DNA of 64,000 bases from Candidatus Heimdallarchaeota archaeon (GTDB lineage: Archaea > Asgardarchaeota > Heimdallarchaeia > Hodarchaeales > Hodarchaeaceae). The position numbers were made by a program, and so were the translations under genes. The notes under the pieces were generated by a model. It saw only the letters and a list, made by a program, of their open reading frames with translations. It ran no database searches and was not told where the DNA came from. The stretch lies in the NCBI GenBank assembly GCA_020353515.1, contig CP070695.1, positions 3,678,277 to 3,742,276 on the forward strand. Direction: 5' to 3'. The first letter of the stretch is position 1. Each line of letters opens with the position of its first letter. Below, one piece after another: positions 1-64,000 of this stretch.

Positions 1-1
1 C

Positions 2-235
2 ACTAATTTTTTGATTGCAAGCTTTCGATGGGATACCCGCTATGTCCCGCTAGGATCTTCTTTTTTAGTGAGGGTAATTGCTTTAGATTCATTCGGATTC
101 TTTGTTATGGATACTTCTGATCAGCCTTTTACAATTCAGGGCCCCTCACCTTCCTCAACCTTACTCTTCAGATTAGTACTTTTTTTACTTATTTGTTCTT
201 TACTTGTTATTTTGATAAAAAAGAAGGCTAAATAA
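2..235 (+). CDS. C-terminal fragment of a membrane-anchored/secreted protein (5' end outside window)
   Basis: Frame is open from the window start. Ends in a P/S-rich linker, a hydrophobic helix (LLFRLVLFLLICSLLVILI) and a basic tail KKKAK. Confidence 0.6.
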   Translation, partial: TNFLIASFRWDTRYVPLGSSFLVRVIALDSFGFFVMDTSDQPFTIQGPSPSSTLLFRLVLFLLICSLLVILIKKKAK

Positions 236-280
236 AATCCACTTTCTTATCCGAATTTTTTTTCTGAAATTTACATTTAA

Positions 281-1366
281 TTACTTATCAGGTATTCCCC
301 CCTGAAGAGCTTTTAGAGTTTCTTCATCCAATCTTTCTTTTGAATAGTTAGGATTGTCTGCATATTTTTTAGTAAAATCATAAATGCCAAAATCCATGTT
401 TTTATAACTCCAATAAGTATAAGAAATTTGATATTTACGAAAAATGGATATTAAGTCAGTAAGCCAATTCTTTCGGGTTTCTTGATCAGCTTTTACCACA
501 CAACCAAACTCTCCACATAAAATTGGGACTTTATACTTCTCTCTAAAAGCTAAGACAGGAGAAATTAGCTTTTCGAGTTCTAGTTTATTCCATTCTATAT
601 CCTGTCTCTCAAAAAATGAAGCAAATTGAGGGGAGACTCTGGCAACCTCCTCCTTCATGTTTGCTAAACCCTCAGGCCTTCCTGGATATTTTACATACCT
701 TCTATAGATATTATTATAAACAAAAGGAACCCATTCAGCCATCTGATGAGTTATCACATGTGGTTCATAAAAATGAAAACTATAAACAATTTTCTCATCA
801 GGAAATTTCCTCATATTCTTAAAAGTTGAAGCTTGTCCCCAAAGATTTGATTCAACGATGATATAACTGTTTGTATCATTTTTCCTAATTGTAGGAAGTA
901 CCTCTTTCACTAATTCATACCAATCTGAGTCTTCTGGTGCAATTGGTTCATTCATGATCTCATACATAACATTTTTTGATGTTTGATACCTTTTAGAAAG
1001 CATATCCCAAATTTTGAGAAATCTTTTACGATTCTCAGAGTTCTTATCCCATAGGTCATTGTTTTCACTTTCTCTAACATCGAAAGTATGTCCTGGGGCT
1101 TTATGTAAATCTAAAATAAGAAAAATATTATTTTGATGAGTCCAGTTAACCACTCGATCTATCAATTTCAGTCTATTTTCTAAATAATAAAATGGTTTTT
1201 CACCAGTTTCAAAGAAAAAGTAATCAACGGGCAGTCTAATGATATTAAACCCCCATCCTTTAATAATTTCTATATCATCAACTGTTATGAATGTATTTAG
1301 ATGTTCCTCATTAAATTCGTCCGCTTGAGAAAAATAACCACCAATATTCACACCTTGTAAGTACAT
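281..1366 (-). CDS. Glycoside hydrolase family 5, CelC-like endo-beta-glucanase, cytoplasmic
   Basis: GVNIGGYFSQ, IRLPVDY, LDLHKAPG, acid/base MNEP, FHFYEP, nucleophile CGEFG. No signal peptide. Confidence 0.9.
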   Translation of the reverse strand: MYLQGVNIGGYFSQADEFNEEHLNTFITVDDIEIIKGWGFNIIRLPVDYFFFETGEKPFYYLENRLKLIDRVVNWTHQNNIFLILDLHKAPGHTFDVRESENNDLWDKNSENRKRFLKIWDMLSKRYQTSKNVMYEIMNEPIAPEDSDWYELVKEVLPTIRKNDTNSYIIVESNLWGQASTFKNMRKFPDEKIVYSFHFYEPHVITHQMAEWVPFVYNNIYRRYVKYPGRPEGLANMKEEVARVSPQFASFFERQDIEWNKLELEKLISPVLAFREKYKVPILCGEFGCVVKADQETRKNWLTDLISIFRKYQISYTYWSYKNMDFGIYDFTKKYADNPNYSKERLDEETLKALQGGIPDK

Positions 1367-1367
1367 G

Positions 1368-1919
1368 CTACATCTCCTTGTGTAATAAATTTGGGTTATC
1401 TTTATTCATTATTTTATAGAGATTTCTTATCGTATTAATCTGACCAAAATGATAAGTATCATGAAAAATCATCGTTGAGATTATTTGTTTTATTGGCCAT
1501 AATTCCCCCCAATTAGTAGAAACTAACTCCTCTAATTGTCCATCAGATAGATTCTTAATACTGTCTATTAATCGGGTCTGAGTTTGTTGTAAGTAAGCAA
1601 TACAGTCTGGCCATTCGGGACTTTTAAGGTCGTTCCAGTTCAAAGTACCTTCCCTGAAAGCATATTCGTCATACATCTGCTTACATTGTGCTATATGAAT
1701 GACCTTATATTCGATAGTAGAAACGGGATCCAATGTTTGGGCTGAAACCCATTCATTTCCTTTTTCATTCCACTGTTTAATGATTTCTAAAGTTCTGGAA
1801 TGAGGAGTAAGCCTCCACTGTGCTTCTTCCTTCGAAATTTCATTCAAATCATGTACTAGTCTTTGAAAACCCCTTTCTAACTCCCATATCATCATTTGAA
1901 CCGTATTTTTTCCATTCAC
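1368..1919 (-). CDS. DinB/YfiT-like four-helix protein
   Basis: IHIAQ and FHDTYHFGQI His triad typical of the DinB superfamily. Confidence 0.8.
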   Translation of the reverse strand: MNGKNTVQMMIWELERGFQRLVHDLNEISKEEAQWRLTPHSRTLEIIKQWNEKGNEWVSAQTLDPVSTIEYKVIHIAQCKQMYDEYAFREGTLNWNDLKSPEWPDCIAYLQQTQTRLIDSIKNLSDGQLEELVSTNWGELWPIKQIISTMIFHDTYHFGQINTIRNLYKIMNKDNPNLLHKEM

Positions 1920-1972
1920 TTTTCAAAACTCCATATACCGTTTAAAAGTGTGAAATTATCTGGTCTTCACTT

Positions 1973-3631
1973 CTATTTTCCATTACCGATCCAGATACAA
2001 TCTTCTAGATCTATTTGAGGGACTCTAAAGAGGGGATCTATTTGAATAAAAACGGGTTTTCGAGTAGATTCAAACCCTATGATTTGCGATCCCTTTTTTG
2101 TGAAAGTAACAGGTTTAATAAACAACTCGCCTTCTGGAGAAGTCCGATACCCAATATCAGTTATCAATTCTATATTTTGTTCTGATTCAACCTTTATTCC
2201 GACTTTTGTTATAAAATTATCCTTCGTTTCTTGTGAATCGACACTAGTAATAGAAATATCGATTTTTGGAACTTGGTTAATCCAGGGGTCTAAATATTCT
2301 ATAATATTGACTGAAGTTTCCTTTTCTAAGCATACAAAGAGTTCATCATAAGTCACATTTTTATAACCATATTCTCTGAAAAAACGTCCCAATCCATTAA
2401 AAAACGCATTGTCTCCAATTTTTTGTCTTAATTGTTCCCATACTAGAGCGCCATAATAATATATTAGAGCAAAATTTTCCTTTATTCCACCAATTTTGTC
2501 AACATTTGACAGAGTTTTATCAGTCTTGAAACCTTTACTTTCAATATAGCTATTTATAAAAAATCTCCTTGCAAGGGCACCTACATTCACATTTGCAATT
2601 TTTTCCATTGCCCAAGCGGTAATGAAATTCGCTCCTCCCTCAGCGAACCACTCAAAGAGATTACCAGAAAAGTAAACATAGAATAAATTCCAATTATGAA
2701 AAATTTCATGAGCACATATTCCTGCCATATAGGGTTCATTCAAGAATTTAGTATCGAAGTAGATAGTATTCCCCTTGTTTTCTGCACCTCCGATGGTTGA
2801 ATCATATGCTCCCACAGTCGCAAACTTGTATGTTTTTGTTCCATTATCACCAAAGTATTCGTAAAATAGCTGTACGATATGGATAAGAGAATGTAATAGA
2901 TCTTTATCTAAAGACAACCCAGGATAAATGTAAAAATCAACACTCAAACCATTTTTGCTTTGACTAAATTTCTGATAAGGTGCAACTGAAAATGCTGGGA
3001 TATTAGGAGTTTTACTTCGGTAATGGTCAAGAATAAATCCGTTTTCCTTTTTAGTAGATTTTAATAAACCAGGGACACAAGAATAATTTCCTTCAGGATA
3101 CTTTATTGTGAGATCAAAAGGTGCCGAAGGTTCTCCATAAAGTACATGAAAATAATGACCACTAAAAGGCTCAATAGCATAACTTACTAGCGGATCAACC
3201 ACAAAAGACCACATATACTCTGGATTACTTTTGTTTATTTCATCAGCGGCCATATGAACGTTTAAATAAATTGAAAGTGTTTGGTTAGGTTTAATGCAAT
3301 TTTGTTCAAAATTAATTTTGATAAATTGATATAGAATTCCCTCAAATCCTTCGTAACGTATAAATTGGTCTTCAAATTGAGTAATTATATATTTATGGTT
3401 AAGTATTTTGTCAGTGGTAAGGTCTTTAATGATGATAGAGTCAATCACTAGATCTCTGTATAAAATGGCTTCGATTTCTTTAATATCTTTATTCGATATA
3501 TTTCTCACTGTGATTTTTTGTTTTGATCTGAATAATCCTTTCTCTGGATCGATTTCATAAAATAAATCATAATTGAGGATTTGGAACAATTTCTCTTTCT
3601 CAAGGGTTTCAATAAAGTACTGAACACGCAT
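1973..3631 (-). CDS. M1 family zinc aminopeptidase
   Basis: GGAEN (GAMEN-like), HEIFH zinc motif, third ligand in FAEG, YYYGA Tyr motif. Confidence 0.85.
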   Translation of the reverse strand: MRVQYFIETLEKEKLFQILNYDLFYEIDPEKGLFRSKQKITVRNISNKDIKEIEAILYRDLVIDSIIIKDLTTDKILNHKYIITQFEDQFIRYEGFEGILYQFIKINFEQNCIKPNQTLSIYLNVHMAADEINKSNPEYMWSFVVDPLVSYAIEPFSGHYFHVLYGEPSAPFDLTIKYPEGNYSCVPGLLKSTKKENGFILDHYRSKTPNIPAFSVAPYQKFSQSKNGLSVDFYIYPGLSLDKDLLHSLIHIVQLFYEYFGDNGTKTYKFATVGAYDSTIGGAENKGNTIYFDTKFLNEPYMAGICAHEIFHNWNLFYVYFSGNLFEWFAEGGANFITAWAMEKIANVNVGALARRFFINSYIESKGFKTDKTLSNVDKIGGIKENFALIYYYGALVWEQLRQKIGDNAFFNGLGRFFREYGYKNVTYDELFVCLEKETSVNIIEYLDPWINQVPKIDISITSVDSQETKDNFITKVGIKVESEQNIELITDIGYRTSPEGELFIKPVTFTKKGSQIIGFESTRKPVFIQIDPLFRVPQIDLEDCIWIGNGK

Positions 3632-3824
3632 AATGTATCAAATATACAAAAAAATGTAAATATCCATATAAGAATATCTTTATTGGCAAATCAATAAATT
3701 TGAGTGGAGAATTCTAGTTTATAGAATTTTTAAATCAAAAAACTGGTAGTTTCAGAAATTTAAATAAACCACCTCTAAGTACTTTTGACTATACCCAAAC
3801 TGTTTTTCAAGAAGGAACGTCTTA

Positions 3825-4772
3825 ATGGATCCATTTTTCATATCATTAGCCTTCATTGGAACTATTGTTATTTCGATAAGTTTTGTATATAGTAAGTTAG
3901 TTCTTGCTCAAATTAAAAATCCAATACACATGTTATTTCTTCAGATAACAATAAACTACATTCTCTTGTTAATTATCTACTTACCAAGTCTCTTAGTGTT
4001 TGGTTCCGAATTAAATGTAAATTTATCCATTAACAATATTTTCATTATATTTTGTTCTGCAATGGCGATTTTCACTGGATTGATCGCATTTTTTATTGGA
4101 TTACATGAGGGAAATGTTTCTGCTGGAGGAGTAATTGTTTCATCAAGAGTAATTGTTAGTCTTTTCTTAGCATGGATGTTCTTAAATGAGCGTTTTCCTT
4201 TCAACTCGTACCTTTTTATTTTTATAGTGTTCATTGGGGTTCTACTGGTATCATGGCAACAAGAGTTGAAATTAAAGGAAATAATCCTGTTTAAATCCAG
4301 TGGTTCGGGGTGGTTCCTAGTTGCTGTTACTTTTTTTGCAATAGGAAATGCATTTATTCGCCTACTTAGCAATCAGATCAATGTTCTCACTCAACTTGTA
4401 TTCCGATTGACATTTCTATTAATTGCTACTCTCCTGACCTACCCCTTATTAAATAGGAAGATTGGAGATAAAAGACACTTAAAGGAAACTCTTGGAAAAC
4501 CAAAACTGGTTTTACAGGCCACAATATATGTGATACTGATAATGATAGCAGATATTACCACTACTCTCGCTATAGGGGAATCATTAACTATTACTGAAGC
4601 TATTACTGCTTTAGAAGGTCTTTTTGTATTTATTTTCATGTTTCTCGTCGCACAAAATGAAACTCTCCTGAACGCTCTTCAAGAACCCTTTGATAAAAAA
4701 ACTCTAACAGTAAGATTTCTAGGAGTAATAATAGCCACTATTGGGATAATTAGTTTTATATCCAGTCTATGA
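3825..4772 (+). CDS. EamA/DMT family transporter
   Basis: About 10 TM helices in two repeats; LAWMFLNERF motif. Confidence 0.8.
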   Translation: MDPFFISLAFIGTIVISISFVYSKLVLAQIKNPIHMLFLQITINYILLLIIYLPSLLVFGSELNVNLSINNIFIIFCSAMAIFTGLIAFFIGLHEGNVSAGGVIVSSRVIVSLFLAWMFLNERFPFNSYLFIFIVFIGVLLVSWQQELKLKEIILFKSSGSGWFLVAVTFFAIGNAFIRLLSNQINVLTQLVFRLTFLLIATLLTYPLLNRKIGDKRHLKETLGKPKLVLQATIYVILIMIADITTTLAIGESLTITEAITALEGLFVFIFMFLVAQNETLLNALQEPFDKKTLTVRFLGVIIATIGIISFISSL

Positions 4773-4829
4773 TAAAAAAAGAAAGGTTATTTATGTGTTT
4801 GATTCTATAAAGAAAAGGAACGATCAACA

Positions 4830-5681
4830 ATGAGCGATTTTTTAAATCTAAAAGGAAAAATGGGTGATTGGGGGCCGTTTGAGCTGGCTAGTTCAAATAC
4901 ATTAATTTTCTCGATGGGAAATCCCTGTGAAGGTCATGGACCTGCATTATCTCCTGATAATGATAGTCGCTGTGCTAGTTTCGTAGCTTATCATGTATCA
5001 GAACGATCTGGAGCCAAATTTGTAGCTCACATACCGTATACTACTGATCAAGTTGGGGATATAGCATTAGATTGGAGTCCTGCTTATATACCAATGGAAG
5101 AATGTGTGAATAATTGTGTAGCTTTTATAGAATACCATTGTAAGGTTCTTCAAGAAATAGGTATTGAATTTTCTAGAATCATCATTATAAATGGTCATGG
5201 TGGTAATTATGGAGTTGATAAATTCTCTATTTGGGACGAGTTAAAAACTAAATTCAGATTGTCTGATTTAAAATTTATAAACACATATGAGGTAGATATT
5301 CATGAAGTCCTTCAATCACAAGATTTCTCTACTGAAACTCATGACGCTTATTTGACTGCAGTACAAACAGGAGGGCATGCAGATACTATTGAACACTCAA
5401 TTGCGACATTATATAGTGGAATCGATTATGGGAAGTTCTACCAAATGAATAAATTCATTAAAACAGATATAGGAGCTGCTTTGAAAAAATGGCCTATTTT
5501 AGGAGGATTAGGAGGTTACCTCAAATTTGGTGGAGAACGTTATGAACCGTTGAGAAAGGTAGGACTAGAACGGTGTTTGAGACAATTTGAAGAAGATGGA
5601 CAAATCTATTTATTTCCAGAATTAGCCCAAATTGTGATGGAACATCTTGTAAAAAGGATTACCAATATCATAAGATCTTAA
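4830..5681 (+). CDS. Creatininase/ArfB/MftE-family amidohydrolase
   Basis: GNPCEGHGPAL...D, NGHGGN and HAD..E metal-binding motifs. Confidence 0.8.
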   Translation: MSDFLNLKGKMGDWGPFELASSNTLIFSMGNPCEGHGPALSPDNDSRCASFVAYHVSERSGAKFVAHIPYTTDQVGDIALDWSPAYIPMEECVNNCVAFIEYHCKVLQEIGIEFSRIIIINGHGGNYGVDKFSIWDELKTKFRLSDLKFINTYEVDIHEVLQSQDFSTETHDAYLTAVQTGGHADTIEHSIATLYSGIDYGKFYQMNKFIKTDIGAALKKWPILGGLGGYLKFGGERYEPLRKVGLERCLRQFEEDGQIYLFPELAQIVMEHLVKRITNIIRS

Positions 5682-5720
5682 AAGGATTTCTGTAAAATAA
5701 TTGTTTAAAGTGGTTGAAAA

Positions 5721-6725
5721 ATGAAAGCTCAACATATAATATTCCCTTCACCTGATATAATAGAACTAGAAGAGTTTGAGTTTGATATCACAGATTTGGG
5801 AAAGACAGATATAGCAATAGAAACAGAGTTCAGTATTGTCAGTACTGGGACAGAGCTAGCAATACTTAAGGGTATAGAATCGTGGGCTCCTTTACCTTTT
5901 GTCCCTGGGTATGGATCTATCGGAAAAATTATAGCAATGGGTAAAGCCATAAAACAATTAAAGATAGGTGATCGTGTATTCACCTTTGGTAAGCATACTA
6001 GCCATGGTTTAACATCTGTACTTACTCTTCCAGTACCAGATGGTCTAGATAGTTTGGAAGCTGTTATTACTAGGATGGCTGCAGTTTCGATAACTGCAAA
6101 TCGCGTATCACAAGCTGAACTTGGTGATTATGTTTCTATATTCGGGTTAGGGTTGGTTGGTAATTTATCAGCACAATTATTCGCACTTCAGGGATGTGAA
6201 GTGATTGGAATTGACATTTCTCAATCAAGACTTGACTTAGCTAAAAAATGTGGTATAAAACATACTATAAATCCCTTGGAAGAGGACATAAATAAAGAAA
6301 TATATGCTATTACTAATGGGGAGATGTGTAGCTCTGTAATTGAAGCCACTGGGCTGCCATCAGTTGCTGAACAAGCAATTACGTGTGCTGGTGTATTAGG
6401 AGAACTTATCCTGCTTGGAAGTCCAAGGGAAGAATATCAAACTAATTTAACGGACTTTCTCAATCGAAGCCATCTCATGACACATGGTTGTATAACAATC
6501 AAGGGAGCATTAGAATGGCGTTTTCCTGTCAAGAGAAATACAATATCCAAACATTCTATTGAAAGGAATTTAGAGATTATCTTCAAATTTATCCAAGGAA
6601 ACAAACTAAAAGTTTCTAACCTTATTACTCATGTATTATCCCCCTCGAAGTGTAAAGAAGCGTATGAGGGGTTAAAAAACAATAAAGATGAATATATTGG
6701 CGTTATTTTCGATTGGAAGAAATAA
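5721..6725 (+). CDS. Medium-chain dehydrogenase/reductase (BchC-like subgroup)
   Basis: SIVSTGTE (no catalytic Zn Cys), PGY, Rossmann GLGLVG. Confidence 0.8.
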   Translation: MKAQHIIFPSPDIIELEEFEFDITDLGKTDIAIETEFSIVSTGTELAILKGIESWAPLPFVPGYGSIGKIIAMGKAIKQLKIGDRVFTFGKHTSHGLTSVLTLPVPDGLDSLEAVITRMAAVSITANRVSQAELGDYVSIFGLGLVGNLSAQLFALQGCEVIGIDISQSRLDLAKKCGIKHTINPLEEDINKEIYAITNGEMCSSVIEATGLPSVAEQAITCAGVLGELILLGSPREEYQTNLTDFLNRSHLMTHGCITIKGALEWRFPVKRNTISKHSIERNLEIIFKFIQGNKLKVSNLITHVLSPSKCKEAYEGLKNNKDEYIGVIFDWKK

Positions 6726-6759
6726 AGAATCATCAAGTCTTCGATAAAATATAAGAAGC

Positions 6760-7551
6760 TCAAAGTAAAGTAATGAGTCGTCCTGTCCAGCCTATATTTA
6801 ATTGATTTACTCCCCTATATGAATTTACATAACCAAACTCAATCCTTACTCTATCTTCAACTTTCACCTGTGAAATCTGTTCGCTCCACAATACTAAAAC
6901 GATTTTACCCGTCGCATCACCAAGTTCTGCGTTAGCTACATTGAGTATTTTTCCTGTAGATCGGGAGGTCACTTTTCTAGATGATGCTATTGTAAGAATA
7001 ACCCCCTCTACTGTAATATCCTTCAATCCATCTTTTAATTCCCCTATTTTTGTCATCTCGTAAGGTGACGATGAGTCCATTACTTTCTGATACCAAACTC
7101 CTCTCCAATTGGAATCTCCCTTTTCCCATCCAACCTGTATAAACCCTAGCTTCTCGTAGAAGTGCCTTGTCCTCACATTCCACTCAGGAGTGCCTAATGT
7201 CCAAATTTGGACATCGGGATACAATCCCCAAAGTAATTCCATTGCTTGGGTACCAATACCTTTGTTATGGTGAGGAGGATCTACAAAAATTCCTTCTAAT
7301 ACATGATGTTTTTTTCCCCCAGACCTAGCGAAAATACCACCGACAATATTATCATCTAAGAGTATTTTGAAGTAATCCATAAATTGCATAAATCGTTGGT
7401 GGGATGATGGAGAGTCATATCCTGGAGGCCCTCCAGGCCCAGGCGCGCCCACTTCAACGTCACTTTCATAAGCTTTTTTTGATATTGACGCGAGCTCCTC
7501 AGCATCCTTTTTCTCTGCTCGTACCATTCTAATTTCAATCATGTTCTCCAT
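6760..7551 (-). CDS. GNAT acetyltransferase fused to an SSB/RPA-type OB fold
   Basis: N-terminal FVDPPHHNKGIG and FYEKLGF. C-terminal KIGELKDG..., LGDATGKIVLVLW, YVNSYRG matching single-OB archaeal SSB. Confidence 0.85.
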   Translation of the reverse strand: MENMIEIRMVRAEKKDAEELASISKKAYESDVEVGAPGPGGPPGYDSPSSHQRFMQFMDYFKILLDDNIVGGIFARSGGKKHHVLEGIFVDPPHHNKGIGTQAMELLWGLYPDVQIWTLGTPEWNVRTRHFYEKLGFIQVGWEKGDSNWRGVWYQKVMDSSSPYEMTKIGELKDGLKDITVEGVILTIASSRKVTSRSTGKILNVANAELGDATGKIVLVLWSEQISQVKVEDRVRIEFGYVNSYRGVNQLNIGWTGRLITLL

Positions 7552-7660
7552 TCTCTATTTTAAATAGGCAATTAAAGTGATAAAGAGTGATTCACTCCTA
7601 TAATAGCAAATCGAACAATACTAATATTAATCAGTTTGTTGTGGTAATGAAATTTTTTCT

Positions 7661-7707
7661 GTGAATAACTCCATAATAGCTGTTGAAATTATTATGGAGA
7701 AAATCAC
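7661..7707 (-). terminator. Stem-loop downstream of the ROK kinase gene (possible terminator or processing signal)
   Basis: Perfect 10-bp inverted repeat CTCCATAATA (7669-7678)/TATTATGGAG (7690-7699), flanked by GTGA/TCAC. Confidence 0.4.
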
Positions 7708-7719
7708 TCAGTTAAAGAG

Positions 7720-8739
7720 TTATTCATCTGTAAACATGAACACTAGTTTCGCTGCTCCATACAATGAGGCGTCACCACCCAGTGAAGAAGACAATATTCT
7801 AATTTCTCCCTTCTCAACCTTTTTTGCTAAATAACGCTGAGAATAATTGGTCACAATCTCAATGACACGATCCAAAAATAGCTCAGCAGACTGGCCCACT
7901 CCTCCCCCAATGACAACTATTTCTGGAGCTAAGGTGCTAATGAGGTTTGATACAACAATACCTAGGTATACCGCGGTTTCTTGCACTATCTTCAAAGCAA
8001 GTGGGTCACCCTTCCTTGTGGCTTCAAAAATCAATTCAGAGGTTATCATATTAATATCGTTGTTCACCATATCCATCAAGATAGTTTTAGATCCTCTACG
8101 TATTTCTTCAATGACTCGCCTTGCAATACCAGTGCCAGAACAGAAGCTCTCAAAACATCCTTCATCATAAACCTTATCCATGAAGCTGGGGCCAAGTAAC
8201 GTCCATCCTATTGACCCCGCAAGCCCCCCAACTCCATCGTACGGTTTTCCATCTAAAAGAATACTGCTTCCGATACCTGTTCCCAAAATGATATAAATAG
8301 CATTTTTCGCTTCACGGGCAACACCTACCCATTCTTCACCAAGTATGGGGGTAACATGGTCATGTACTGCAAATATCGGGAGTGATTTACCGAGATTTTC
8401 TTGCAGCCATGTTGTTAATACAGAACCTTGGATTTGTGGGATGTTCGTCTCCCACTCAATTTTATCGTCATATTTTTCCACGAGTGTGGCACAAGCAATC
8501 CCAATTCCTTTAATTTTTAATCCATTTGTTTCTGACCTGTCCAGTCCTTTTTGTATCAGCTTTGCAATCTGTGACATTAAATCTGTTGTATCTCCCTGAA
8601 TAGTAGGTTCTTCAATTCGGAATACTATTTTTCCTTTTGAATTAATTATGGCAGAAGAAATCTTGGTTCCTCCGACATCGACCCCAATAGCAAACAATTC
8701 GTTCTCAAGGTTAGTATCAGGAGACAAGTCTTTTCCCAA
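7720..8739 (-). CDS. ROK family sugar kinase (glucokinase/GlcNAc kinase-like)
   Basis: GVDVGGTKI, LGTGIG, GCFESFCSG, GGGV. Confidence 0.9.
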   Translation of the reverse strand: MGKDLSPDTNLENELFAIGVDVGGTKISSAIINSKGKIVFRIEEPTIQGDTTDLMSQIAKLIQKGLDRSETNGLKIKGIGIACATLVEKYDDKIEWETNIPQIQGSVLTTWLQENLGKSLPIFAVHDHVTPILGEEWVGVAREAKNAIYIILGTGIGSSILLDGKPYDGVGGLAGSIGWTLLGPSFMDKVYDEGCFESFCSGTGIARRVIEEIRRGSKTILMDMVNNDINMITSELIFEATRKGDPLALKIVQETAVYLGIVVSNLISTLAPEIVVIGGGVGQSAELFLDRVIEIVTNYSQRYLAKKVEKGEIRILSSSLGGDASLYGAAKLVFMFTDE

Positions 8740-8776
8740 GTATTTAGAATATTAGATTAATTACCTTCTTCAATAA

Positions 8777-10969
8777 TTAAATCCATTCAATCTTTAGTAC
8801 ACAGACTTCCTGTGACTTCAACTCCCGTTGGATCCTCAGTCCGTTTTCATAACTCCATTTTACTTCTGTTTGACTAGGAATATCTAATACTTTGTATTTT
8901 TCTTCAGGAATACGGATATGAAAAGCTAACTCAGCTTGGTCACCATGATTGAAACCAAATAAAAGCTTGTATCCTGAACCTTCTAAGATCCTCCCCTCTA
9001 CTTTGTTTCCTCCTTTGATGTACATTGGGGGTTCAACATCAGCCCATTTAAAGAGATTTTTAAGGAACTTTCCGTTTTCCTCATTTCTATCCTTTTCATA
9101 AGTCATGCTTATCAATGAACCAATTAGTATCGCTTCACCCTTGCCATAACTGTTGATTATCATTGCGGGCGAACCATCTTCAAAACTTGCTAAGATTTTA
9201 GCAGTATCCTTCAATTGTCCAAAAGCCTCCTCGTAAACTGACCCAAAGATCTCTTTCTTTTCTGAAAAAAAGGTCGAAATCTCCTGTGTTGATCCTACAA
9301 GAAGTTTAGTCTTCTTCCTCTCACGAATCCAACGTTCCTTGCAACCAAAAACTTCTTGAAGACCAAAACCTGGAATCACTTCAGCAGATTGCCCTTTCTC
9401 ATCACTCCACGCTGGACGGATTTCCGCTACTAATTTTCCTCCATGTTGTACAAATTTCTTCACCCCTTCAGCTATCTCTGCTGTCATCATGATGGAAAAA
9501 GGCATGAAAATTAGACGATAATTCTTCAAGTTGCCCTTTACAAAATCATTGATGTGAATAAAATCAACTGGAATGTTCTCCTCCATTAGGGCACGATAAA
9601 TACCTGTCATCGAAGAGGCCACAATATCATTAGATTGCTCCCTAGAACAGGTCAGCATGATATATGAATATATATTGTACACAATCCCAATTTCAGCCTT
9701 TGGGGACTTTGTATTCCGAAAAATATCCATATTTTCTGTAACTATTCTTCCAACTTCTCCTGCTGCCTTAGCTCGATCAGTAATACTCCCATCTAAGTTT
9801 ATCATACCAAATCCTGAGGTTTCATACCCGCAGCTCATAGGATACCATGCATAGTAGTTCAAACCTTTCGCCTCCCTAGCTATGGCACTCCAAGCCCACA
9901 TTTGGACATCTTGGGGGGTCACAGGCTCTCCAAAGCGAATCCCTGTTACACCATCTCCACACTGAAGTTCCCCAAGCCAATAATCTATTCCCTGATCTTT
10001 ACATGAGGAACGAGTAGCATCTAAAGATATTCCACGTTGAGCTGAATCTAGGGGATTATTCCAACCGATGTGCTTTGGATAGAGAGATGTTCCCCAAACT
10101 TCAACCTGTTTTGCCATCTCCCAATCATCAGGATTACCATACCAATTTAAAGGAGGCACAAAAACTGAACTTATGGCAGCATGACTCGTAACCACATGTT
10201 CAGAATCAACTTTTTTAACAGTCTGAGCTCGCCACTTCAAATCCTCAGCTAATTTATCTATGTTGAATAGTTGCCAGTCTATAAGATCTCGCCAAGTTGA
10301 TAATGTAACATACTTTGGTGGAATAACCTCATTCCAGTCTCTATATGCACGATACCAAGATTTATTCAGGTTTCTTATGTTATCGTAACGTTTCCTCAAC
10401 CAATTGCGGAATCTTTCACGACTATGCTGACAATAACAAAACCAACCAACCCCACTTGGAAGCCAGTCGAGCCAAGTCCAGCTGAGAATATGAGGTTCAC
10501 TCCAAACATCCCATCCGTAAAAACTTGGATGCTTTTTTACTTGTTCAGCCACTTTTTGCATAAAGATTGTTGCCTCTTTTCTAACATCTGGATGATCTAA
10601 GCAAAATCCTGGTGAGGCTTGTGAATCGATCATATCATCGTTTTGTGCTTGAAAACGTGAATCAGGATAGAGAGAAGCTATCCAGTTTGGTGCTGAGTCT
10701 AAGTACAGCTGCATGATTACTTTTAATTCATTTTTCTCCGCCAATTTCATAAGTGGATCGATGAAACTAAGGTTCCAGACCCCTGGTTCAGGTTCTACGG
10801 TTAACCAGTCAACCCAAAATTTCACTGAGTTAAAACCAAGTTTTTTCATATTCTCGATATCTCTTTTGGCAATTTTATGACTTTCTTCTGTAGGGTGAGA
10901 TAACATTGGAGCACGTGCTTTATTTTCGCCATACCATACAGAAATAGGAAAGAAATCTGCCATTTTCAA
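8777..10969 (-). CDS. GH42-like glycoside hydrolase (beta-galactosidase family)
   Basis: DVWSEP acid/base, FCYC zinc site, GELQ nucleophile, trimerisation-like domain (GGKLVAE). Confidence 0.85.
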   Translation of the reverse strand: MKMADFFPISVWYGENKARAPMLSHPTEESHKIAKRDIENMKKLGFNSVKFWVDWLTVEPEPGVWNLSFIDPLMKLAEKNELKVIMQLYLDSAPNWIASLYPDSRFQAQNDDMIDSQASPGFCLDHPDVRKEATIFMQKVAEQVKKHPSFYGWDVWSEPHILSWTWLDWLPSGVGWFCYCQHSRERFRNWLRKRYDNIRNLNKSWYRAYRDWNEVIPPKYVTLSTWRDLIDWQLFNIDKLAEDLKWRAQTVKKVDSEHVVTSHAAISSVFVPPLNWYGNPDDWEMAKQVEVWGTSLYPKHIGWNNPLDSAQRGISLDATRSSCKDQGIDYWLGELQCGDGVTGIRFGEPVTPQDVQMWAWSAIAREAKGLNYYAWYPMSCGYETSGFGMINLDGSITDRAKAAGEVGRIVTENMDIFRNTKSPKAEIGIVYNIYSYIMLTCSREQSNDIVASSMTGIYRALMEENIPVDFIHINDFVKGNLKNYRLIFMPFSIMMTAEIAEGVKKFVQHGGKLVAEIRPAWSDEKGQSAEVIPGFGLQEVFGCKERWIRERKKTKLLVGSTQEISTFFSEKKEIFGSVYEEAFGQLKDTAKILASFEDGSPAMIINSYGKGEAILIGSLISMTYEKDRNEENGKFLKNLFKWADVEPPMYIKGGNKVEGRILEGSGYKLLFGFNHGDQAELAFHIRIPEEKYKVLDIPSQTEVKWSYENGLRIQRELKSQEVCVLKIEWI

Positions 10970-11721
10970 CCATCCTTCTCTCTCATCATTTTACTGTAAG
11001 CTTCAAATACTTCTTCATTATGAGTCTTAGGTATTTCACCAACATTTGGAGAAACAAACACTTTTAATGACATTTTTTTATCAATTAAGATTTTTGCTAT
11101 TTCGGCTACCAATGCCATGGAGATAGCAACTATAGCTATCGTTGAACCAGCTGCAACGGGTTCTCGCTGCCCATCTATTTTGACCAGTGCATCTTCAGCT
11201 GGTACACAATTATCAATGGTGATATCTGCTATATCACACAACCTATTTCCTTGGTGAGTAGTAGAAACCTTCTGTTGATTTTCCATAGATGTAACAGCGA
11301 CTACAAAGAGGCCTAATCTCTTGGCACCTAGTGCCATCTCAACAGGTACAGCATTAATGCCCCCATGAGAGAATACCAACATAACATCCTTGTCATTAAT
11401 CTTATTACGTTTGAGAAGGATTTCAGCATAACCTTCTTGTCGTTCAAGCCAAAGTAACTCCTGAACTCCTCCAGGTCCGATGATATTGAACCACATCAAC
11501 CGTGGATCAAGCAGAGGATGGAAACCAGGATAACTACCGTAACGGGGAAATATATCAAGGACTGGTATAACTGAATGTCCGCTACCAAACATGTGAACGA
11601 CTCCTCCCTGTGCAATGGAATCCGCCATGACCTGAGCAGCCTTTTTAATCTGTTCAGATTGAGTTACACGAATTTTTTTAAGAACAACCTCTATTGCTTC
11701 AAAGTATTGATCAGATGTCAT
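10966..11721 (-). CDS. Single-SIS-domain phosphosugar enzyme (UPF0309/NagS-like)
   Basis: HMFGSGHS, PRYG, ERQEGYA, SHGG, VAVTS, DNCVP.EDA. 4-nt overlap with the GH42 gene. Confidence 0.8.
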   Translation of the reverse strand: MTSDQYFEAIEVVLKKIRVTQSEQIKKAAQVMADSIAQGGVVHMFGSGHSVIPVLDIFPRYGSYPGFHPLLDPRLMWFNIIGPGGVQELLWLERQEGYAEILLKRNKINDKDVMLVFSHGGINAVPVEMALGAKRLGLFVVAVTSMENQQKVSTTHQGNRLCDIADITIDNCVPAEDALVKIDGQREPVAAGSTIAIVAISMALVAEIAKILIDKKMSLKVFVSPNVGEIPKTHNEEVFEAYSKMMREKDG

Positions 11722-12030
11722 GATTTTTCACTTAAATTGTAGGTTTTAATACTATTTCAGAGTAGTTAAAATTAACCCCAGAAGATACAATTAAACATAA
11801 AAACTTATAGGTATAATTTTACAAGTGAAGGAAAAAGCAATACCATTTAACCGTTATTTGATGAATGACAAGAGTTTGGTGAATAAGAGCTGCTAAGGTT
11901 GGTCAAATCTGGTGTAGATGGTCATATCCTCTTGAAATGATCTGGGAAATTCTGGAAAAGTATTTATTACAATAGTTAAAGATGTGTTACAAAATAAGGA
12001 AGATCTCAATCCAGTCAACTCTTAGCAAGA

Positions 12031-13227
12031 ATGAGTTTACCAATACTTAAAGGAAGCAATAAAATGGGACAAATCGCTTTGAAAGCAGACAGAGTACTTA
12101 CACCTACAAAAGAACTCACGGACGTCGCCATTATTGTTGAGAAAGATATAATAAAGAAGATAATACCGTCGAATGAGATACCACAAAACATGGATGTGCT
12201 ATATCACCCTAATACTATAGCTGCTCCGGGATTCATTGATATTCACATACATGGATATCATGGTTGTGATAGTACTTCAGGTAAAGAATCATGCTTTGCT
12301 CAAATGTCCAAATCTTTATTAAAACATGGTGTTACGTCTTATTTACCAACGACTGTGACCCAATCCCAGGAAGTTTTGTTAAAAATATGTAATGTTCTAA
12401 AATCAGTTATTAAAAGAGGGGTGAATGGAGCAGAGATATTAGGACTTCACTTAGAAGGCCCCTACATAGGCAAGGGGAAAGAAGTAGGTGCGCAAAATGT
12501 GGATTTTGCCCGAAATCCAGATATTAAAGAACTAATGGAACTAATAGAAAATTCTGGAAATAATATAAGAAGAATTACTCTTGCACCAGAACTTCCTGGA
12601 GCATTGGAATTAATTAAGTATGTAAAGGAAAAGGGAATAATAGTTGCTGCTGGACATACGAATGCTACCTACAAAGAAGCAATATTAGGATTTAACGCTG
12701 GTGTAACCATCTGTAACCATCTTTTTAATGGAATGAGACCTTTTCACCATAGAGAACCGGGGATAGTAGGTGCATACTTTGTACGAGATGATTTATACGC
12801 AGAAATGATTGCAGACATGATTCACCTTCATCCAGAAGTTATAAATGCAATAATTAAAATGAAAGGGACTGAGAAAATAATCTTAATAACTGATGCTATT
12901 GCGGGAACATGTCTCCCAGACGGGGAATACGAACTAGGTGGGTTAAGAACCATTATCAAGGACGGAATAAGTCGAATAGAGACCACTGGGAGACTAGCCG
13001 GTAGTACTTTGAGAATGGATGTTGCAATCAAGAATATAGTTACAAATTTAGGCGTAGATCTGAAAGATGCCATAAGAATGGCAACATCAAATCCAGCAGA
13101 GGCAATGAAACTATCAAATTATGGTCGCTTAGCTCCTGGATGTGTAGCTGATATTGTTGTTCTTGATTCAAATTTAGATGTTCTCATTACAATGTGTAGA
13201 GGGAAAGTCCTTTACTCCACGAAATAA
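12031..13227 (+). CDS. nagA: N-acetylglucosamine-6-phosphate deacetylase (start may be ATG 12064)
   Basis: PGFIDIHIHG, HLEGPY, LAPE, GHT, HLFNGM, ITDA, LAGS. Confidence 0.93.
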   Translation: MSLPILKGSNKMGQIALKADRVLTPTKELTDVAIIVEKDIIKKIIPSNEIPQNMDVLYHPNTIAAPGFIDIHIHGYHGCDSTSGKESCFAQMSKSLLKHGVTSYLPTTVTQSQEVLLKICNVLKSVIKRGVNGAEILGLHLEGPYIGKGKEVGAQNVDFARNPDIKELMELIENSGNNIRRITLAPELPGALELIKYVKEKGIIVAAGHTNATYKEAILGFNAGVTICNHLFNGMRPFHHREPGIVGAYFVRDDLYAEMIADMIHLHPEVINAIIKMKGTEKIILITDAIAGTCLPDGEYELGGLRTIIKDGISRIETTGRLAGSTLRMDVAIKNIVTNLGVDLKDAIRMATSNPAEAMKLSNYGRLAPGCVADIVVLDSNLDVLITMCRGKVLYSTK

Positions 13228-13273
13228 TGTTATTCAACACGAGCAATTATTTTTCTGTAAGAAATCATCATTA

Positions 13274-14311
13274 TCACGTAGCAAAATCATAACAAGATGA
13301 TGTTTTAGCAAAATCGATGACATCCTTTAATGTCCCAATTTCCCCTGTTGATATCTGATAAGCAGCTACTGCATTTGCAAATACTGTGGTTTCTGGGATT
13401 GACAGACCTAATTGCCATCCTGTTAGAAAACCAGCATGCCAACTGTCACCCGCACCTGTCGCTTTGAGGACAGAAATATTAAAACATGGCGTATTGGTTA
13501 GTTGTTCTCCATCTTTCCAGATTTCTGCTTTTTTTGCCATATGTAATCCAAACAAAATATCAGGATAAGTGATGGAGAGGTGCTGGATTGCTTCTTCTGG
13601 TGTCAGATTGGGTTTTTGAGCTAGTAATTGAAATTCAGTTTCATTTCCAGTAATGAATGACGGTACTTTTGTAGGATGTTCTAAAATACGGTGCCTAAAT
13701 CCCTCAATACGTTGAAGATGTGGTGTTAAATCAGAAAAGTCAACTGAAACTACAGTAGAAGGGGGTACTTCTTGTAGTATAGTCTCAACTAGATTCTCCA
13801 TCTGGAAGTTTTGAGCATTTGTTATCGCAATTACATGGCTTTCTTTCAGAACTCGCCATTGTTCGGGTGTTAATTTTTCCGAAGAAAATTCAGCAACACT
13901 TCCTGAGGCGCAAAACATCACATTATGTTTGTTTGAACCATGGGGAATTTCGAGAATGACTGAACTTGCTATTTCACCTGTAGTCGATACGAGAGTTTTT
14001 ACTCCAAGAGGATGTAGAAAAAATTCAACAAGCTGTTTGCCTAATGGAGAAGTTTCACATAAAAAAATCGTTGGAACACCTAAACCACCTAATGTTTTAG
14101 CTACATTCCCTCCATTTCCTCCTGCAATGAATTGAGCTTTTGGTCCAAGAATGTTACCACCCCCTCTTGAATAGACTGTTTCCATCTCGCTTTTCAGCTT
14201 ATTATAAGACATTGTTGGATCTATTATAATATCAAGGTAAAAATCAGGTAGAACAGTCATTTTTAACTGTTTTATCTTACTAATTGCAGTTTCAAAGTCT
14301 ATTGAAATCAT
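13274..14311 (-). CDS. PfkB/ribokinase-family carbohydrate kinase
   Basis: GGNGGNVA, NETE, TGAGDSW anion-hole motif. Confidence 0.85.
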   Translation of the reverse strand: MISIDFETAISKIKQLKMTVLPDFYLDIIIDPTMSYNKLKSEMETVYSRGGGNILGPKAQFIAGGNGGNVAKTLGGLGVPTIFLCETSPLGKQLVEFFLHPLGVKTLVSTTGEIASSVILEIPHGSNKHNVMFCASGSVAEFSSEKLTPEQWRVLKESHVIAITNAQNFQMENLVETILQEVPPSTVVSVDFSDLTPHLQRIEGFRHRILEHPTKVPSFITGNETEFQLLAQKPNLTPEEAIQHLSITYPDILFGLHMAKKAEIWKDGEQLTNTPCFNISVLKATGAGDSWHAGFLTGWQLGLSIPETTVFANAVAAYQISTGEIGTLKDVIDFAKTSSCYDFAT

Positions 14312-14335
14312 TCATAATCACATTGATCTTTACAA

Positions 14336-15364
14336 TTATATTGTGTCATTAATTTGGGGTTTTCTATTTATTATGGTCTTTATTTGTTCCATCTTTTCTG
14401 GGTTATCCTGGATTTTCTCCCACGACCAGAAAATAACTCCACTTGAAGGAACCTTTACGGCTTGTACAACCATCTCACTAAATTCTTCGGTTGTGATTTC
14501 TGTAGTTAAATAACTTCTTTCCACTTGGATACTTGGTACAATCTTCTGCTTTGTCAGTTCATACATATTTTTAACCACTGCGTTTATCCAAGATGGTTTT
14601 CTTTTTAACATATGAGAATAACACATAGGCGAAATAAAATCAACTATCTTTGCTATTTCCTTAAGATCTTGACCTGCAATTTTTTCAATTGCGCCATCAA
14701 AGTCGATTTGTCTCCATGGTAGAACATGAACATTAATCAGAATATCAGGTTTTAATTTCCTAACCTCTTGAGTGATTTCTTTTATGAAGTTGGAAATGTT
14801 AGTGCATTTCCATTTCGTCCATTCAATAGATAGATTATTCTGGATGAATTCTACAATTCTTTGGTTATCCATAATTTCTGTTGGCATTGCTAGTTTAGAA
14901 TCTTCTTGGAATTTCTCTATACAATAAGGGCAAAAACAGCAGTTTGGAATAGACTCTAAGGTTCTTCCAGGGTAAATTTTTTCCCAGAATACAAAATAGC
15001 GGATGAAATCTAAACTTAAACCATCAGGGTTTAGCTCTGTGACTACTTTTTTCATTTCTTCAACTTTATTTTTCCGATAATCATCTCGTGTTGGACATAC
15101 GAATTTCACCCATTCGTCTACTGCTTTCTCCCCTTTATTAGTTATCGAGTATAATTCAGGATTTTTCTCAAGAGCCTCTGGATCATAAAAAACAGGAAAT
15201 ATAATAAAAACAGTCATTTTTTTTTCTTTCATTAGTTTTCTAAATTTATAATTGGAATACAAAGATGTACTTACAAAGACTGTATCGAAGCTTAAAGAAC
15301 GCCATTCATTGAATACCCCCTTAAGATCTCTTTGTAGGTCATATATTTTAGTTCCAATCATCAT
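14336..15364 (-). CDS. GHL10/DUF187-like putative glycoside hydrolase (TIM barrel)
   Basis: FVCPT, GLSLDFIRY, CCFCPYC, GQD, SPMCYS. Confidence 0.65.
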   Translation of the reverse strand: MMIGTKIYDLQRDLKGVFNEWRSLSFDTVFVSTSLYSNYKFRKLMKEKKMTVFIIFPVFYDPEALEKNPELYSITNKGEKAVDEWVKFVCPTRDDYRKNKVEEMKKVVTELNPDGLSLDFIRYFVFWEKIYPGRTLESIPNCCFCPYCIEKFQEDSKLAMPTEIMDNQRIVEFIQNNLSIEWTKWKCTNISNFIKEITQEVRKLKPDILINVHVLPWRQIDFDGAIEKIAGQDLKEIAKIVDFISPMCYSHMLKRKPSWINAVVKNMYELTKQKIVPSIQVERSYLTTEITTEEFSEMVVQAVKVPSSGVIFWSWEKIQDNPEKMEQIKTIINRKPQINDTI

Positions 15365-15536
15365 TTCATTACCTTCTCAAATTTCTTGGAGAATAAAGTC
15401 TTCTAATAACTATGTATCAATCCTAATTCTTTAAAATTTATCACAATGTTCTTAGGCTGAGCTAAATGGAACAATCTAATCCTAACAATTAGGGTAAAAC
15501 AATGTAATTACCTTCTTATGTGAATGGTGAATCTAT

Positions 15537-17840
15537 ATGGTAGATATAAAATCCTTATTATCGCAATTAACTTTAGAAGAAAAAGCAGCTTTCTGCACTG
15601 GTTCAGGACCTTGGCAAACAATCGATGTGGAGCGACTAGGAATTCCCAGAATTACAATGAGCGATGGCCCTCACGGTGTACGAAAAGTTCAAAACATAGA
15701 GGAATTTGGTTTAGCAAAAAGTTTTCCTGCAACGTGTTTTCCTCCCGCCGTGCTTTTAGCATCGACATGGAATAAAGATCTAGTTCAAAGAGTGGGTGAG
15801 TTTTTAGGAGACGAATGTATTTCTCTCGATGTCGATATATTACTGGGGCCAGGTGTCAATATAAAGAGAACCCCCTTATGTGGTCGAAATTTTGAATATT
15901 ATTCCGAGGACCCCTATTTAGCTGGAGAAATGGGTACAGCTTTCGTAAAAGGTGTTCAAAGTAAGGGAGTGGGTACCTCGTTAAAGCATTATTCTGCAAA
16001 TAATCAAGAATATCAAAGATTCATTATTAGTGCAGAAATTGATGAACGTACGTTAAGAGAAATCTACTTACCAGCTTTCGAGAAGACTGTGAAAGAGTCA
16101 CAACCCTGGACTGTTATGTGTGCTTATAACAAAATAAATGGGATTTTCGCCTCGGAGCATTATGATCTTTTAACTAGAATAATGAAATCAGAATGGAATT
16201 TAGATGGGTTTATTGTTTCTGATTGGGGAGCCGTCCAAAATCGTGTTGCTGCACTCAAAGGAGGACTCGATCTTCAAATGCCTGGTCCCAACGATTTGGA
16301 TGTCCAAAAGGTTGTTGAGGCTGTCAAGAATAATGAACTTGATGAAAATGTCTTGAATCAAGCTGTAGAACGGATTTTGAAGATTATTTTTCGAGCTAAA
16401 AAAACAAAAAAAGCGCATATTGAATTCGATAAGGAAAAGCATCATGAATTCGCTCGTAAAGTAGCAGCAGAAGGTATTATTTTACTAAAGAATGAAGATA
16501 ATGTTTTACCGATAAAAGATGCTTCTTCAATTGCAATAATTGGAAAGATGGCAAAGGAACCTCGTTTCCAAGGCGGAGGTAGTTCTTTAATCAATCCTAC
16601 AAAAGTCGATAATCCTTTTCAAGAGATTAAAAAGTTAGGAGGAGAAAGTATTCTTGTTAGATATGCCGATGGTTACGCAAAAGAAGGCATAGATAAAACA
16701 TTAATAGATGAAGCATGTGATGTCGCCAAACAATCCGACATTGTCATTATATTTTCAGGCTTACCCTTCGAGCATGAATCAGAGGGATACGATCGAAAAA
16801 CCATTAAAATGCCTGAAAGTCATATTGAGCTCATAAAAGCTGTAGCAAAGTCCAATACTAAGACAATAGTAGTTTTGAATAATGGTTCTGTTATTAGTCT
16901 ATATGAATGGATTGATAGTGTTCCAGTAGTTATTGAAGCTTATTTAGGAGGACAAGCGGGTGGAGGAGCAGTAGCAGATGTTTTGTTTGGTAAAGAAAAT
17001 CCATCGGGGAAATTAGCTGAATCTTTTCCTAAAAGATTAGAACATACTCCTTCCTATATTAATTATCCTGGAGAGGCTGGAAAAGTAAGATACGGGGAGG
17101 GCCTCTATGTTGGGTATAGATACTATGATAAAAAATCAATCGAACCGATTTTTCCATTTGGATATGGATTAAGCTATACTACATTTGCTTACTCAAATTT
17201 AACAATTTCCAGCAAATCTTTCAAAGACATAGATGGTGTTGATGTTAATGTGGATATAACTAATACAGGGAAAGTTCCAGGAAAAGAAGTTGTACAATTA
17301 TACATTCACCAGCCCAATCCTAAAGCCGATAAACCAAACAAAGAGATGAAAGGATTTAGTAAAGTTGAACTACAGCCCAATGAAACAAAAACTGTTGCTT
17401 TCCACTTAGATTCTCGTTCTTTTGCCTATTATAGTGTTATTCACAAATCATGGGTTTGGGATAATGGAGAATATGAGATTCTCGTTGGAGCATCATCAAA
17501 GGATATTCGATTAAGAACTAAGGTGATTTTGGAGTCAACTCAAAATTTACCTTGCAAATTGAATATGGATTCAACATTGCGTGATTGGCTTGATGATCCA
17601 AACGGAAAATTCATTATAGACGAAATGATTGCTCAGCGTATTAATCAAGTAAAAATGCAGAATCCAGATATGGAAGTTGATGAAAACCAAGTAAAACAAG
17701 AACTTCTTATGTGGGCGATTGATATGCCTTTGTTAAGAATGTTCAAGTATGTTGAAAACCAGCTTCCAATGTCGGCTGAAGATCTTGTTAAATACTTCTT
17801 AACCCGAGTAGGAGTTAATAATGAAGAAAACGCGTCTTAA
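15537..17840 (+). CDS. GH3 beta-glucosidase, cytoplasmic
   Basis: SDGPHGVR, GRNFEYYSEDP, KHY, nucleophile SDWG, SEGYDR, FPFGYGLSYT, FnIII domain. Confidence 0.93.
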   Translation: MVDIKSLLSQLTLEEKAAFCTGSGPWQTIDVERLGIPRITMSDGPHGVRKVQNIEEFGLAKSFPATCFPPAVLLASTWNKDLVQRVGEFLGDECISLDVDILLGPGVNIKRTPLCGRNFEYYSEDPYLAGEMGTAFVKGVQSKGVGTSLKHYSANNQEYQRFIISAEIDERTLREIYLPAFEKTVKESQPWTVMCAYNKINGIFASEHYDLLTRIMKSEWNLDGFIVSDWGAVQNRVAALKGGLDLQMPGPNDLDVQKVVEAVKNNELDENVLNQAVERILKIIFRAKKTKKAHIEFDKEKHHEFARKVAAEGIILLKNEDNVLPIKDASSIAIIGKMAKEPRFQGGGSSLINPTKVDNPFQEIKKLGGESILVRYADGYAKEGIDKTLIDEACDVAKQSDIVIIFSGLPFEHESEGYDRKTIKMPESHIELIKAVAKSNTKTIVVLNNGSVISLYEWIDSVPVVIEAYLGGQAGGGAVADVLFGKENPSGKLAESFPKRLEHTPSYINYPGEAGKVRYGEGLYVGYRYYDKKSIEPIFPFGYGLSYTTFAYSNLTISSKSFKDIDGVDVNVDITNTGKVPGKEVVQLYIHQPNPKADKPNKEMKGFSKVELQPNETKTVAFHLDSRSFAYYSVIHKSWVWDNGEYEILVGASSKDIRLRTKVILESTQNLPCKLNMDSTLRDWLDDPNGKFIIDEMIAQRINQVKMQNPDMEVDENQVKQELLMWAIDMPLLRMFKYVENQLPMSAEDLVKYFLTRVGVNNEENAS

Positions 17841-17904
17841 TCGAATAACAGTCACATGATTCCTTATCAATTACAAAAGAAAAGACCAAATAGAAAGAGG
17901 AGTT

Positions 17905-18888
17905 TCACCATGGAGGATGGTAAATTCCGTGGATGTCAGGTTTATTATTGAGAATCTCCTCTATCTGATTTAAAGTCTTATCACTGAGCTTTAATCCTGA
18001 TGCTTGGGTGTTAGATGTAATATGTTGAGGTTTGGTTGCACCTGTGATTGCACAACTTATTTCTTCATGTCTCAAGATCCAAGCAAGTGCTAATTGAGAC
18101 ATCTGCACATTTAATTCATCAGCAATAGGTTGAAGTTGTTTTACTTTTTCTATATTTGCAGGATTCAAATCCCATTTAAGCCAATCAGTTGAAGCTCCTC
18201 TACTCTCCGTTGGAATACCCTCATTATACTTCCCTGTCAATACTCCTTGACATAAAGGAGAAAAACAGACAATACCCATACCATTACGTTTACAGGTCTC
18301 CATTACACCATGAGGCATTTCAATGTATCGATTCAACATATGATACTGAGGCTGTTCTACAACTGGAGGATGACACCCAAGAGTTTTTGCCATCCAGAAA
18401 GCTCTCTCTAATTGCACTGCTGTCCACACGGAGGTTCCCCAATAATGGACAAGCCCCCTATCAACGAGATCAGACATTGCTTGTACAGTTTCTTCCAGAG
18501 GAGTGTATCTATCATATCTGTGGCAGAAATAAATATCTAAATAGTCTGTATTTAGACGCTTTAGGGTATCATCAATTGATTCCAAGATATGTTTTCGACT
18601 CAGACCTCTATCATTAACTCCTTTAGACATGGGCCAGAAGACTTTGCTACTTATCACTAGGTCTTTTCTATTGTAATTCTCTTCCTGAATCAGCTCTCCT
18701 ATCACTTTTTCTGCATTTCCTCCACTATAGACATCAGCAAGATCTATGAAATTTATGCCAAGGTCAATGGCTTTACTTACACATTCTCTAGTAGAATCCG
18801 TATCTTGAGATCCTCCATAAGTTAACCAAGCCCCCAAGCTTATCTCACTTATTTTTAACCCTGTTTTCCCTACATGACGATATTCCAT
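17905..18888 (-). CDS. Aldo/keto reductase (Kv-beta-like)
   Basis: ISLGAWLTYG, DLADVY, SSKVFW, CHRYD, SPLCQGVLTGKY. Confidence 0.9.
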   Translation of the reverse strand: MEYRHVGKTGLKISEISLGAWLTYGGSQDTDSTRECVSKAIDLGINFIDLADVYSGGNAEKVIGELIQEENYNRKDLVISSKVFWPMSKGVNDRGLSRKHILESIDDTLKRLNTDYLDIYFCHRYDRYTPLEETVQAMSDLVDRGLVHYWGTSVWTAVQLERAFWMAKTLGCHPPVVEQPQYHMLNRYIEMPHGVMETCKRNGMGIVCFSPLCQGVLTGKYNEGIPTESRGASTDWLKWDLNPANIEKVKQLQPIADELNVQMSQLALAWILRHEEISCAITGATKPQHITSNTQASGLKLSDKTLNQIEEILNNKPDIHGIYHPPW

Positions 18889-18927
18889 TTATTTCACCTT
18901 TTAAAACTAATAATTCTAATAAAAAGA

Positions 18928-20265
18928 TTAAGATTTTGTATATGTTTTAACGATATCTATGATTCCATGCCACTGCTCACAGTTCTCAAAGAGAAAAGAC
19001 TCTGGATATGTGAGTAATTCTCTAACTGGAATTTTATTCAATGTATCTTTGTAGCGATTACATAAAACTAGTTGATTGTTGGCTAATAAGCGGAAGTTGA
19101 GCTTCCGTTGAAGATTGTTGGGTAAATGGGTTAAATTCATATTTTTCAAGACTTCATTCGAAACTAAATATTTCTGGAACTCCTCACTGAATTTCCAATC
19201 TCCCGAGGCTGAAACTGAAAATTTCATCCATGGAGAGTCAGTTTTTGGATGGAGGCATCCCATACTTCTAGCATCTTTGAAGGTCCAAATAGACCAAGAT
19301 ACGCCATGTTTTTCGAAAACTGCAATCGTGTCTCGCAATACTGATTCGTGAAATTTGCTATTGCCTCTTCTTAAGGAAATTCCAGTTTCACCACACCATA
19401 AAGGACGTTGCAATTCATTTTTGACATAATCTATTTCACCATCTCCAAAAATCGCATTCTGAATTTTATCAAACCGTAGTTGAGGATTTATTTCAACGTA
19501 ATCGCCAAAAATTGAGGGATAAAAATGAAATGAATAGGCAATGTTTGGATCTTCATAAGGAGTGAAATCTGTAAAGAAGTGCCCATAAAAATCTCCTTCA
19601 ATGAAAAAAATATGATTTTTGTCCACTTTTCGTAAATTTCTTACTAAATTGTGATAAAATTCATCAACTATCTCCCCCCTTGGTTCATAATAGCAGGGCT
19701 CGTTCATTAAATCATATGCAGCGACCCATGGATTATTACAATAGTGTTGAGCTATATATTTCCATAATTCAATGACACGGTTCTGGAAGTCTGGATGTTC
19801 CCAAAATAGAGCTTCACCTATTGCATTATCTGAGTGCCAATCAGGATTTTGTCCTCCTGGTGCAGCGTGAAGATCAAGAATCGCATAGATTTTATATTTT
19901 TCACACAATTTTAGGATTCGATCTATCTGGTTAAAGCCATTTGGATTATAAGAATAAGGTTGCAAGTCAGATTCAAAAAGCCGATAATTAAATGAAATTC
20001 TAATGGAATTAACACCAATTTCACTAAGAAATTGAAAGTCTGCTTCTTTGATGTAACAATTGTAATATTTTTCCCAGAATTCACTGGCTTTTTTTGATCC
20101 ATAAGCTTTTTCGAGGGCTCGCCTTAATTGAGATTCAGAGCCAGGAAGACCAATCATAAAGTGCTCTATGTTTAACCAGTTTCCAATACCAAATCCTCTA
20201 AATATGATTTCATTTCCATTTACAAGAAATTTTGATCCATCTACTTTAACATAGGGAGAATTCAC
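18928..20265 (-). CDS. Glycoside hydrolase family 5, cytoplasmic
   Basis: GNWLNIEHF, DLHAAPGGQNPDWHSD, LMNEP, FHFY, CGETG. Confidence 0.88.
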   Translation of the reverse strand: MNSPYVKVDGSKFLVNGNEIIFRGFGIGNWLNIEHFMIGLPGSESQLRRALEKAYGSKKASEFWEKYYNCYIKEADFQFLSEIGVNSIRISFNYRLFESDLQPYSYNPNGFNQIDRILKLCEKYKIYAILDLHAAPGGQNPDWHSDNAIGEALFWEHPDFQNRVIELWKYIAQHYCNNPWVAAYDLMNEPCYYEPRGEIVDEFYHNLVRNLRKVDKNHIFFIEGDFYGHFFTDFTPYEDPNIAYSFHFYPSIFGDYVEINPQLRFDKIQNAIFGDGEIDYVKNELQRPLWCGETGISLRRGNSKFHESVLRDTIAVFEKHGVSWSIWTFKDARSMGCLHPKTDSPWMKFSVSASGDWKFSEEFQKYLVSNEVLKNMNLTHLPNNLQRKLNFRLLANNQLVLCNRYKDTLNKIPVRELLTYPESFLFENCEQWHGIIDIVKTYTKS

Positions 20266-20334
20266 TATTTAAACACCTCTTTCAGCCTATTTTCAAAGGA
20301 AATTTAATATATTTTATTCAAATTTGAAAAAAAG

Positions 20335-21038
20335 ATGAGTGGTAAAATCATTATCATTACAGGTGCAAACAGAGGTATGGGTAAAGCAATGACCCAAAAA
20401 CTCGCTGAAATGGGAGCTACAGTCTATATGATATGTAGGGATAAGGAAAGTGGTTCTACTGTAGAAAATGAATTTAAAGATAAGAATTTAAGTGTCACGT
20501 TGAAGATTACTGACTTAGAAAACGTAGAAGACATTAACAATCTTGTTCAGGAAATAACTAAAGAACAAAACCACATTGATGTCCTTATTAATAATGGAGC
20601 TGTAAACTTAGAAAAAGCTACAACACGTATTGAAAACATTCCTTTAGAGATTCTTGAACAGACAATGAATATAAATTTCAGAGGAACTCTGTTAATATCC
20701 CAAAAATTTGTACCTCTTTTAAAAAAATCCACATCGGGAAGAATCATTAATTTTTCTTCAGGATTAGGACAGTTGACAGAATGGGTTATTATCCTGCTTA
20801 TAGTATCTCTAAAACCGCTGTAAATGCAATAACGAAGAACTTAGCAAACGAGCTTAAAGATACAAGTGTTATGGTTTTTTCTATGGATCCAGGATGGGTA
20901 AAAACAAATTTAAGAGGACCAGATGCACCTTTATCTATTGAAGAAGGAATTGAGACTCCAATATTTTTAGCTACAGAACCAGCAAGTAACTTAAAATCAG
21001 GAGAGTTTTATAAAGAGAAAAAAATTCTTGGGTGGTAA
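20335..21038 (+). pseudogene. Short-chain dehydrogenase/reductase split by a -1 frameshift near 20778
   Basis: ORF 20335-20823 has TGANRGMG, NNGA and FSSGLG. The catalytic YSISK and DPGWVKT motifs are in the overlapping frame 20781-21038. Confidence 0.8.
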
Positions 21039-21095
21039 TTTTTTTCAAACGCCCAGGAATCTTTGAAGTAGAAAAAATGTATCACCATGTCTTAG

Positions 21096-21938
21096 GTGTT
21101 ATTATCAATGGAAAATGATATTGAATTAGAGTTTGTAACTGATTATCATTGTATAGTTAATACCAATAACATACGTTCTGGAAATATTGGGGCTATTTTA
21201 TTACATAATTTTGCATGTATTATAGATACGACCACATACTTAATCACAGCAAAAAAATTTCGGGAAAAGATTGAAAAAAAATTCAAATTACCTATCAAAT
21301 TCTTAATCTATACTCACTATCATGGTGATCATATCTTTGGGGCATCAGCGTTTAGAGATCTGGCAATTATAAGCTCTAAACAGACTTTAAGAAATTTAAC
21401 AAGTGTAGAAACTTTGAAATCGATAGAGGAATGGAAAAACAATTTAATAAAGGAAGATTCATTTGCAAAAGGCATTGAAATCGTCCTTCCATCAATCTGT
21501 TTTTTAGATAAATTACTTATAAAAGATGAAGGCCTTGAGATAGAGATCAACCATTGCGGAGGACACACCTCTGGATCGACGTATGTTTATTTTCCAAAAG
21601 AAAAGGTAATTTATACTGGAGATCTTATTTTTGAAGATATTTATCCTTATGCAGGGGATCCAACATGTAATCCTGATGTTTGGATTACACAACTAGAAAA
21701 AATTCAAAATATGGATATAGAAAAGATCGTGCCTGGCCACGGGCCAATTTTAGAAAAAAGAGAATTAAACAAACATATTATCTTTTTTAAATCTTTAAGA
21801 GCACTGGTCAGAGAGGCTATTAGAAAAAATTTACCAATAGACACTATGATCCCTCCTGATTTTTTTGAATTTGAAGCAGATATATGGAAACCGATTGCAG
21901 TTGAATATTGGTACAATTTCTATAGAAGACAAAAATAA
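21096..21938 (+). CDS. Metallo-beta-lactamase-fold hydrolase
   Basis: THYHGDH, GHT, TGDL, PGHG. Confidence 0.88.
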   Translation: MLLSMENDIELEFVTDYHCIVNTNNIRSGNIGAILLHNFACIIDTTTYLITAKKFREKIEKKFKLPIKFLIYTHYHGDHIFGASAFRDLAIISSKQTLRNLTSVETLKSIEEWKNNLIKEDSFAKGIEIVLPSICFLDKLLIKDEGLEIEINHCGGHTSGSTYVYFPKEKVIYTGDLIFEDIYPYAGDPTCNPDVWITQLEKIQNMDIEKIVPGHGPILEKRELNKHIIFFKSLRALVREAIRKNLPIDTMIPPDFFEFEADIWKPIAVEYWYNFYRRQK

Positions 21939-21969
21939 AATGGAAAAAAAAAGAACTACTTTTCGATTT

Positions 21970-22707
21970 TCATTTTGGTAGTCCTAGATATTCTAAAGTC
22001 TCTTTCATCCATTGAGTGAAGGTGATTTTATTTTTAATGATTTTATCGACTTGACTTTTATATTCTTTCGCGGCTGCCTCTGTTGGGATTATTAGAAAGG
22101 AATCTTTATTTTCAATAGCCTGTATACAGATCATAGGATTCTCTAATCCTGAAGCAGTGTCAGCAGTTGCTAGTTCAAGCTCTAAAAGGAATATAAAGTC
22201 CTTAGCTTTCACATCATCAAAATCATATCTCGCCATATTTTCGTCAGGAGATAAATCGAGTAATACTCTACTCCATTCTGATATCCAATACTCATCAGTG
22301 AACCAGTGCTCAAGAAACTCCTTTTTACGAGCACGAAGCTCGCTAAGTACAACCATATTTCGTATCATGCCCTCACGTACTGATTTCATTAGTTTAAGAC
22401 CTGAATCGGTGAAAAGCTGAGGAAATTTTGCACGTTCATGGCTTAAGAGAACCATAATTCTTACAATTTCTTCCAACTCTTTGTCAGAAGGAATGGGTAC
22501 AAAATTAGAGACCTTCTTCAGCCATTCTATAGTTTGAGTGACATCAGATTGACTTACTGGTGATCTTTGTTCAGAGGCTAATTTTTGTTTTATCCAATTT
22601 CTATTTTTCAACTGAAGTTCCATTCTTTTACTTTCAGTTACCCCACGACGTCTCCTCCACTCTCCAATGTCTATCCTTGCTCGAAAAGTCTCCATTGTAT
22701 TAATCAC
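21970..22707 (-). CDS. Hypothetical protein (245 aa)
   Basis: Long ORF filling the gap between neighbours, protein-like composition, no recognised motif. Confidence 0.6.
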   Translation of the reverse strand: MINTMETFRARIDIGEWRRRRGVTESKRMELQLKNRNWIKQKLASEQRSPVSQSDVTQTIEWLKKVSNFVPIPSDKELEEIVRIMVLLSHERAKFPQLFTDSGLKLMKSVREGMIRNMVVLSELRARKKEFLEHWFTDEYWISEWSRVLLDLSPDENMARYDFDDVKAKDFIFLLELELATADTASGLENPMICIQAIENKDSFLIIPTEAAAKEYKSQVDKIIKNKITFTQWMKETLEYLGLPK

Positions 22708-22798
22708 CTTGCCTATGACTGAATCATCTCGAAATTTATTAAGCTTATTTGAGTTGTTGCACTAAGTATTTTCAATTGACAATGGTATTTTATTCAAA

Positions 22799-25700
22799 TC
22801 ATCCTAAGAGAATGGAAATTGAGTTTATTTTACCAGTCCTTATCATTGAGGCATATGGGGCTCTGATCTTACTCCCCTTGAGATTAACAATTTCTCCCCC
22901 TTTAATTTCAAGCTTGATCTCTTTAACTTTTGTCCCATTATTAAAAGTATTTAATTTCTGTGGATTTTGGTAGGTCACAACGCAATTTCCTAGGAAATTA
23001 AAGGTTACAGAACCATTTTCATCAAATAACCAGTTTGGTAGAATTGGTTTGAATTCTAAGCATAATTGGTTATTTTCCAAAAAAAAGGGGTTATTTCCTA
23101 CCATCATCAGAAGCCAAATATTCAGGAATTCAGCTGTTGCCCCACTTAATCTTGCATAGAACCCTGTGCCATGGAGAGTTTCATCAATGAAAGCGCTACT
23201 AACAATAAACGACGAATTTTCAGTCAAATTTCTTCCATATACTTCTACATCCTGAAAAGGAATGAGTACATTTTTGAAATCATCAAAAAATTCATTGTAA
23301 AGCCCTTTTTTAAGTAATTCAATCAAGAATTTGTACTCCATGTGAAGCCAGATTGATTCATTTTCTAACCAACCTGGAGTGAAAGCTTTAGCTCTCCCAA
23401 TATCGACAGGTTGTTTTTCAAGTGATTCGTTCAATTTATACATCTTTAACTTCTGGTCAAAAAGGTTACTGTCCCTTACTTGCCTCCATATTTTTCTTGC
23501 ACTTTCTTCATCAGATTGAACCTTCAAGGCTTTTACAAAACCCTCCAAAAACAATGGAAGTAAAATTGGTTTGAATTGTCTAACTTTTACATTAGGGTAT
23601 CCATTTTTATTAGTTTTAACATTTCCCTGTTCATCATAAAGCATTTGAAAGTTTTCTATTTCGTAATAAAAGTACGTTGGGATTCTATTATTGTTTAATT
23701 CAAAAGCAAGAGATAAACCCTCTTCGATTTTAATTAAAAACCTCTTTAATATGCTTTTTACTTCTGGAATTGCAATTTCTCTTTCCTCACCCATGAGTCC
23801 TAATTTGATTCTCTTTCTAAAGCGTTCTCTTTCTGTTGACACCAAATCCCAATAGTGATATTGCTTATTTTTTACTCTTGAAGAAAAATAATCATCTAAA
23901 TGTCTCAATACTGCCCAGAGAAAATCATAAATTTCCACTGGGAGTTTAATAGATTTGTGTGCGTGATTCTCTAAAGAGTTAGACATAAATTTAATGAATC
24001 TTTGGAGTTCGTAAGTTTCAGGTATCGAAGAGCCAAAAATTCCTGGCAATCCATTTAGAGCGTCATACCAGCCTGGCTTATCCGCTTCCATCTCAATTCC
24101 CATCCCATAAGGATCTAAAGTAGAAAATTTAATCAGGACTAGACAAAAGAGCTTTGAAAACAGACTAGTTTTATAAATGGAGCCAGACCCATTTTCTATT
24201 CTTACTGAATTCGGAAATCTGTCTCTAGAGTTTATTTGCTCCTCTTTTTGTCTATCTATTACAACAGAATCTATTTGCCTTACTTTTCCTTCAATTAATA
24301 CATATTTGTCTTCTCTTGGCTGAGCCATGGCCAAACTGTCATAAAAAGAGAAAATTATCATCTCAAAAAGCAATTTATCCTTTTTATCTGGATAGATTGA
24401 AATATAATCTTCAATAAGATCCAGATTATATGTCCAGTGATCTACCCAATAGCCTTCTCCATGTACGGCTTCAAATATCTGATCTGAATGTTTTAGAACC
24501 TTATTAAGAAAATCTGAAAGAGATAACTGTATATCGATTTTATGTTCCAGTAAATACCTGACTAATTTACCTGGAGTGAAAGGTTGGTTAAAGAAATCTT
24601 CAACTTTAATTTTATCACTCGTAAGATCTAGTATTTGAGGTAGATATTCTGCTTTTACATGAAAACTCGAACCCTGAAGGACCAATGGATTATACCCATC
24701 TAGTTGAATTAAATTCATGAATGTGAGGATATTGAAATGTTGAATGTTAGGGTGTATATGTACATCACATCTACGATTTTGATTTACATCTCGGTAATTT
24801 CCATTCCCTTGTGAGAAGAAATTATCGTCTAAATAGAACCAATTGTAATCTCGTTCTAGATCCCCGTGTTTTCTAAAGTATAAGTGAAATACAACAGGTG
24901 TATTTGTTCTATCTACAATCTTAGGAATTCCTCCCCGTAAAACGTTGTCCAGATAATTTTGTTGACAATAGAGGTCGAATAATTTTAAGGATGTTTTTGT
25001 TTTAACTTTCTTGGTTATTGATGTTATTATTTCCCTATTTTCATCTTTTTTTTCTTTGATATATTGCTTATTTACAATTTTTTGTTTTTGGTTATTCAAC
25101 CTATTTACATCATTCACTTGTCCAATAATAGAAAAGATTTCTACTTTATCTTTTGGTTCTAGATTAAGCTCAGCACCAAAAAAGCCACAGGGAATCTTAT
25201 TAGCAGTGATTTGTCGCCTTTTAAGTAAATCTCCAATAGTATACTTTAAAAAGCCATCAGGATGAGAAAAGGATGTATTTTTACCAAAAATTATCTCTGG
25301 ATCAACAATAGGCTCTAAAACTCTTGGAGATTCCTTTTCTTGTAAAAATGACAGATAAAAATGTCCTGTTTGTACTTTCTCAACCTTGGTTTCGTCTCCA
25401 ATCCTCGAACTAACTTTATAGAAGGGAATTTTTTCATTCATGTTTGTGATTTCAATCCACCCAATCCCAGTGTAACTCATATTCTTCAGAACTTGATGAT
25501 TGAATCCGAAAGGAATTACAATTGGTAATCCGTCAAGTAATTCCATTTTTATGGGAGCTGATGAAACGTTCTCTATTGTTAATATCCGAATTAATCCACC
25601 AAAATCTTCGTTTGGTATAGTAAAATAAGATACATTGATTTTCAGGTTGTGGTATTTGGAAATCTCCTCAATTTCTAAATCATAATAACTTATCATCATT

Positions 25701-26038
25701 CTTTCAATCTTTTCGAAAGTCTGGAGATTAACGGAGAAAGGTTCATAAAAAATTGATCTATTCTTATCTTTGATCTTAATGAAAGTCCTATATCCTGTGA
25801 AAGGTGTAGTTTGGTAGGATTTGTTGGCAGGGAAGAATTCTAAAATTGGACCATTTTTATCTTTAAATCCGAAACTGGCAATTCCTTGTCCCCTATTAAC
25901 ATAAAAGAGCCATATTGGAATACCCCTTGTACCAGCAATACCTGGTAGAAAACTAGCGAAAGGTTTCGTATTATTATAGTTCTCTATAATAAATCTATTA
26001 TTCTCATCATAATAATAATCACTCAATATACAACCCAT
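22799..26038 (-). CDS. GH161-like beta-1,3-glucan phosphorylase (GH-Q clan)
   Basis: FASFLPGIAG..GIP.W.FYVNRGQ, RKHGDLERDYN, QGNGNYRDVNQNRR, EGYWVDHWTY, KPGWYDALNGLPG, GWLENESIWLHMEYK, RLSGATAEF. Confidence 0.8.
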   Translation of the reverse strand: MGCILSDYYYDENNRFIIENYNNTKPFASFLPGIAGTRGIPIWLFYVNRGQGIASFGFKDKNGPILEFFPANKSYQTTPFTGYRTFIKIKDKNRSIFYEPFSVNLQTFEKIERMMISYYDLEIEEISKYHNLKINVSYFTIPNEDFGGLIRILTIENVSSAPIKMELLDGLPIVIPFGFNHQVLKNMSYTGIGWIEITNMNEKIPFYKVSSRIGDETKVEKVQTGHFYLSFLQEKESPRVLEPIVDPEIIFGKNTSFSHPDGFLKYTIGDLLKRRQITANKIPCGFFGAELNLEPKDKVEIFSIIGQVNDVNRLNNQKQKIVNKQYIKEKKDENREIITSITKKVKTKTSLKLFDLYCQQNYLDNVLRGGIPKIVDRTNTPVVFHLYFRKHGDLERDYNWFYLDDNFFSQGNGNYRDVNQNRRCDVHIHPNIQHFNILTFMNLIQLDGYNPLVLQGSSFHVKAEYLPQILDLTSDKIKVEDFFNQPFTPGKLVRYLLEHKIDIQLSLSDFLNKVLKHSDQIFEAVHGEGYWVDHWTYNLDLIEDYISIYPDKKDKLLFEMIIFSFYDSLAMAQPREDKYVLIEGKVRQIDSVVIDRQKEEQINSRDRFPNSVRIENGSGSIYKTSLFSKLFCLVLIKFSTLDPYGMGIEMEADKPGWYDALNGLPGIFGSSIPETYELQRFIKFMSNSLENHAHKSIKLPVEIYDFLWAVLRHLDDYFSSRVKNKQYHYWDLVSTERERFRKRIKLGLMGEEREIAIPEVKSILKRFLIKIEEGLSLAFELNNNRIPTYFYYEIENFQMLYDEQGNVKTNKNGYPNVKVRQFKPILLPLFLEGFVKALKVQSDEESARKIWRQVRDSNLFDQKLKMYKLNESLEKQPVDIGRAKAFTPGWLENESIWLHMEYKFLIELLKKGLYNEFFDDFKNVLIPFQDVEVYGRNLTENSSFIVSSAFIDETLHGTGFYARLSGATAEFLNIWLLMMVGNNPFFLENNQLCLEFKPILPNWLFDENGSVTFNFLGNCVVTYQNPQKLNTFNNGTKVKEIKLEIKGGEIVNLKGSKIRAPYASMIRTGKINSISILLG

Positions 26039-26047
26039 CCTAATATG

Positions 26048-26857
26048 TTATTTTTGTAATCGTAGAAGAAATTCTTTAACTCCTTCACCATTTGGAAAGT
26101 TTAAGACGCCTAATGAAAGATCTTTCAATCTCCTTGGTGATGATGGAAAAGTCCAAGACTCATTAGCAACCTCTGCACAATGAATATCATTTTCAGAATC
26201 ACCAATAAAGATCACTTTTAGATCTTTGATTTCTTGATTGAAGAACTCTTTCAAGAAGTCTGGAAGAAACATACATTTCTTAACTAAAGGCGGAGAGATT
26301 TCGAGATATGTGTCATGAGAAGTACTCAATTGAACTTGATTAGATAATTTTCTGCTAAGATGCTTACGAACCGTTTTTATCTTAAATTCGTCATCAATTA
26401 ATAGAATCTTTATACAGCCATTCAAAAATTCATTTCGCCAAGGTACAGGGGTAATCCCTGTTACTTTAGCCTCTCTTTCCACACCTGGGGAGAAATCGGA
26501 TACTGCCCAAAAATCTGTTCCATAATATGTTGTGATGACGTTAAAGGAAGAGAGCTCTTTGTTAATTATAGCGACTGTTTCATTTGGAAAATATTTTATT
26601 TTATCGAATTTTTGCCAACATGTGAGGTGAAGTGCAGCTCCGTTTAGGGAAATAGTGGGCACAAATTCAAAGTAGTCCTTTAGGACAAATTTTACTCCTA
26701 GGGGATGTCGTGCTGTTGCAATTAGAATACGATCCTCATTAACATAATCTTTTAAGAGGACGGCAAGATCTTGGTTTAGCTTTTCCCCTGTTTTTATCAA
26801 AGTACCATCCATATCTAACACTAAAATGAACTCATCATCAATTACCAGATGATACAC
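26048..26857 (-). CDS. Cof-type HAD-IIB hydrolase/phosphatase
   Basis: DMDGTL, ATAR, NGA, GDSEND. Confidence 0.85.
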   Translation of the reverse strand: MYHLVIDDEFILVLDMDGTLIKTGEKLNQDLAVLLKDYVNEDRILIATARHPLGVKFVLKDYFEFVPTISLNGAALHLTCWQKFDKIKYFPNETVAIINKELSSFNVITTYYGTDFWAVSDFSPGVEREAKVTGITPVPWRNEFLNGCIKILLIDDEFKIKTVRKHLSRKLSNQVQLSTSHDTYLEISPPLVKKCMFLPDFLKEFFNQEIKDLKVIFIGDSENDIHCAEVANESWTFPSSPRRLKDLSLGVLNFPNGEGVKEFLLRLQK

Positions 26858-26938
26858 TATCCTTTTCCTTAAGAATAGTCAGATTAAAGACTAAATCTTG
26901 TATTTTAACAAATAAGGACTCAATATGTACATTTACTT

Positions 26939-29900
26939 TTAATTATATAACCAACATTTTACCTGTCGTTCTTTATCAGACAGTTCAACGACTGGAGGTT
27001 CATAAGATTTACAATGGGTCATAATTTCAGGACACCTTGGATGGAAGCGACACCCAGGAGGAGGGTATCTTAAGTCAGGGTGACTACCTGGTATACTTCT
27101 TAATTCAGCTGGCCTTGTACCATCTGGATTAAATTTTACAATAGAAGAAATGAGTAAAGCTGTGTAAGGGTGAAGTGGATCATTGATAATATCATCCATA
27201 AAACCTGTTTCAACTATTTCACCACAATACATGATGATAGATCTACTACACAACTGTCTCAGAGTAGCTATATCATGAGAAACGAAGAGGATAGATTGAA
27301 TAATTCCTTTGTTCTTTAAGTCAGAAAGCATTTGTATCATCTGTTTTTGTGATGTAACATCTAAAGCACTAGTTGGCTCATCTATTATCAAAAGATTAGG
27401 ATTCCACAGGGTGGAGATCGCAATAACAACCCGCTGTTTCATACCTCCACTCAATTCATGAGGGTAACGATCTAAAACTGACTTGTCCAGACCCACTCTC
27501 TCAAAATGAATTTCTGCAAGTTTATAGGTTTCTACTTTAGATCCTTTTCTCCCAGTACGCTCTTCCACAACATCCATGATAAAGTCCTTGATCTTTTTCA
27601 CTGGATTCAAAGATTCCATCGAAGCTTGGGGGACATAAGACAATAGCCTGCATTTAACCTGTGTTCTCAAAGCCTCTGGCCTGATTTTATAAATGTCAAA
27701 CCTATCAACAAGAATTTTCCCCTTTTCATAATGCAAGAGTGGCCTGGGTGATCCTGTGAGAAGCTCCGCTAATGTGGACTTTCCACAACCAGATTCACCG
27801 GCAAGACCTACGATTTCACCTCTTTTAATTGTTAATGAAACATTATCCACACCATGTACAACCCCAAAAGATCCTCGATAGTAACCCTTCAGATTCTCAA
27901 CTGATAAAAGATATTCTAGGAATAAATCTTCATCTATGATTTTTGGTTCTTTGATACCTCTTCCACTAATAGCTGAGACAATAGATCGATGGGAAGAACG
28001 ATAACTCGGAATCGTTGTACTCACAATCGTTATTACAAATGAAATTGATACCCAAAGAAATATCATTAAAGGGTCTACATTTACCTTTATTGGAATGCTA
28101 GAAGAAATATACCACTGCATTAGATATGCACCAACAACTCCCTCAATTATTCCAATAATTACAGCTGTTATCTCCAACATTGTACTTTCAGCCAAAAAAA
28201 TGGAGAATACTTCTTTTTTAGAAATTCCCATAGCACGTATGATTCCTACTTCTCTTTCCATCTTCAATGTAGAGATAAGTATGCATACAAATTGAGCTAA
28301 TCCAACTAAGAAGAATGATTCTAAGAATAAAGTTTGAAATAACACAGCTTGTTTTCGAAGTGTTCCCTCGATAAATGTAGAAAAGTAATCTATTGAAACT
28401 GCGCGATAAAATTCATTATAAGTAAACTTAAGATTTTTAGTTAAATTATTCACATTAGTATCATCATCTATTGACATAACGAACCATTTTGCTACTGGTT
28501 CATCTTCGGAAGGAAAAAATTGATCAAACAAGACATTAGACAAATATAAATACAACCCTTGGCGTACAAAAGGATTACCACGTACAATTCCATTAATAAC
28601 TAATGTTTTTGTTATGTTCTCTTGTAATATGATTTGAATTGTTTCACCTAAGTCCACGTTCAGATGTTGTAAGAGAAGATTACTAATAATCACTCCTTGT
28701 TCCGAAGTATTCATCATCATTGCGAGATTAGGTTTTGTTTGGGCAATAATTGGACCTATGAACGTTTCATAATTTTTAGGATCAATACCAAAGATATTAA
28801 TTCGTTTAGAATTGAAATTCACGATAGTAGAACGTTCTTGTATGAAACTAGCTTCTACTATATCTCTATTACGCTCTAATTTTTCAACCACTGTAATTGG
28901 TAACTCTTGTCCATCATAACATTCTGCAATGATATCGATACCACCAAACTGATCATTATAATAGGTGGGAACAGCATCTATCAGAGCATTCGAAACTATT
29001 CCGATAATAATTATGAAAGACAAGGCGATAGCACTCGTCATAATAGTAATTGCCGATTTGGAGGCTTCACGTTTTACGTTTCGTGATGAAACTACTTTTG
29101 CAATGGTTGAAAACCAAAATAAGTTCTTTCCAACCTTAGGTAAAAAGTTCAATAAACCAGTTTGAATTAAAAACGTTCCAATTAAGATTAATACAAGAAC
29201 AATGAAATGAAAAGAGACAATTTCAAAAGAAAGAAATCGTGACGGACCAATAAAGTAGGATCCAATAATACCAATTGCACTTAGAACAATACCAGTCAAA
29301 AATGTATATTTCCATGTAACTTTCCATTTTTGCTCTATACTACGCTGTTGATAATGAATGTTTTGAACAGGAGGAAGAACGATAGCGATTACAACTGGAT
29401 AGATTCCTGCAATGAGGGATATCAAAATTCCGGAAAGAAACGCAGTACCTACGGACGCTGGTTTTATTACTAACTGGGTGACAGTTACTATTTCCACTGT
29501 TTGGTTAAATAGGGTTAAATACATTACTGAGAAGAGAAATCCAAAAATAGTTCCAAAAAAACTCCCTAACGTGCTATAAACTAGAATTTCAATCCCAAGA
29601 GTCACAACGATTTGAAAATTCGATGTTCCTACTGATTTTAAGATTCCAAATTCTTTTTTTCGTTCATTCACATTAATAGTTAGTAGATTAGCAAGAAATA
29701 AGATAGCTACAACAAACGATGCCAATACAATTATGTTCATGGCCGTTTGATAAGAAGTAATACCAAGTCTGGCAATTTCTGAAATTATTTTCCCCCGTAT
29801 GACTAAGAACTCCTCTCCAACTGTACTTTTTATATTTGTGACAACTTCATCAATCTCGAGTAAATCATCAACTTCGACTATACATTCAATATGGAAACTC

Positions 29901-30532
29901 CATTTTGCCTCTAATAACTTTTCACAAAGAAAATCAGCATCTACTAAGATATAAAGATATCCGAATAAGTTTCCAAAATTACTACTGTCTTCCATTATCC
30001 CCCTTATATATACTGAGCCAGAAATGTCAGGAATCAATTGAGATAAGTTAATTTTTTGATTAGGGGTGACTCCGAACATCTTTGCAAGTGTGTTTGAGAT
30101 TAGAATCCCATTATTTTTCAGTCTTAGATTTCCTTCAAGTAATTCTATATTTTGAAAATCAGGGTGACTTGTATCACAACCATATACAACAAGGTTTTCA
30201 TTTATATCAAAACCTCGACCTAAATATTGAAGGGTCTCATTTGAATAAATATGAGTTATTATTGTACTGGACTTGCTGACTCCAGATACAGATTGTACTG
30301 TGGTTGTTAATTCTCTCATTTCTTCAAGAGTCTTGTTATTATGTATTGAATAAATATTAATATCAGTATAATTATTCAATCGACGATCAGTGATAAAATT
30401 ATCATAAAGAGAATCAATAGAAATAGCTATCCCAGTTTCGAGCGCAACAGATAGTGTGATACCCAGTATTAATAGAATGCTTCTCCATTTATTCCTTCTC
30501 ACATTATGGAAAGCTATTCCAATATATCTCAT
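26939..30532 (-). CDS. Double FtsX/MacB-type permease fused to a C-terminal OppD/DppD-type ABC ATPase
   Basis: Two permease repeats (ERKKEFGILKSVG; EREVGIIRAMG). Then GESGCGKS, LSGGMKQR, DEPTSALD, HPYT and the PPPGCRFHPRCP...C...C tail, all in one frame. Confidence 0.85.
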   Translation of the reverse strand: MRYIGIAFHNVRRNKWRSILLILGITLSVALETGIAISIDSLYDNFITDRRLNNYTDINIYSIHNNKTLEEMRELTTTVQSVSGVSKSSTIITHIYSNETLQYLGRGFDINENLVVYGCDTSHPDFQNIELLEGNLRLKNNGILISNTLAKMFGVTPNQKINLSQLIPDISGSVYIRGIMEDSSNFGNLFGYLYILVDADFLCEKLLEAKWSFHIECIVEVDDLLEIDEVVTNIKSTVGEEFLVIRGKIISEIARLGITSYQTAMNIIVLASFVVAILFLANLLTINVNERKKEFGILKSVGTSNFQIVVTLGIEILVYSTLGSFFGTIFGFLFSVMYLTLFNQTVEIVTVTQLVIKPASVGTAFLSGILISLIAGIYPVVIAIVLPPVQNIHYQQRSIEQKWKVTWKYTFLTGIVLSAIGIIGSYFIGPSRFLSFEIVSFHFIVLVLILIGTFLIQTGLLNFLPKVGKNLFWFSTIAKVVSSRNVKREASKSAITIMTSAIALSFIIIIGIVSNALIDAVPTYYNDQFGGIDIIAECYDGQELPITVVEKLERNRDIVEASFIQERSTIVNFNSKRINIFGIDPKNYETFIGPIIAQTKPNLAMMMNTSEQGVIISNLLLQHLNVDLGETIQIILQENITKTLVINGIVRGNPFVRQGLYLYLSNVLFDQFFPSEDEPVAKWFVMSIDDDTNVNNLTKNLKFTYNEFYRAVSIDYFSTFIEGTLRKQAVLFQTLFLESFFLVGLAQFVCILISTLKMEREVGIIRAMGISKKEVFSIFLAESTMLEITAVIIGIIEGVVGAYLMQWYISSSIPIKVNVDPLMIFLWVSISFVITIVSTTIPSYRSSHRSIVSAISGRGIKEPKIIDEDLFLEYLLSVENLKGYYRGSFGVVHGVDNVSLTIKRGEIVGLAGESGCGKSTLAELLTGSPRPLLHYEKGKILVDRFDIYKIRPEALRTQVKCRLLSYVPQASMESLNPVKKIKDFIMDVVEERTGRKGSKVETYKLAEIHFERVGLDKSVLDRYPHELSGGMKQRVVIAISTLWNPNLLIIDEPTSALDVTSQKQMIQMLSDLKNKGIIQSILFVSHDIATLRQLCSRSIIMYCGEIVETGFMDDIINDPLHPYTALLISSIVKFNPDGTRPAELRSIPGSHPDLRYPPPGCRFHPRCPEIMTHCKSYEPPVVELSDKERQVKCWLYN

Positions 30533-30663
30533 TTTAAACCCTAAATTGTGTAAATAGATTCAAATCAATTAGATTTTCTATTCTTTTTTCTTTTTACTAC
30601 GATTACATTCAGGAAAGGACCTTAAAATATTACTGTCTTAATATTGGTGTTGTTGAAGAGAAG

Positions 30664-31551
30664 CTAGTAATAACCAAGTACTCCTTTTTTCCGGGTCCGA
30701 TATTCAAAGTAGTTAAAGATTAAAATTCCTAAACAGAGCCAAACGATATTTAGGAATGATAGATATACTAGAATTTCAAACCAATAATCACTAAATCCTT
30801 GAAGTACGCCTTCTCGGAAACCTTCGACACCCCATGTAATTGGGGAAATAAATGATAATGGTCTGAGGAAGAAAGGTAGTACAGCCAACGGGAAGAATGC
30901 TGGTGCCAGTAAGTTCATGAATCCATCCATAAAGAGGACGAATTTCCATGCTTGCTTCATAGCAAGCACTAATCCAGAAATAATTAAAGAAAAACCCAAC
31001 AACGAGACCGTAGCAAAAAACAAGATCAGTATCATTGGAAGGAAATTTAAAAGATTTATTTCTAATCCGTAGAGAAAGAATACACCACCAACTTGTAAGA
31101 AAAATGCCAATACTGACATAGTTAATCCAAAAAGTGTATTTCCTAAAATAATTGAAAATCTGGATGCAGGAGTCATATAAATACTGACCAAAGTCCCAGT
31201 CCATTCTTCGCGTCGAATACCCATAGCACCCATCCAATAGATTCGTGTTAGAATAGCCATTGATGCTGAACCGAAAGTTAAGAATAAAATAACATCACTT
31301 GTGGTTGCATAATTCGCTAACATCTCGCTTTCACGACCACCAACCAAGGTTTGTCCATAAATAATAACAGGTAATAAGAAAATCAATGGTTCAGAGACAA
31401 AATAGAGAAAAGTCAATGGATACGATAACCTAATTCTCCAATACTTGATCATTAGCTCCCAGGCACAATTTACTTCAAACCAAAGACGAGAGAGAGAACT
31501 TTGAAGAAATTGGGGTGATTGATCTTCATAAGATTTAGTTATGTGATCCAA
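30664..31551 (-). CDS. ABC-2 type exporter permease
   Basis: REEWTGTL..IYMTP, multi-TM, PLSFISPITW. Confidence 0.88.
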   Translation of the reverse strand: MDHITKSYEDQSPQFLQSSLSRLWFEVNCAWELMIKYWRIRLSYPLTFLYFVSEPLIFLLPVIIYGQTLVGGRESEMLANYATTSDVILFLTFGSASMAILTRIYWMGAMGIRREEWTGTLVSIYMTPASRFSIILGNTLFGLTMSVLAFFLQVGGVFFLYGLEINLLNFLPMILILFFATVSLLGFSLIISGLVLAMKQAWKFVLFMDGFMNLLAPAFFPLAVLPFFLRPLSFISPITWGVEGFREGVLQGFSDYWFEILVYLSFLNIVWLCLGILIFNYFEYRTRKKGVLGYY

Positions 31552-32379
31552 TTAATACACTCCCAAGGAACCTTGTTTCCGAGAATAGGCCTCCATTTTA
31601 GTAAAGAGAAGGATTCCAATCATCCATAGCAAAATATCAAGAAATATTAGGCCAATAATAAAAATCACCGGCTCTACAGAAGGGAATAACACTATTTCTG
31701 GCATTATTAACTTTCTGATTACAGAAAGTCCTAATGTAAAAGGAATAACCAACGAAATTACCCGAACCCACCCTGGTAATGCTTGTAAACTATACCTAAC
31801 GGGTGTGACAAAATGCAGACCTGTTTCAATCATTTCGGTCAAGGTTCCAGGTTCTTTGAAGACAATTATAATGCCTGCCATCAATACACCAAAGCCATAT
31901 AAACCAATATTTGTGAGGAACAGGATTCCTATGGATAAGATTACCCCATCCCATAAAATATGTATTTGAAGAAATAGACTAATTATTGTAAATTGAATTA
32001 ACACATTTATTGAAGCCCAGATTGTTTCTGAGATACTTGTGCCAATGAGAATGTCAACACGACTTGTAGGTGTGGTCCATAAGACTTCTAGTGTTCCAGA
32101 CTCTTGTTCCCAACGAATTGCGTTTCCTGCACCCCAAACAGCGGAGGAAACGAACATGAATAGTATTGTACCTATAACAAGAAAACTAAGAAAATCTTCA
32201 CTTCCAGTAAGTTCTGCAAAGTATTTGCTTGAGGTTCCACCAACAAATGCAATACCTTGAAAGATAAGCGGTGTTACCCACATAACTGGCATTATTGCCC
32301 AGAACAACAAGTCAAATTTATAGCGCGACATGTGGATAATGTTTTTGTAGATTATCGCTCGAATTGTGGAAAAATCCAT
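31552..32379 (-). CDS. ABC-2 type exporter permease
   Basis: EQESGTLEVLWTTP, multi-TM; paralogue of the adjacent permease. Confidence 0.88.
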   Translation of the reverse strand: MDFSTIRAIIYKNIIHMSRYKFDLLFWAIMPVMWVTPLIFQGIAFVGGTSSKYFAELTGSEDFLSFLVIGTILFMFVSSAVWGAGNAIRWEQESGTLEVLWTTPTSRVDILIGTSISETIWASINVLIQFTIISLFLQIHILWDGVILSIGILFLTNIGLYGFGVLMAGIIIVFKEPGTLTEMIETGLHFVTPVRYSLQALPGWVRVISLVIPFTLGLSVIRKLIMPEIVLFPSVEPVIFIIGLIFLDILLWMIGILLFTKMEAYSRKQGSLGVY

Positions 32380-32380
32380 G

Positions 32381-33385
32381 TTATACCTCCTCCTTACTAT
32401 CAGTCAATCCACGTCCAGTAAGTTGAATGAAAGCATCTTCTAATGTGGGGGTTTCTACATCGATACTTTGAATTCTAATATCCTTTTCTTTCAATTTTTC
32501 TAAGACAGAGAGCATTATCTGCGAGCTATCAGGTGTGTGTATACGAATATAATCATCATGATGATGTACTTCAAGAATTCCAGATATATCTTCTAAAGTT
32601 CCATATGAAAAAGAATCAGAGGTCTTTATCTTGATTACTTCCTGTTCTTTGACCCGTAATTTAAGCTGTTCTGGAGTGGATAAATCAATAATTTTTCCAT
32701 TGTCAATTAATGCTACACGATCTGATAATTGATCAGCTTCAGCCATATAATGAGTAGTCAGAAGAATAGTCTTACCTTCTTCCTTTTGTAGAACATTTTT
32801 GATATATAACCTCAAATCCCGAGCAAAGGAAGGATCCAAACCTAAAGTTGGTTCATCAAAGATTAAAATGGGTGCGTTTGATATTAATGACCGTGCAAAG
32901 TTTACTTTCATTTTCATTCCAGTACTATAATTTTCCACACGCTCAGTAGCCTTGTCTGTGAGCTGCATTTGTTCAAGTAAATGTATGGCTCGTTTTTTTG
33001 CTTCTTTTTTATTTAGACCATACATTCGGCCAAAAAATATTAAGTTCTCTAACCCAGTCATTTTCCAGTAAGTACTACGCTCTCCACCCCCAATTGTAGC
33101 TCCGAAACTAGCACGAGCTTGGCGACTTTCTTTAACAACATCAAACCCATTAATTCTTGCTATGCCATGATCGGGAATAACGATTGTAGTGAGAATTTTC
33201 ACCAACGTAGTCTTACCAGCACCATTAGGACCTAATAATCCAAAAATTTCACCTTTATGTACCTGAAGATCTACTTTATCAAGAGCTTGAACTGTTTTTT
33301 TCTCACGACTACGTTTGAATCGTGAACCTCTTGTTTTTACGAATTTCTTACTTATTTTTGATACATAAATTGGAAATTCTTGCAT
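32381..33385 (-). CDS. ABC-2 exporter ATP-binding subunit (DrrA-like)
   Basis: GPNGAGKT, YSTGM, DEPTLGLD, TTHY, PTLEDAF. Confidence 0.92.
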   Translation of the reverse strand: MQEFPIYVSKISKKFVKTRGSRFKRSREKKTVQALDKVDLQVHKGEIFGLLGPNGAGKTTLVKILTTIVIPDHGIARINGFDVVKESRQARASFGATIGGGERSTYWKMTGLENLIFFGRMYGLNKKEAKKRAIHLLEQMQLTDKATERVENYSTGMKMKVNFARSLISNAPILIFDEPTLGLDPSFARDLRLYIKNVLQKEEGKTILLTTHYMAEADQLSDRVALIDNGKIIDLSTPEQLKLRVKEQEVIKIKTSDSFSYGTLEDISGILEVHHHDDYIRIHTPDSSQIMLSVLEKLKEKDIRIQSIDVETPTLEDAFIQLTGRGLTDSKEEV

Positions 33386-33514
33386 TAAATAACTTCCATT
33401 GATGTACTAATAACGCTCATCATCATAACGGCAATTTCATCCTAATTTTCATACTCTAGATATATTTTTTTAAAACGACGATTGGTAACCACACAATAGG
33501 AAGCAGATCCCGCA

Positions 33515-34966
33515 ATGACTCCAACTGATGCAGAAAAACGAATTTCTAGTGTAGGTATTGACGTAGGAACTAGTACTTCTCATTTAATTTTCTCAGAATT
33601 AGTTTTAAGGAAAGATCCAAATTCTAGAACAGAAAAGTACCATGTTGCAGAGAGAAATATCCAGTATCGAGGAAATATCTTTTTCACTCCACTCACAGAG
33701 AAAAATGAAATTAATTTAGAAGAACTAACCCAGTTTCTCCTAAAAGAATACCAAAAAGCGGGAAAGAACACCTCTGAAATCGACACAGGCGCAGTCATAA
33801 TTACTGGAGAGTCAGCCAAGAAAGAAAATGCAGAAAAAATTATAGAAATTCTAGCGCGAGAGACAGGTAAATTTGTAGCCGCCAGTGCAGGGCCTAATTT
33901 TGAAGCGATTATATCTGCATACGGATCAGGTGCTGTGAAATATTCTAAAGAGCAATCTTGTAAAGTTATTCATACAGATGTCGGAGGGGGAACTTCAAAT
34001 ATTGCAGTAATTCAAAATGGGGAGATACATGCAACTGCTTGCATTAATGTAGGAGGACGATTAATTGTTTTTAATGACAAAGAGGAAATTATACGTTTAG
34101 AGCCTGCTGGGAAAATCGCACTGGATCATTGTAAACTAGATCTAGGTCTAGGAGATACTGTTACACTTTCCCAGAAAAGCCATATTGCTTATGAGTTAAC
34201 ATCTGCTTTGTTTGAGGTTATCAGAGGTCAAAAATTATCGTTATTTGCTAAAAAGCTAATGATGACATCAGTAATACCTATTGAATCTGCTAAAGGAATC
34301 TCATATTGGAGTTTTTCTGGCGGAGTAGCAGAATATATCTACAAAAATAATATTCAATATTTTAATGATCTTGGTTTACAATTAGGTCAGGAAATTCGGT
34401 CACGAATCGAAAAAGAATGCAGTAATATCTGGATAGAAGTACCAGAGAAAATTAGGGCGACTGTGATAGGTGCAAGTGAATACACATTACAAGTAAGTGG
34501 ATCCACGACATTTATGTCACCTGATACAAAAGAGTCTTCATTCCCTATTAGAAATTTACCCATTGTCACCCCATTAATTCAACGAGAGATGCTATCAGAA
34601 GAGTACATTGCTAGTCAAATTTCAGCTGCTTTACAGAGACTCGATCTTCTTGAAGGAAACGAACCTATCGCTTTAGCGTTTCACGATCCAGTCAGAACTG
34701 TTTATGAAAAATTAACAACATTTTCAAAAGGAGTTGTAAAAGCTCTTCCCAAGACAATCAGCAACAATAGACCCATTATTTTAATTTTTGATACAGATAT
34801 CGGGAATTCAGTAGGAAATGTTCTTCAACGCGAAACAGGCGTAAAAAATGATATTCTTTCAATTGATGAGATCTTTTTGAAGGAAGGAGATTTCATTGAT
34901 ATTGGTCAGCCTATTGTGAATAATAGAGTGTTTCCAGTTGTTGTAAAGTCTTTGATTTTTGAATGA
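33515..34966 (+). CDS. eutA: EutA-like ethanolamine ammonia-lyase reactivase
   Basis: SVGIDVGTST, TGAVIITGE, AGPNFE, DVGGGTSN, FSGGVA, IRATVIGA, GDFIDIG..PVVVKSL. Confidence 0.85.
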   Translation: MTPTDAEKRISSVGIDVGTSTSHLIFSELVLRKDPNSRTEKYHVAERNIQYRGNIFFTPLTEKNEINLEELTQFLLKEYQKAGKNTSEIDTGAVIITGESAKKENAEKIIEILARETGKFVAASAGPNFEAIISAYGSGAVKYSKEQSCKVIHTDVGGGTSNIAVIQNGEIHATACINVGGRLIVFNDKEEIIRLEPAGKIALDHCKLDLGLGDTVTLSQKSHIAYELTSALFEVIRGQKLSLFAKKLMMTSVIPIESAKGISYWSFSGGVAEYIYKNNIQYFNDLGLQLGQEIRSRIEKECSNIWIEVPEKIRATVIGASEYTLQVSGSTTFMSPDTKESSFPIRNLPIVTPLIQREMLSEEYIASQISAALQRLDLLEGNEPIALAFHDPVRTVYEKLTTFSKGVVKALPKTISNNRPIILIFDTDIGNSVGNVLQRETGVKNDILSIDEIFLKEGDFIDIGQPIVNNRVFPVVVKSLIFE

Positions 34967-35147
34967 AATGTAAGTCTTAAAATTAATCTCTGGGATTATT
35001 CACTCTGGTGATTTTAAGGAATTATCAGTTACTTTTACTTATATTTTTGGCTTTCTCATCGCAGTTCAAGGGAACTTGTGTCTTCATTCAGTGAAAAAAC
35101 GATTCAATAAGAGAATAATCATACAAATGGAAGAAAATTGATTAGTG

Positions 35148-36431
35148 TCACCCCTCAGAAAAAAGGATGTCGTAAATCAATTTACCATAATGTTGTTCGA
35201 TTTCAATGATGATTATTTGAAAAAGATCCATAGTAACTTTTTTCCCTGAAATTTTAGCTAAGTTACGAATAATATTATCCATAAAAGGAAAAAAAGCGTG
35301 TTGGAATAAGGGAGCTATTATTTGAGAGCGGGATTTCATTAATGCATGAAATTTTTCAAAATGAAAACCCTTTTCATAATTCTCAACTAGTTTCGCCACA
35401 CAGATTATTCTTCCCTTGTCATTGGCGTATACTAAATCCTGATGAAATATAATCTCAAATAAATCGAATGTAATGAAATCTCCAAGCATTCTTATTAAAT
35501 GTTGACGGAGTACATTGAGGAATTCTGTAAAAATTATTAATAATAGTCTATCATCAGTTAATGGCTTAATATAACCAGCTAGAGATAAGTAGCGAAATAG
35601 CTGAGTCATTCGCATCTCTCCTTTTTCGGTTAATGATAATTTAGCGGAAAGAGATGATATTGTATGCTTACCATCAATTTTTTGGGTGATTTTAACCCCC
35701 CAATCTCCCCAATATTGTTTGATTGCGTGAAAAGCTCCCCCTTGTTCTAAAAGAATACCAAGGTGGGCATCTTCTATTTGAAAAATATCTGTTCCTCTTA
35801 TAGAGATATCAATAGACTTAATATATCCTAATTCTTGGAGCATAGCTGTTCTTGTAATAACATATGGTAAAGGCCAATTTAGATTTCGACTAATTTCAGT
35901 TAATGATTTTTTTCCATCGAAATTCTTTAGCAAAGGGATAAATTTTGGTGAAATTTGGAAACTTTTGTTGGTCGTATCTTTTAGGCGTTTATACACTAAA
36001 TTTTCGTCAACATGCACCAGTATGAATTGATTTACAAGATTACGAAATGGCGTGTACTTTTGTGGAACGATATCATGTTTAAGTTCTTCTAAATAGTTGT
36101 GTTCGAACAGATCAATTATTACTCGTATTTTTTCCATTAAAATATGGCTTTCTACATCAACTAGTAAAATGGCAGTTACTTGTTTTCCTCTTTCAAACAT
36201 AATTTTCATGTTTTCCCTCTCAATAACGTTTAAGGAGCCACTCTCACCAGATATGTTGTCCATTATATTATCGGAAAAGGTCGAAATAGCACTAGCAAGC
36301 CCCCCAATGATAAGTCCGTCCGTATTGGGGGCAAAAACACTGAATCGAATATCAAATAACGATAACCCTTCAATGTGTAATAAAAAATATATTGGCCTTC
36401 CTTTGATTTTGGCAATAGATTTTTCACTCAT
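35148..36431 (-). CDS. Longin-like domain plus tandem winged-helix protein (NPRL2-like architecture)
   Basis: N-terminal GLSLF...IIGGLASAISTFS...IER.NMKIMFE longin pattern. Two repeats FDGKKSLTEI..LQELGYI and IDGKHTISSL..LSLAGYI. Confidence 0.65.
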   Translation of the reverse strand: MSEKSIAKIKGRPIYFLLHIEGLSLFDIRFSVFAPNTDGLIIGGLASAISTFSDNIMDNISGESGSLNVIERENMKIMFERGKQVTAILLVDVESHILMEKIRVIIDLFEHNYLEELKHDIVPQKYTPFRNLVNQFILVHVDENLVYKRLKDTTNKSFQISPKFIPLLKNFDGKKSLTEISRNLNWPLPYVITRTAMLQELGYIKSIDISIRGTDIFQIEDAHLGILLEQGGAFHAIKQYWGDWGVKITQKIDGKHTISSLSAKLSLTEKGEMRMTQLFRYLSLAGYIKPLTDDRLLLIIFTEFLNVLRQHLIRMLGDFITFDLFEIIFHQDLVYANDKGRIICVAKLVENYEKGFHFEKFHALMKSRSQIIAPLFQHAFFPFMDNIIRNLAKISGKKVTMDLFQIIIIEIEQHYGKLIYDILFSEG

Positions 36432-36437
36432 TCCGAA

Positions 36438-36809
36438 TCACTCATTTTGATCCTTTATAGCTGAAAGAGTATGCTTTTGCGCCTGGTTATGAATTTCATC
36501 AAAAAATAAGGATATTTTCCATAAACCAAAAAGAATTAGTCCAATTCCTAAAACTAAAACCATGGTTGAACCTATATCTAATATGGGTTCCCATATGGGG
36601 TCTTGGATCTGCTCTTCCATCATAACTAAGAGTGTTTGAAATAGTAAACTGCTCACGCTAAAAAAAAATCCTAAACTAATAATTTTAATACTTGTACCTA
36701 TCGTTCCTTTCAGTTTAAACTGTTTAGCTATCGTTACAAGGCCAATCATCATACTAAAAATGTAAATCATTACTCTAAGAGCATTAAACTCTTCCATGCT
36801 TAACACCAA
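36438..36809 (-). CDS. Small 3-TM membrane protein
   Basis: Three hydrophobic helices. Ends 6 nt before the longin/WH gene starts. Confidence 0.65.
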   Translation of the reverse strand: MVLSMEEFNALRVMIYIFSMMIGLVTIAKQFKLKGTIGTSIKIISLGFFFSVSSLLFQTLLVMMEEQIQDPIWEPILDIGSTMVLVLGIGLILFGLWKISLFFDEIHNQAQKHTLSAIKDQNE

Positions 36810-37001
36810 CTAAGGATTATAGAATATTATTAAAAATAAGAATTGTGTTAAATATTATATCCTTTAATTTTTGGGTAAAGATTAACCCTTTTTTCTTTCA
36901 TCCTCGTTTTAACTATTCTTCGATTTTTTTAGAGGTAATTACATTAAGTTAACATAATTTGTTTTATTTGAATCCATTCTCATGTACCTTATTTATATCC
37001 G

Positions 37002-37886
37002 GTGTATTTGTTGTCTAGACATTATTTTTTTCTTAAAGTGATTGTAGTTTTTTTACTTGCTGGACTAATTAGTAGTTTCATAATCAATCCTGTGTCAGGT
37101 TTATATTATGAAACTAAAGTGAAAAAGGGAGAGAGGATAGTTTACAAAAGACACGATTATAATTATAGTTCTCAATCATGGGAATCTTGGTCTTACCTGA
37201 TGTATGAGATCGTTTCATTCAAGGATCATTCCTTTAATGGAATGACTGAGACTACTATTGAAGCTAAGCGTTGGACAAGTAAAGATTCTACCCACTGGAT
37301 CCAAATTCCTTTTCAAAATTACGACATAGATGTGAATTCTCCAGAAAAATCATCACCAATTGGGGTTATAGCACATTTAACCAAAATACCAATTAAATTT
37401 TCTGTAACAATCGATAGCGAGGATCTTATCATCCGCTCTGGTATTAAGATAGAAGATTTCTTAGATGAAATAGAATCTATGATAGAAACACTATCAGAAG
37501 GAGACGACGAATTAAGAATTAATCCCATAAATGACGGTTATGGTATAAATCTGATAGTAGTCCGATGTGGATGTGCCATAGAAGGAGGAGTGGGGAAGAG
37601 TGTTCGTAATATCACGTATAATTCACGTGGTGTATTACAAAGCTTTTATTTCGACGATAAAACGAATTTTGGGCCTGATTCAGAAGCAGTAGAGACGAAA
37701 TATGAGCAATTCTTAGTCGAAGACATTGAATTTAACAAAACAACATTTGAAAATCTGAGTATCAGTGGGGGAGACGTCTCTCTTACAACGTTATCTGATC
37801 CAGAAGTGACTCCTTATAGCGCAGTATTCACCCTCTTCAGCCTATTAATTATCATAATCTCTCGAAGACGACTTTATTCAACCTAA
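37002..37886 (+). CDS. Secreted surface protein with C-terminal membrane anchor (CTERM-like)
   Basis: N-terminal signal-like helix. C-terminal S/T linker, TPY, TM helix, RRR. Confidence 0.7.
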   Translation: MYLLSRHYFFLKVIVVFLLAGLISSFIINPVSGLYYETKVKKGERIVYKRHDYNYSSQSWESWSYLMYEIVSFKDHSFNGMTETTIEAKRWTSKDSTHWIQIPFQNYDIDVNSPEKSSPIGVIAHLTKIPIKFSVTIDSEDLIIRSGIKIEDFLDEIESMIETLSEGDDELRINPINDGYGINLIVVRCGCAIEGGVGKSVRNITYNSRGVLQSFYFDDKTNFGPDSEAVETKYEQFLVEDIEFNKTTFENLSISGGDVSLTTLSDPEVTPYSAVFTLFSLLIIIISRRRLYST

Positions 37887-38366
37887 TTGGTTTCTGGCTT
37901 TCAATAACTCCTTTGCAAGAATGGCTGCATCAATAATTGGTTCGTAACCTGTACAACGACATAAGTGCCCTTCAAGTTTAGATTTAATTTCCTCTTCTGA
38001 AACATTGGGATTTTTCTCATAAAGACCATAAAGCTCCATAATGTACCCTGGAGTACAGAACCCACATTGGATGGCAGTCGTTTTAATGAAAGCTTGCTGG
38101 ATAGGATGTAATTCGTCATCAGGCAATCTAGGAGATATTCCTTCTATTGTAATAATATTGGTCCCATTTAACAGTTTAGCCCGTATATGACAGGATCTAA
38201 CTGCATCACCGTCCATGATCACAGTACATGCACCACAGTGGTTCTGGCTGCATCCATTCTTAGTTCCTGTTAATCCAAGTTTTTCTCGTAAAATAAATAA
38301 CAAAGAATCTTTGGGATCGACTTCTAATGTGTATTTTTGACCATTCACGGTGATAATAATTTCCAA
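37878..38366 (-). CDS. Molybdenum hydroxylase small [2Fe-2S] subunit (CoxS/XdhC-like)
   Basis: GCSQNHCGACTV, QCGFCTPG, LCRCTGY. Confidence 0.92.
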   Translation of the reverse strand: MEIIITVNGQKYTLEVDPKDSLLFILREKLGLTGTKNGCSQNHCGACTVIMDGDAVRSCHIRAKLLNGTNIITIEGISPRLPDDELHPIQQAFIKTTAIQCGFCTPGYIMELYGLYEKNPNVSEEEIKSKLEGHLCRCTGYEPIIDAAILAKELLKARNQLG

Positions 38367-38370
38367 ACCA

Positions 38371-40695
38371 TCAACTCCTCTGTTTCAACGCTTCCAATAC
38401 CCTTTCAGGGGACGCTGGAAGCTTTGTTAACGATATTCCAGTTGCGTGCTGGAAAGCATTGAGAATAGCGGGAGGTACTCCAATTATGGAATGCTCTGCC
38501 ATTGGTCTAGCTCCAAAAGGGCCGTTTGGTTGGGGATTCTCTATTAAAATGCAAGTGGATTTTTTGGGCATATCAGATAATGTCGGGATTTGATACTTCC
38601 TCAAACTTTTAGTTCTCATGATTCCTTTTTCATCAAATAAGATTCTCTCTTTCAATGCAGCTCCTATTCCCATCATAACTCCCCCTGTAATTTGACCACG
38701 TGATGTTTCAGGATTGATCACTCTTCCGATATCTAGAGCTGTAACGAAGTGGAGAACTTTTATTTTTCCAGTGGCCTTTTCAATACTTATATCACATCCT
38801 TGTGCTCCAAAAGTCCACTCGTAGGGTTGATATTGGCCTGTTTCGAGATCAGGAAAGGTTACGTCTCTCACAACAGAAGATCCAACGGATAGAATGGGAT
38901 CACCTACTGTATGACCATCCTCGTATTGGTATCCAAGAACTAGTTCTTTGAGTGGAATTGATTTACCCAAATATGAAACTGTTCTCCCATCATACACCAA
39001 ATCTTGTGAATTACAATTGAAGACTAATGCAGCGTTGTTTTTAAATTGGGTAATTGCCTTATCACAAGCATTGAGTATTGCATTTCCAACCCTCATTGTC
39101 GTCATACTTGCAACAGTTTGCCACTCATAAGGAGTGATTTGTGTGTTAATTTCATGGTTTATTCTAATATTTTCAACAGGAATTCTCAATTTCTCTGCAG
39201 CTATTTGAGCCAAAACCGTTAAACATCCTTGGCCCATTTCAACCCCCCCTATCGAAATATTGACGGTTAAATCCTCATTAAACTTTAAGAAAACGTTAGA
39301 GGAAGCATTTGTAGTTTGTACAGGTGACTTAATTAACGCAGCAACTCCTCGGCCATAGATGAAATTATTATCCTCTTCAGGTAACTGATCGAATGACAAA
39401 GCTTCATTCATTTTTTCAAAACATTCTCTAATATCGCCATTATGTTCAGTTATCGTTTGATTAAGGGAATTTGTGTCACCAGGTTTTAGGAAATTCTTCA
39501 TCCGTAGTTTCTTTGAATCTATTCCAAGCAGATTCGCTACTTGTTCGATCAACCTTTCTAGACAAAACTGCCCTTCAGGATGTCCATAACCCCTCATTGC
39601 TCCTACTGGGGGAGTATTTGTATATACTCCATACGATTTAAGATTACAGTTCGGAAAATTATACGGCCCCGCGCAATTATGACCTGCAGCTAACACAACA
39701 TTACAACTTGTGTCTCCATAGGCCCCATCTGAAAAATATAATTGAGCTTCAAGTCCCATAAAGGTACCATCTTTTTTCGCTCCAATTTTCATTGTTCCTT
39801 TCAAACCTCGGCCTAGAACTGTGCCAATAAACACCTCTTTTCGGGTGAGAACGAATTTAACATGGTGCCCTGGAACATATCGGGCGCAAGCAGCTAAAAG
39901 TGGCTCAATTGTGTAATCAGATTTCCCACCGAAACCACCTCCAAGAAAAGGAACATTTATGTGGATTTTATTCATAGGGAGCTCAAAAATATCTGATAAT
40001 ACTTCCCGTACAACAAAGGGGGCTTGGGAACTGCTCCAGATATGCAAATCTCCAGTTTGAGTCCAATAAGCTACCGCTCCATGAGGTTCGATTGTGGCAT
40101 GATTCAATAAGGGATATTCAAATTCATTTTCTACTGTTATATCGGCCTCAAGAAATACATTCTCATGATTACCCTTTTTCAATTGATATTTGTAGAATAT
40201 GTTCGTCTTGGGTATTGGGACAAACGTTGGGACATGCTTGTATTCACCATTCTGTTTATGAATCAGAGGAGCTTCTGGAGAAGAAGCCTCAATCGGATCC
40301 AAGACAAAAGGTAATTCTTCAAGTTCTACTTTAATTTTTTTGATCGCATCAAGCGCATTCTTCTCACTTTCCGCTATAACAGCCGCAACAACTTCACCTG
40401 GATGTCTAACCTTTTCAAATGCCATTATAGGTTGATCAAATATGCAAGTTCCGTATAATACGTTTTTATAAATTCCCTCTGTATTTCTACTAATAATTTT
40501 ATATACTCCCTCAAGGGATTCAGCCTCAGATGTATCAATTGATTTTATCTGAGCATGAGGAACACCAGCACGTAAAACCTTCAGGTATAATGTTCGGGGA
40601 AATCGTAAATCGTCGATATAAAGAGCAGAACCAGTTACTTTAGCTTTTGCATCTGTTCGGGATATTGATTTCCCAATTATATTGTAAGGCGACAA
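38371..40695 (-). CDS. Xanthine dehydrogenase/aldehyde oxidoreductase-family molybdopterin subunit
   Basis: KVTGSALY, GGGFGGK, AMRGYG, EMGQG, GRVINP, catalytic Glu in MAEHS. Confidence 0.92.
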   Translation of the reverse strand: MSPYNIIGKSISRTDAKAKVTGSALYIDDLRFPRTLYLKVLRAGVPHAQIKSIDTSEAESLEGVYKIISRNTEGIYKNVLYGTCIFDQPIMAFEKVRHPGEVVAAVIAESEKNALDAIKKIKVELEELPFVLDPIEASSPEAPLIHKQNGEYKHVPTFVPIPKTNIFYKYQLKKGNHENVFLEADITVENEFEYPLLNHATIEPHGAVAYWTQTGDLHIWSSSQAPFVVREVLSDIFELPMNKIHINVPFLGGGFGGKSDYTIEPLLAACARYVPGHHVKFVLTRKEVFIGTVLGRGLKGTMKIGAKKDGTFMGLEAQLYFSDGAYGDTSCNVVLAAGHNCAGPYNFPNCNLKSYGVYTNTPPVGAMRGYGHPEGQFCLERLIEQVANLLGIDSKKLRMKNFLKPGDTNSLNQTITEHNGDIRECFEKMNEALSFDQLPEEDNNFIYGRGVAALIKSPVQTTNASSNVFLKFNEDLTVNISIGGVEMGQGCLTVLAQIAAEKLRIPVENIRINHEINTQITPYEWQTVASMTTMRVGNAILNACDKAITQFKNNAALVFNCNSQDLVYDGRTVSYLGKSIPLKELVLGYQYEDGHTVGDPILSVGSSVVRDVTFPDLETGQYQPYEWTFGAQGCDISIEKATGKIKVLHFVTALDIGRVINPETSRGQITGGVMMGIGAALKERILFDEKGIMRTKSLRKYQIPTLSDMPKKSTCILIENPQPNGPFGARPMAEHSIIGVPPAILNAFQHATGISLTKLPASPERVLEALKQRS

Positions 40696-40804
40696 TATGA
40701 ACCCTCAATTGTGTTCTTCCATTTACCATTAATGTTAAATGTTCTATCAAGACCTTTTTAAAAGGCTAATGCCCACCATGTTATTCTGATGAACCTAATG
40801 GTAG

Positions 40805-42061
40805 ATGAATATGTTTGACGTTTTACTTAATGAAAAAGAAACTGAATTGAAATATCAAACCAGAGAATTTGTTAAAAGCATTCCCTCATCTTGGCTCCGA
40901 AAAATGGATCGTGAGGAAATTCAGTACCCCACAGATTATGTAAAGAAGTTGGGAAAAGAAGAATTACTGGGAGTACGATTTCCCTCTAAATATGGAGGTA
41001 AAAACCTTGGATGGGTTGCGGAAACAGCAGCTATAGAAGAAATTGGTGTATTGGGCCCAAGTTTGGGGTGTTTATACTCTCTAGTTAGTATTGTTGGGGA
41101 AGCTATTCATCATTATGGAAATGAAGACCAAAAGAAGAAATACTTAGAACCAATAATAAAAGGAAAATTATTTTGTGCTGAAGCTCTGACAGAACCGAGA
41201 GGAGGTTCTGACTTCTTTGGCGCTACTTGTATTGCTGAAAAACAGGGTGATGATTTCATTCTTAATGGCCAGAAACGTTTTGTAGTGGGGTCAGAGGGAG
41301 CTGATTTCTTCCTTGTATATGCAAAGACCGATTTAAAAGCAATAGATCCCAAGAAATCAATAAGTACCTTTATTGTTCAACGAGATAAAGGAGTAGAGGT
41401 AAAACACGTTTACGGCCTGATGGGAAGCCGCGGAGGAGGCACGGGAAGAATAAACTTCAATAATGTGGAGGTTCCAGGCGAAAATTTGGTTGGAGAGATC
41501 AATCAAGGTGGAGAGATCTTCAATCAGATGATGATTCCTGAACGAATGACTAGTGCTTCAGGTGCCATTGGATCAGCAAGAGCTGGATTAGAGGTCGCAG
41601 CAAAATATAGTAATCGTCGAAAAGCATTTGGACAAGTAATTAGGAAATTTCAAGCGGTCAGTTTTAAACTTGCAGATAGTGTCACTCTTCTTGATGCAGC
41701 AAGATCATTGATCTATAGCACGGCAAGTACAATCGACGCCAATCAGGGAATAACTTCTGGGAATATTCGCCGTATGGTTTCCGAAAGTAAAAAATTTGCT
41801 ACTGATGCTGCTTGGGAGGTTATTAATCATGCCATGCAAATAATGGGAGGAATCGGGTATACCAATGTGTATCCAGTAGAAAGATTACTGAGAGACATTA
41901 GACTGATGAGCATTTGGACTGGAACAAATGAAATAATGAATCTCTTAATCCAACATGAATATTATCGTGAGCTTCTTGGACAACCTGAGAATTTAATTCC
42001 TCGAAATGTCGAGGAAGATGCTGTTGGAGCTGAATATGCGGAAGAAAAGGTCTTTGAGTGA
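40805..42061 (+). CDS. Acyl-CoA dehydrogenase
   Basis: [39 protein letters not shown]. Confidence 0.92.
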
Positions 42062-42086
42062 CTCAATCTGTGAATGGTGAATTCCA

Positions 42087-43667
42087 ATGGCTGTTGTGAA
42101 GACACACATCATTCACCAACAATATCGTGATTCAGTTCAATTAATGCGTGCTTCTTCAGTTGCTAGTAAATTGGAAGGAATTAGAATAGCTTCGGTATTA
42201 ATGGGAACTCCAAAGAATAAACCTTTGCTAGAAGAGGTTGGTCTCCTTACTTCTGAAGCAATGGATGCTGGTGCAAATGACATTATTATATCAATCAAAG
42301 CATCCACGGAAGTATTTGCAAATGAAGCTATTAAATTCATTATTGAGTACATGAATCAACAAGAGATAGATAAGGAAGACACTCTCAAAACTTACCGTTC
42401 AATAAGAGGTGCAATCACAGGAATCCCTGAAGCCAATTTAACTGTTATTTCTGTACCAGGTGAATATGCAGCCCGTGAAACTCGTCTTGCATTAGAACAA
42501 AATCTCAATGTTATGCTATTCTCGGACAATGTATCGTTAGAAGATGAGATCGCGTTAAAGAAGTATGCTCATGAAAAAGGACTCATTGTAATGGGGCCTG
42601 ATTGTGGAACAGCAATGATCAAGAACATTGGGTTAGGATTTGCAAATGTAGTTTCCCCAGGGCCAATTGGGATTGTTGCAGCATCAGGGACAGGTACACA
42701 AGAAGTAATGGTTCTATGTCATCGTATAGGTGTTGGGGTTACCCATGCAATTGGAACAGGTTCACGGGATGTGAAGGAAGCCATTGGAGGCATCTCAATG
42801 ATCGATGGGCTAAACGCCCTTGATCGAGATGAAAATGTTGAATTAATTCTTATTATTTCTAAACCACCAGACGAGAAAATCCTCCGTCGCGTGTTAGATG
42901 AAGTTAAAAGATGTCAGAAACCTATAATTATTAATTTCCTCGGAAAAAAAGCAGGTTATTGTGATCTTACTAGAAAAATTCTAACAGTTGACACTTTAGA
43001 AGAAGTTGCTTATTCTGCTAGTCATTTTATACAATCAAATGAATTAAAACGAGTTTCTGTAACCTTTGAAGATAAAGAACATGTAAAAAAGATTCTATAT
43101 GAAACACGTTCTATCTTGGTTCCTGAACAGAAATATATTCGGGGTTTATTTGCTGGAGGTACTTTTACATTTGAAGCTGCCATGATAATTTCAAATATTT
43201 TACCATCAACAGACAATTTATGGACGAATGTGAAGCTAGAGAGCACTAATCTTATTGATAACCCGTTTAGAAGTAAAGAACACACACTGATTGATATGGG
43301 ATCTGATGAATTCACTGTTGGAAAACCTCATCCTATGATTGATCAGACAGAACGTACAAGGAGATTTCTAGAAGAAATAAATGATCCTCAGACAGCAGTC
43401 ATTTTAATGGATTTCATATTGGGTTGGGGTTCGCATGAGGATCCAGTGATTGATATGCGAAAAGCATTTTCCCAATGGAATTCTTTAAATCGAAAGATCC
43501 CGATAGTTTCCCATATCTGTGGAACTGAACTCGACCCTCAAGATTTAAATAAGTCAATATCAGAATTAACTGCCAACGGGGTATATATTATGCCTACTAA
43601 TGCTCAAGCAGCTAGATTGGCAGCATTAATTGCAATCCGGAACGAAGGAACAAAAGGGGTTTATTGA
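42087..43667 (+). CDS. fdrA: FdrA/AllF acyl-CoA-synthetase-like protein
   Basis: YRDSVQLM, SVPGEYA, MGPDCGT, ASGTG, RGLFAGGT, GKPHPMID. Confidence 0.9.
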   Translation: MAVVKTHIIHQQYRDSVQLMRASSVASKLEGIRIASVLMGTPKNKPLLEEVGLLTSEAMDAGANDIIISIKASTEVFANEAIKFIIEYMNQQEIDKEDTLKTYRSIRGAITGIPEANLTVISVPGEYAARETRLALEQNLNVMLFSDNVSLEDEIALKKYAHEKGLIVMGPDCGTAMIKNIGLGFANVVSPGPIGIVAASGTGTQEVMVLCHRIGVGVTHAIGTGSRDVKEAIGGISMIDGLNALDRDENVELILIISKPPDEKILRRVLDEVKRCQKPIIINFLGKKAGYCDLTRKILTVDTLEEVAYSASHFIQSNELKRVSVTFEDKEHVKKILYETRSILVPEQKYIRGLFAGGTFTFEAAMIISNILPSTDNLWTNVKLESTNLIDNPFRSKEHTLIDMGSDEFTVGKPHPMIDQTERTRRFLEEINDPQTAVILMDFILGWGSHEDPVIDMRKAFSQWNSLNRKIPIVSHICGTELDPQDLNKSISELTANGVYIMPTNAQAARLAALIAIRNEGTKGVY

Positions 43668-43837
43668 TGAATAAGATTGATGAATTATTATCTACTGGAC
43701 CAATAGTTCTGAACATTGGTTTGAAATCGTTTTTCGAATCATGTGAGTCTCAAGGGATTCCTACTGTTCATATTCGTTGGGAACCTCCTGCCCATGGCGA
43801 TCCTGAACTTCTAAAAATTTTAGATAAATTACTCTAA
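43667..43837 (+). CDS. 56-aa FdrA-associated small protein (not in ORF track)
   Basis: TGATG overlap with the fdrA stop. MNKIDELLSTGPIVLNIGLKSFFESCESQGIPTVHIRWEPPAHGDPELLKILDKLL matches the NxGL..F...W.PPA.G segment of FdrA/YlbE systems. Confidence 0.85.
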   Translation: MNKIDELLSTGPIVLNIGLKSFFESCESQGIPTVHIRWEPPAHGDPELLKILDKLL

Positions 43838-43871
43838 GCAGACACCTTATTGATAAAAGGAAAAGATTGCA

Positions 43872-45125
43872 ATGGATATCAAAGAGAAGATTGAAACTGC
43901 AAATAAGCTAGCATTAAACAAAATGGCTTCTATTCAACCAATTTTGGTGGATATAAAGTTAGAGGCAATGAGTATAATCCCAAGAATGGATAACCAAACT
44001 ATTCTTCACGCAGGGCCTCCAATTGAATGGGGACGTATGTGTGGTCCAATGCAGGGAGCTATAGCAGGTATTCTTGTGTATGAAGAATTAGCTAATGATA
44101 CTGAGGAAGCTTACAAGTTAGCTGCTTCAGGGGATATAAAGTTTAATTGTAACCATGATCATGATGCAGTAGGACCCATGACTGGAGTGACATCTCCCCA
44201 TCAACCAGTTTTTGTACTTGAGGATAAAGAAAGCAAAAAGCAAGCATATTGTACGCTTAATGAAGGAAGGGGAAAGGTATTACGCTTCGGTGGGTGGGAT
44301 TCAGAGGTACTGGAAAGATTGAACTGGATGAAGGAAGTTTTAGCACCTACATTGAAAAAAGCAATTCATCATGCCAATGGAATCGATATCAAAGCCATAA
44401 TTTCTGAATCATTACATATGGGAGATGAAGCTCATAATAGAAATAGATCAGGAACATATCTTTTCATTAGTGAGATTGTCCCCCATCTAATAGATACTAC
44501 AGACAACGCTACAGCGAAAGAAGTATTTTTGTTCTTAAAAGAAAATGCAGATATCTTTAATTTGAACCTTTCAATGCCACACTCAAAATTGATTGCAGAT
44601 GCTGCAAGAGACATTGAATATTGTCCATTAGTTGTTGCTATGGCTCGTAATGGAACCGATATTGGAATTCAAGTTTCTGCTTTAGGTAGAAGGTGGTTCA
44701 CAGCACCAGCTTCAAAAGTAGAGGGATTATACTTCCCAGGGTATTCTGAAAAGGATGCCTGCCCCGATTTAGGTGATTCAACAATATCTGAAGTGATTGG
44801 AATCGGTGGATTCGCAATGGCTGCTTCCCCAGCTATCGTATCATTTGTAGGTGGCTCCGCTGTAGAAGCAGTTCAACGAACTGAACGAATGTATGAAATA
44901 ACTGCTGGAAGAAGTAATATGTTTACAATACCTAGTTTGAATTTTCGTGGGTCACCTACTGGTATTGATGTTCGAAAAGTAGTTGAACTTAATGAAACAC
45001 CATTAATCAATACAGGAATTGCTCACAAAGAAGCAGGAATTGGCCAAATTGGCGCTGGACTTACATCTGCACCTCTGGAGATGTTTCATGAAGCTTTAAG
45101 ATCTTTTGGCAAAAAATACCTATAA
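43872..45125 (+). CDS. ylbE: YlbE/AllG (DUF1116) family protein
   Basis: LHAGPPI, AVGPMTG, LHMGDEAHNRN, MARNG, DLGDS, INTGIAHK..GIGQIGAG. Confidence 0.88.
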   Translation: MDIKEKIETANKLALNKMASIQPILVDIKLEAMSIIPRMDNQTILHAGPPIEWGRMCGPMQGAIAGILVYEELANDTEEAYKLAASGDIKFNCNHDHDAVGPMTGVTSPHQPVFVLEDKESKKQAYCTLNEGRGKVLRFGGWDSEVLERLNWMKEVLAPTLKKAIHHANGIDIKAIISESLHMGDEAHNRNRSGTYLFISEIVPHLIDTTDNATAKEVFLFLKENADIFNLNLSMPHSKLIADAARDIEYCPLVVAMARNGTDIGIQVSALGRRWFTAPASKVEGLYFPGYSEKDACPDLGDSTISEVIGIGGFAMAASPAIVSFVGGSAVEAVQRTERMYEITAGRSNMFTIPSLNFRGSPTGIDVRKVVELNETPLINTGIAHKEAGIGQIGAGLTSAPLEMFHEALRSFGKKYL

Positions 45126-45157
45126 TTACTGTAATTACTTAAAATCCAGGAGTTAAT

Positions 45158-45691
45158 TTGATGGATTCTCACATATTGGATCATTCTCATAAACCAGATC
45201 AATTAAGACAAGAATTAGTAACACTACTTACTAATTATAATCTTAAAACTGACCATATATCAGTTGCTGCAACCCCATTAGCCACGATTGCAACTTCTGC
45301 TACTATTCTTACTTTTCTATCAATTCAATTATTCATGAATAGTTTAAATTCAATGTCTCGGTTACTCGCTGGGATAAACGTTATCATTCTTCTTATAATG
45401 GTTTTTATTTCACTTCTCTTACAAATGATGATTTATAGGGCAAAATTACGTCTTGCTTGGGTGAATCATGATATAAAAGCACAGGGAATTCTTGAGTGCA
45501 AAGAATTCACTCCTGAACAACATACATATCTTGTTAAAATGAGCCACATAGCTCAAAAAGGATCAAAGATGATCGACCGTATTCAATGGCTTTATTTTCA
45601 TGGTCTTTGGCGTATCCTTTATGCATTCTTAATTATCTGTGTATCCATTCTTATTCTACTAATTCTTACTGAAATTCCACTTAGAATTTAA
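45158..45691 (+). CDS. Hypothetical 3-TM membrane protein
   Basis: Three hydrophobic segments; GGAG RBS upstream. Confidence 0.6.
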   Translation: MMDSHILDHSHKPDQLRQELVTLLTNYNLKTDHISVAATPLATIATSATILTFLSIQLFMNSLNSMSRLLAGINVIILLIMVFISLLLQMMIYRAKLRLAWVNHDIKAQGILECKEFTPEQHTYLVKMSHIAQKGSKMIDRIQWLYFHGLWRILYAFLIICVSILILLILTEIPLRI

Positions 45692-45779
45692 TCTCATTTT
45701 GAAACAATCGAAATCAATTAATAGTCTATTTTACACTGACTATTATTATTCTGCAAAATCAGACATTGGAGATGCTGAG

Positions 45780-45962
45780 ATGCTATTAGGAAGTAAAGAG
45801 CACTTACTTGAAATCCAAAAACGAGTAAATGAAAATGAGGAATACTTGGAAATGACAAAGGGAGAAGGAAAAAAGGCTTGGAGAACAATAATTCAAAATC
45901 TCATTGTAAGTCCTCCTCCAATAATAGTATCGAAAAAAATTAAAAAAAATTATCAGAGCTAA
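45780..45962 (+). pseudogene. Probable truncated gene remnant (SCP2-like N-terminus)
   Basis: GGAG RBS, then MLLGSKEHLLEIQKRVNENEEYLEM resembling the first helix of SCP2-domain proteins. The sequence then degrades into A-rich DNA. Confidence 0.3.
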
Positions 45963-46091
45963 ACGTCCAAAAGCTCACTATAAAGTAGGTAACCGCTTAC
46001 AGACCTATGGAACAATTTTAATGAAAAGAATGCTCTCTGAGAATTTGACTCTAAGAATAACTGAAATGTTTTACGGATTATAAATCATTTA

Positions 46092-46535
46092 ATGAAGGGA
46101 TTAATTGTGAAAAAGGATTATACAAAATATGATATTTATATTGCTTATCTTGAAATAATTGGAGCCTTAGTAATGATCGGATTTTGGATCGGATGGTTTC
46201 TCGATATTTTGAAGTCTTCTCTTCCTGATCCATTATTCGACACCTACTTAGCTTTCGAATCAGCCTTCCCTGTTGCTGATGCTTGGATTGTTATTTTATT
46301 GTTGATTTCTGCGTATGGTATTTTAACAGAAAAATCATATGGATCATTTTTCGCATCCGCAGCGGGCGGGACGCTTGTCTTTCTAGGATTAATTGATATT
46401 TCTTTTAATTTACAACAAGGAATTTACGACCATGATCTATTGGCTATTCCTATTAACCTGGCTGCAACAATAGGTGGAGGAGCTTTATTAACGTGGTTTG
46501 CACGGTACCACTTTCAACCTAATAATGATGTGTGA
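46092..46535 (+). CDS. Hypothetical 4-TM membrane protein
   Basis: Four TM segments with a FESAFPVAD motif. Confidence 0.7.
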   Translation: MKGLIVKKDYTKYDIYIAYLEIIGALVMIGFWIGWFLDILKSSLPDPLFDTYLAFESAFPVADAWIVILLLISAYGILTEKSYGSFFASAAGGTLVFLGLIDISFNLQQGIYDHDLLAIPINLAATIGGGALLTWFARYHFQPNNDV

Positions 46536-46538
46536 AAA

Positions 46539-47081
46539 ATGTCGTTCCCTATGAAAATTATTATGATAGGTGAGGTCAGGAAAGCGGAAATCCTGAAATT
46601 CTATGGAGAGGTCTATAAGAGTGATTTTACGTTAATAGAGGGGGATTTCGCCTTTAAAATTATGAATATAGGCGGTAACACCTTTCAATTCCAAGTCTGG
46701 CAATTATCCCTTGACCCCTCGTTTAGAATTGAAAGAAGAAGATACTATTACGGAGCACTTGGTGCGATTATGGTGCTTGATGTTCTTAATTTGGAAAGCT
46801 TTCATAATTTGCCCTCATGGATAAATGAAATTTGGCATTATAATGGCTTAGAAAAATCAATTCCAATAGTTATTGTGGGTATTAATATCCATGAAAGGGT
46901 GAACACTAGTAAATATATTACTGATGAAGAAATTCATAATTTTTCAAACGAAATGAATCGGAAACATCAAGCAAATATCAACTATATCGCTGTCGATGAA
47001 CGTACAGGTGAAAATGTTGCTCAAATTTGGGATACACTTGGAAGATGGTACATTAGATATTTACAGCAGTTGGAATCATAG
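46539..47081 (+). CDS. Rab-like small GTPase-fold protein with degenerate G motifs
   Basis: Rab scaffold retained (DFAFK, FQVW, YYYGALGAIMVLDV..ESFHNLPSWINE, IPIVIVG, TGENV), but G1, G3, G4 and G5 are altered. Confidence 0.8.
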   Translation: MSFPMKIIMIGEVRKAEILKFYGEVYKSDFTLIEGDFAFKIMNIGGNTFQFQVWQLSLDPSFRIERRRYYYGALGAIMVLDVLNLESFHNLPSWINEIWHYNGLEKSIPIVIVGINIHERVNTSKYITDEEIHNFSNEMNRKHQANINYIAVDERTGENVAQIWDTLGRWYIRYLQQLES

Positions 47082-47093
47082 AGTCTATTTTGT

Positions 47094-48218
47094 TTGAAAT
47101 ATCAAGAGTGGCCAGTTATGATCCAGCAAATACCACAGAATCAATTAATGAACTTTTGGCATTATTTTAAGAACCATAAAATGAAGAACCCATTAGCACA
47201 GAATTTAGCTTGGTCGAAAGTGAAAGGATTTTCAGATAATTTAGATAATCCAGATATAGTGATGTTTCTGTTTAATCATTGGGCCTGTTATTTGGCTGGA
47301 AACAACGAATCAGAGAAGCTCAAAGAATTTTTAGCGAAAATTCCAGAGAAAGCAATTATCTATGTTCCCTCCCTAGAGTGGGAACCAAGACTCAAACCTT
47401 ATTGGACTTATTTTGGATATTTATCTCGCACAGAGCTCTCCGCACAGAACTTATCATTAGAGAAGATTCGACGACTATCAACTGCATTACCTGAAGGATT
47501 TCAGATTAAAAGGGTTGACTTAGAAGTAGCAAAACGAATTTTAAGTCAAAATTTAGCTGATCATTGGGTTAACGTAATTAACTATCTTGGAGGGCCCGAG
47601 AAATTTATTGAGGAAGGAGTAGGATTCTGTATTCAGGAAGGTGAGAAAGTTGTTTCTATAGTGATGGGATATAAGGCGTCTATGCCTATTACTCAAAGTA
47701 TTGAATTGGATATTGTAACTCACCCAGATTATCGTGGAAGAGGTTTCGCGACATTAGTAAGTGCTAAACTGATTGAGTATTTATTAAAAGAGGGAATTGA
47801 ACCACATTGGGATGCTGCAAACCCCCTATCTTCAAAATTAGCCACTAAGTTGGGATTTACAGATCCTGAACCATATAAATGTTATTATTGGCGGAATAAA
47901 CCATGGACCATTTCAGAACTTAAAGAAGCTTATGATTCACAATTTAAGAAAGGCTTGGAAAATTTTGAACTTCTCAAATCAGAGATGGGCTCATTTTCTG
48001 CGAAAGGACAGGAAAATGTAGTTAAATATTCCCTCTTGTCCCGCTTGAACAAAATTTATGAATCCATAAATGGAATTCTCTTGAATATCAATCGTTTTCT
48101 TGAATCTAGAATTGTAGCTGACTCTGATATACCTCAATTCAAAGAATATGCTAAGAAGATTAACCTACAACTCAACACTATAGATAAACTTAAACATGAA
48201 ATTCTAAGTCTAGATTGA
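47094..48218 (+). CDS. GNAT acetyltransferase with C-terminal helical extension
   Basis: ELDIVTHPDYRGRGFA, PHWDAAN..S.KLA.KLGF; ~100-aa helical tail. Confidence 0.82.
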   Translation: MKYQEWPVMIQQIPQNQLMNFWHYFKNHKMKNPLAQNLAWSKVKGFSDNLDNPDIVMFLFNHWACYLAGNNESEKLKEFLAKIPEKAIIYVPSLEWEPRLKPYWTYFGYLSRTELSAQNLSLEKIRRLSTALPEGFQIKRVDLEVAKRILSQNLADHWVNVINYLGGPEKFIEEGVGFCIQEGEKVVSIVMGYKASMPITQSIELDIVTHPDYRGRGFATLVSAKLIEYLLKEGIEPHWDAANPLSSKLATKLGFTDPEPYKCYYWRNKPWTISELKEAYDSQFKKGLENFELLKSEMGSFSAKGQENVVKYSLLSRLNKIYESINGILLNINRFLESRIVADSDIPQFKEYAKKINLQLNTIDKLKHEILSLD

Positions 48219-48226
48219 AACCTATC

Positions 48227-49270
48227 TCACTTTCGAAATGTATTTTGTATTTCTTTACCATTTTCTATGATTAACTGGCAAAATTGTACGACAGAGTAAC
48301 AATCATCAATACAGGCCATCTCAATCGGAGTGTGATTATTTTTAGTAGCCGTAAGAACGGGGATAGTTGGTATACCAGCGCCAATCACTCGTACAGGCCC
48401 TGCATCGGTACCTCCGATATTCCAAACCTCTGTTTGAATAGGAACTTTGTTATTTCTAGCTAATTCCAACAGGTAATCACGAACATGGGTGGATAATAGG
48501 GAAGATCTATCTGATAAAGTAATCACTGGTCCTTGACCCATGGCGACTGGGTGTTCGTCATAAGTTATATCCAAAATAAGAGCCATATCTGGTTGAATTT
48601 TCTGAGCTGCCGTTTTCGCTCCACGAGCACCAGCTTCTTCTTCAACTGTTGTTACTAAAAAGACATCATCTAACGGAGGATTCTCCTTCAGATGTTTTGC
48701 TAGGAGAATCAACTCAAAAACTCCTATTCTATTGTCTAATCGGGGAGAACATAATATTCTCTGTGAGGGATCGCCAACAAGAAAAGGATCAATGGAAAAA
48801 TGAACTGGATCTCCGGCTTGAATCCCTAATTTTGTTACCTCTTTTGAGGAACCAGTCCCAACATCTATTTTAAAAGTTAATTTATTTTTATCTTCCTGTT
48901 TAGCATGCATTAAGCCTTTGATATATCTATTTTTGCTTGAGATAACCACGGGCTGGAGGTGACATGCTTGAACGTCTTGATATCCAAAATTGAGACATTT
49001 TATTTGTCCATTTGCGATGCTATGTACTATAAATCCACAAGTATCCATATGGGCTCCAATAAACCATTTAAGCTTCTGGTCACCCTTACCTTGAATTTTA
49101 CAAATCACGGAACCTAGATTATCTCGAGAAATTTCACCATATTTCGCGAGTTCTTTCGTTAGAAATGTTCGAATAGGTGTTTCAAAACCTGATTGTCCTG
49201 GAATTGTAAGACAATTTATCAAAGTCTCATCAATCTGATTATTCAACACAAACACCAATAATTTAACCAT
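48227..49270 (-). CDS. M42 family metallo-aminopeptidase (TET-like)
   Basis: AHMD, LDNR, VEEE, LDIT, GGTDA, NHTP. Confidence 0.88.
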   Translation of the reverse strand: MVKLLVFVLNNQIDETLINCLTIPGQSGFETPIRTFLTKELAKYGEISRDNLGSVICKIQGKGDQKLKWFIGAHMDTCGFIVHSIANGQIKCLNFGYQDVQACHLQPVVISSKNRYIKGLMHAKQEDKNKLTFKIDVGTGSSKEVTKLGIQAGDPVHFSIDPFLVGDPSQRILCSPRLDNRIGVFELILLAKHLKENPPLDDVFLVTTVEEEAGARGAKTAAQKIQPDMALILDITYDEHPVAMGQGPVITLSDRSSLLSTHVRDYLLELARNNKVPIQTEVWNIGGTDAGPVRVIGAGIPTIPVLTATKNNHTPIEMACIDDCYSVVQFCQLIIENGKEIQNTFRK

Positions 49271-49445
49271 AAATTAATTTTTGATAGACTTCTTCATGTG
49301 GAATAGGAACTTTTTGGAATAGGCTTAGAAATGATATTATGACAAAGATACCTGTAATAATTAATATCTTAAAATTCAGTTTTCATGACTTCCTACCTTA
49401 GAAATAAAGATAGCTTCTTAACTTTGAATTGTGATTACTCAGTAG

Positions 49446-50765
49446 GTGATAAACGTGGTTCAGTTTACAAGTATTCAACTTGCAAAAAAGCTGTGTTTTT
49501 GTGCTTTAATTGGTGTGCTTCTCTTATTTAGCACAATTAATATTATCAAATCTTATCCTGGAAGGATTCCTTATTCAGTTCAACAAGAAGGGCCTGAAGA
49601 GGGTGTAGCAAACACAAATGTGAATGTGACACTTAATAGTGACGAAACCACATATCAACGTAACACATTTCTACCAAAAGCGGAAGATATTGGTATCGAA
49701 ATTCTTCACTATTCTGCTATAGCAAAATTAACAACTCATGGGGATCTTTACTTTGAGATTATTGCTGAATTCTCAACTGATAATGATACATCGTGGCAGA
49801 GTAATTATACGGACTTTAAAAATTCTCCAGAAGTAAGGCATTTCCGAGATTTATATGCTCTCCAGGATATTGTTCCAGTAAATATCTCACTCCTTGAAAA
49901 TACTACCAGTTCATTTTCAACTTGGGAAGAGCCTGAGCATCCAGAGTTTGGTCGTCTTTTTGGGATCGAGCAAAGAGTTGTTCTTCGGCAGACAACAGTT
50001 TTTCTTTTGTCACTCCCAGAACCTTTCCAATTTGATCGTAATAAACTTGAATTGTCTCAGCTGTCAGATTTCCATTTTGAATCGGTATATCATTATGATA
50101 AAGAACGTGATGAGCGTGAAATATTCGAATTAGTCCGAATAAAGGCTCCTGGTTCTGTTCTAGAATACCTACCTGCCGTTAAAGGATATTCTGGTATTAT
50201 TTACATGACAGGTTGGGAACCAGAAGCGGTACCGAGATTTCAACGTCAATTTGCTGATGCTCGCCAGCATATTACTTTAAAAATCAAGCTCCCTATTCAA
50301 CAGGATGTTGATTTCTCATTTGACTCACAGTACACAAAAAATCCTCTAACAACAAAGAATGGGAATATCGTGACTTTTGAATTTCCTCCTGATGGAAAAA
50401 TTCCTTATTATGTTAAGATCGACTCTCAAATTCCCTTCCTCGAACAGTTCACTATTACTGACTATGTGGGAATGGCTTTTGGTGCGTTGGCTGCATTAGT
50501 AACATCTGTAAAAGGAATCCCTTATTTTTGGAACCGAAGATCCTATAATAAGTATATCAAAGGACTACGTTCTGCAGTCGACAAAGGTAATATGTCAGAG
50601 TTCAAATTACTCCAAGAGAAAGCAGTGGACAAATATGTTGGTGGTAAATTTTCTACAAACCAATTCGAAGAAGTCCGAAAAGAAATTCAAATGCTAAAAC
50701 GATTAAAAGAAACAACCCCCAAAGAAGAAACTAAATCTCCCTTGGAAGAGCTTCTAGGAACGTGA
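49446..50765 (+). CDS. Membrane protein with large extracellular domain and C-terminal cytoplasmic helical (SHOCT-like) tail
   Basis: N-terminal signal/TM, second TM (YVGMAFGALAALV), tail YVGGKFSTNQFEEVRKEI. Confidence 0.6.
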   Translation: MINVVQFTSIQLAKKLCFCALIGVLLLFSTINIIKSYPGRIPYSVQQEGPEEGVANTNVNVTLNSDETTYQRNTFLPKAEDIGIEILHYSAIAKLTTHGDLYFEIIAEFSTDNDTSWQSNYTDFKNSPEVRHFRDLYALQDIVPVNISLLENTTSSFSTWEEPEHPEFGRLFGIEQRVVLRQTTVFLLSLPEPFQFDRNKLELSQLSDFHFESVYHYDKERDEREIFELVRIKAPGSVLEYLPAVKGYSGIIYMTGWEPEAVPRFQRQFADARQHITLKIKLPIQQDVDFSFDSQYTKNPLTTKNGNIVTFEFPPDGKIPYYVKIDSQIPFLEQFTITDYVGMAFGALAALVTSVKGIPYFWNRRSYNKYIKGLRSAVDKGNMSEFKLLQEKAVDKYVGGKFSTNQFEEVRKEIQMLKRLKETTPKEETKSPLEELLGT

Positions 50766-50782
50766 CCCTATACTCTTTTTTT

Positions 50783-52639
50783 TTATGGTGGAGGAGCTGT
50801 ACTAACAGCTGCTTGTTGGGGTATCTCCCCAAGAGCATATGCCACCTCTTGATGTTTGAAATAGGTGTTGTACAAGGTTGCATATTCCCCGCCTTGAGCT
50901 AATAACCCATCATGTGTTCCTTCCTCAATAATTTTCCCCTGATCTAGAACAATGATCCGATCTGCGTTTTTAACGGTACTCAACCTATGAGCAATAACAA
51001 TGGAGGTTCGCCCTTTCATCAGCTCCTCTAATGATTCTTGAATCATTGATTCTGTATAAGCATCAACAGAGGAAGTTGCCTCATCCAAAATGAGAATTCT
51101 TGGATCTGCGAGAAGAGCACGTGCGAAACTGACAAGTTGTCTTTGTCCAGTGCTTAATAAGCAACCACCTTCACCCACTTGGGTTTGTAGCCCGTCTTTC
51201 AGATATTCTAGAATCTCATTAACCCTTGAAATCTTTAGAGCTCGTTGCAAGTCTTCCTCACTGGCATCTTTACGGCCATATGTTATATTTTCGAGAATTG
51301 TGCCATTGAAGAGAAAAGGAGTCTGCAAAACAATACCGAGATGCTTACGGTAGGATTTTAATTTAATGTCTCGAATATGAAGGTCGTCAACAAGGATTTT
51401 TCCTTCTTGAAACTCGTAAAATCGCGCAAGTAATGAAATTATTGAAGTTTTACCAGCACCAGTATGACCGACTATTGCTAATTTTTCTCCTGGGGGGATT
51501 GTTAAAGAAAAGTCTCTCAATACTGGCGCATCAGCAACATATTCAAAGTCCACATTTTGAAACTCTATTTTTCCCTCTATTTGATCTACCTCAATATCAC
51601 CTAAATCTTTTACATCTGGTTCCGAATCAAGAACCTGAAGTATGCGTTCATATCCTGCAAATCCAGCTTGTAGCTGTGAATAAAAGTTTACTAACTGAGT
51701 GATAGGGAAGAAAAATCTCGTTAAGTAAGTTAAGAACACATATAAGATTCCTGCCGTTATAAAACCTAGATTCGATATAGCTGCTTGCCCTCCAATCGCT
51801 AGAATAGCCACTGTACCAATAGCTGATAATAAATCCACAAAAGGAAAGAACATTCCCATAGAACAACTTCTTCTAAAACCTGCAACAAAATGTCGCCTGT
51901 TAATGTCCTTAAACTCTCCTAAAATCTCAGTTTCTACTCCAAATGACTTACTAACCTGAATACCATTTACAGATTCAGCCATAGCAGAGTTTACTGCAGC
52001 GTGAGCCCTACGGAAGCTCATACTAGTTATTCTCGCGACTCTACGAAACAAATAACTCATGATCAATAGAATTGGAATAACCAATGCAGACATTAGTGCC
52101 AATGGTAAGTTGATAAATGCTAGCACAATAAAAATCAGAATCAAGATAAGAAATTGTCCTGCAATAGTCATCACAATGGAAATGGCTACCCCATAATCTG
52201 ATGCATCACTTGAAACACGTGAATTTAATCGGCCACTCCGATGCTGATCAAAGAACTTCATATCTTGCTTTTGAAGAGCAGCAAAAATATCCGCCCTTAG
52301 ATTGACCATAAAATCAGGTACAAACTTTGCAGATTGAATATTAATGATATAATCAGCTACCCATGAAAATATAAACAATAAAAGGTAGCTAACACCACCA
52401 CTTAATAAGACCAAGAACATTAAATCAGTGATATGAGGATTTTGAAGTGTATCGATCATATTTGCAAAAATCAAAGGAGTCAGTAAGCCCGTGACAGTCA
52501 CAATAACCATAGTAATAGTAGAAATAATCACTGGTCGCTTAAATGGCGCAACTCTCTCAATGCTTCGTCGTATTAATTCTCTATCTGAATATTTTCTTTC
52601 CTGATCCCTCCGATCTATCCCTTCAAAAATCCAACCCAT
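50783..52639 (-). CDS. Type IV ABC exporter subunit (TMD+NBD)
   Basis: GHTGAGKT, LSTGQRQ, LDEATSSVD, AHRLST. Confidence 0.92.
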   Translation of the reverse strand: MGWIFEGIDRRDQERKYSDRELIRRSIERVAPFKRPVIISTITMVIVTVTGLLTPLIFANMIDTLQNPHITDLMFLVLLSGGVSYLLLFIFSWVADYIINIQSAKFVPDFMVNLRADIFAALQKQDMKFFDQHRSGRLNSRVSSDASDYGVAISIVMTIAGQFLILILIFIVLAFINLPLALMSALVIPILLIMSYLFRRVARITSMSFRRAHAAVNSAMAESVNGIQVSKSFGVETEILGEFKDINRRHFVAGFRRSCSMGMFFPFVDLLSAIGTVAILAIGGQAAISNLGFITAGILYVFLTYLTRFFFPITQLVNFYSQLQAGFAGYERILQVLDSEPDVKDLGDIEVDQIEGKIEFQNVDFEYVADAPVLRDFSLTIPPGEKLAIVGHTGAGKTSIISLLARFYEFQEGKILVDDLHIRDIKLKSYRKHLGIVLQTPFLFNGTILENITYGRKDASEEDLQRALKISRVNEILEYLKDGLQTQVGEGGCLLSTGQRQLVSFARALLADPRILILDEATSSVDAYTESMIQESLEELMKGRTSIVIAHRLSTVKNADRIIVLDQGKIIEEGTHDGLLAQGGEYATLYNTYFKHQEVAYALGEIPQQAAVSTAPPP

Positions 52640-54472
52640 CTAGGAACCTCCAAATGCGGGTAATGCTGGTTGACTCACTTCTAAGGGAGGAAGTTCAACA
52701 TTTTTGCCGAAAATCCGACGATAATCTGGTGATGTGAGAATTAAGTTGGAATGATGCCCTTTAGCAACAATCTTCCCGCCTTTAATGACAATAATGCAAT
52801 CAGCTTGTCGGATTGTAGATAATCTGTGTGTAATAACAAAGGTTGTTCTGCCTAGTATTACGGAATTTATTGCTTTTACTATCCTTTCTTCAGTCTTCGA
52901 GTCTACAGAACTCGTTGAATCATCAAAAATTAAGATACTAGGATTTGTAAGAAAGGTTCTAGCTAAAGCGATTCTCTGTCTCTGGCCCCCAGATAGTTGG
53001 CTCCCCCCCTCTCCTACATAAGTATCGTAATCCTTTGGTAATTTCATGATAAAGTCATGAGCTTGGGCTAGTCGAGCAGCTTTCTCAATATCTTCCTGAC
53101 TTGCGTCTCGCGCACCAAATACGATATTTTCCTTAATTGATCGTGGAAAGAGATAGATGTCTTGTTCTATTCGTCCAAAACTCTTTCGTAATGATTCTAA
53201 AGAGTATTCTTTGATATTGACCCCATCTATCGTTATTTCTCCGTCGTAATCATAAAGTCTGAGTAATAGGTTTGTTAAAGAAGATTTTCCTGATCCAGTA
53301 GGACCAACAATGGCAACTGTTTGCCCTGGTGCTACAGCAAAGCTGATATTATCCAAAACGGGCTTCTTTGATGTAGGATACTTGAATGATACATTCTTGA
53401 ACCTGATAACACCTGTAATATGGGAGGGAAACTCTTTTTCTCCCTTACCATTCTCCTCGCTTTCCTCTCGAACTTCCATCGCATGAATTCTACGTGCCCC
53501 TGCCATTCCACCATTGAAAAGTCGGATGGCAAAACCTATAACGTATGTAGGAACTAATAAACTGATTAACAAACCATTAAAAGCAATGAGACCTCCGATT
53601 GTTAGCTTTCCGAGTACTACTAAGTACGATCCTGCTAACACAGAGAACCCAATGGCCGCAAATAAGATAAGAGTGGGAAAATAGCGAGCTTGAAGTATTT
53701 GTTGACGGTACCAAGCTCGTTTAAAGTCAAGAACATATTTCATAAACTTCTGACGTTCATAAGATTCCTCTGCGAATGCTCGAACAACTTCAGCTCCAGT
53801 TATGTTATCCTGAACTGCAGTGGCGATGGCACTCCATTTCCTCATAAAAGTTGCACTAATAGGCCCCATTTTACGATTAAAGGTGAAAACCGCCCATAGA
53901 TATACGATTAGAAATGGAATTGATATGATTAACAGTTCAGGTGAGTTTAATACCCCTAATACTAAGATAGCAGAGAGTAATATCGAGATAAATACGTCAG
54001 ATATCATCGAAATACCAGGACTAATTAAACCGCCGACTTGTCCCATATCGTTTGTGGCAAGAGCCATTAATTCTCCAGTTCTAACTGAATCATGAAATTT
54101 AAGAGGTTTGTTCTGCATCAAATGAAAGAATTCCTCTCGAATTCGACGTTGGGCACTCCAAGCAAGCCAATCATTAGTAAGGGTTGTCACAACTCCAATA
54201 ACAAAACGAAAGATTCCTAGGAATATTAGAAAAAGGACAAAATCGTTTAATAGAGATAGTTGTGCTTCAGAGGACAACACATCCCCTTTGTCAATAATTG
54301 CAAGATCGATAGCTTGCCCTAAAATAATAGGAATCAGTAATCGACTGAAAATTCCAATCGCTGTTCCTACGATTACACCGATAATGATCAGAGGATTGTG
54401 CGTCAAATGACCCAGTAACCAGCGAGTAAATGATTTTTTAAATTTTTGGGGAGAACTCATACTTTTCGACAC
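52640..54472 (-). CDS. Type IV ABC exporter subunit (TMD+NBD), degenerate-site partner of the heterodimer
   Basis: GPTGSGKS, LSGGQRQ, non-canonical Walker B FDDSTS. Confidence 0.92.
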   Translation of the reverse strand: MSKSMSSPQKFKKSFTRWLLGHLTHNPLIIIGVIVGTAIGIFSRLLIPIILGQAIDLAIIDKGDVLSSEAQLSLLNDFVLFLIFLGIFRFVIGVVTTLTNDWLAWSAQRRIREEFFHLMQNKPLKFHDSVRTGELMALATNDMGQVGGLISPGISMISDVFISILLSAILVLGVLNSPELLIISIPFLIVYLWAVFTFNRKMGPISATFMRKWSAIATAVQDNITGAEVVRAFAEESYERQKFMKYVLDFKRAWYRQQILQARYFPTLILFAAIGFSVLAGSYLVVLGKLTIGGLIAFNGLLISLLVPTYVIGFAIRLFNGGMAGARRIHAMEVREESEENGKGEKEFPSHITGVIRFKNVSFKYPTSKKPVLDNISFAVAPGQTVAIVGPTGSGKSSLTNLLLRLYDYDGEITIDGVNIKEYSLESLRKSFGRIEQDIYLFPRSIKENIVFGARDASQEDIEKAARLAQAHDFIMKLPKDYDTYVGEGGSQLSGGQRQRIALARTFLTNPSILIFDDSTSSVDSKTEERIVKAINSVILGRTTFVITHRLSTIRQADCIIVIKGGKIVAKGHHSNLILTSPDYRRIFGKNVELPPLEVSQPALPAFGGS

Positions 54473-54571
54473 AATAAATATAGTGAGTTTGTGATTTAAA
54501 AGTAAAGAGTTTGTGGCAAAATGAGCTGAATGCTATAGAACATAATTTTTCAAATCTAGAGAGATCAAAAT

Positions 54572-54614
54572 AAAAAAAGGGGAGAAATGGAAAAATTATT
54601 TCTTATTTTTCCAT
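54572..54614 (-). terminator. Hairpin followed by an oligo-T tract on the minus strand
   Basis: 10-bp stem ATGGAAAAAT (54587-96)/ATTTTTCCAT (54605-14), then TTCTCCCC and T7 on the minus strand. Confidence 0.5.
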
Positions 54615-54940
54615 AGATTTAAGTGTCGGTCTCCACAACTATACTATACTTTGAATTCAGTTAATCCTGGTAATATCACTGCTTGTAGGTAAAGAATGCC
54701 AATCGCAATAGATCATAAGTGAGTATTGATGAAATACCAAGAGGTTATTTAATTAGTCTATCTTATAAGGGATTTTTTCTTTGATTTTGGTGTAACTATG
54801 TTTTATAACCCCTGATGTTGAAGTTACTTATATCAAAGTAGGACTGAATTGTCAGTCCTTCAAAGGAACATAGGAAAAGGAAAGACTAGTTTAGTGGGCA
54901 GTAGGCCTTTTTTCTTTCTATAATACTTTACCAGCTTCTG

Positions 54941-54985
54941 TATATTTATAACCTCACAGTGAGTAGGACTATCCTGTCATGACAG
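54941..54985 (+). promoter_or_regulatory. Putative uvrA promoter (TATA) and palindrome over the start codon
   Basis: TTTATAA at 54945-51, about 28 nt before the ATG (leaderless spacing). Perfect palindrome CTGTCATGACAG at 54974-85. Confidence 0.45.
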
Positions 54986-57867
54986 ACGAGGAAAAAGAAT
55001 ATATTTATGTTCAAAACGCTCAGGTTCATAATCTTCGGAATCTGACAGTATCTATTCCTCGTAATCAACTGGTAGTCATTACTGGGGTGAGCGGGTCAGG
55101 GAAATCAAGTCTTGCATTTGATGTGATTTTTGCAGAAGGACAACGACGATATGTGGAATCATTAAGTGCATATGCCCGCCAATTTCTAGGGAGGATGCAA
55201 AAACCAGACGTTGAGCTAATTGAAGGATTATCACCAGCTGTTTCTATTGAACAGAAAACAACAAGTAAAAATCCGAGATCGACAGTTGGGACTCAAACAG
55301 AAATTTTTGATTATCTACGATTATTATTCGCCAATATTGGTATTCCTCATTGTGTCTCTTGCGGAAAGGAACTACGGATCCAAACACCTCAATCTATTGT
55401 CAGATCATTACTTACATGGGAAGAGGGAACACGTATTAAGATTCTAGCTCCAATCATTAGAGGAAAAAAGGGTACTCACCATACTCAATGGGATAGATTA
55501 ATGGAAATGGGATTTATTCGAGTTAGAGTGAATGGTGTTGAATATGAACTAGCTGATCCTCCCACACTTGACCGTTACAAACTCCATTCCATTGAAGCAG
55601 TAGTCGATCGACTCATCATTAAACCCAATATTCGAACCCGATTGGTTGAATCAATAGAGCAAGCTCTTAATCTTGGGGAAGGGGTTACAATAATATCAAA
55701 GGTGAATGCAGATACGGAGGAGGACTTTTTCTTCAGTGAAAACTATGCTTGTCCTGATTGTGAGCTCTCCTATGAAGAATTAAAACCTAGGAATTTCAGC
55801 TTTAACTCACCCTGGGGGTCATGTTCTGAATGTCAGGGATTGGGTACTACTTTACGCGTTGATCCTGACTTGATCATTACAAATCCAAGTCTTTCCTATC
55901 GTGAAGGAGGAGTTATGGATAAACCACTTACCCCAGGAACATGGCGTTTCTCTTATTATACTTCTCTTGCGAAATCTTGGGATGATTTCTCTGTTGATAC
56001 ACCTCTGCGGGATTTACCACCAGATGTAATAAATAGATTACTTTATGGATCAAAAACAAGCATGAGTGTTGTTTTTGAATCCGAAAATAGCCGTTGGGAA
56101 TCTAAAAGACATCGTCACGAAGGTCTTGTTAATACAATACGACGGAGATATAATGAAACAAAAAGTGAGTCAGCTCGTTCTTATTATGAACGATTTATGC
56201 GAAGAGATGCCTGTACTAGCTGCAGGGGGAAACGTTTAAAACCAGAATCTCTTGCTGTTACGATCCAAGATAAGAATATCATCGAAATTACAGAAATGAC
56301 TGTAGATAAATGTCTAGATTGGATAAGGGAACTTCGTTCTCATCTAACAGAGACTCATCTTAAAATTGCTACAAATATACTACGGGAAATTGGGTCCCGA
56401 TTAGATTTTCTTATATCAGTAGGACTGCCATATTTGACAATAGACCGAACTTCTATGACTCTCTCTGGAGGAGAATCGCAGAGAATCCGTCTAGCCACAC
56501 AGATTGGATCAGCCTTGGTAGGAGTTACCTATGTTCTGGATGAACCCTCCATTGGATTACATGCTCGAGATCAACAGAAGTTATTAGACTCACTAAAAAA
56601 TCTTCGTGCGATAGGAAATACTGTATTAGCTGTCGAACACGACCACCAAACAATTTTAGCTGCTGATCATGTCATTGACTTGGGTCCAGGACCAGGAATT
56701 CATGGAGGAACGTTAGTCGTTCAAGGAACACCAGAGGATATTATGAAATGTCCTACTTCCACAACAGGGGCTTATCTTTCAGGAAAAAAGAAAATAAAAA
56801 TTCCAGAAAACCGCAAAATTGGTAATGGGGAGAAGATCACAATTATTGGAGCTTCGGAAAACAATTTGAAGAAAATCAATGTAGATTTTCAGTTGGGCCG
56901 ATTTATCTGTATCACAGGAGTCTCTGGATCAGGAAAATCTTCACTGATGAATGATACTCTTTATCCAGGTCTTAGGAAATATCTTCATGGATCCCGAAAG
57001 AAAGTGGGAAAACATGAAAAATTTAAGGGACTTGAATTTGTTGACAAAGTCATCAACATTGACCAAAGTCCGATTGGCAGAACCCCGCGGTCAAATCCTG
57101 CAACTTATACAGGTGTTTGGGATAACATTCGGGCTTTATTCGCTCAGACAAAAGAAGCCAAAGTGCGGGGGTATAAACAAGGACGTTTTAGCTTCAATGT
57201 GAAAGGAGGACGCTGTGAGACCTGTAGAGGAGGAGGCCAAATCAGAATTGAGTTGTCCTTCTTGCCGGATGTGTGGATTACCTGTGATGATTGTAAAGGA
57301 AAAAGATACAATACTGAAACACTAGAAATTAGGTATAAGGGAAAAAATATATCTGATGTCTTAAATATGACAGCTGAGGAAGCACTGGAATTTTTTGCTA
57401 ATATTCCAAAGATTAAACATAAGTTACAAACTATTGTAGACGTTGGTTTGAGTTACATTAAATTAGGCCAACCTGCAACAACTTTATCTGGTGGAGAAGC
57501 TCAACGTGTCAAATTATCTAAAGAACTATCAAAAAGGTCTACAGGAAAAACATTTTACATTTTAGATGAACCTACAACAGGGCTTTCAACCCATGATATC
57601 TCTTACCTCTTAACTGTTCTTCAGAGACTAGTCAAAGAAGGCAATACAGTCGTTATTATTGAGCATAACCTTGATGTTATCAAGACTGCTGATTGGATTA
57701 TTGAATTAGGTCCAGAAGGTGGGGATAACGGAGGAGAAATTCTTGCTACTGGAACCCCAGAGGAAATTGCACAGATTGAATGTCCTACTGGCATTTATTT
57801 ACGGGAGATATTTCAGATAACAAAATCGACTGGCCTAGTAAAGTCCTCAATTGAGACTATCAACTAG
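54979..57867 (+). CDS. uvrA: Excinuclease ABC subunit A
   Basis: Two ABC ATPase domains (GVSGSGKSS twice; LSGGESQR, LSGGEAQR), zinc-finger CxxC pairs, EGQRRYVESLS. Confidence 0.97.
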   Translation: MTDEEKEYIYVQNAQVHNLRNLTVSIPRNQLVVITGVSGSGKSSLAFDVIFAEGQRRYVESLSAYARQFLGRMQKPDVELIEGLSPAVSIEQKTTSKNPRSTVGTQTEIFDYLRLLFANIGIPHCVSCGKELRIQTPQSIVRSLLTWEEGTRIKILAPIIRGKKGTHHTQWDRLMEMGFIRVRVNGVEYELADPPTLDRYKLHSIEAVVDRLIIKPNIRTRLVESIEQALNLGEGVTIISKVNADTEEDFFFSENYACPDCELSYEELKPRNFSFNSPWGSCSECQGLGTTLRVDPDLIITNPSLSYREGGVMDKPLTPGTWRFSYYTSLAKSWDDFSVDTPLRDLPPDVINRLLYGSKTSMSVVFESENSRWESKRHRHEGLVNTIRRRYNETKSESARSYYERFMRRDACTSCRGKRLKPESLAVTIQDKNIIEITEMTVDKCLDWIRELRSHLTETHLKIATNILREIGSRLDFLISVGLPYLTIDRTSMTLSGGESQRIRLATQIGSALVGVTYVLDEPSIGLHARDQQKLLDSLKNLRAIGNTVLAVEHDHQTILAADHVIDLGPGPGIHGGTLVVQGTPEDIMKCPTSTTGAYLSGKKKIKIPENRKIGNGEKITIIGASENNLKKINVDFQLGRFICITGVSGSGKSSLMNDTLYPGLRKYLHGSRKKVGKHEKFKGLEFVDKVINIDQSPIGRTPRSNPATYTGVWDNIRALFAQTKEAKVRGYKQGRFSFNVKGGRCETCRGGGQIRIELSFLPDVWITCDDCKGKRYNTETLEIRYKGKNISDVLNMTAEEALEFFANIPKIKHKLQTIVDVGLSYIKLGQPATTLSGGEAQRVKLSKELSKRSTGKTFYILDEPTTGLSTHDISYLLTVLQRLVKEGNTVVIIEHNLDVIKTADWIIELGPEGGDNGGEILATGTPEEIAQIECPTGIYLREIFQITKSTGLVKSSIETIN

Positions 57868-57942
57868 ACTTATTGAATAACTAATTTTCTTCTCTATTAC
57901 TTAATATCCATGTTTTTAAAGAAAAAAATCATATAGCGTTTT

Positions 57943-59373
57943 ATGCTTCATTTAGCTTTACTATCCTCAACAGAGCAGGAAATGATCCATAACGCGGCTT
58001 TAAATGTTTTAAAATCAGTTGGCTGCGAAATTCAGGATAAACGATGGCTCCAAGTACTCGCTGAAGCAGGAGCTAAAGTTGACTTCAAGAATTCACGAGT
58101 TTTTATCACTGATGAAGATCTGATTAGTTCATCACTTGAATCCTGCGGACGAAACATAAAAAAATTAGCAAGAGACCCGAAAAATGATTTCATCCTCGGT
58201 AATGGAACGCCAAAAGCTCATACTCCAGAAGGCATGACGTATATTATTGATTTAAAGACCAAAGAACGACGTAGATCACGAATATCTGATTTGAAAGAAT
58301 TAGCAACCATTTGCGACGCTTTAACAAACGTGGAAGCCATCATAAGTCCAATTGTCCCCGAAGAAGCCCCTCCATTATTTCAATCAGTCTTAACAATGAA
58401 AATTCTTTTGGAAAACTCATCAAAACCTATAATTCCTGGAGGAACCGCGTTAAATAGAGTATTACCCTATATCTTCCAGATACAACAAGCAGTAGCAGGA
58501 ACGCGTGATATCTCAGAATATAGTCTGGGTTTTGGGATCTTTTCGACAAGTCCATTGAAATTCTCACCTGATCAGTTGGATGTCTTATGGCAGAGTACTG
58601 AAATCGGTACTCCCTGTTCAATTGGATCAGCGCCACAGGCTGGTTCAACAGCACCAGCTCATTTAGCTGGGATGTTAACTCAATTTACTGCTGAAATACT
58701 TATGGGACTTTTTATGGGACAAACGAAAAGGCCAGGACTAGGTCAATATGTTTATATCCGTACTTATCTCATTAATCCAAGGATGGGGAATCTCAACGCG
58801 AGTAATCCCGAGGTTGGATTGATTCAAGCAGCAGCAACACAACTATTCAAAGAAAAATATCAACTACCAGTCAATGCAGGCTGGGCAGTAAGCGATTCAC
58901 ATTTAGCTGGACCTCAAGCTACTTACGAAAAAGCATACACCTGGTTAATGACAATATTAGCTAGGGCAGATATGATTTCTGGAGTTGGGGGACTTAGTAG
59001 CGGTCTTACCGCCTCTGTTTCTCAAGCTGTGATTGATAACGAAATAATTGGTTATTTAAAGCGGGGATTTTCAGGAATAGTAATAGATAAATTGCATTTA
59101 GGAGTAGATATGATTCAAAATATTGGAATTGATGAAACTTTTCTAACTCATCCTAAAACTGGTGAAATTTTACGTACGGAACGTTGGTTTTCAGAAATAT
59201 CTACTCATGACACTCATGAAATATGGAAAAAAGCTGGCTCACTTGGACTGGTAGAAGAAGCAGATAAATTGGCTCTAGAAATCATAGAAAATCATGAAGT
59301 CGAACCATTAGATCCTAATTTACAAGAAACTTTGAATAGAGTTGTACAGGACGCAAAAAAGCATTTAATCTAG
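57943..59373 (+). CDS. MttB-superfamily corrinoid methyltransferase, non-pyrrolysine
   Basis: IHNAALNVL..VG, SPLKF, GSTAP, SDSH...QATYEK, IDNEI, FLTHP.T. No in-frame TAG. Confidence 0.85.
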   Translation: MLHLALLSSTEQEMIHNAALNVLKSVGCEIQDKRWLQVLAEAGAKVDFKNSRVFITDEDLISSSLESCGRNIKKLARDPKNDFILGNGTPKAHTPEGMTYIIDLKTKERRRSRISDLKELATICDALTNVEAIISPIVPEEAPPLFQSVLTMKILLENSSKPIIPGGTALNRVLPYIFQIQQAVAGTRDISEYSLGFGIFSTSPLKFSPDQLDVLWQSTEIGTPCSIGSAPQAGSTAPAHLAGMLTQFTAEILMGLFMGQTKRPGLGQYVYIRTYLINPRMGNLNASNPEVGLIQAAATQLFKEKYQLPVNAGWAVSDSHLAGPQATYEKAYTWLMTILARADMISGVGGLSSGLTASVSQAVIDNEIIGYLKRGFSGIVIDKLHLGVDMIQNIGIDETFLTHPKTGEILRTERWFSEISTHDTHEIWKKAGSLGLVEEADKLALEIIENHEVEPLDPNLQETLNRVVQDAKKHLI

Positions 59374-59825
59374 TGTTACAGTATTCAATGAAAACGAATT
59401 CTTAAGTAAAATATATTTAAGCTATTCACGATTATGTACAAACAGAAACCAGGAATAAAACACGAGTCTTAATTACTTACAATTTTCATTAGTAAGTAAA
59501 TAATTGTAAATCAAAATAATAGACGGGTGTGGAAGAAATTACTTATGATTTTATTTCAAATCATATTATTTATTTCAATTGACGCTTTTGTGATAATCTG
59601 ACAATATAGAAGGTAAATAAAATGAAAAAAATACTGTATCAAGAAAATACGATGGAGTAGTACTCTTTGGTTTGATTTTTGGATCACTGTTCATACAAAA
59701 TCAAAATGAAAATAATCCAAAATAAGAAAGGATTATTAGAAATACTCCCATTAATTTACGTAGGGCCTTACTTTTTGATTAAGTAGCCTTACTGTTCAAC
59801 CTTTTTGGATGAGGTTTAATCTCTT

Positions 59826-61226
59826 TTAATCCAAGGGACATAACTTTGCATTGAAGTGACGGAGAATACCAGGATCATATATAATTTTCATTCCTGTAAT
59901 CTCCTCTTTGTGTTCATAGAGATCTATAACAGAATCGATAACGTAATCGAGATGTTCTTGAGAATAGACTCGTCTAGGAATTGCCAATCGGACCTGTTCC
60001 AGCTCTGGAAAAATCCATTTTCCATCTTCTTGTTGACGACTAAATGCCACAGAACCTAATTCTGCTGCACGAATCCCATGATATTCATATAAAGCGACCG
60101 TAAGTGCCCAGGCTGGAAATTCTGATTGTGGGATATGTGGGAGAAACCTTTTTACATCTAGATTTATGGAGTGCCCTCCCACTGGCTTTATAAAAGGAAT
60201 CCCAGCCTTTTCTAAACCTTTTCCTAAATATTCAAGCTGCTGATGCCTATATTCAAGATAGTCTTCTTCTAAAACTTCAGTTAAACCCCTAGCAATCGCC
60301 TCTAAATCCCGTCCAGCCAGTCCACCATATGTAGGAAATCCTTCTATTACAGTCATACGTTCTTTGATCCGACGATAGATTTGTTCGTCATTAAGAGCAA
60401 TAAATCCACCAATATTTACAAGACCATCTTTTTTCGCACTCATCATGCAGCCATCAGCATAGGAAAACATCTTTTGAGCAATCTCTTTTGGAGAAAGATT
60501 CTGATACTTTTTCTCACGTAGTTTGATGAAATATGCATTCTCGGCAAAACGGGCTGCATCCAGAAAGAAAGGGATTTTGTACTTTTTCGCAATTTTTGAA
60601 ACTTCAATTATATTTGCAAGTGAAACAGGCTGCCCTCCTCCAGCATTATTTGTCACAGTGACAACTATTAGTGATACATCACCTTTATTTTGAATAAAAT
60701 CCTCTAAGGCATTTGTATCAAGATTTCCCTTAAAATCATGTAGTAATGATGGTTTATAGGCTTCAGCTATAACAAAATCATAAGCTCGTGCACCTGATAT
60801 TTTGATATTGGCACGTGTTGTGTCAAAAAATTGATTAGAAACTGTTACCTTTGATTGATCAAGATTAAGTGCATGACAAATTAGATTTTCTGCACTGCGT
60901 CCTTGATGTGTTGGTACAACGTATTTATAACCAGTAATATCCTGAATTACATTTTCAAGGTGAAAAAAGTTCTTACATTGTGCATAAGACTCATCACCCA
61001 GCATAAGTCCAGCCCATTGGTAATCAGACATTGCTGAAGTTCCTGAATCAGTCAATAAATCAATATAGATATTTTCTGCTGCAATATTGAAGAAGTTATA
61101 TCCAGCTTCTTCTAATAATTTCTTCCGTTCTTTTCGTGTGGTCTTTTTGATTGGTTCAACTACTTTAATTTTGAATGGTGGGGGTTTCAATTTTTGATCG
61201 TTATGAGTCATTTCAATCATTTCCAA
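59826..61226 (-). CDS. tnaA: Tryptophanase (tryptophan indole-lyase)
   Basis: IDLLTDSGT, PLP Lys in SAKKD. Tryptophanase-type residues FFDTT, AELGS and LRHF rather than TPL-type YFTTT, MERG and LRFF. Confidence 0.88.
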   Translation of the reverse strand: MEMIEMTHNDQKLKPPPFKIKVVEPIKKTTRKERKKLLEEAGYNFFNIAAENIYIDLLTDSGTSAMSDYQWAGLMLGDESYAQCKNFFHLENVIQDITGYKYVVPTHQGRSAENLICHALNLDQSKVTVSNQFFDTTRANIKISGARAYDFVIAEAYKPSLLHDFKGNLDTNALEDFIQNKGDVSLIVVTVTNNAGGGQPVSLANIIEVSKIAKKYKIPFFLDAARFAENAYFIKLREKKYQNLSPKEIAQKMFSYADGCMMSAKKDGLVNIGGFIALNDEQIYRRIKERMTVIEGFPTYGGLAGRDLEAIARGLTEVLEEDYLEYRHQQLEYLGKGLEKAGIPFIKPVGGHSINLDVKRFLPHIPQSEFPAWALTVALYEYHGIRAAELGSVAFSRQQEDGKWIFPELEQVRLAIPRRVYSQEHLDYVIDSVIDLYEHKEEITGMKIIYDPGILRHFNAKLCPLD

Positions 61227-61274
61227 AATTAAATATATATTCTGAAGAAATTAGGAAGTAATATCGTTAACCAA

Positions 61275-62681
61275 CTATTTAACTCCACGAACTTCTTCCA
61301 TTTTTGTTTCAAACTGAGTTTGCCAAGCTGGGTAATCATCTGGATTGTCAGGGTATTCAGCAAAGAGCTTTTCATAGTATTGAGCTCCTTTCACAATTTT
61401 CGAAAGCTGTAAAAGGATCCCATAACGAGGAAAGGATTTTATTGCAATTTTTAAGGTTCCAAAGAATCCTAACTGCTTACCTGCATGTAAATCTATGAAT
61501 TGCTCTTTATTCAGAATTTTTCTCTTTAATAAAAATTCAACTCCAGAGACCTTGATTCGACGTAAAGCTTCAGTAAATAATTGAACCTTGGTGTGACTTA
61601 GACCAAAATGGTTCATGACATCTACATTATATTGCCATAATTGATTTTCCGAAACATCATTCGTCTCAATCGCTTCTGATGCTGCTTTCCCAGCATAATA
61701 ACCTGCTGTTAACGCTGGCCCGTGGCCTTCCGCTGATAATGGATTTACATGAAAAGCTGCATCACCTGCGGTCAAAAATCCAGACGCGACAGCATTGGTC
61801 ATCGGGTAACGAGTGGGGATAGTGTATCCTCCCTTATCTTCTACTTCGTATGAATCAGGAGGGTAATAGTACTTGTGTAAAACTTCCCAAAAGTGTTGTT
61901 TCATTCCTCTCATCCTAGGTTCAAGAAACCACCCAATACCAACGTTGAGTCGCTTTTCACCTTTAGAAAAAACCCAAAAATAACCTGGTTCGGGAATTTC
62001 CTCCCGATAAATCAAGAAAATCTTATTATGGTAAGGATGATCCTGATTTTTCAATTTAATGATCTCACGGTAAGAAACAGCGACATCTCGTTTTTCCATC
62101 TCCTTCTCAAGAAGAGGAAATTCATCTTTGGGAAGAGTACGACGAATCTGAAAGTTCCTTCCGGAACAATCGATAGTAACTAGAGCCTTTATTTCATACG
62201 TTTCCTTATTTCTCTTATCCTGAACTACTGCTCCTATCACAGTATCAGCATCAGTAATAGCCTTAATAGCTTTAGTCTCTGTCCGTACTTCGACTCCGTA
62301 TTCTTCAGCAGTCTCTAGAAGACGTTGACCATACGGATGACGATTTAAAACATAACCGTCTCCCTGTATTGGAAAATCAGCCTTTGTGGTCTTAAAAATC
62401 AAATGTTCAACATTTTCAGCCACTTCCTCACCATGAGGTTTTTCAATGCCTAATTTTTCTTCTAAAAAAGTTGCTGGTGCTAGATTCAATGCATCACCAC
62501 ATACTTTGTTTCCAATCTCTTCATAAGGCTTTGAATCGATTAAAATCACTTTTTTTCCCATTTTGGCGGCAGTCAGCGCAGAGATCACCCCTGCAGGACC
62601 ACCACCAACAACTAAAACCTCAGTTTCTACCATAATTATCGCTTCTTCCGTATGAATTGACAAAAAGCTTTCTTGAGTCAA
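61275..62681 (-). CDS. Geranylgeranyl reductase-family flavoprotein
   Basis: GGGPAG, KVCGDA, PGYFWVF, GDAA..VNPLSAEG. Confidence 0.85.
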   Translation of the reverse strand: MTQESFLSIHTEEAIIMVETEVLVVGGGPAGVISALTAAKMGKKVILIDSKPYEEIGNKVCGDALNLAPATFLEEKLGIEKPHGEEVAENVEHLIFKTTKADFPIQGDGYVLNRHPYGQRLLETAEEYGVEVRTETKAIKAITDADTVIGAVVQDKRNKETYEIKALVTIDCSGRNFQIRRTLPKDEFPLLEKEMEKRDVAVSYREIIKLKNQDHPYHNKIFLIYREEIPEPGYFWVFSKGEKRLNVGIGWFLEPRMRGMKQHFWEVLHKYYYPPDSYEVEDKGGYTIPTRYPMTNAVASGFLTAGDAAFHVNPLSAEGHGPALTAGYYAGKAASEAIETNDVSENQLWQYNVDVMNHFGLSHTKVQLFTEALRRIKVSGVEFLLKRKILNKEQFIDLHAGKQLGFFGTLKIAIKSFPRYGILLQLSKIVKGAQYYEKLFAEYPDNPDDYPAWQTQFETKMEEVRGVK

Positions 62682-62820
62682 TGATTTTTTATTCTAGGTT
62701 AAACCCAAATTCTAAATAGAGCATAAATATTTTTGTTGATTATCAGTTTGAGTGGCATTAAAAAACTTGAAATCTTTTTTCTCCTCTCAAATGAATCTTT
62801 TTTAGAATGGGTCAATCTGG

Positions 62821-63735
62821 ATGTCCAAATACGATCGTCTAATAACACTGAAAGAGGCGGTGATGTTTTCTAATCATGCAGAAGAGAATATTCGACTTCA
62901 AATAGAGCGTGGGTTATTAAAAAAATATGATAAAAATGGAAAACTGCTGAATGATCCTTTAAGAGTGAAAGGCTTCTTTAAACTTTCTGAGATAATGTCA
63001 GTTTATAACATAAAAGATCCAGAAGAAGTTAGGAAAGAATTTTTTGCACGAAAAAAAAGTCCTGATAGTGCGAAAGACATTCTACCTGAAAATGTCATTG
63101 TCCTAAGTTCCTCTGAAATGAATAGAATGGATCACATTGTGGAGGGGAGTATTGATACATGGATTCTCTTTCCAAAGTACTCTTTAACTGAAAAACAAGA
63201 ACCTGTGACTTCCACTGAGGTCAATAAATCACCAGTTCTAAAAGATGTCTTGGAATATCTGAATCATTCTTTAAGAGTACTAAAAACTCAAGGAAATATC
63301 ATTATCCATGCAATTCCAAGTTATGCGCCTTATTTTGGTGTAAAATTAACTAAACTGGGCTTTTTCTTCAAATATTGGATTGTTTTCAATACAGCAATCC
63401 CTCACAAACGAAATTTTAGAAGATTTACACCCGTGGCTAATAGTATCCTTTATTATGTAAGAACTCCCAAAAACTTCAGAATTAATCGAGTTAGAATACC
63501 TTATCGTGTTTGTTCATTTTGTAATGAACCGTTAAAAGACTATGGGGGAAAAAAACACCTTAGACATATTGAGGGAATGGTTCTATCAGATATTTGGCAT
63601 TTTGAAAAAAAGCAATTAACTCCTGAAAATCACCTCCATTCTACAATTCTTAAACGTATAATTGATTTGTCGAGCACATCTTCAACCACCCTCTTACTTG
63701 CTCCTTTTGATGGAGAGAAACCTCATGAAGATTAG
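62821..63735 (+). CDS. HTH-fused, catalytically degenerate beta-class DNA methyltransferase-like protein
   Basis: N-terminal ITLKEA...IERGLL HTH. MTase scaffold (GSID..ILFPKY, RVLKTQG, CSFC..LKDYGG, LSDIW, LKRII) with FPKY for DPPY, ending at APFDGE instead of DPFxGxG. Confidence 0.7.
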   Translation: MSKYDRLITLKEAVMFSNHAEENIRLQIERGLLKKYDKNGKLLNDPLRVKGFFKLSEIMSVYNIKDPEEVRKEFFARKKSPDSAKDILPENVIVLSSSEMNRMDHIVEGSIDTWILFPKYSLTEKQEPVTSTEVNKSPVLKDVLEYLNHSLRVLKTQGNIIIHAIPSYAPYFGVKLTKLGFFFKYWIVFNTAIPHKRNFRRFTPVANSILYYVRTPKNFRINRVRIPYRVCSFCNEPLKDYGGKKHLRHIEGMVLSDIWHFEKKQLTPENHLHSTILKRIIDLSSTSSTTLLLAPFDGEKPHED

Positions 63736-64000
63736 AAATAAGATAATCTGTGGGGATTGTATTAGTGAAATGATGAACCTCCCCTCTAACATCATAGATT
63801 TAGCATTTGCAGATCCTCCTTATAATTTAAATAAGGATTATGGTGTATATGCAGATTCTAATTCCCCTATTGATTATCTAGAGTGGACAGAGAAATGGTT
63901 ATCCGAAATATTACGATTATTGAAACCAGGAGGGTCATTCTACCTCTTGAATCTCCCAAAATGGGCCATTCATCATGCAGTGTTTCTAGATCAATTCTTA
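63725..64000 (+). CDS. Beta-class N4-C/N6-A DNA methyltransferase (5' part; runs off the window; not in ORF track)
   Basis: MKIRNKIICGDC...IDLAFADPPYN...RLLKPGGS; open to the window end; GGAG RBS; overlaps the upstream stop. Confidence 0.9.
   Translation, partial: MKIRNKIICGDCISEMMNLPSNIIDLAFADPPYNLNKDYGVYADSNSPIDYLEWTEKWLSEILRLLKPGGSFYLLNLPKWAIHHAVFLDQFL

Follow-up and report, generated by a model that had tools for sequence, protein, structure and literature searches.

Overlapping genes for a non-catalytic and an active beta-class methyltransferase in a Heimdallarchaeota genome: a candidate split form of a tandem dead/active methylase family

Among the C5 methylases, M.AquI and M.EcoHK31I need the products of two adjacent or overlapping genes, between which a single catalytic domain is split in two. 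For the amino-methyltransferases (MTases) of class beta, it has been argued that dimerization and a division of labour are needed, with CcrM, EcoP15I Mod2, MTA1/MTA9 and METTL3/METTL14 cited as cases (review, PMC7544214). Of the CcrM dimer, a single subunit works on any one site (PMC7544214). EcoP15I Mod2, a type III enzyme, is a dimer of class beta with site recognition in one subunit and methylation in the other (PMC7544214; PMC4490356). In MTA1c, separate DNA-binding parts are added (PMC7544214). Here we set beside these systems two overlapping archaeal genes, A and B, both of which encode proteins with an MTase fold.

The window, that is, the whole stretch of 64,000 nucleotides analysed, covers positions 3,678,277-3,742,276 of a 4.94-Mb single-contig genome. 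Gene A and the 5' part of gene B lie at its end, with the following features:

62821..63735, + strand: gene A, a putative non-catalytic beta-class MTase paralogue with an N-terminal winged-helix domain (304-aa ORF; PF01555; 35 full-length homologues; dN/dS)
62821..63075, + strand: N-terminal domain of A, residues 1 to about 85, a predicted MerR/excisionase-like winged helix-turn-helix (HTH) (model and fold matches)
63169..63180, + strand: degenerate motif IV of A, FPKY where B has DPPY (A-B alignment; columns of the 35 homologues)
63511..63567, + strand: C231-x2-C234 ... K239-DYGGKKHLRH249, the most conserved element in the TRD-like region of A (invariant columns)
63700..63717, + strand: APFDGE, the motif I remnant of A, which aligns with DPFLGVGTT of B and whose codons contain the GGAG of B (63712-63715)
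63725..63735, + strand: overlap of 11 nt between the end of A and the start of B, with B in the +1 frame
63725..64000, + strand: 5' part of gene B, an active beta-class MTase by its motifs, with DPPY at 63812-63823 (PF01555; the full gene of 265 aa ends 522 nt past the window; L002 3002-3799)

An earlier reading, made from the letters of the window only (the sequence-only reading), had described A as keeping the beta-class scaffold, and this holds. PF01555 (N6_N4_Mtase) matches residues 140-285 with 31.6 bits against a cut-off of 26.7, and a PDB profile search with A reached E=1.2e-13. The AlphaFold model of A has a mean pLDDT of 76, with higher values in the core, and its best fold matches are M.MboIIA, CcrM and M.BceJIV (Foldseek E=2e-10 to M.MboIIA). 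Residues 231-270 are disordered in the model of the monomer; the same stretch lies within the predicted interface with B discussed below. The FPKY of A occupies the position of DPPY in the A-B alignment, and A thus has no catalytic (D/N/S)PP(Y/F/W) motif. At this position the 35 homologues have F/S/A/L, mostly P, a variable residue and Y/F, with the first and third positions unconserved, and (D/N/S)PP(Y/F) occurs in none of the 35 when aligned. The second defect is a truncation. The protein ends six residues past APFDGE, at a TAG stop at 63733-63735, and the alignment with B shows that the glycine loop, helix A and strand beta-2 of the SAM-binding half are all missing. Every aligned homologue of A ends 6-12 residues past APFDG, where B continues with GVGTT...GIE. 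The substitution in motif IV and the stop inside motif I, both noticed in the sequence-only reading, are thus common to the family. With about 20% identity to B, A is a distant paralogue and no second copy of B. Judged by its motifs, A is a fold homologue of the beta-class MTases from which those of an active enzyme are missing.

Gene B, completed from the genome sequence past the window, encodes 265 aa, and PF01555 matches it over profile positions 1-221 (E=1.6e-48). Its motifs stand in beta-class order, with DPPY at residues 30-33 and DPFLGVGTT at residues 204-212, which places it in class beta. The nearest NCBIfam families are the YhdJ-type and CcrM adenine MTases, with scores below their cut-offs. 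The A-B pair probably methylates N6-adenine.

The two genes are tightly joined. B begins with an ATG at 63725 behind a GGAG, as the sequence-only reading had it. A GGAG-type sequence lies 7-10 nt 5' of the ATG of B in 10 of the 13 loci checked, including all those of Hod and Heimdall type, and in the latter two types it sits within the conserved F-D-G-E codons of A. Among orthologues the overlap is 11, 17, 20 or 38 nt long, with B in the +1 frame at all loci checked for it. A constant +1 relation, together with the existence of homologues in which A and B are fused, might suggest that programmed +1 frameshifting, where A ends, joins the two in one protein. We give this very little credence, because both the length and the sequence of the overlap vary by lineage with no common slippery site seen, and because B has its own start, usually behind the GGAG-type sequence. 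Re-pairing of the P-site tRNA at GAU-UAG, as read from the sequence, is not evident either.

A word-indexed search returned 39 homologues of A, nearly all of 301-319 aa and with identities of 38-76%, whose source records carry the lineage names Hodarchaeales, Heimdallarchaeota, 'Promethearchaeota' and Odinarchaeota. The alignment of the 35 full-length homologues has 50 invariant columns and a common end just past LLLAPFDG. Mean column conservation is 0.74 in the N-terminal 95 residues, 0.73 in the TRD-like stretch with C231-x2-C234 and KDYGGKKHLxH, and 0.72 in the C-terminal helix and strand; it is lowest, at 0.58, in the motif IV region. The CxxC that the sequence-only reading had placed in the target-recognition region of A is C231-x2-C234 (63511-63522), and it is invariant across the aligned homologues. 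Rough NG86 estimates of dN/dS, with dS mostly above 1 and thus largely saturated, are 0.07-0.25 for A and 0.06-0.19 for B.

Because 35 full-length homologues keep both the stop and the degenerate motif, and because dN/dS is low, A appears to be under purifying selection and not in decay. The missing catalytic motif and the truncation inside motif I are also what one would expect of a functionless remnant, such as a pseudogene left when one copy of a tandem methylase duplication was frameshifted or truncated, beside which B works alone. Such a remnant, however, would hardly persist as 35 intact homologues with identities down to 38%, with dN/dS in the range given above for A, and with a conserved stop position and a conserved signal for coupling A to B. 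Nor was B ever found without A in 400 Asgard genomes. Conservation and dN/dS rule out decay of A as an explanation, and we attach almost no probability to it.

The pairing recurs in other genomes. At the loci examined in a Hod contig, an Odin contig and a complete genome labelled Heimdall, A is overlapped at its end by a PF01555 gene of 265-270 aa, as it is at every further locus with enough flank. Profiles of A and B match the same genomes among the 400, B-type genes being found otherwise only within fused proteins. The two apparent exceptions (G075 and G077) fall on short contigs, where the partner was presumably cut off by the contig end. The pair and its degenerate motifs are thus conserved across Asgard genomes.

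In two other Asgard families, the A profile also matched single ORFs of 573-592 aa without internal stops, in which a B-like DPPY module follows an A-like dead module. When 1.84 billion representatives were searched exhaustively by profile, 513 proteins passed E<=1e-3 and 175 passed E<=1e-10; many are 530-660 aa long with two matched stretches. In 30 fused proteins that we aligned, the N-terminal module is without motifs IV and I and has an invariant CxxC and KD(W/Y)GGKKH...SDVW; a variable linker follows, and then a B-like module with invariant DPPYNL and DPFxGxGTT. Under simple motif rules, at least 27 clusters (50% identity) have the full dead/active arrangement. Another 13 proteins consist of one module only, in which DPPF precedes the KDYGGK element and some of which also have a motif I; they are apparently active relatives of the A-type module. 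Compared with the fused Asgard proteins, B has 46-49% identity to the active module and A has 30-33% to the dead one. The sequence-only reading would have taken single fused homologues as a sign that A had decayed; such homologues do exist, but they keep the dead module, which points to a functional link and not to decay. The fusion of the two modules in many lineages suggests that the split A and B act together.

The fused family extends to many bacterial and metagenomic clusters. One member comes from a Blastocatellia bacterium (HVF89568.1), and two members of bacterial type directly adjoin restriction genes of the BanI family (RE_BanI). A Thermodesulfovibrionales contig carries an independently split version (P0042/P0202), in which the A-like module bears an Xre HTH_3 domain and overlaps a B-like gene, with a convergent DpnII-like nuclease. 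The arrangement, described in the sequence-only reading as an archaeal two-subunit MTase, is thus no archaeal invention. The fused plan and the restriction-gene neighbours suggest that the family consists of type II restriction-modification (R-M) methylases with a built-in dead module. A-B has in common with the fused tandem methylases the order of the modules, the dead-module signature CxxC...KD(W/Y)GGKKH...SD(V/I)W and the active-module signature DPPY...DPFxGxGTT. It differs from them in being split, whereas they are one chain of 570-600 aa; in the MerR/Xis-like head on A, where the fused proteins have no N-terminal HTH; in the missing tail on B, where 4 of 5 fused proteins scanned against Pfam have a C-terminal HNH_repeat (PF18780); and in having no nuclease seen nearby.

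In a maximum-likelihood tree of the B-like domains, the 11 split B proteins of Asgard archaea form one clade (99/93) nested among fused forms; the bacterial split B falls in another part of the tree, together with a fused protein. For reading, the root was placed on the active single-module proteins of A type, and the deep nodes are weak (83/78). The topology makes at least two independent fissions of a fused ancestor probable, fission and not fusion being the direction of change. In the Asgard split form, A has the extra N-terminal domain and B is without the HNH_repeat tail. A-B is thus apparently the split form of a widespread and apparently undescribed family of tandem dead/active type II methylases. 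We found no paper on the tandem or split dead/active architecture in a literature search of incomplete coverage that lay outside REBASE, and no solved structure in PDB profile searches; the closest solved relatives (M.MboIIA, M.BceJIV and CcrM) are single-module homodimers, and the tandem plan is in no PDB entry. Members are named in databases only as 'DNA methyltransferase' or 'hypothetical protein'.

Three runs predicting the A-B complex from family alignments for both chains gave ipSAE values of 0.87, 0.86 and 0.87, whereas the best of 3 controls scored 0.00; the A-B score may partly be the model's memory of solved homodimers such as M.MboIIA, M.RsrI, CcrM and M.BceJIV and so express likeness, not binding. 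Of 80 solved complexes, 58 attain this ipSAE mark, as do 2 of 110 mismatched pairs. At least 87% of the contacts agree between runs, with a partner pLDDT of at least 84 and 174-188 contacts. The predicted interface joins residues 166-262 of A with residues 78-164 of B, which are homologous segments by the A-B alignment. They comprise the P-x-[WY] helix after motif V/VI and the Cys-bearing TRD loops, and the CxxC...KDYGGKKH element of A lies within the interface. The N-terminal domain of A makes no contact with B. Conservation at the interface residues of A is slightly above that of the remaining domain (0.72 vs 0.64, p=0.035), a weak enrichment. The model supports a pseudo-symmetric A-B dimer like those of the homodimeric beta-class relatives.

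These relatives (M.MboIIA, CcrM, M.BceJIV and M.RsrI) have the fold and the motif order IV-TRD-I in common with A and B, and are the best sequence and structure matches for both. They consist, however, of two identical active chains, whereas A is permanently without motif IV and the SAM-binding half. EcoP15I Mod2 is likewise a homodimer of active chains; it works with the Res helicase-nuclease, and its profile match to the fused family is marginal. M.AquI and M.EcoHK31I split one catalytic domain, whereas A and B are two separate modules of MTase fold, one of them dead.

Overlapping adjacency, strict co-occurrence, purifying selection on A, the fused homologues and the predicted complex all support the catalytic/non-catalytic two-subunit MTase proposed in the sequence-only reading. 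We consider it likely that A and B are the two halves of one beta-class DNA amino-MTase, an obligate pseudo-dimer that was split by gene fission and in which B is the sole catalytic subunit. B carries DPPY, the FxGxG loop and the full SAM-binding half. A is a paralogue that lacks motif IV and everything in the SAM-binding half beyond strand beta-1, and that retains a highly conserved Cys/His-rich TRD-like element and probably the dimer face. It would pair with B through the face used by beta-class homodimers and supply a second, non-catalytic half for contact with DNA, which CcrM, EcoP15I Mod2, MTA1/MTA9 and METTL3/METTL14 get from their second subunit. The pair would have arisen by fission of a fused dead/active methylase gene at the linker between the modules. 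Its expression would rely on translational coupling, through the GGAG inside the last conserved codons of A and the 11-nt overlap.

The sequence-only reading drew a parallel with METTL3/METTL14. In METTL3-METTL14 and in the ciliate MTA1-MTA9-p1-p2, as in A-B, an active chain goes with an inactive beta-type paralogue whose motif IV is eroded. METTL14, however, keeps a complete fold, whereas A is truncated. The model of A has weak fold matches to MT-A70 heterodimers (E about 1e-6 to 1e-5), and MT-A70 (PF05063) is absent from the Pfam matches of A and B at E<=1. A published survey did not place the Asgard MT-A70 sequences as sisters of their eukaryotic counterparts (PMC12695648). The parallel holds as analogy, but with PF05063 unmatched an MT-A70 ancestry of A-B is unsupported.

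The N-terminal domain sets A apart from its fused relatives. The model of residues 1-95 has a pLDDT of 82.5 and contains a helix-turn-helix, a beta wing and two more helices. No HTH family of Pfam matches residues 1-134 of A, or any of the 35 members at E<=5, and NCBIfam likewise has no match for the domain. With residues 1-95, Foldseek found nothing at E<0.001 (best 0.085), in a list made up mostly of MerR-family proteins (GlnR, TnrA, CarH, BldC and CueR). A VIA search with the same residues gave Z of 4.5-5.1 to Rad14/XPA, mycobacteriophage Xis, GlnR, TnrA, BldC, TniQ, transposon excisionases and SoxR. These fold matches have modest scores, with an rmsd of 2.0-3.7 Å over 49-73 residues. An Atlas feature search with the domain pointed to an HTH_17 cluster with a score of 0.78, which serves as a lead only. 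The MerR/excisionase-like HTH of the sequence-only reading is thus a plausible reading of the fold, at moderate confidence, but has no counterpart among the Pfam sequence profiles. The domain may bind DNA. In the A-B enzyme, the winged helix could add DNA affinity or targeting and so take the place of the C-terminal HNH_repeat tail of the fused relatives.

A winged helix of this type also raises the question of whether A is mainly a transcription regulator, whose degenerate MTase domain only senses B or SAM and tunes B, and perhaps gene C downstream, outside catalysis. The bacterial split relative P0042/P0202 is suggestive here, since the Xre-type HTH_3 on its A-like module is of the R-M controller type and it is in an operon with the B-like gene and the DpnII-like nuclease. 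However, the 160 nt that precede A at 11 orthologous loci contain no conserved inverted repeat or operator-like palindrome of the kind expected of an autoregulatory operator, although a non-palindromic site is possible. A has neither the HTH_3 match nor the conserved upstream palindrome of an R-M controller (C) protein. The dead module is, moreover, kept in dozens of fused proteins without an N-terminal HTH, so the HTH cannot be the whole function of this module. The TRD-like and interface region of A is strongly conserved, as is the HTH, and the predicted interface with B is large. We therefore regard a mainly regulatory A as unlikely. Autoregulation by A, suggested in the sequence-only reading, is not supported, though A could be both a regulator and a partner of B.

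The surroundings of the pair also bear on its function. Upstream of A, on the minus strand, lie genes for a geranylgeranyl-reductase-like FAD protein (GGR-like) and a beta-eliminating lyase. Gene C starts four bases after B and encodes a gamma-class NPPY methylase of 648 aa with Eco57I, N6_Mtase and TaqI_C domains, in which no nuclease domain was found. C is followed by genes for a membrane-anchored protein and a ParA-like ATPase. The order of the GGR-like gene, A, B and C recurs in two other genomes. Neither Pfam nor PADLOC recognised a restriction nuclease near A-B in the genome of the window or at the syntenic loci, where the sequence-only reading would have looked for one. The adjacent cognate endonuclease of a type II R-M system is thus not found at the locus of the window, although an unrecognised nuclease is possible. 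Within the same genus, about 12 of 22 genomes have the A-B module, and several genomes of 91-94% completeness lack it. It is accessory and dispensable, since it is absent from about half of the genomes of its genus. C is found in the same 12 genomes as A-B, and one possibility is that A-B and C are two methylases for the two strands of an asymmetric site. In this genome, the pair would be a solitary chromosomal methylase module with no adjacent nuclease, co-inherited with C.

The synteny of the A-B-C locus in several genomes without a nuclease would also suit a housekeeping amino-MTase with an inactive partner that acts on RNA (rRNA or tRNA) and not on DNA, and the fused gene of G307, a 100%-complete Asgard genome, lies among housekeeping genes. 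A housekeeping enzyme, however, would not be expected to be missing from about half of the genomes of a genus, several of them 91-94% complete. Bacterial members of the family adjoin BanI-like and DpnII-like restriction genes, and the nearest profiles and structures are all DNA methylases. An RNA substrate is thus very unlikely.

The preferred reading, a DNA amino-MTase of two halves, leaves room for a more specific proposal that we make tentatively and think somewhat doubtful. The pair may be a dedicated chromosomal 6mA 'writer' and not a defence methylase, in which the pseudo-enzyme with its winged-helix head directs the single active subunit to DNA, and the gamma-class methylase inherited with the pair would mark the other strand or another motif. 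If this were true, the archaea closest to eukaryotes would have a prokaryotic equivalent of the MTA1/MTA9-p1/p2 and METTL3/METTL14 design that had come about independently. A-B would then also offer a tractable system for asking why beta-class methylases hard-wire a dead partner.

The split into active and inactive chains is fixed in eukaryotes (METTL3/14 and MTA1/9), and A-B and its fused relatives suggest that the same solution has been fixed in prokaryotes. The probable order of forms is first a tandem dead/active protein in type II R-M systems, and then a split, coupled pair with a putative DNA-binding head in Heimdall, Hod and Odin archaea. The fused and split forms are a natural pair with which the contribution of the non-catalytic half can be tested. 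In annotation, genes of A type should not be counted as active methylases. Two genomes depart from the common arrangement of the locus: G069 and G070 have C alone at the syntenic site, and G070 carries an Odin-type A-B pair elsewhere in the genome, near another gamma-class methylase. PF01555 has 37 matches across the whole genome of the window, which is thus unusually rich in such methylases.

The non-catalytic MTase paralogue A and the DPPY methylase B are followed, at a spacing of 4 nt from B, by gene C, whose product is a gamma-class NPPY methylase with Eco57I, N6_Mtase and TaqI_C domains; no nuclease domain was found in its 648 residues.

L002 (the window's locus with its downstream flank) 3804-5750, or G000:C1:3742803-3744746: gene C, 648 aa, starting 527 nt past the window's end

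Gene C and A-B are present in the same 12 of the 22 genomes of the genus, and C accompanies A-B even without adjacency (Asgard genomes G069 and G070). A second type of pair, Odin-type, is found in G070, its A being 38% identical to that of the window; it is adjoined by a metallo-beta-lactamase gene and by a further gamma-class N6_Mtase/Eco57I protein (692 aa).

L035 (G070:C1:262000-277000) 3591-8207: Odin-type A-B pair, away from the syntenic site

Both A and B carry an invariant cysteine pair in a TRD-like loop, and both loops fall within the predicted A-B interface. The pairs are candidate zinc sites, either separate or one shared.

Window 63511-63522: C231/C234 of A
L002 3419-3436: C140/C145 of B

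Dead and active modules also occur fused in one protein. The C-terminal 50-60 residues of fused P0044, P0056, P0066 and P0142 are a homing-endonuclease-associated repeat (PF18780; pattern LGRxPTxEE...W..A...A), which is absent from split Asgard B. This tail may be a DNA-contacting accessory, its place taken in the split form by the winged helix of A. The fused gene of L037 belongs to a different Asgard family and lies directly downstream of a methylase fragment; an unannotated, convergent 216-aa ORF follows downstream.

L037 (G143:C89) 2-667: PF01555 fragment with SPPY

The beta-class methylase set of the window's genome is unusually large, with 37 PF01555 matches in all. Several ORFs have double matches, including open frames of 813 and 689 aa, and some members of the set are possibly also of tandem build.

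G000:C1 4732730-4734463 and 4137449-4139101: example PF01555 loci

A bacterial split form, which probably arose independently of the Asgard split, has a fused Xre HTH_3 on its dead A-like module; the B-like gene overlaps this gene by 17 nt, and a DpnII-like nuclease gene is convergent to the pair.

L028 (Thermodesulfovibrionales contig BAAHHO010000012.1) 3146-5847: split dead/active pair

An AbiEii gene also lies nearby.
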